Below, one piece after another: positions 1 to 64,000 of a DNA stretch of 64,000 nucleotides. The position numbers were made by a program, and so were the translations under genes. The notes beneath the pieces are model-generated. The model saw nothing but the letters and a program-made list of their open reading frames with translations. It made no database searches and was not told the origin of the DNA. Source of the DNA: Eledone cirrhosa (taxonomy: Eukaryota); assembly GCA_964016885.1 (NCBI GenBank), contig OZ024746.1, positions 79,732,001 through 79,796,000 of the forward strand, given 5' to 3'. Positions within the stretch are counted from its first letter, which is position 1; every line of letters begins with the position of its first letter.

Positions 1-60
<60 letters not shown>

Positions 61-1731
61 TGTCTAGTAAAAAATGTCCGTGGATGGAAAAAAAGGAAGA
101 AGGAAGACAATGCTTGATGTAGTGTGAGAGCTGAATAGAAAACAAATATAGAAATAAAATGATCTATTCCGATGTGAAACCAGACGTTAGTTGATAGAGT
201 GTGCAAATAATAATTACATTTAACCCCTAGGACATCATGAATACAGAACTGCAAGCTAACTAATTATTCATCAATAAAAACTGCAAATCTGCTTTTTACA
301 GAGATAAGGCATACTTACCTCAATACATGAATGACTGAGGGATCCTCCGAACTGTATTGTGTTTGTCTGTGTTTAAAATATTTCGCCCATTTAGACAAAT
401 AGTGCGAGTGGTTGCCATGTTAGTTAGGTTCAAAGGGCATATTTTGAGAGGAGGAATCGGTTCTGCCAAAATATTAGACAAAACTAGTCTACATAAAGAC
501 AGTGTTCCATGATCAGTCTACATTATTGCACATTGAAAGATCACCACCACAGTTGCTCAACCAGCGGAAATATCTGCAAAACTTCTTTGAATCACACCCT
601 ACCGTCTGGAAAAAAGCAAATTGTTGCAAAATGCAGCCCTGTCTGTTGTGAGCTTAGAAAAAGAACCAGATCGTCATGGTTGGAGCCCATTTAACCATAG
701 GCCTGTTATAGCAGGGATTGACTGGAACGAAACAATAAGAAAATAGGATTATATTCAGGATAAATCTATTAATAATAAGACCATAATATCTAGCATAGGC
801 ATTTAAGGGGAAGGATCCGTCGTTTAAATAGACCCCAGTATTTCAGTTTATCGACTTCGAATGAATGAACGGCAAAGTTGAACTAATTGGATTATATCCT
901 AGAACGTAAAAATTTAGGGGAACATAGTATTTTTAATAGATTCGACAAAGTATAGCCAACATTAATTTAGCCATCAAAAGACAAATGACGGTACATAATT
1001 TCTACCTATTTACAATAAATTAGAAGTATGGTCATTTTCGTGTCTTAAGTGCTGATTGCACGAAACGTATCTTCCTCCTTTAGGCTGCTGGTCTAGCTGA
1101 CACATTTTGATTTAGCCAATGTCTTAATTTCTTTACAGGCATCTTCAAATATGGTTAAATACCAATCCTCAAATTAAACAAAAAAAGCACCAATGTTAGT
1201 GGCTAGGTGAGAGAAGCAGAGGAAACTAGAATTACCATTTTGTTATCAGATGCAAGCAAGTATTATCACACGACAGCATGATTAAGCAAGTAACATTTGT
1301 GACGTCTATCAGATAAATATTTCATTGTTGACAACAAGCAGTTTAAGTTGGTGTTTAATGCATTTAGCTATTCTCTTGAAGGTGGAAGTTTATTTGATTA
1401 TAAAGCAATAAACTTATACAATTTTCTCAAATGCATTAAGGCATTCGGTTCAATCAGACGGTTAGTGAGTTAGTCAGTTAGTAGGTTTGTCAATCGATTG
1501 ATCGAACGACACACACTTGTAAGTATGTTAAGACAGTCACTTCTATCGAAATATTCTTAGTAAATAAACAATATGTAAATTGCAAGACCTATTTTATTCT
1601 GTATTATTTTCTATTATATTCTGTAGCATTGGTTCTATAAACTATGTTCTTGTTATTGCTACTCACACCTGGTGCGGGAACCAGACAAATAAAGAGACAT
1701 ACAATAATGTCAACAAATGCAGGTAAATAAT

Positions 1732-1919
1732 TGTTTCTACTTTTGGCACAAGGCCAGCAATTATCCAGTGCATTACTGGTACTTTATTTTATCGACCCCG
1801 TAAGGATGAAAGGCAAAGTTAACCTCGGCGGGATTTGAACTCAAACCATAAAGGGGCGTAACTCTTTGCTGCAAAGCATAGCGTCAGACCCTCTACCGAT
1901 ACTGCCAATCCACCGCCCT
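1732..1919 (-). mobile_element. tRNA-derived SINE (main family of this window), full-length short form with 16-bp TSD
   Basis: Reverse complement has A-box-like TGGCAGTATCGG, B-box GAGTTCAAATCCC, core CTTTGCCTTTCATCCTTACGGGGTCGATAAAATAAAGTACCAG (resembles Deu/Nin-type SINE domain, from memory) and AT-rich tail; flanked by AATGCAGGTAAATAAT at 1716-1731 and 1920-1935. Confidence 0.9.
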
Positions 1920-1936
1920 AATGCAGGTAAATAATA

Positions 1937-2172
1937 TGTAGAAACGAGGCGTCAAAATATTATCATTACGTTTATTCAAGTGTGACGCGCGTTTCGCGAT
2001 TGATCAGCAAAAGGTTCTATCTGTATCCAACGTTGGATATCTCCCATCATCAACCAAACCAAGAGTCTGATAAACTATTGATTGCATAGTTGGGGTTAAT
2101 CGATACAGATAGAACACGCGCATCACACTGAATAAACTTAATAATAATACTTTGACACCTCGTTTCTACTTA
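1937..2172. repeat. Imperfect inverted repeat, probable Penelope inverted pseudo-LTR with hammerhead remnants
   Basis: GTAGAAACGAGGCGTCAAAATATTATCATTACGTTTATTCAAGTGTGACGCGCG (~1938-1991) mirrors ~2115-2169; minus strand reads GAAAC-GCGC-GTC followed by AATAAA; lies just downstream of the GIY-YIG remnant. Confidence 0.65.
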
Positions 2173-2287
2173 TTAATTAACCATGGAGATATAAAAGATA
2201 AAGAAGCGAAAAAGAACCAAACAGTGAGTGTGTTCTGTTAGTATTTCTGGCAATATTATAACAATATGACCCTCCCCAAGTATAACA

Positions 2288-2327
<40 letters not shown>

Positions 2328-2383
2328 GGGGGGGGGTAGAGCACTCTGTCCATAGGACGAATGTGGTATGGTGAACACAACAG

Positions 2384-2790
2384 TTAGTTCATCATACGGA
2401 GATGTGGATAACGTAAGAAGATTTCATTTCTTGAATTTAGGCAATCGCTATAGCGCAATCTCCTTAGAATATTTATCCTTTCTTCAATACACAGTGCACC
2501 AGACGGACTGCCACTTGCGTATGGTTTGGACCTAATTATAGCTTTCCATTTAATGGAGTAGTCTATAACTGAGTCTTTGAGGGACCATACGTGGCTCACG
2601 AGCTTCGTGGATGATCGTTTGTTCGGGTACCTGAACCATCAGTCGACTTTTAGGTACCCGGGCAAACGATCATCCACGTTCAGATCTAGCTGTCGGGGTT
2701 CTGACTCTTTTCTTACTATTACCCACTCTACTACCCTAAGTATCGAGTACTCTGGTGCGTTATGGTCCACCTGGTTCCTTACCACACTTC
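2384..2790 (-). mobile_element. Penelope-like element remnant: C-terminal GIY-YIG endonuclease with 5' inversion and pLTR piece
   Basis: Minus-strand KRSSTKLVSHVWSLKDSVIDYSIKWKAIIRSKPYASGS..LC.EE..IL...LNSRNEI matches the PLE GIY-YIG C-terminal pattern; plus strand 2626-2678 encodes the preceding YLNHQSTFRYPGKRSST in inverted orientation. Confidence 0.8.
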
Positions 2791-2815
2791 CTTAGTTATA
2801 TACATATATATATGC

Positions 2816-2897
<82 letters not shown>

Positions 2898-3189
2898 GTG
2901 TGTGTGTGTGTGCGTGTGTGTGTGCCTACGCGCGTGTGTTTGTGTGAGAAATGTTTAGTGTTGTTTTTTTAAGGGAATACTATGTTCCTACAGTGAGGTG
3001 ACTAATGTTGTTCACAGTGAAATATCTGTTGTGACTGAGCCATAGTCGAAAGGTAATGGAATTAGGAAGAGGCCGGACAGTTAGTTTATTTGCCATAGAG
3101 TGGACGCCCAAGACCCAGGCGCTGTTAAATTGGGTGATTGATTAAGTATGCTACACAAGTACTGATACATTTCATCCAACGGGCTTTTG

Positions 3190-3315
3190 TCCAGTGTCCT
3201 TTTACCTAATTTCACTCACAAGTCTTGGGTCAACTGATTAAGACACGAAAGCAGGAACACAGTAGGTGTGAATTCGGGACACGTGATTGTGTAGTGAACT
3301 TCTTAACCCCATACT
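3190..3315 (-). mobile_element. Degenerate SINE remnant (second family)
   Basis: CACTCACAAGTCTTGGGTC..AAGACAC..GTGAACTTCTTAACC resembles a common octopus tRNA-SINE; related 5' heads at ~25120-25175 and ~63092-63175 (+). Confidence 0.45.
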
Positions 3316-3658
3316 TATTGAAACAGTTCAATGACAATCCAAGAATATGAACTAATTCTCACTTTCTCCATTAGTCATGTCTGAGCATGTAGCAGACTTT
3401 GGGAGGCCTTCTCCATCCATCTAGAGAAACAGGAAAGACACGAATAAAAAACATTACACATTTTCTTAAGGTTTTACTTCTTTTATTCAGTTCTTTTGCA
3501 CTGCATGTAGATGCACATACCCATACCCTATATGTAAATCATAGGTATTTAGCACAAATTACTAAAATACTTACTTGAAATATAAGACCGACATCTTGCC
3601 TGCGGCTATTATCAGAAGAAATAAACCTGCATTACGCATCTTGTGTGTGCTTATGATT

Positions 3659-3845
3659 AATTTGAAATTGTGCCCATATTTCACATTTTCTCTATAGATA
3701 TTACCAATTTGAAGTTGTGCCTATATTTCACATCTTATCTATATCTATCATCAATTTGAAATCCTGTCTATATTTCACATCTTAATATGCCTATTATCAA
3801 TCTAAAATTATGTCTACTTTTACCTATGCTTATTTTCAGTTGAAA
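3659..3845 (+). repeat. Degenerate ~46-47-bp tandem repeat, ~4 copies
   Basis: Recurring AATTTGAA(A/G)TTGTGCCTATATTTCACATCTT.. units. Confidence 0.75.
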
Positions 3846-4627
3846 TGGAACAAACAATTCATATCTTGCCTAAGACTATTACCATCATAGTAGAGACTGT
3901 CTATAGAGTAGATATAGTATCGAATATGACTCTGCAATATGCGGTTCCGGAAACTTCAGAAATCATGTACAGATTATCAAAAACAAAACAAAGCAGCAAA
4001 AGCAAAATCAAAAATAGAGATAATGCCTAAATACACGAATGTCTGTCAAATAAAAAGAACCACTGACTAATATATAAGACTAGCCTAGTTATAATATTTG
4101 TCATTACGGTAGGCCATAGATAGAAAGAAGTGGGTTGTTTTGTTTTTCATAATACAGTATATTTCTATAGACGTAAATACAAATATGCCAAATGGAGTCT
4201 ATCAATTCGTTTCATCTATTCCCACTCTATCCACCCCACCCTCCCGTTTTCAAAATGTTTTTCCTTTCTACCCCACTCCTCTTTTTCTTTCTATCTCTCT
4301 TTTTTCCCTCGCTCTCTTTCTTTCTCTCTGTATCTCTCTTTCTCTCATTCATTCTATCTCTCTCCGTCTTTTCTTCACTCGGTTATAGTATTAATTTCTT
4401 ATAGAATATAAGTCGTATTTAATTGGTCTATAAAGCCGATTAGCGAATCATATCTGATTTACTACAATCAAGGCTATTGCAATATACACAAACAAATGAA
4501 TATGCATACATATACACACAGCTACACATACATACATACACACACACACAAACACGCATACACACACATATATATATATACATACATACATATATACATA
4601 CACACACACGCACACACGCACACAAAC

Positions 4628-4678
<51 letters not shown>

Positions 4679-4880
4679 GACAGACACACATACATACGTG
4701 GTGGGAGAACTCGACAGATAAAGAGGCACACAGCAATTTCAACAAATGCAAGTCTAAACCTATTTAAATATGTAAATATATTGTGCTGGAAGCAAATTAC
4801 ATATATCGACATACATATACACACACAAACAGAAATATATACACACGTATATACTTATATATATGTATATATATATATAT

Positions 4881-4977
<97 letters not shown>

Positions 4978-4999
4978 AGTAGGTAATGTAGTTTTATGA

Positions 5000-5790
5000 A
5001 AGTACTATTTCATTCAATTTATTATGAAATTTGACATGCTGAATATGAAAACAAGATTTTTTGTAATACCATTTATTGTAATTTCAACTAAACTATATAA
5101 CATATTTTAGAAGTCGTATTATATAATATAACGAGCAGTCGTGAATAATGCAACAAAATTATAATAACTAGGAAGATATAATACAATAGATTTAAAACAT
5201 CAATAAACTCATAAGTGAACATTAGACCGTCTTTGTGTCTGTGGTCTCTTCTATCATCTGTAACCAAATTCCAAACGTAATTGCCCGTTATTGCTTCATT
5301 CTACCTTCCCTGTCATCAATTTCATCCTCAATTATATGTCCTGATGGAACCTTTCTCCATGTTCTTTAAACGTAGCGCCAGAATTCAGTCAGAAGTATTT
5401 CAAATGAGAGTACAAATATTGCAGCTTAAATGATATTTTGCATCCCATACTTTTGCTACTTTCGAGCAGTTCTCCTAGAATAGTTGTGTAATTCTCTGCT
5501 CTGCTGTTGCCTCCAAAACCCATTGATAATCTACTTGAATGCATCTCAAGCTCTTTTCTCCACCACTGTCATTTTCATATGCACATTTTTAGATGAATGC
5601 ATCTGCTTCAGGTGTGGCTTAACAACCACACAGGCAGCAACTTTCTGTTGGACAACTTTGGAAACATGTCTTGTATGTTAGCATAAGCTTCACTATTGTC
5701 ATCTCAGGTTATAACTGATTCTTTTGTTGGACCAAGTTTCATGTGGATCAGAGCTTGATCGATATTCTCAATTGATACCGGAACATTGTT
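5000..5790 (-). mobile_element. Chapaev3-like (CMC) DNA transposon remnant, C-terminal transposase pseudogene
   Basis: Minus-strand translation with stops/frameshifts: IHMKLG..QDMFPKLS..MTVVEKRA*DAFK..RAENYTTILGELLES..MGCKISFKLQYLYSHL..KEHGERFHQDI..GNYVWNL; matches the LHIKLG/HSHL/EHGERFHQDI motifs I associate with Chapaev3 transposases. Confidence 0.75.
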
Positions 5791-5802
5791 TTACACTTTA
5801 TA

Positions 5803-6224
<422 letters not shown>

Positions 6225-6929
6225 TTATATATATATATATTTCTTTCTATATCTATATACGCATATGTATATATATATACATATATATGTCTATAAGCCA
6301 CCATTATATAATCTGTAGTAACAAAACAAAGATTATGCTGTGTAATTCAAGGAAAACACATGTGAAACGAGCAGAATGTTGAAAAATATTGAGATTCTTC
6401 TTTGTAATGTTCTTCTTATACAACTATTAGCTTTCAACATACAACTTATTTGAATACTTGTAAAATACTGCTTATATATACAATTTACTATAAAACGTTT
6501 CAGATAAAACTATAAAATTCTCCAAATAAAATATATATCAACATTAAATATTTTATAAATATGTAAGCATATTTTCTTGGGATTGCCTGAGCAGTCTATT
6601 GTTTAAAGTTCTATAAATGGTATCTCATTGTAATGCGTCTCATTGTCTGATTCAATGACTCAGCGTTAGTAAATTCTACCATTTTTTTTTTTTACTTTAC
6701 ATACTGCGTCTGCGAAGTTCTACATAGAAACAGAAGTCTGATACGAGGGTAATTTCAACAGAGACAATGTAACACATAATAGAAAATAATTCTTGATATA
6801 ACTGACAAAATACTAGTGTTATGTAAAGAATTCTACCACCGTGTTCAGCATGCTAGATATACAGAAAACATAAAAATCAAGTGAAACAATTTTCTGATAC
6901 ATAGTGTGCATGTGTATGTATGTATGTAT

Positions 6930-7210
6930 GTAGGTCACCAGTTGGTGCTACTGGTAAAATGTATCCCAGTAAAACCTCTCTCATGGTCGAGTCATTGGCG
7001 ACTAAACTGGCAACCCCACCAAGGTTTCTTCGTGAGGAGGGTGACTTTGGACATCCTGCAAGACTAAAAACAAAACCTGTCAAAGGGCAAAGGAGCTCTT
7101 AAGAGTCAATGGCCATCCAAAATCACCGGGAGAGATGACCCCTTATCCTTTTTCAAGGCAGAATTCTAGGAGAAGGAAAACTCTGATATAACACCTGCAA
7201 CCCTGATGGT
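6930..7210 (+). mobile_element. Probable 5' UTR fragment of an RTE-type LINE
   Basis: CTAGGAGAAGGAAAACTCTGA motif (~7167-7187), recalled from RTE-clade 5' regions; GC-richer than flanks; no ORF. Confidence 0.35.
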
Positions 7211-7814
7211 ATCCAATGATGTTGACTTGTTCTTCTTTTTGGCAAATATCATCTTGGTTAAGAGAGTGGGACTGGCTTTGTGCAGTGCCTTTGCTCACTA
7301 TACAAGCTTCACGACACAGGCATTGCTTCATAGCTGGAGATCTCTCTGCACTTGTCGCCACATGGTACCATGGGCCCAGCACTATGCGTCAATAATTGTC
7401 ACATGTGTAGTGTTTGTACCAGAGTTTTCAAGTCGCTGGCTGGACTAAAAAGTCACACTCGTTCAGCGCATCGGTAGGGGTTCTCCTACATGGATATAAA
7501 GTAGTGGCCTTACTCGAAAACGAGTTGGCAGCCACCATGAAGTATGTATGTATGAAGTATGTATTTATATATGCATGTATACATGCATGTATGTATGTAT
7601 ATACGAATATATATATATATATCCCACTCTCTGAGCATCGAAAAGACTACCCGTAAGGCATTTCCCCACTTAAAAATCCTTCTAAGCACAGGCATTGCTT
7701 GTTCAGGATATGTTACAGGTTTGCGTGACTGGCCATAGCCTAAAATTGCACCAAACTCTATAATCCTCCAAGCAATTGCAGTATTCTTAGCAGTTTGCAG
7801 CCTTCATATATATA

Positions 7815-7882
<68 letters not shown>

Positions 7883-7918
7883 ATGTATGTAAGCAAGCAT
7901 GTATCTATTGTATCTATT

Positions 7919-7991
<73 letters not shown>

Positions 7992-8267
7992 GGAATAGAA
8001 TGAAACGAAATTTCATTTCTCACTCTTAGTACGGCACTTACTTAAATGTAAGTATGTATGTATGTATACGTACATACATATATGTATACAGACGTACAGT
8101 AGTATGTATATATATACATACATGCACACATATATATATATGCACGTATCGGTTTACCGAACATTTATTATAATGCTCGGTTTGTTTGTAAACAAACAAA
8201 CAGCCCGAATTACGCCGTACAGTGTTTAGGCAACCACGTCATCTTTTTGTTCAACACTGACACAGGA

Positions 8268-8310
8268 ATGATGTACTAGTTTCAAGCTTATTAACTATCG
8301 TCAGCATCGT
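8268..8310 (-). ncRNA. Minimal type I hammerhead ribozyme (Penelope type)
   Basis: Minus strand: acGATG-CTGACGA-t AGTT aata AGCT t-GAAA-CTAG-TA-CATC; intact core, stem I GATG/CATC, palindromic stem III ACTAGT, GUA triplet; U-U at base of stem II. Confidence 0.65.
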
Positions 8311-8354
8311 ATACCTTCCTGCCAGATGGTTGAACGTCTGATATATTTATATAA

Positions 8355-8455
<101 letters not shown>

Positions 8456-8945
8456 TATATATACAAATATCTATATCTATATATATATTGAACGTCTTAT
8501 ATATTTATATAAATACACACACACACACATACACATACATATATATACAAATATCTACATCTATATATATGTACAACAGACACTTATTATGCAAATAAGA
8601 ATACATTGAAGACAACATAAAGTTGCCGATTGGCTATGATTATCTACTCCAAAAGATTAGTTACATTGTAATCCGATAGAATGAATAGATTAACTTTCAT
8701 CAACAGATCTGTCAACTGGTATGCATGCAAGACATTTATTCTTTAATAACGAAATCATGATTGGTCGCTTCTGTCCAATCTTTATTGCATTTGTCTTTAA
8801 AGGGTTTGACAGTATTGTTTGGCGGTCTATCTATATATCTATCTATCTATTTATCTATCTATCAATCTAACTATCTATCTATCCATCTATCTATCTATAT
8901 CTATCTATATCTATATCTATATCTATCTATATATATATATATATA

Positions 8946-9756
8946 TCATCATCATCATCATCATCGTTTAACGTCTATCTTCCACGCTAGCATGGGTTTA
9001 GACGGGAATTGTCCCACGTGAGGCAAGATTGGTTGTCTTCCTCGTATAGGACTGTCTGGCGGTTTTCTACGACTGGATGCCCTTCCTAACCAACCACGTT
9101 TACAGTGTGGACAGGGAGGGTTTTACCTTGTCACCTACACGGCCACATTACAGCGTGGACTGTGTATTTTTTTTGCCGTGACACCTACACGACCTCATTT
9201 ATTTAGGACTGGATGTTGTAGCACCAACATAACTTTAGGTGTAGATGGGGGTGGGGGTAAGGGTAGTGGGATGGGGTGTATTTTTGGTTAGGAGGTGCCT
9301 ACTGACTGTAGGTTTCGCTTTGTACTTAGGCAATGCGGGTCTTCAGTATTACTGCGTAGCGCCAAAGATCTTGGAGAGGTGTAAGGTCGGAATTTATCAA
9401 ATCGTCCCAGGTTTTTCTGCGTCTACCTACTCCGTGGCTTCCATCTATTTTGATGGCTCTGCACTTTTTTATACAGCTGTCGTCTTTCATGCGCATCACG
9501 TGACCATACCAACGAAGTCTTCTCTCGAGTAAACAGCATCTGATCCATCTTATTCCTAATTTCTCACTTAGTTCATTTATGCTTTGCCGTTCACGTATAT
9601 TACTATTACACATCCAACGGAGCATGCAAGCTTCGTTCCTCTTCAGTCTGCGCAGATCCTCTGCACACAATGCCCATGTCTCACTGCCATGTAGCATTGC
9701 TGTTCGCATGCAGGCATCATACAGTCTGCCTTTCATTTTTAGGGAGAAACCTTTAG

Positions 9757-9760
<4 letters not shown>
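8946..9760 (-). mobile_element. 5'-truncated RTE-clade LINE (RT C-terminus, 3' UTR, (GAT)n tail)
   Basis: KMKGRLYDACMRTAMLHGSETW..MLRWMC..RRLRWYGHVMRM..GRRRKTW is the typical RTE C-terminal region; ends in (CAT)n at 8946-8964; 5' end abuts (TA)n. Confidence 0.9.
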
Positions 9761-9838
<78 letters not shown>

Positions 9839-10101
9839 TTTCTGAATTTGTTTAGCAAGATTCTTTATCTGAAAACGTGTGTTGAAACCGATATTGTTAT
9901 ACTTTTGGAGGGTCATGTTGCCAATAAGAAACACATGCACCAGTTGCTTTCACTCCAATTTATTATAAATTAAATTTATAAATTTAAGAATTTATAAATT
10001 TCCTGTTGGTTGGTTGGTTCCTCGACCGGACGGTTGTTCATATATTGTCAAAGTCCTTTCGTCACACATTCTGTGACCTCTTCAGTTACTGTGGATTCTT
10101 T

Positions 10102-10132
<31 letters not shown>

Positions 10133-10289
10133 GTATGTATATTTATATATATATATCCAGGGTCGGTGGAACTGGGGGGGGGGGGGCTAGGAAGCCATGA
10201 GCCCCCCTCCCCGTAATTATATTTTTCTCCCAAAACTACCAAAACACACATCTATTTGTATATGCGCTACAATTTATGTAAATATTATG

Positions 10290-10526
10290 TAGAGAGGGTT
10301 GGGCGAGATAGATATAGAGAGGGCGGAGTTAGGTGTTTATTGATATAGAGAGAGGAATTGGAAGGGAATTCCGTGTAGTACATATACAGAGGGGGAGAGT
10401 TTAACGTTCATTGATATAGAAAGGAGGATTGGAAGAGAGTCTATAGTCGTTATAGAGAGGGGAAAGTTTAGTGTTAATTGATATAAAGAGAGGGTTGGGA
10501 GAGTGTGTTTTATATTAGATATATAT
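10290..10526 (+). repeat. Degenerate GATATAGAGAG-GA-rich minisatellite, left part (split by the Tx1 insertion)
   Basis: Repeated GATATAGA(G)AGAGG.TTGG.AGAG units; the same repeat resumes at 16210-16600. Confidence 0.65.
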
Positions 10527-10764
10527 TTCTATTTATTTGCCACCAGGGCATCAAAGATTGGGACAAATACAAAGGGGGGAGTTTACATACATTTAAAAAG
10601 ACGTGTAAAAAACATATAACAAATTAAATTTAACAATCGATGTCCTCAATAGGGAGGGGCGTTGACATGGGTCGCACACACACCCGAACAAATGTGCAAC
10701 CCTCCTCTTCAGGAGCACAAAGAGCGGGTGCTTTCTTCCTCTTCTCATTCTTCTCCTCTCTCAC

Positions 10765-13236
10765 CTACAGGCTGATATAGAGAGAAGGCCCATTCACTCG
10801 GGCCATTCTCGCTACTTTCACCCATCTTTCATAAAACTTGCTGGGGTAGAGCACCTCTCTCTCCCTTCTAATCCTTCTTCTAAAGTGGTACTTGAAAAAA
10901 AAGACCAGTTGTTGGCCGGAGAGATAGGTGTCTGACCTCAGCCCTTTCAACCTTGTCCACCATACAACTTCTTTCGCCATGGCTATCCCACAGAGGAAAA
11001 CCGCCTCTCCTTCGTTTTTGAAAGGGGGAGGCGGTTTGATTGTGACAATGTTCTCGGTGGTCAACCGGATTGGTCCCACCCGCGACAGTAGTCGTTCTAC
11101 ATAGCCCCACAGGTCAGCAACGCCCGGGCAGTGTACGAATGCGTGTGCGACGGTTTCCTCGTCCCGCACGCATCTTGGACAGATCTTCTTCGAGGGGTCA
11201 CTACCCGGGCGCCCGTGTCTGTAGAGCTTGTCCCGAACGGGTAGAGCTCCTCGGTAACATTGCCAAGCCAGGGACTTTTGGAAGTTGTCCATCGGTCCCG
11301 GGCTAAACGTCCTACCGAACAGACTGGCCATCTCGTCTTCCTCCATGCCCAGAGCCTCTCCGAGAGCGTCGTCGCACTTACTGCGCACCAACCCTCTATA
11401 GAATGTTGAGGTTGAGTCTCCACTGATTGCCGGGTCCGCTTGCCAGAGGGCCGTGAGCGCCTGGGCACATTCAATATGCCGGTCGCCCACTTTTCTCGGT
11501 CTTTGCTTGACCCAGGATTGCAGCTCGGTGAGTGAGACGAGTCTCGGAAAGGCTCGCCTCACAAACAGGGCCCACACCGGTTGACCGGTGAGGAATACCT
11601 GGAGGTGCCGTAGCCTTAATGCGTGTCTACGCATCGTCAGCCACGTCATCCCCAGCCCTCCGTTCGGAGGGTGTTGACAGCAGATGGATCTTCTCACCAA
11701 AGGAGCCCGCTTCTTCCAAAGAAATCGGAAGAGCGCGCGCTCCATTTTGGCGAGTGTTTTCTCTGGGCAAGGCACGACGGTCAAGCGGTAGTAGATGACG
11801 GACGCTATATAAGCGTTCGCCACCTCCGCTCGACCTTTCAGGGATAGTTTGCACTCGGCCCACTTCTGGGCGAGTGCAAACACCTTGCCCGTTACCTCGT
11901 CCCAGTTTTTCTCCACCTGGAGGTCCGGTCCGAACCAGACCCCGAGCAGCTTCACCGGTCCCTCCGTCCAGCGTCCGACGATGCCGTCGGAGGGCATCGA
12001 TTTGCCCCTCCACGTCCCGAGCTGCAAACCGACGGACTTGTCCCGGTTCAGCTTGGCTCCTGTGAACCTTTCATACTCCTCCAGTAAGGTGCCGATCTGC
12101 CCGATTTCCGAGGCGCACGACACCATTACTGTCACGTCATCGGCGTAGGCCGACACCGCTTTCCGCAATCCCGGTTCCAAGGGGATGCCCTGCAACAGCT
12201 CCAGCTTTCGCAGTAGTGGCTCGAAAGCCAGCACATACAGGAGGGAGGATAGAGGGCATCCCTGTCGAATGGATCGCGTGACTTGGAACGGCTCCGAGAG
12301 GTAGCCGTTCACCTTGACCCTCGAGCAGGTGTTGCTGCTGTGCATTGCAGCAATCCAGCCCCTGAAAACGGGTCCGAAGCCTGCCGCCGCGAGCACCGCA
12401 TCCAGGTACCGATGGTCAACCCTATCGAACGCTTTAGATTGATCCAAGTTGATCAGGGCCCCACCAAAGCCGGGTTCGTTCCCTACCCTCTCTACGATGT
12501 ATCGCATGAGGTGGAGGTTGTCGTGTATGGACCTGGACGGGATTGCGCATGTCTGCGCTTCTCCCACCAGGTTCCCGACGACAAGCGCCAACCTCTTCGC
12601 TAACACCTTGGCCAAAATCTTTAACTCTGTGTTTAGCAGAGTTATTGGCCTGAAGTTATCTATGTCATCCCCCTTGTTCTCGTCCTTCCTCACCAGCGTG
12701 ACTACACCCTTGGTCACAGAACTGGGAATTCTCCCGTTCTGTTGCCAGTTGCAGTAGACCGCCTCGAGGAGACCGGAAAACAAGCCCGGCATCGCTACAT
12801 AAAGTTCGTATGGTAGACCATCGAGACCCGGAGATTTGCGTTTGCCGCATTGGCTCAGCGCTTCCCCTATTTCAGCGGCTGAAATCGGCCTCTCGCAGGA
12901 CTTCGCCTCCCCGTCCGAGAGCCGCGCCAGACCGTCGAGGTATGGACCGAAATCCATGGCCCCACCCGGCCCGCCGCCTCTCCCGAACAGTCGTGCAAAG
13001 CGCCGTTGAAAGGCCGCGCACATCCGCTCAGGTTCAAGGATCACGCGTCCATCCTGGTCCTTCAAAGACCGAATCGTAGACTTGTTTCCACTTTTTGCCT
13101 CTGTCACTCTGGCCCAGCTAACAGCTTTGGCTCCCTCGTTACCCAGAGCACGTATTTTACTCCTGACAACGCAGCCCTCGTGCTTCGCATCAAAGAACTG
13201 GTCTAGGGCCGTTCTTGACGCCAGCACGCCGGCCAC
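10765..13236 (-). CDS. ORF2 open portion: reverse transcriptase and C-terminal zinc finger of the Tx1-like LINE
   Basis: KSPGLDGL, NFRPITLLN, LDQSKAFDRV, IRQGCPLS, AYADDVTV, KLLGV motifs and CPRC..ETVAHAFVHC; 823 aa open, but only the downstream part of ORF2. Confidence 0.93.
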   Translation of the reverse strand: MAGVLASRTALDQFFDAKHEGCVVRSKIRALGNEGAKAVSWARVTEAKSGNKSTIRSLKDQDGRVILEPERMCAAFQRRFARLFGRGGGPGGAMDFGPYLDGLARLSDGEAKSCERPISAAEIGEALSQCGKRKSPGLDGLPYELYVAMPGLFSGLLEAVYCNWQQNGRIPSSVTKGVVTLVRKDENKGDDIDNFRPITLLNTELKILAKVLAKRLALVVGNLVGEAQTCAIPSRSIHDNLHLMRYIVERVGNEPGFGGALINLDQSKAFDRVDHRYLDAVLAAAGFGPVFRGWIAAMHSSNTCSRVKVNGYLSEPFQVTRSIRQGCPLSSLLYVLAFEPLLRKLELLQGIPLEPGLRKAVSAYADDVTVMVSCASEIGQIGTLLEEYERFTGAKLNRDKSVGLQLGTWRGKSMPSDGIVGRWTEGPVKLLGVWFGPDLQVEKNWDEVTGKVFALAQKWAECKLSLKGRAEVANAYIASVIYYRLTVVPCPEKTLAKMERALFRFLWKKRAPLVRRSICCQHPPNGGLGMTWLTMRRHALRLRHLQVFLTGQPVWALFVRRAFPRLVSLTELQSWVKQRPRKVGDRHIECAQALTALWQADPAISGDSTSTFYRGLVRSKCDDALGEALGMEEDEMASLFGRTFSPGPMDNFQKSLAWQCYRGALPVRDKLYRHGRPGSDPSKKICPRCVRDEETVAHAFVHCPGVADLWGYVERLLSRVGPIRLTTENIVTIKPPPPFKNEGEAVFLCGIAMAKEVVWWTRLKGLRSDTYLSGQQLVFFFKYHFRRRIRREREVLYPSKFYERWVKVARMARVNGPSLYISL

Positions 13237-14199
13237 GTTGCCACTCCTAATCGCCTATTCTACTCTATTTGTTAATTCCCTTTCAGTTCTATTCCTATTA
13301 GATGCTAATTCCCGACTAAAACCTATCGATTCTATTCTTATTTCTCTCTTGAGAGAGCCCCACCACCTGTTGTTGACAATTGCCCCGTCAAACGCTGCTT
13401 AACTAGTGTGCTAATCCGCTTACTGTAAGCTTTGTTTGTCGGTAAAGACAAGTTTAGCTTCCAGTAACCGGGTCCCTGTCTATGAGTTCTATCAAGGTTG
13501 ACCACTCCGGTCAACAACTTGTGATCCGAATAGTCAACCATGAACATTCGTGGACAGCTTAATATGTCCCTATCCTTATTTCTAACTAAGAACCTATCTA
13601 GGTACGACCTAGATGTTCCACTGCGATTACTCCACGTCCACCGTGGCACAGTCAGAAAATCCAGTCGATATCTATCGGCCAGATCAAATCGGCCGATTAA
13701 TCGTTTGAGGCTGTTACACCCCCTCTATCGGGACATGCCCCTACATAGTCCCAACGTGCATCCAGGATACCATTCCAGTCCCCCACTAAAAGCAAGGAGC
13801 GAGACGTTCCCAGGAAATTCTCCAGGCGTCGGAAGAAGTCCGGTCGCGGTGTCCCCGATGGGGCATACGCTGCCACCAGCCTGAAAGCTCCACCTTCACC
13901 ACTGCCGACGTCTAAACCACCAGTCGACCCTCCGGGTCCAGGTGTACCTTCTGTGTGGCAAGACCCAGGTATTTTTGCAGCAGAACGACAACCCCACCCC
14001 CACCCCTCGGCTGACAGAGAGATGCGTAGATCTCAAAGTCGTCGAAGATGGGGTCCAGTTGGCGCTCGCTGCTGATCCTGGACTCGCAAATAACCATTAC
14101 ATCCACTCTGTGTGACCTGAGGTCATTTAAGAGTTTGCCCTGTTTCCAGGACATCCCCAAGCCGCGTGCATTCACACATCCAACTCTTATATTGGCCAT
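13237..14199 (-). pseudogene. ORF2 N-terminal APE endonuclease and linker, disrupted
   Basis: MANIRVGCVNARGL..ICESR..GGGGVVVL, then WTWSN..SRSYLDRFLV..YSDHKLL..GPGYWKLN in other frames; frameshifts near 13915, ~13750 and ~13390 and a TAG near 13256. Confidence 0.9.
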
Positions 14200-14241
14200 G
14201 TTGGTGCTGAAGAGGTAAAAAGGAAGAGGAAAGGAAATTAC

Positions 14242-16008
14242 TTACCTCTTCGTCTCCTGGGGGCCAGGCTGCACAATTTCCATGGGGGTGTTGGAAGGGT
14301 TGTTTGGTGGGGTGGTGGTTTGTGGTGGGGTGAGGACATCAGTGTGTGGTGGGATTGGGGTGTTTGGTGAGGTGTGGGTGTCTGGTGTAGGGGTGGGGAA
14401 ACATCTCAATAGGACGCTGTTATGTGGTTTGGTGCAGTTGGTCCCCACATGCATTGGATGGTTCTTTTTCTAAGTTACATAGGTTTCCGTTGGGACCCTA
14501 ATCATCATTAGGTGCGGTTTGTTCGCTGCGTAGGGGAAAGTGATCCCTTCGGTTTCCACTGAAGGGTTATTTTCTATCGCTTTCATCAACGTTTTATTGT
14601 TCTTGTTAATGTATGTATAGAGTTTTTGTTGTGTTGTGTTTGTTTTTGTTTGTTGTTCTTGCGGGTGTTTGCGTTTTATAGTACGTGTTATGTTTTGGGG
14701 AGGGGTGGGTTTTTTTATTTGTGATGTTTGTTCTGTTTGTGCTGGTGGCTGTGTGTTTGTGGCATTTTTGTTAATGTGGTGCCTTTTTTTTTCCTTTTCA
14801 CCTGTTGAAAGGGTTCTCCCTCGTCGTCACTAGGTGACGTTGATACGGAGTCCTCTTCCGTGTTGTTGGGGAGGGGTATATTTTGGGTTTTGTTGTGGTT
14901 GCTTTTGTATTTGTTTTAGGTGGGGAGGGGTTGGGTGGAACAGTGTTTTGTGTTGTTATTTTTCCGTGTTGTTGTGGTGGTGGTGGTGGTGGTTGTGTTG
15001 TTGTGTTCGGGGTTGGCAGAAGAGCCTTTTTTTTTTACTCGTTAATTGAGGACAGGCAGCCCTCAGGTGACCCCTGCTTAAGCAGTGGTAACATGACGGC
15101 CGCCTTCCCTCCACTGAAATGTTTATATAAGTTAGCCCGTCCAGAGGCACGCGTTGTGGGATATTCGCTATTCGTTCTGGGCTCATTTGCACCAGAACTT
15201 CTATTGTGGTCCCACCAAATACACCTCCGGAGGACTTTCCTATTGAAATTATCTTGTCTTCGTCAAAGTTTATTATTCCACATAGTATCCACCAAATGTT
15301 TACATTTGGTGTGATACTCATTATTTTTATTCTTTGTGTCCTTTTTCCCCTGTATGTGGGGTAAAAGGTGAAGTGGGGGGACACAATGGGTGCTATCGAG
15401 TACTTTTGTGCTGTTGACTGGTTGTTCATCAGCACCGAAATGCTACCAAACAGTTTACCTTTTTGTATGAAGGTTAAGTCCTTCATTGCGTCTTTTAGAA
15501 CCAGCTCAATTTCATTTTGTGATAATTGACCTGGTTTTCTTGTTACGTTCGATATTGTCCTGAAAACCACAGTTTTCAGGACAGCCTCTCTACGTAATTC
15601 CTGTGGAGAATTGATGCTAAAAGCACCGTTTTCGCCAAAAGTGACGAATTGTTTTGCGTCTTGTAATAGTTGTTTAGCATTTGTTATGTCTATTGGCGTG
15701 TATAGTTCGTTTTTTTTTACGGTCTGTGCAAATGTTGTTTTGGTGTTGTTGTCTTTCGTGTTACTGTCACTGTTGGTAATATTGGTGTTGCTATTGTTGC
15801 AGTTGTTGGTTGTGGTGTTGTTGTGATTGTTCTTGTTGTTGGTGCTGGTATTATTTGCCGGATTTGGTTTCGCGGTTTCGATATTTTCCACGTTTTTCGA
15901 TGATGCGAGGGGGGACGGCTGCAAGCTTTGTACTCCTACCTTCCCTCCACCACTTTTCTTAGTGGGCGTGGCACTCACGACAGTGTGCGAAGTGGAAATG
16001 GCATCCAT
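14242..16008 (-). pseudogene. ORF1 (gag-like, CCHC zinc knuckle) of the Tx1-like LINE, disrupted in its 3' half
   Basis: ATG at 16008 (MDAISTSH..), GRRPSCYHCLSRGHLRAAC knuckle, probable slip at A-run ~15030, Pro/Thr-rich C-terminus ending QPGPQETKR* at 14242. Confidence 0.82.
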
Positions 16009-16209
16009 TGCCACCAAGTCTACAGTTTTTAGATGAAAATTTAAAATTTCGCCCCAGAAAGGGGCGAAAATTTGTTGGCTTAACGTCTGACGGCCAAGGC
16101 AAGGGGCTAAACCAAACAATGTTATTAAATTGATCAATAAACTCACAGTTTTTTTTTACAACAATCCGTAAGAATCCGGAGCAAAGTAAATCACGTCTAT
16201 ATCAAGTGG

Positions 16210-16600
16210 TAATTGATATAGAGAGTGTAGATATAGAGAGGGGTAGATTTCAATGAAGGCAGATGTAATGAGGGGGTTGGGAGAGATGCATATTACTAAA
16301 TATAGAGAGCGGGGTTGGGAGAGACAGTGTCGTAAAAGATATAGAAGGGGAGTTTTTGATGGAGAGAGAGAGAACGATTGCGAGAGAGTGTGGTAGAGAT
16401 GGCGAGGGGGGTTGGAAATGATTGATATAAAGAGGGGTGTTAGGAGAGTGTTTTAGATTTTAGATATAGAGAGAAGGAGAATCTTTTTGTTGTAGATATA
16501 CTGAGAGGGATAATGGAAGAGTGCCGTGTAGTAGATATAGAGAAGGGGAGAGTGTGGTTTTAGGAGATACAGAGAAGGTGATTAAAAGAGAGTTTTGTGT
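16210..16600 (+). repeat. Degenerate GATATAGAGAG-GA-rich minisatellite, right part
   Basis: Same units as 10290-10526. Confidence 0.65.
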
Positions 16601-16814
16601 GATATACATATAGTTTGTAATGTTTTCCTTTTGTCATATGTAATGTGTTTTTTTAATGTAAAATAGAATAATTATTAGATTCCCCGGCAGCTGTATCAAT
16701 ATGAATCACTTATAATAAAATTTCGGCGGAGTTAGATTAGCAAAATTTAATAAGTTGTGTGTTGGAATATCAAACGGGGGACTTGGAAAAAATCCGAAAA
16801 ATTAATAAACTTCA

Positions 16815-17185
16815 GCATTCAGTAATCAGAAGAAGGGCGGTATGTGTAAAAGCCAAATTCACGGTCTTCAAATCGGTTTTTGTGCCAACTTTTACCTATG
16901 GTTATGAATCTTGGGTAATGGCCGAAAGAATACAATCGCGAATACAAACGGCCGAAATGGGGTTCCTCCGAAGGATCTTTGGAGTAACGTTACTCGATTG
17001 AGTGTGTAGCTCAGAGATCAGAGAATCACTCCAGTCAGAGTCGTTACATCTCCGAATTGATGGGCCAAATACTATGGGCGTGTGGTTAGAATGTCACAGG
17101 TAAATATCGCTGGACAGATTTTACGGGCGAAACCAACAGGTAGCAAACGCAGGGGTAGTCCCCGAGCAAGATTGTTGGATAACAT
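16815..17185 (+). mobile_element. RTE-clade LINE fragment (Expander/Rex3-like RT C-terminus)
   Basis: AKFTVFKSVFVPTFTYGYESWVM..RIQTAEMGFLRRIFGVTLLD*V.SSEIRESL..YYGRVVRM..RRGSPRARLLD. Confidence 0.85.
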
Positions 17186-17560
17186 ATATTTCTATATATT
17201 TATCTGTAGTTAAATATAAAGAGTAATTTGTCTTGAAGGAAGGAGATCGTTTAAGAATGAGGAATGTATATATGGAATTTATGCTAAAATAGTTTAGTTT
17301 AAGAGTATCTATAAATCAAAGAATTAATATATTATTTAAACTAAATTAGCTATGGTTTATATGTATATGAGCCAAATTTCTTTAATATAATTCTGAGTGC
17401 ATGTGTAACTGACTTTCATTTTATCTTTATTAAAGTGTTTGCGGGTAAGAATGAATGGGAGGGAAAAGTTTACACATAAGATATAGGAAATTTGCAGCCA
17501 TAATATTTAAAGAGTGACAGTGTTTCTGTATCATTCTTGCCTTCAATAGTAGCACCATAT

Positions 17561-17646
<86 letters not shown>

Positions 17647-17679
17647 TGTGCCTGTGTGTGTGTGTGTGTGTGTCTGTGC

Positions 17680-17746
<67 letters not shown>

Positions 17747-17888
17747 TGTGTATGCATATTTGAATTATACACTATCCCACGCTCTTTATCTCTTTCTAAC
17801 TCAATCGGACTACACAATTCCCACTTTCTCTCTTACTCTTCCTACCAACTCTCTTTCTCTTTCCCTCACTCTCTCACTCTCTCTTCCT

Positions 17889-17927
<39 letters not shown>

Positions 17928-18177
17928 CTCTCTCTGTGCCTACCTTTCTATCTATCTGTCCTCAAAGTGTAATTACGTCAGAGTTAGTCAGACACACACT
18001 TAATCCCTCTTAATACCATTTGTAAGCGTCTCTCCGTATGACAACAACGTTGGTGGTGGATTAAGGATTAATAATAATGCTTGTACCGAATTAATATTTC
18101 TTTCTGACGCTTTCATCTCCCTACCTCAAACACTCTTTCTTCTTCTTCTTCTTCTTCTTCTTCTTCTTCTTCTTCTT

Positions 18178-18208
<31 letters not shown>

Positions 18209-18954
18209 ACATTATTATTAACATTATTATTATTATTTGGTTCTGTATCGAACACACGTGTTTTACTTCGCTCCGAAGGTAGGTCCTATTTTATCAATAA
18301 TTTAACACGCAGTACAGTTCTGGAAACACCTAGTTCTTATTTATTGTGTTCCATGATGTCCCCACTTTGCACTGTATGGGTTGCCCTTTCCTATTTCTGC
18401 CTCCAGGGTAGAAATTACCGAAATTAATTTTCTTCTTTAAAATAATCTTTTGGACCTCTTCTTCGCCGTGTGACCGTGAAGTGCGGACACAATCATTACA
18501 GTCACCACCAGCATTGAAAATGTGTGTCAGCTGGCGAGCCAGGTAGTCAAACAGCAAGTCAGGTTGTCGGTCAGCCAAAAACCAGACAGCCAACCTGATA
18601 AGCAGTCAACGCCGGACCAGCCCACCATCCAATCAACCAGCCCTTCTCACATCCCAACCAGCCTGTCCGTCAGCCAGCCAAATTCCAAGCCCTTTAGCTA
18701 ACCAGCAACATTTCGCAGGTGTCGTCCAAAACTCGGAGAGACTACCCTATGCCAAAGATCTGGTAAGGGTAGCCTGTTTTCGTAGGAAAATAAAACGGCT
18801 AGAGAATCACCCTTCAGACTACATCAGAGGTAACAGAGGAGGCACGCCTCCTCACACAAACGTATCAGATAGCAGGTGCGAAGTAACAGAAAGTCGAATG
18901 CACCACCAAATCGAACATACAAAAGTCCCTTGGATGTGTAGGGGAGTGAAAAAC

Positions 18955-19098
18955 GCCGAGGTTAGCTTTGCTTTTCATCCTTATGGAGTCTATAGAAATA
19001 AAGTATCAGCAATGCACTGGGATAGAATTAATCGCCTTTCTCTCTTCCCAAATTGATGGCCTTGTGCCTATATAAGAAACCATTATTTCTTCTCTTTT

Positions 19099-19167
<69 letters not shown>

Positions 19168-19690
19168 CCTGCCCTCAAATTGATGGTCTTGCGACTAAAC
19201 CAGAAATTATTATTATTATTTCTTCTCTTTTTAGGCCGGTGGATTGGAAATGTCGGTAGAGGGCCGGACACCATGCTTTGCAGCATAGAGTTACGGTCCT
19301 TTATAATCTGAGTTCAGATCCCGCTGAGGTTAACTTTGCCTTTCATCCTTACGGGGTCGATAAAATAAAGTACCAGTCACGCACTGGGGTCGATTTAATC
19401 GACTTTCCCCTCCGCCAAAATTGCTGGCCTTGTGCCTATATAAGAAACAATTATTTGTTCTCTCTTTAGGGCAGTGGATTGGCAGTATCGGTAAAGGGTC
19501 GGACGGCATGCTTTGCAGCATAGAGTTACGGCCCTTTATGATCTGAGTTCAAATCCCGCCGAGGTAAATTTTGCCTTTCATCCTTACTGAGTCGATAAAA
19601 TAAAGTACCAATCACGAACTGGGGTCGATTTAATCGACTTTCCCCTCCCCCAAAACTGCCTGGTGCCTATATAAGAAACGATTATTTCTT
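18955..19690 (+). mobile_element. Cluster of head-to-tail SINE copies (partial 18955-19095; long-form 19232-19455 and 19468-19690)
   Basis: Same family as 1732-1919; long form has an extra GGGGTCGATTTAATCGACTTTCCCCTCC segment; each ends in a TTATT..TTCTCT tail. Confidence 0.88.
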
Positions 19691-20239
19691 CTCTTTTTGC
19701 TGCTGCTGCTAGTACTACTACTACTACTACTACTACTACTATTACAACTACTACTCCTACTGATATTTTTATGTGTGTATATCTAGTTGGTGTTTTTTCA
19801 TTTATAAGTCATGCTGTGAGAAGTAAACAAATGAAAACACTTTTTTTTATCTCTCCTTGCACACTCACAGAAATGTCGTGATTGTACTGACAAGCTGCAT
19901 TTCTATTTGAAAATTCAGGAAATAATATAAACCCTTATTGTCTATCAACATAGAGACTGGTAGCATATAGTTATTTATATTACACAAAAACATTAACTAA
20001 ATCTCAGCTGAAATGAAAAAAAAACTTAACTTGAATGAAAGTACATTAATTAGCAGCATCGTTATGTCATTTCTCAGTTATTTTATTTGCACCACAACAT
20101 ATACTGGATAACTGGAAATATCTCTAGTTTTTAGTATAGATATATGGACAATTTTTTAAAATTATATGTAAGTACAGTAAGTATATATATGCATATATGT
20201 ATACGTAATTATACACATATATGCGCACACGTACATATA

Positions 20240-20317
<78 letters not shown>

Positions 20318-20614
20318 AGCATGTATATATATATATGAGTGTGTGTGTGCGTGCGTGTGTGTGTGCGTGTGTGTGTGTGCGTGTGTGTGTGTATCTATGT
20401 TTGTATATGTTCAAATGAGAATAGCTGTGTATGTGTGCGTGTACATTACCTGCTTATATAATTGTTTATGTAAGAATGTAATTATATTGTATTCATCTAT
20501 ATATGATACATTGGTTTCATACACGCATACGCACACACATATACAAACACCCCCACCATCGCACACACACTCACACATACACCCACGCATGCACACATAC
20601 CTACACCCCCGCCC

Positions 20615-20651
<37 letters not shown>

Positions 20652-20656
20652 CTCTG

Positions 20657-20692
<36 letters not shown>

Positions 20693-20785
20693 TATATATA
20701 TACATACATATATATATATATATATATACACGTACATACATCTCATATTTATATATGTGTATGTGTATATATGTATATATATATT

Positions 20786-20845
<60 letters not shown>

Positions 20846-20858
20846 CATATATATATAC

Positions 20859-21030
<172 letters not shown>

Positions 21031-21554
21031 TTAAAGAGAAAATTTGATCGTTATTGAGGTGGATGGATGGTGTTTGGCGAGAGGTGGAGGATGGAGGAGA
21101 AAATATATGTATAAAAATAAACTGAAAATAAACTATCATTGAATTAGGTACGCCATAAATTCTTTGTTTCCTGTTATTCAAATATACATTTTTCTGTTTA
21201 ATGGCCGTTTCCTTTAGACACAAACAGATTTGCTATTGTTGCGGATAATACCAATATATAAATCAACAGATAAAATTGATAAATTGATAGACAAATAAAT
21301 TTATCGAAATATCGATCAATGCTTTCTATCACTTTGTTTAAAATCATAAATAGAGCCTAACGATAGTTTTTTTTTTTAAGTTTTTTGTAATATTTTTTGT
21401 ATTTTTATTATTATTATTATTCATAATTTCTTTTTTTTTTTTTTTAATTTTTTTTTTCATAGTGAAGAGTTTGCTTAATATAGATAGAATTAGCTGTCAG
21501 TTGTGATTATACGATAAATAGCATTATCAATATTTATTTCGAACCAAATAGAGA

Positions 21555-21715
21555 TAGTTTGGCAGAATCGTTAAAATGGCGAATACATAAGTATCCTGGT
21601 ACGTAACTTTACGTTCTAAGTTCGACTCCTAGCGAGGTAAACTTTACGTTTCATTTTACGGATGTCGATTAAATAAAGTACCCGACAAGTACAGGATTTG
21701 ATAAAATAAAGTACC
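21555..21715 (+). mobile_element. Degenerate SINE copy; other decayed copies at ~810-910, 22133-22270, 22960-23400 and 28090-28165
   Basis: TTGGCAGAATCGTT..GTTCGACTCC..AACTTT..TTTCAT..GTCGAT.AAATAAAGTACC. Confidence 0.6.
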
Positions 21716-21737
21716 ATCCGTGTTTCTAGCTCGATGT

Positions 21738-21920
21738 AAATGGCTCTTCTAGCGCATCTCCCTTACCATCCTTCGGGGAAACGCCTTCTCCATTCTGTCC
21801 GCCGGAGCTGTGGAGCAGCCAGCACGTGGGACCCCATTTGCTCACAATACAGAGAGATGGGGAGGGCGAAAGAGATGGAGGTGATGACAGTAGGAGTTCG
21901 GCTCTTCCGTAGTCGGACAC
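21738..21920 (+). mobile_element. 3' end of a CRE-clade (restriction-like endonuclease) LINE
   Basis: KWLF*RISLTILRGNAFSILSAG.. matches the CRE C-terminal FQRISLAIQRGNA motif; homologous to 29349-29475. Confidence 0.75.
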
Positions 21921-52019: not shown

Positions 52020-52237
52020 TGTTTTTATGTTAAAAAAGTGGCTCCAATTTGCAAAAATTCTTGTGGTCAAAACAATTTTGATTGGTCGGTAGAGGTCATG
52101 TGAATGTAAAAAATTGATTTTGCGCCAAGACTGTTTTTATGTTAAAAAAGTGGCTCCAGCAAAAATTCTTGTGGTCAAAACAATTTTGATTGGTCGGTAG
52201 AGGTCATGTGAATAAAAAATTGGTTTTGCGCCAAGAT
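52020..52237 (+). repeat. ~111-bp direct tandem duplication
   Basis: TGTTTTTATGTTAAAAAAGTGGCTCCA..TTTTGCGCCAAGA starting at 52020 and 52131. Confidence 0.92.
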
Positions 52238-52261
52238 TGAGAAATGACTCTTTCACAACAA

Positions 52262-52308
<47 letters not shown>

Positions 52309-52398
52309 TGTGTGTGTGTGTAGTAGTAGTAGTAGTAGTAAGGTGTTCGATGTTGTGATAATGGTTAGCAGCGATGTGTGTCAAATGGCTATTAAGAT

Positions 52399-52461
<63 letters not shown>

Positions 52462-52750
52462 GCAGAGTAATTCGTGGTGGCAGGGATGGTCAGTAAGAAT
52501 GTGTCTGAAAGCAATGGGGGGTATTTTAGCATGTCAAAAGATATTTTTCAGCTTTTGTCTTATACGGAGAAGTGCGTGTGTGTGTGTGTGTATATATAAG
52601 TCTCTTTGTATGTTGATGTACGCGTGTGTGTGTATATATGTGTGTGTGTGTGTGGGTGGACCAGTATTTTATTTTATTTTATTTATTTTATTTTTTTTTT
52701 CCCCTGGTAAAATGGTGTACATTATTCGATTTTATATATATATATATTCG

Positions 52751-52827
<77 letters not shown>

Positions 52828-52839
52828 AAATATAACAAA

Positions 52840-52955
52840 GAGGATGGGGTAAGATACCAGGTTGACCATAGTGCACCGGAGTACTCAATACTGGTGGCTT
52901 AGTTCGGATTTAGCTGTCGAAACGACCGGAGCTCAGCTGTCGGTGTCCTGAACTT

Positions 52956-52960
<5 letters not shown>
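52840..52960. mobile_element. Rearranged Penelope pLTR fragment between (TA)n tracts
   Basis: First half matches 5865-5912 (CCAG.TGGAC.ATA..GCACC.GAGTACTCAATACT); second half matches 6000-6043 (TCGAAACG..GAGCTC.GC.GTCGG..ACTTTTTC). Confidence 0.65.
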
Positions 52961-53005
<45 letters not shown>

Positions 53006-53856
53006 TGGGGGGGGGGAGTAAGAGAGAGCAAGATAATCCTATATCAATAAGTGTAATTTCTCTAAATACAAGTTTCGAATGGGAGAATGAAACTACAAAA
53101 TATTAGAAAAATGAAGGAAAATAATGAGATAAAAGATGAAAATGGAGAGGAGCGTATGAATTGTATGATAACTTCGGCTGGATTTATTCTCATAATGACA
53201 ACTTGTCAAAAAAAAAAAAAAAAAATAGAATACGAATACCGATTCTGCATCTCTGCACACCTTACCACTTGCACTCAGAGAGAATTATGATTGGATAGCT
53301 ACAGAAATATTGACCGGAGCGGAAAACAAAATCCTGCGAAGATTTTAATAACCTTTTAATATTATTTGTAAAAAATATAAACTTTAAGAAAATTGACGTG
53401 TGGTGAAATACAGATCATCCAATCCCAGTTAAGGGCTGAATTTGAAACAACATTTTTGGGGAGGGTTTTTTGTTGTGGGTTTTGTTGTTTTTATTTAGAG
53501 CGTAGGAGATGTCCATGAGGGAATCATGACTCTTCTAACTGCTATGCAATCCCCTTTTAACCTCAGAGACTGACATTTATTAATAACTAAAACATCAATT
53601 ATTCACGTTTAAGATTTTTTTAATTTACAAAATCAATTATCTTTAATATAAAAATAATTTCTTTCTCTAAGTAATTATATATTCTTCTTTATTAATAACT
53701 TCAAGTTTTTTCATTAAAAAAAAAAACAATGTCTTTTTTTTTTCTTAGAAAGTACGAGAAAAAAACGTCACGTAGCTTCTAACCTTCTGTTTGCAATCCA
53801 ATTCTTAATTTGTGTATTTCTGTGAAATGTACAAAACTGTAGTCTACGCATTGGAA

Positions 53857-54235
53857 CATACATATATACATACATGTATACATACATATATACATACATG
53901 CATACATGCATACATACATACATACATACATACATACATACATACATACATACATACATACATACATACATACATACATGTAAGCGTACATACATACATG
54001 CATGCATACATAGAAACATACATATATTCATACATACATACATACATACATACATACATACATACATACATACATACATACATACATACATACATACATA
54101 CATGTAAGCGTACATACATGCATGCATACATATAAACATACATATATTCAAACATACATACATACATACATACATACATTCATACATACATACATACATA
54201 CATACATACATACATACATACATACATACATGCAT
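53857..54235 (+). repeat. (TACA)n tetranucleotide repeat
   Basis: Direct inspection. Confidence 0.95.
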
Positions 54236-54368
54236 GATTATATATACACGTCGTTATGTGTGTTTAACTCTCTGTGTACTTGAATACTTGCATATATGTA
54301 TTATGCTGAACTCAGTCCAATTATAAATCAAAATCTTCCCAAGAGTTTTTGCACTTCCTTACTACATT

Positions 54369-54386
54369 CACCGCCAGAGGGCAGTA
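54369..54386 (+). promoter_or_regulatory. Candidate CTCF-binding motif
   Basis: CACCGCCAGAGGGCAGTA closely matches the CTCF core CC(A/G)CCAG(A/G)GGGC(A/G)(C/G); motif only. Confidence 0.35.
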
Positions 54387-54513
54387 GTAGCGAACGCTGT
54401 TGCTATTTGATGTTTTAACATCATCATTACCCGTAATTTCTGGCAAAATGACGAACAGCTTCGTCGTCGTTGTCATTGCTGACATTGTGTTCGTCTTCTA
54501 CACCATAATATGA

Positions 54514-54771
54514 CCCTCCTCCTCCTCTTACTCCTCCTCCTCCCCTCCTCCTCCTCCTCCTCCTCCTCCTCATCATCATCATCATCATCATCATCGTCGT
54601 CATCGTCATCATCATCGTCGTCATCATCATCGTCATCATCATCGTCGTCATCATCATCGTCGTCGGCATCATCATCATCATCATCATCATCATAACTACA
54701 AACAACAGCATCATCATCACCATCATCATCATCATAACTACAATCAATAGTATCATCGTTGTCGTCGTCTC

Positions 54772-54845
<74 letters not shown>

Positions 54846-54857
54846 CAGTAGTGGTGA

Positions 54858-54911
<54 letters not shown>

Positions 54912-55007
54912 CAGTAGTGGTGATAGTAGTAGTAGTAGTAGTAGTAGTAGTATTATTATTATTATTATTAGTAGTAGTAGTAGTAGTAGTAGTAGTAGCA
55001 GCAGCAA

Positions 55008-55088
<81 letters not shown>

Positions 55089-55194
55089 CAGTAGTGGTGA
55101 TAGTAGTAGTAGTAGTAGTAGTAGTATTATTATTATTATTATTAGTAGTAGTAGTAGTAGTAGTAGTAGTAGCAGCAGCAACAGCAGCAGCAGC

Positions 55195-55240
<46 letters not shown>
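54514..55240 (+). repeat. Compound (CTC)/(CAT)/(AGT)/(GCA) trinucleotide repeats with duplicated blocks
   Basis: Direct inspection. Confidence 0.92.
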
Positions 55241-55299
55241 ATTCTCGTCGCCATTATCGTTTTTGGCAAATAGAAAAGCAATAACACCAGAGGTAACTG

Positions 55300-56535
55300 T
55301 CACTACCACCACCATTACCACCACCATTACCACCACCATGACCACTACCATGACCACCACCATGACCACTACCATGACCACCACCATTACCACCACCATG
55401 ACCACTACCATGACCACCACCATGACCACTACCATGACCACCACCATTACCACCACCATGACCACCACCATGACCACTACCATGACCACCACCATGACCA
55501 CCACCATGACCACCACCATGACCACCACCATGACCACTACCATGACCACCACCATGACCACCACCATGACCACTACCATGACCACCACCATTACCACCAC
55601 CATTACCACCACCATGACCACCACCATTACCACCACCATTAACACCACCATGACCACTACCATGACCACTACCATGACCACCACCATGACCACTACCATG
55701 ACCACCACCATTACCACCACCATGACCACTACCATGACCACCACCATGACCACCACCATGACCACCACCATTACCACCACCATTAACACCACCATTACCA
55801 CCACCATTACCACCACCATCACCACCACCATTGCCACTACCATTACCACCACCATGACCACCACCATGACCACCACTATGACCACCACCATGACCACCAT
55901 CATTACCACCACCATGACCACCACCATTACCACCACCATGACCACCACCATTACCACCACCATTACCACCACCATTACCACCACCATGACCACCACCATT
56001 ACCACCACCATGACCACCACCACCATGACCACCACCATGACCACCACCATTACCACCACCATGACCACCACCACCATGACCACCACCATGACCACCACCA
56101 TTAACACCACCATTACCACCACCATCACCACCACCATTGTCACTACCATTACCACCACCATGACCACCACCATTACCACCACCATGACCACCACCACCAT
56201 GACCACCACCATGACCACCATCATTACCACCACCATGACCACCACCATGACCACCACCATTACCACCACCATGACCACCACCACCATGACCACCATCATT
56301 ACCACCACCATGACCACCACCATTACCACCACCATGACCACCACCACCATGACCACCACCATTACCACCACCATTACCACCACCATGACCACCACCATTA
56401 CCACCACCATGACCACCACCACCATGACCTCCACCATTACCACCACCATTACCACCACCATTACCACCACCATTACCACCACCATGACCACCACCACCAT
56501 TACCACCACCATTACCACCACCATTACCTCCACCA
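55300..56535 (+). repeat. 12-bp minisatellite (ACCACYACCATK)n with 15-bp variants
   Basis: Direct inspection. Confidence 0.95.
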
Positions 56536-57094
56536 TCACTACCAACAACGGCAACTAGTATCACCAATGCTGTAACTACCAGCACCACCGTGATCCTCAC
56601 TACCACCGGTACCACCACCAACAGCACCGACACCACAGTCTTTACTGACATCACAACAATCTCCAGCATAACCAAAGCCACCAGCACCACAACTACCACC
56701 ATCATCATTCCCACCACCACCTCTATTACTACTACCACTACCACCACCACCACCATCACCAACCACCACCAATACCACAGACTTTACTAACATCATAACG
56801 ATCTTCAGCATAACCAAAGTTACCACCACCATCACCATCAATACCACCACCACCATTAATACCACTACTACCACCATCACCACCACCACCACCACCATCA
56901 CCATCAATACCACCACCACCATTAATACCACTACTACCACCATCACCACCACCACCACCACCATCACCATCAATACCACCACCACCATTAATACCACTAC
57001 TACCACCATCACCACCACCACCACCACCACCACCATTAATACCACTACCACCGCCACCACTACCACCATTAATACTCTGACCTCACTGCCACTT

Positions 57095-57127
<33 letters not shown>

Positions 57128-57314
57128 GCAACGGCAGCAACAACAGCAGCAGATTCATATGTCAGCAGAAAAAAAGGTAATCACCACCACCAAGTGACAT
57201 GTTAGTTGAATCAGAAGAACATTGAAATGGGTTGTTGGTCGGCATTACTGTATTTTTATTAGAGTCATTTTTGGTGTATTTTTGTTTTCTATTTTGTATG
57301 CTACTTCCTTCTTT

Positions 57315-57349
<35 letters not shown>

Positions 57350-57659
57350 CTTCTTCTTCTTCTTCTTCTTCTTCTTCTTCTTCTTCTTCTTCTTCTTCTT
57401 CTTCTTCTTCTTCTTCTTCTTCTTCTTCTTCTTCCTTCTCACCCTCTCTCTCTCTCTACTATCTCTCTTTCTCTACTCCCTCTATTCGCTCTCTCTCTCT
57501 CTCTCACATTCTCTCTCTACTATCTCTCTTTCTCTACTCTCTCTCTCTACTCGTTCCCTCTCTACTATCTATCTTTCTCTACTCCCTCTACCCGCTCTCT
57601 CTCTCTCACATTCTCTCTCTACTATCTCTCTTTCTCTACTCTCTCTCTCTACTCGCCCC

Positions 57660-57711
<52 letters not shown>

Positions 57712-58099
57712 AGAGAGAGAGAGAGAGAGAGAGTGCGAGAGGTGGGGAGAGAGAGAGGCATATATAGACATATATATAAATATATATATACACATATATA
57801 TATACATATACACACACACGCACGCACATACATATATATATATATATATATATATGTGCGTGTGTGTGTTTGTGTATATATTTACTTATATATGTGTGTA
57901 TGTGTGTGCGTGTGTGTGTATATAGTCGTATTTTATTTATTCACTTTTTTGCCTGTGGTTATTTATTTATTTATTTATTTTTTATATATTGTAGTTGATG
58001 AGAAAAAGGCGAAGAAAAAATAAAAGGAATCAATGAGCGAAGAAAATTAAAGGAATGAAGATAAATAGAAGACACAATGATTAAAAGACAAAATATATA

Positions 58100-58155
58100 A
58101 ATAAATATACAAATAAATTCTAAAAAATAAATATATAGATAGATAGAAAAAATAA

Positions 58156-58188
<33 letters not shown>

Positions 58189-58243
58189 AAGATAAATGAA
58201 TATGCAAATAAATAAATAAATTTATAAATAGATAGATAGACAA

Positions 58244-58322
<79 letters not shown>

Positions 58323-58377
58323 AAGATAAATGAATATGCAAATAAATAAATAAATTTATAAATAGATAGATAGACAA

Positions 58378-58456
<79 letters not shown>

Positions 58457-58660
58457 AAGATAAATGAATATGCAAATAAATAAATAAATATATAAATAGA
58501 TAGATAAACAAATAAATATATATATAAATAAATGGAAAGATAAATAAATATGCAAATAAATAAATAGATATATAAATAGATAGATAGACAAAAAAATATA
58601 TATATAAATAAATAGAAAGATAAATAAATATGCAAATGAATAAATAAATAAATAAATAAG
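58100..58660 (+). repeat. AT-rich minisatellite with AAATAGATAGAAAGATAAATGAATATGCAAAT anchor and variable (TA)n
   Basis: ~5 anchors. Confidence 0.85.
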
Positions 58661-58669
58661 AAAAAAATA

Positions 58670-59450
58670 ATAATTGTTTCTACTTTAGGCACAAGCCCAG
58701 AAATTTCAAGGGGAGGGGAAAGTCGATTAAATCGAGCCCAGTGCATTACTGGTACTTTATTTTATAGATCCCCATAAGAATGAAAGGCAAGGTTAACCTC
58801 GGTGGGATTTGAACTCAGAACGCGAAGAGCCATAACTCTATGCTGCAAAGCATGGCGTCTGACTATCAACCGATACTGCCAATCCCCCGCAATATAAAAA
58901 TATAATAATTGTTTCTAATTTTGGCACAAGGCCAGCAATTACCCCAGTGTATTACTGGTACTTTATTATATCGATCCCCGTAAAGATGAAAGGCTAAGCT
59001 AACCTCGGCGGGATTTGAGCTCAGAATGTAAAGGGACATAACTCTATGCTGCAAAGCATGGTGTCTGACGCTCTACCGATACTGCCAATTTGTTTCTACT
59101 ATAGGCACAAGGCCAGCTATATCCCAATGTATTACTGGTACTTTATTATATCGATCCCCGTAAGGATGAAAGGCTAAGCTAACCTCGGCCGGATTTGAGC
59201 TCAGAATGTAAAGGGACATAACTCTATGCTGCAAAGCATGGTGTCTGACGCTCTACCGATACTGCCAATTTGTTTCTACTATAGGCACAAGGCCAGCTAT
59301 ATCCCAGTGTATTACTGGGGCTTTATATTATCGACCCCGTAAGGATGAAAGGCAAAGTTAACCTCGGCGAGATTTGAACTCAGACCATAAAGGGCCGTAA
59401 CTCTTTGCTGCAAAGCATGGCGTCAGACCCTCTACCGATACTGCCAATCC
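58670..59450 (-). mobile_element. Four head-to-tail SINE copies: one long form (58670-58888) and a ~180-bp-period trimer (58906-59450)
   Basis: TGTTTCTA starts at ~58910, 59091 and 59271; same family as 1732-1919. Confidence 0.92.
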
Positions 59451-60057
59451 AAACAATAATAACAATACACATACATACGTACATACATACATACATACAT
59501 ACATACAAGTGTATATATGTACGTGTATTTGTGTGTGCGTGTGTGTGTGTGTGTGTAAATACAAACACCGATAAAAAAAAATAATATATAAAAAAGAAAG
59601 AAAAGACAAGAAGAAAAAAAAAAGAAGAAAAAAATGAAAAAGAATGAAATAAATGAATAAATAAATAAAAGAGTAAATGGCAGGGAGCAATAATAAGAAA
59701 CGACGGTTAATTCTGAGGAAAGTGTCAACAAAGCAGAATGATCTGCTCTGGGCCAGAATGTAATCTAAAGATAATGGCGTTGTTGTCACGTGGTTTGTGT
59801 GAATGTTACAGTGCAGAGGGAGGAGGAGGGCGGGAGGAGGGGAAGGAAGAGTAGGTGATTTGTGATCGGCTGGTGTAGAAGGTAAGAGGGAGGTAAGGCT
59901 GACTGTTATTAATACTGTTCGGTCATCGACCATAAGTCATACAATTTATCTGATTGACTTTCAGTAGATAATATTAGTACTTCCACATTTCATTTTTATC
60001 AAAGGCATGGACATATTACGAAAATCATACTCCTACCACACCACATCTTTCTCCTTT

Positions 60058-60097
<40 letters not shown>

Positions 60098-60228
60098 TTT
60101 TTGTTTCTTTGTTTCTTTCTTTCTTTCTCCCTTTCTCCCCCCCCCTCTCACTCTTTTTGTACTGTATATACGTGTGTGGATGTCATACAGATTAATCTCT
60201 TTAGAGGTGCCCATGCATATATATCTAC

Positions 60229-60259
<31 letters not shown>

Positions 60260-60263
60260 TGTG

Positions 60264-60312
<49 letters not shown>

Positions 60313-60330
60313 GTGTATATATATATATGC

Positions 60331-60362
<32 letters not shown>

Positions 60363-60377
60363 GTATATATGTATATA

Positions 60378-60427
<50 letters not shown>

Positions 60428-60448
60428 ATGTATATATACATAAATATA

Positions 60449-60553
<105 letters not shown>

Positions 60554-60661
60554 CTGTGTCTACGTATAAGTTTTCGATGATTACACATGCGTACGCAACG
60601 ATTTTAAATATGTATCACACACATGTATACACACATTCATACAACACTACACACACACACG

Positions 60662-60744
<83 letters not shown>

Positions 60745-60837
60745 GTCATATATACACAGCTGCATAAATCTACGTTTGCATATTTTTAAGCCCTGATTAC
60801 ATATAGGCATGTATATCTATATCTATAGTCATTTATC

Positions 60838-61345
60838 TCTGGTGCTGGTATGTGGTGTTGGTGGTGGTGGTGGTGGTGGTGGTGGTGAGGGTGGTGGTCA
60901 TCGGGAGGGTGGTGATGGTGGTGGTGGTGGTGGTGGTGCTAGTGGTGGTAGTGTTGGTGGAGGTGGTGCTGGTGATAGTAGTGGTTGGTGGTAGTGTTGG
61001 TAGTGGTGGTGCTGGTGATAGTAGTGTTGGTGGTAGTGTTGGTGGTGGTGATAGTAGTGTTGGTGGTAATGTTGGTGGTGGTGATAGTAGTGGTTGGTGG
61101 TAGTGTTGGTGGTGGTGATAGTAGTGGTTGGTGGTAGTGTTGGTGGTGGTGATAGTAGTGGTTGGTGGTAGTGTTGGTGGTGGTGGTACTGGTGATAGTA
61201 GTGGTTGGTGGTAGTGTTGGTGGTGGTGGTGCTGGTGATAGTAGTGTTGGTGGTTGTGCTGGTGGTAGTGCTGGTGATAGTAGTGGTTGGTGGTAGTGTT
61301 GGTGGTAGTGCTGGTGATAGTAGTGGTTGGTGGTAGTGGTAGTAC
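60838..61345 (+). repeat. (GGT)-based minisatellite with GGTGATAGTAGTGGTTGGTGGTAGTGTT units
   Basis: Direct inspection. Confidence 0.9.
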
Positions 61346-61554
61346 TTCATCTAAAGCAATGAAGGACGGGAAAGACAAACAAAATGGAGGAGATTGATTG
61401 ATGATAGAAAATAACGAGATAAGATGATGGAAAAATTAATTCGTACCGGAATATATAAATGTTGTGATGCCACGGTGTACAGGGACCTCTCCTGTGTGCA
61501 AGTATGTATATGTGGGCATATGTATGTGCATATTGATGTGTGTGTATTAATAGG

Positions 61555-61603
<49 letters not shown>

Positions 61604-61651
61604 CAAATATATGTATATATATATATATATATATATCTATATACATACAAA

Positions 61652-61733
<82 letters not shown>

Positions 61734-62051
61734 TATATACATATATACATATGTGTGTGTATGTGTGTGTTTTTGCTGTGTTCGCTTTTGTATATGTGTA
61801 TCTAAATCCATGGGAACTTTTCATCTAAACCCTTAGCTATACTTTTTCTTTTATTTCCTTTACGCCTCTCACTCTTTCACTACTTTCCGACTCTCTCTCT
61901 GCCCTCTTCTCTCTTTCATTGACTCCTACATTCTCTGAATCTCTCTCCCCCTCTCTCCCTCTCTCTCTCTCCCCCTCTCTCTCTCTCTCTCTCCCTCTTT
62001 CATTTTCTATTATCTGCCTATTTGTATTTATATGCTGATATATATTGGAAA

Positions 62052-62352
62052 TCTCTGTCGGTTCCGACGCCGAGTGTTCCAGATGTTTGATCTAAGGAAC
62101 AGCCAGTAATGTTAACCTGTAAGTGGTTCAGCATTCCACAGACCAGTACACCCTTAACGTATTTCTCAGTGACCAAGCTGGGCTCTTTGAATCACATGAA
62201 CAACTTGTTTTTTGCCAGCTGAAAGGACTGGGGCAACATGAACTAAAGTGTTGTTGCTCAAAGAGACAACATGACGTTCGCCCCGGGTGTCGATCTCACA
62301 ACTTGATATTTGGGATGCGAACAACCTAAGCACTAAGCAACGCACTTTCACA
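62052..62352 (-). mobile_element. Degenerate tRNA-derived SINE (third family)
   Basis: Minus strand begins GTGAAAGTGCGTTGCTTAGTGCTTAGG..GATCGACACCCG (A/B-box-like), then GTTGT.TCTTTGAGCAA.ACACTTTA; resembles a common octopus SINE. Confidence 0.65.
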
Positions 62353-62444
62353 CATTGATATAAACATGACGGAACACACGCACCTTATCTAAGATGATGG
62401 CCCTCATTCTGTGGTGGCCTAAATATGGGCTTATTTTACTGAAT

Positions 62445-62700
62445 GGTTAATTCAACCCCGATAGTCCTATATATCCCTAAAAAGATGGAATTCTCGTAGG
62501 TTGAATATTTTTTAAAATTATAGATTAGGACTAAACAACATGGGATGTTTCAACTGGAAATCAAATCTGTATAGGTGACTCTGTTCTCCGGAAACTTACC
62601 ATCAAACTACTACATATAAAATATCAATAACATTAAAATTGACCTCTCCTTACAGCATACAAACTTACATTCTATCATGAATTTTATATACTAAACAATT
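62445..62700 (+). mobile_element. Possible very old Penelope ORF remnant
   Basis: FNP.S..VG*IFFKIID and NINNIKI..NLHSI weakly resemble PLE WFNPPYS..IG..FL.LID / FN.N.VKISYS..N..SI. Confidence 0.3.
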
Positions 62701-63309
62701 TTGCCGCGCCAGACAATCAGTCTTTCATTGCCAACCAGATCAACAATAGATTTTGCCACTCTGAATCAGTTAATTGCCTGCTATTTTCCTCCTGATCCAC
62801 TCACTATATACGCCTTCCTCTCTTCATCTGGTCACATATGTCTCACTCCGCCTCCCCAATAACTACTATGTCAAATACTTCACAATTGGACCATCAACCA
62901 CTTTCCATGGAATTATTTTATGATCACTTTTTGCGGCGACACAAGTCGAGCTACAGTTGTTTAATCTGCACATCAATCTCACCGACGATAAGCCTCCATT
63001 GTCAGACGTAGCAGGATATTTGATCGTATCAGTTAAACAAATGGGCCTTGTACGAAGTGGAATATACGCAACGATAGAAAGAATATTTATCGGCGCAAAC
63101 ATGGCTGTGTGGTTAAAGAGTTTGTTTTATAACGACATGGCTCTGCGTTCAGACCAGCAGCACGACACCTCACGGAAACTGCAGAAGCACGTCAGATATG
63201 TATATATATATTCATCTGTATTCATTAATGTAATTGCCATTGTTTTCTATGACTTTAATCCACCTAGCAGGCAATTTAAATATTCCACCGGCATAGAACT
63301 CGGTTGTTT

Positions 63310-64000
63310 TTAAGAAAAGGAATCGTTTGTGTGGGTTTTGTCACCATCTAAATCATTAAATGATTTTCCGTTTAGAGAGGTCTACAGAGACAAAAACAAA
63401 TGATAATCAGATGATGCAATGTCAGAGGAGTATAGTGGATGGGGAAAGACATACCACCCAAGTCCAGGCAACTTTGTACGGGTAGCAAAAGACTCGTGGC
63501 CCAGCATTATTCTGGTGAAACACCAACCCATTTCTGTTGAAGGGCTCTGGCCTCAAGTCCTTGATCTTCTGATTTAAATTTGCAAGGTGACGGCAGTACA
63601 TATCAGAATTGATGCTCTGATTTTGTGGGAGTAGCTCAAAATAAATAATGCCTTTGAAATCCCACCAGACACAAAGCATGACCTTTTAATGAATATTCTG
63701 CTTTGGAAGCTGTTTTGGAGGATCCTCAAGTAAACATCAGGATCTTTTTCTCACTATATTATCGTAAACAATCCACTTTCATCTCCAGTTACCAGTTGTT
63801 TCAGGAAAGGCTTAGTTTCATTGCGTTTCAGAAGCATATCACAGATAGAATACCGGTCCTTTCAGTTTTGTTCTGACAATTTGTGGGGCACCCAAACATC
63901 ATAGCCAGAAACATACACAAGTTTCACTAAGTGTTCGTGAACGGTACTTTTGGAAACTTCTGGTCGTAATGTTCGAGTTTTCTTCAATGGCTACCTTCAA
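63310..64000 (-). mobile_element. Mariner (Tc1/mariner) transposase pseudogene, runs off the window
   Basis: WVPHKL..LVTGDEKWIVYDN..MLCVWWDFKGIIYFELL..FHQNNA..HPLYSSDIASSDYHLF (WVPHEL and YSPDLAPSD motifs); stops and frameshifts. Confidence 0.92.

Follow-up and report, generated by a model that had tools for sequence, protein, structure and literature searches.

Background

Both LINE proteins are thought to be made from one unspliced RNA. In the Ty1/copia element EVD of Arabidopsis, a conserved U1-type donor is described at the end of the structural region, where splicing is proposed to yield a structural-only mRNA (shGAG) and to create its stop codon (PMC5580714). Splice sites are also used within human L1, as seen in SpIREs (PMC5860796) and SpORF2 (PMC2896524), and the spliced RNA leaves genomic copies that account for 131 of 6609 full-length copies (PMC5860796). 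These products use a 5' UTR donor and lose the promoter or ORF1, and they are called dead ends. Chimeras of mRNA and LINE-1 have been described whose upstream part breaks off precisely at a donor; splicing in cis or in trans was proposed for them and they were suggested as a route of LINE 5' exchange, but they join host exons to L1 and are mostly single events (PMC11838501). Kibi and Koshi are Tx1 elements with two ORFs, an APE endonuclease and a reverse transcriptase that insert into microsatellites (PMC4494074).

The window analyzed here is a 64,000-nucleotide stretch of the Eledone cirrhosa genome (contig OZ024746.1, positions 79,732,001 to 79,796,000), and it contains a LINE with a 5' splice site on its ORF1 stop codon. 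This donor is a real feature and a variant of known splicing strategies, and it differs from what a preliminary description of the window had proposed. As in EVD, a conserved U1-type donor lies at the end of the structural ORF and is better kept than the acceptor. EVD, however, has LTRs, a single ORF and a short intron, polyadenylates early, and its case was shown experimentally (PMC5580714), whereas the LINE has two ORFs, its predicted intron comprises all of ORF2 (~3.5 kb) and its putative spliced RNA would end at the normal 3' end. In contrast to SpIREs and SpORF2, the donor is at the ORF1 end, no internally spliced copies were found, and the chimeric subfamilies F2 and C have been amplified. 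Unlike the mRNA/LINE-1 chimeras, these join LINE to LINE via a donor that the element itself conserves, and they swap the 5' UTR and ORF1. With Kibi and Koshi the element shares the two ORFs, the APE endonuclease and the reverse transcriptase. Its insertion targets look like (TATC)n and (ATT)n, in which it differs from them, and the accessible text on those two elements makes no mention of a splice signal at the ORF1 stop (PMC4494074). A literature search with incomplete coverage of subscription journals and Repbase reports found no account of a LINE that carries a donor on its ORF1 stop or uses ORF2 as an intron, and the term "splic" did not occur in two octopus papers.

Results

The element lies on the minus strand of the window and has the following features, where a slash marks the exon-intron boundary:

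10524..16200, minus: L1/Tx1-type LINE copy of lineage A, decayed; ends approximate, in degenerate TATC/CT-rich repeats
16141..16146, minus: 5' UTR donor-like GTGAGT with a weak exon side, present in 4 of 5 A-type copies checked
14242..16008, minus: ORF1, broken here, ending ETKR-stop; frame confirmed in L026, L055 and L106
~15093-15052, minus: CX2CX4HX4C zinc knuckle of ORF1, seen in the window translation
14240..14248, minus: ORF1-end 5' splice site GAG/GTAAGT containing the ORF1 stop; conserved element, 8 of 8 lineages
14210..14237, minus: spacer pyrimidine tract, kept in all lineages (85-92% C+T)
14207..14209, minus: acceptor-like CAG 7 nt before the ORF2 ATG; in A, B and D, not conserved
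10765..14199, minus: ORF2 (endonuclease, reverse transcriptase, zinc finger), broken here; predicted intron of a putative ORF1-only RNA
10761..10784, minus: candidate 3' splice site, comprising the AG of the ORF2 stop (10766-10765), 1 nt, TGA (10763-10761) and a purine-rich stretch
10532..10537, minus: AATAAA poly(A) signal at the element 3' end

The window element is ~98% identical to other family copies. Its ORF1 is disrupted by frameshifts and by stops at 14958 and 14472, and its ORF2 by a stop at 13914 and further frameshifts. Because ORF1 is open in other copies (535 codons in L026, 502 in L055 and 519 in L106), the ETKR-stop was taken as its true end; the ORF1 of an intact relative (L173) encodes 636 aa. 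No Pfam match to ORF1 was found. PF03372, PF00078 and PF13966 scored above cut-off in the intact relative, the reverse transcriptase and zf-RVT domains were found in the window copy itself, and the best match of ORF2 to a solved structure was human L1 ORF2p (E 3e-57), with R2 at 4e-22. With its APE endonuclease, reverse transcriptase, C-terminal zinc finger and separate upstream ORF1 carrying a CCHC knuckle, the element is an L1-group non-LTR retrotransposon. The narrower Tx1 label is putative, and follows the preliminary description and this anatomy.

The window junction gave 2566 candidate matches in the genome, 508 of which have the donor, an AG and the start together. Among 30 of those loci the spacer measured 39 nt in 15, 38 nt in 3, 37 nt in 11 and 30 nt in 1; the 39-nt length and the common frame of ORF1 and ORF2 are subfamily traits. 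Further lineages were recovered by three protein searches with distant ORF2 starts and one pattern search, and the labels A, B, C, D, E1, E2, F1, F2, G, X and BC were coined in this analysis. In the copies inspected, (TATC)n adjoins the 5' end of B, C, D and X elements, and (ATT)n that of E and F elements.

The preliminary description had placed the ORF1 TAA inside an AG/GTAAGT donor, followed by a pyrimidine tract and a CAG 7 nt before the ATG, enclosing a 39-nt segment. All of this can be read directly on the minus strand: AAGAG/GTAAGT at 14245, a tract of 90% pyrimidine, CAG at 14209-14207 and ATG at 14199, with 39 nt from GT to AG. It is likewise true of the window copy that the two ORFs share a frame unspliced, the TAA (14244-14242) being in frame with ORF2. 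By the scores of a rough splice-site matrix, the donor comes first among 297 GT of the window element and the spacer CAG first among 356 AG, and since both rank first the motif appears to be more than chance.

GTRAGT is found on or beside the ORF1 stop, 28-46 nt 5' of the ORF2 ATG, in all eight lineages. Columns +1, +2, +4, +5 and +6 are identical throughout, +3 is always a purine, and -2/-1 are kept in seven of the eight. Over the last 300 nt of ORF1, identity between the clades ABDX, E and FG is 39-47%, and ORF2 DNA identity among the eight lineages is 64-90%. The exact donor hexamer was present in 82 of 90 protein-search loci (five of them repeats), with one change in 7 and a deletion in 1. 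By the same rough matrix the donor is best or tied-best of 289-322 GT in seven lineages and ranks 11th in D. The ORF1 stop is a TAA or TGA within the donor (AG/G TAA) in A, B, X and F, and in D, E and G it is the triplet starting from donor +6, two codons on; because its position thus differs among lineages, in two reading phases, the stop codon alone is insufficient to explain the donor. Some E1 copies show a third donor phase. In an E1 variant (L112, L113, L115, L255, L269) the donor is in phase 0, ORF1 extends to a TAG 12 nt before ORF2, and removal of 30 nt would be in frame.

A donor match by itself proves nothing, since F1 and G have an equally good one within ORF2. At the ORF1-end position, contigs of a related organism carry GTAAGT or GTGAGT, weakened in 3-4 contigs (runs X2 and X3). 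Among distant L1/Tx1 relatives from metagenomes (26-32% identity; 16 loci, ~12 distinct elements), L279 was the only one to have its ORF1 stop on a donor, so the trait is not general to L1/Tx1. The ORF1 of L279, on a metagenome contig at 27% identity, ends G/GTGAGTAA, like lineage D, by chance or convergence.

Aligned across the family, the spacer keeps the donor and the pyrimidine tract, whereas the CAG, a length divisible by three and the fusion frame are not conserved. An AG lies between donor and ATG at -7 in A, B and D, at -9 in E1 and at -1 in E2, and is absent in X, F1 and G. Removal of the spacer is in frame in A and B only (2 of 8 lineages).

Three chimeric subfamilies break at the donor. 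F2 matches G' (L248) at 91-93% identity as far as the donor and, from behind a CAG onward, F1 at 96-97%. BC is B-type to its donor (88-93% in two of three copies, 80% in the third) and C-type from behind a CAG, and C joins a D-like ORF1 (85-87%) to X (97%) from behind a CAG. In all three, the upstream portion reaches exactly to the exon boundary of a donor of the A/B or G type. C and BC were found in a donor-anchored search for ORF1 ends not followed by GT, in which 17 of 26 matches had junction C, 3 were BC and 6 were D-type or a deletion. F2 was found without a donor-anchored query, as 14 distinct copies among 30 protein-search loci, and no other offset junction between lineages recurs among 146 loci. 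The actual 5' source of C was not among the copies sampled; in D, the closest to it, the donor lies 1 nt further 5'. At all three junctions AG is shared by both sides, so template switching on this 2-nt homology also fits, and crossovers within plain homology occur as well (L199, L219). Splicing through tandem arrays is possible, because a same-strand neighbor of the clade adjoins 31 of 78 long loci. The three subfamilies broken at the donor point to real splicing, and we consider it very probable that the spliceosome uses this site.

In F2 loci and in one BC copy (L070/L231), ORF1 is brought back into frame by one-base indels just 3' of the junction, which suggests selection after the join. 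One locus (L172, G000:C1:423365221-423418069) is a head-to-tail array of about ten E2 copies with a period of 5840 nt and short (ATT)n joints. Many E2 copies have the full 1150-aa frame, and this lineage is therefore very young. An X copy (L220) has its own 5' end inverted inside ORF1. Matches of a "CC" type, considered as a splice to the ORF2 end, were rejected, as they are subfamily C.

A candidate partner for the donor is the AG of the ORF2 stop, which is TAG in 65 and TAA in 13 of 78 distinct 3' ends. Joining the donor to this AG gives a stop after one or two codons in A, X, D, E1, E2 and G, six of the seven lineages with the AG, a phase match that was noticed after the fact and that, the lineages being kin, rests on two or three events. 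The join leaves the ORF1 end unchanged in A and X. In B, whose donor and downstream stop differ in phase, it adds 33 codons, and chimera C has the same mismatch. About 8% of AGs singly give such a near stop, and among 120 AG columns common to at least six lineages no other gives one in more than four. In 73 of the 78 ends a further stop triplet begins at offset 1 or 2 behind the ORF2 stop, and none begins at 0, 3 or 4; the triplet varies (TGA, TAA or TAG), as do the two letters before. The 3' end of E1 has stops for both phases.

As an acceptor the ORF2-stop AG is middling, at rank 5-49 of ~260, and it is ruled out as a universal acceptor by the TAA of lineage F. A strong 3' UTR acceptor was found in 11 of 12 TAA ends (lineage F, no AG) against 2 of 64 TAG ends, a contrast that rests on one event; in F this acceptor lies ~160 nt 3' of the ORF2 stop, and F keeps the downstream stop though it has no AG in the ORF2 stop. 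Pattern searches for A/B, E2 and X yielded no ORF1-only genomic copies. Their absence counts against removal of ORF2, because such RNA keeps the 3' tail and could be copied in trans, and it is evidence against an abundant germ-line ORF1-only RNA; a cis preference of ORF2 could explain it. Poly(A) hexamers in the ORF1 tail, considered as a signal, were dropped because they are about as frequent as A-richness gives.

Discussion

We propose that the donor on the ORF1 stop is likely joined to an acceptor further 3', either at the ORF2 stop codon or beyond it. Such a splice would take out the whole of ORF2 as an intron and leave an ORF1-only mRNA that uses the element's own 3' poly(A) signal. The everyday partner would be the AG of the ORF2 stop or, in F, the 3' UTR acceptor, and the purpose would be an excess of ORF1 protein. 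Unspliced RNA would stay the template and would likely make ORF2 by reinitiation, a step taken from what is known of L1 (PMC5381506). The chimeras would arise when splicing between tandem copies or in trans is followed by retrotransposition, swapping the 5' UTR and ORF1 between lineages. That production of an ORF1-only mRNA by ORF2 removal is the selected role of the donor we regard as close to evenly balanced, leaning slightly to doubt. The fuller proposal, in which ORF2 as a whole is an alternative intron whose removal rebuilds the stop in one splice and the same donor, spliced into the next tandem copy, founds new active subfamilies, is put forward a shade more tentatively.

Human L1 splicing is described as a dead end, while a clade conserving a donor on its ORF1 stop would use the spliceosome within its cycle, as copia elements do. 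If true, this would be a new answer to how the excess of ORF1 is set, and the chimeras would show concretely, at the level of sequence, how LINE lineages come to exchange their 5' UTR and ORF1, as has long been noted.

It is less likely, and on balance we doubt, that the donor chiefly binds U1 snRNP and is rarely spliced. Binding would then protect or process the full-length RNA, by blocking early polyadenylation or aiding transcription or nuclear handling; the tract would tune U1 or block the next step, and rare leaks would give the chimeras. Donor and tract are indeed kept without any nearby acceptor, no internally spliced genomic copies appeared in the pattern searches, unrelated 5' UTRs also have donors near their start, and in EVD early termination is reported to be blocked by U1 at the donor (PMC5580714). 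Against this, AATAAA and ATTAAA are absent from ORF2 in A, D, X and G and occur 1-3 times there in the other lineages, with no conserved hexamer, and U1 binding leaves unexplained both the kept stop behind the ORF2 stop and the acceptor of F. U1 binding and an ORF1-only mRNA do not exclude one another.

The spacer may instead be a termination-reinitiation signal made up of the stop context, the pyrimidine tract and a good start context, with the donor match inherited or incidental and the chimeras produced by template switches on AG. We think this unlikely. A short spacer of 28-46 nt and an A/C-rich start context are found in all lineages, reinitiation is one of two routes proposed for L1 ORF2 (PMC5381506), GTAAGT has arisen from coding in ORF2 of F1 and G too, and copies with a weak donor exist in runs X2 and X3. 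The +1 G, the +5 G and the AG at -2/-1 are nevertheless not fixed by the stop, yet they are kept where flanking identity has fallen to 39-47% and across changes of phase, and in three of three chimeras the 5' break is on the donor and the 3' break behind a CAG.

The preliminary description had favored splicing into the spacer itself. Its premise that a splice signal at the ORF1 stop matters has held up, as the donor is conserved and appears to be used; the partners it proposed, the spacer acceptor and a 5' UTR donor, found no support. In the long version, a splice from the 5' UTR donor into the spacer acceptor would produce an mRNA for ORF2 alone, comparable to human SpORF2 (PMC2896524). The donor in question, ACT/GTGAGT at 16146, is present, and 5' UTR donors exist in A, B, D and E2; GTRAGT near the 5' end is also seen in C and X, and is absent from the E1 and F1 copies inspected. 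The spacer AG is, by the rough matrix, the top-scoring acceptor in A, B, D and E1 and third in E2. It is missing, however, from three of eight lineages (X, with 1513 matches in its pattern search, F1 and G), and its offset takes three values among the remaining lineages. An RNA that retains ORF2 after splicing would be expected to give rise to genomic copies, since human L1 does so (PMC5860796) and the RNA would encode ORF2 in cis, and no joined copy was found against 508 unspliced matches. The search for the 5' UTR donor joined before ORF2, made with A/B/D-type starts, gave two matches, a deletion and a short-spacer copy, neither of them a splice; these patterns require exact flanks and miss joins to other acceptors, and an AG in the fifth ORF2 codon was covered as acceptor for A/B only. 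As the long splice would also leave the ORF1-end donor unexplained, we consider it very unlikely.

In the 5' UTRs of B, C and X (L094, L095, L099, L100, L222), a GTAAGT ~30 nt from the start is followed ~65-70 nt on by TTTGTAG, a pair that is possibly an ordinary small 5' UTR intron.

Still less credit can be given to the short version, removal of the 39 nt to make an ORF1-ORF2 fusion protein. Both sites rank first in the element, and in A and B removing 39, 38 or 37 nt gives the same in-frame join. Across the family, though, the acceptor is lost in X, F1 and G and the join is in frame in just the two lineages A and B, and no genomic copy was found to lack exactly these 39 nt or the long-splice segment: a pattern search for gaps of 0-30 gave three matches, two short-spacer copies and one unrelated. 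No fused ORF1-ORF2 open frame was present among the 450 matches listed (longest 1209 aa), and protein searches, whose 42 hits had 23-39% identity and up to 1299 aa, turned up neither a close relative nor one of fusion length, and no ORF1 relative in which a spliced C-terminus could be sought. A protein atlas contributed nothing beyond RT and endonuclease clusters. At 28-39 nt, the proposed spacer introns fall below the usual animal minimum of ~50-90 nt (PMC13644364). Contigs of one sample (three runs; by size and depth probably DNA) were aligned to 13700-16300, and no joint among the 15 of 18 shown matches either proposed splice; on 14150-14400 the same sample's contigs, probably DNA, gave two joints, neither of which matches them. 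Low-level use of the short or the long splice may occur in lineages A, B and D. Read-through of the ORF1 stop into ORF2, also raised in the preliminary description, is barely credible and is refuted as a clade-wide mechanism, because the two ORFs are in one frame in X and in the 39-nt subfamily of A but in different frames in 15 of 30 A/B loci and in D, E, F and G, across spacers of 28-46 nt.

Other parts of the window also contain repeats. A 5'-truncated copy of the clade at 42976-44366 on the plus strand has a B-type 3' end, is 83-89% identical to the main element and ends in a TC/TA repeat, and short 3' end fragments of the clade lie on opposite strands at 50545-50734 and 51053-51338 (76-78% identical). 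Very long tri- and multi-nucleotide repeat tracts occupy 30049-42641 and 54427-57069 and contain spurious ORFs of up to 1814 aa. Fragments at 9326-9916 and 27072-27850 resemble, by eye, the reverse transcriptase C-termini of other LINE families.
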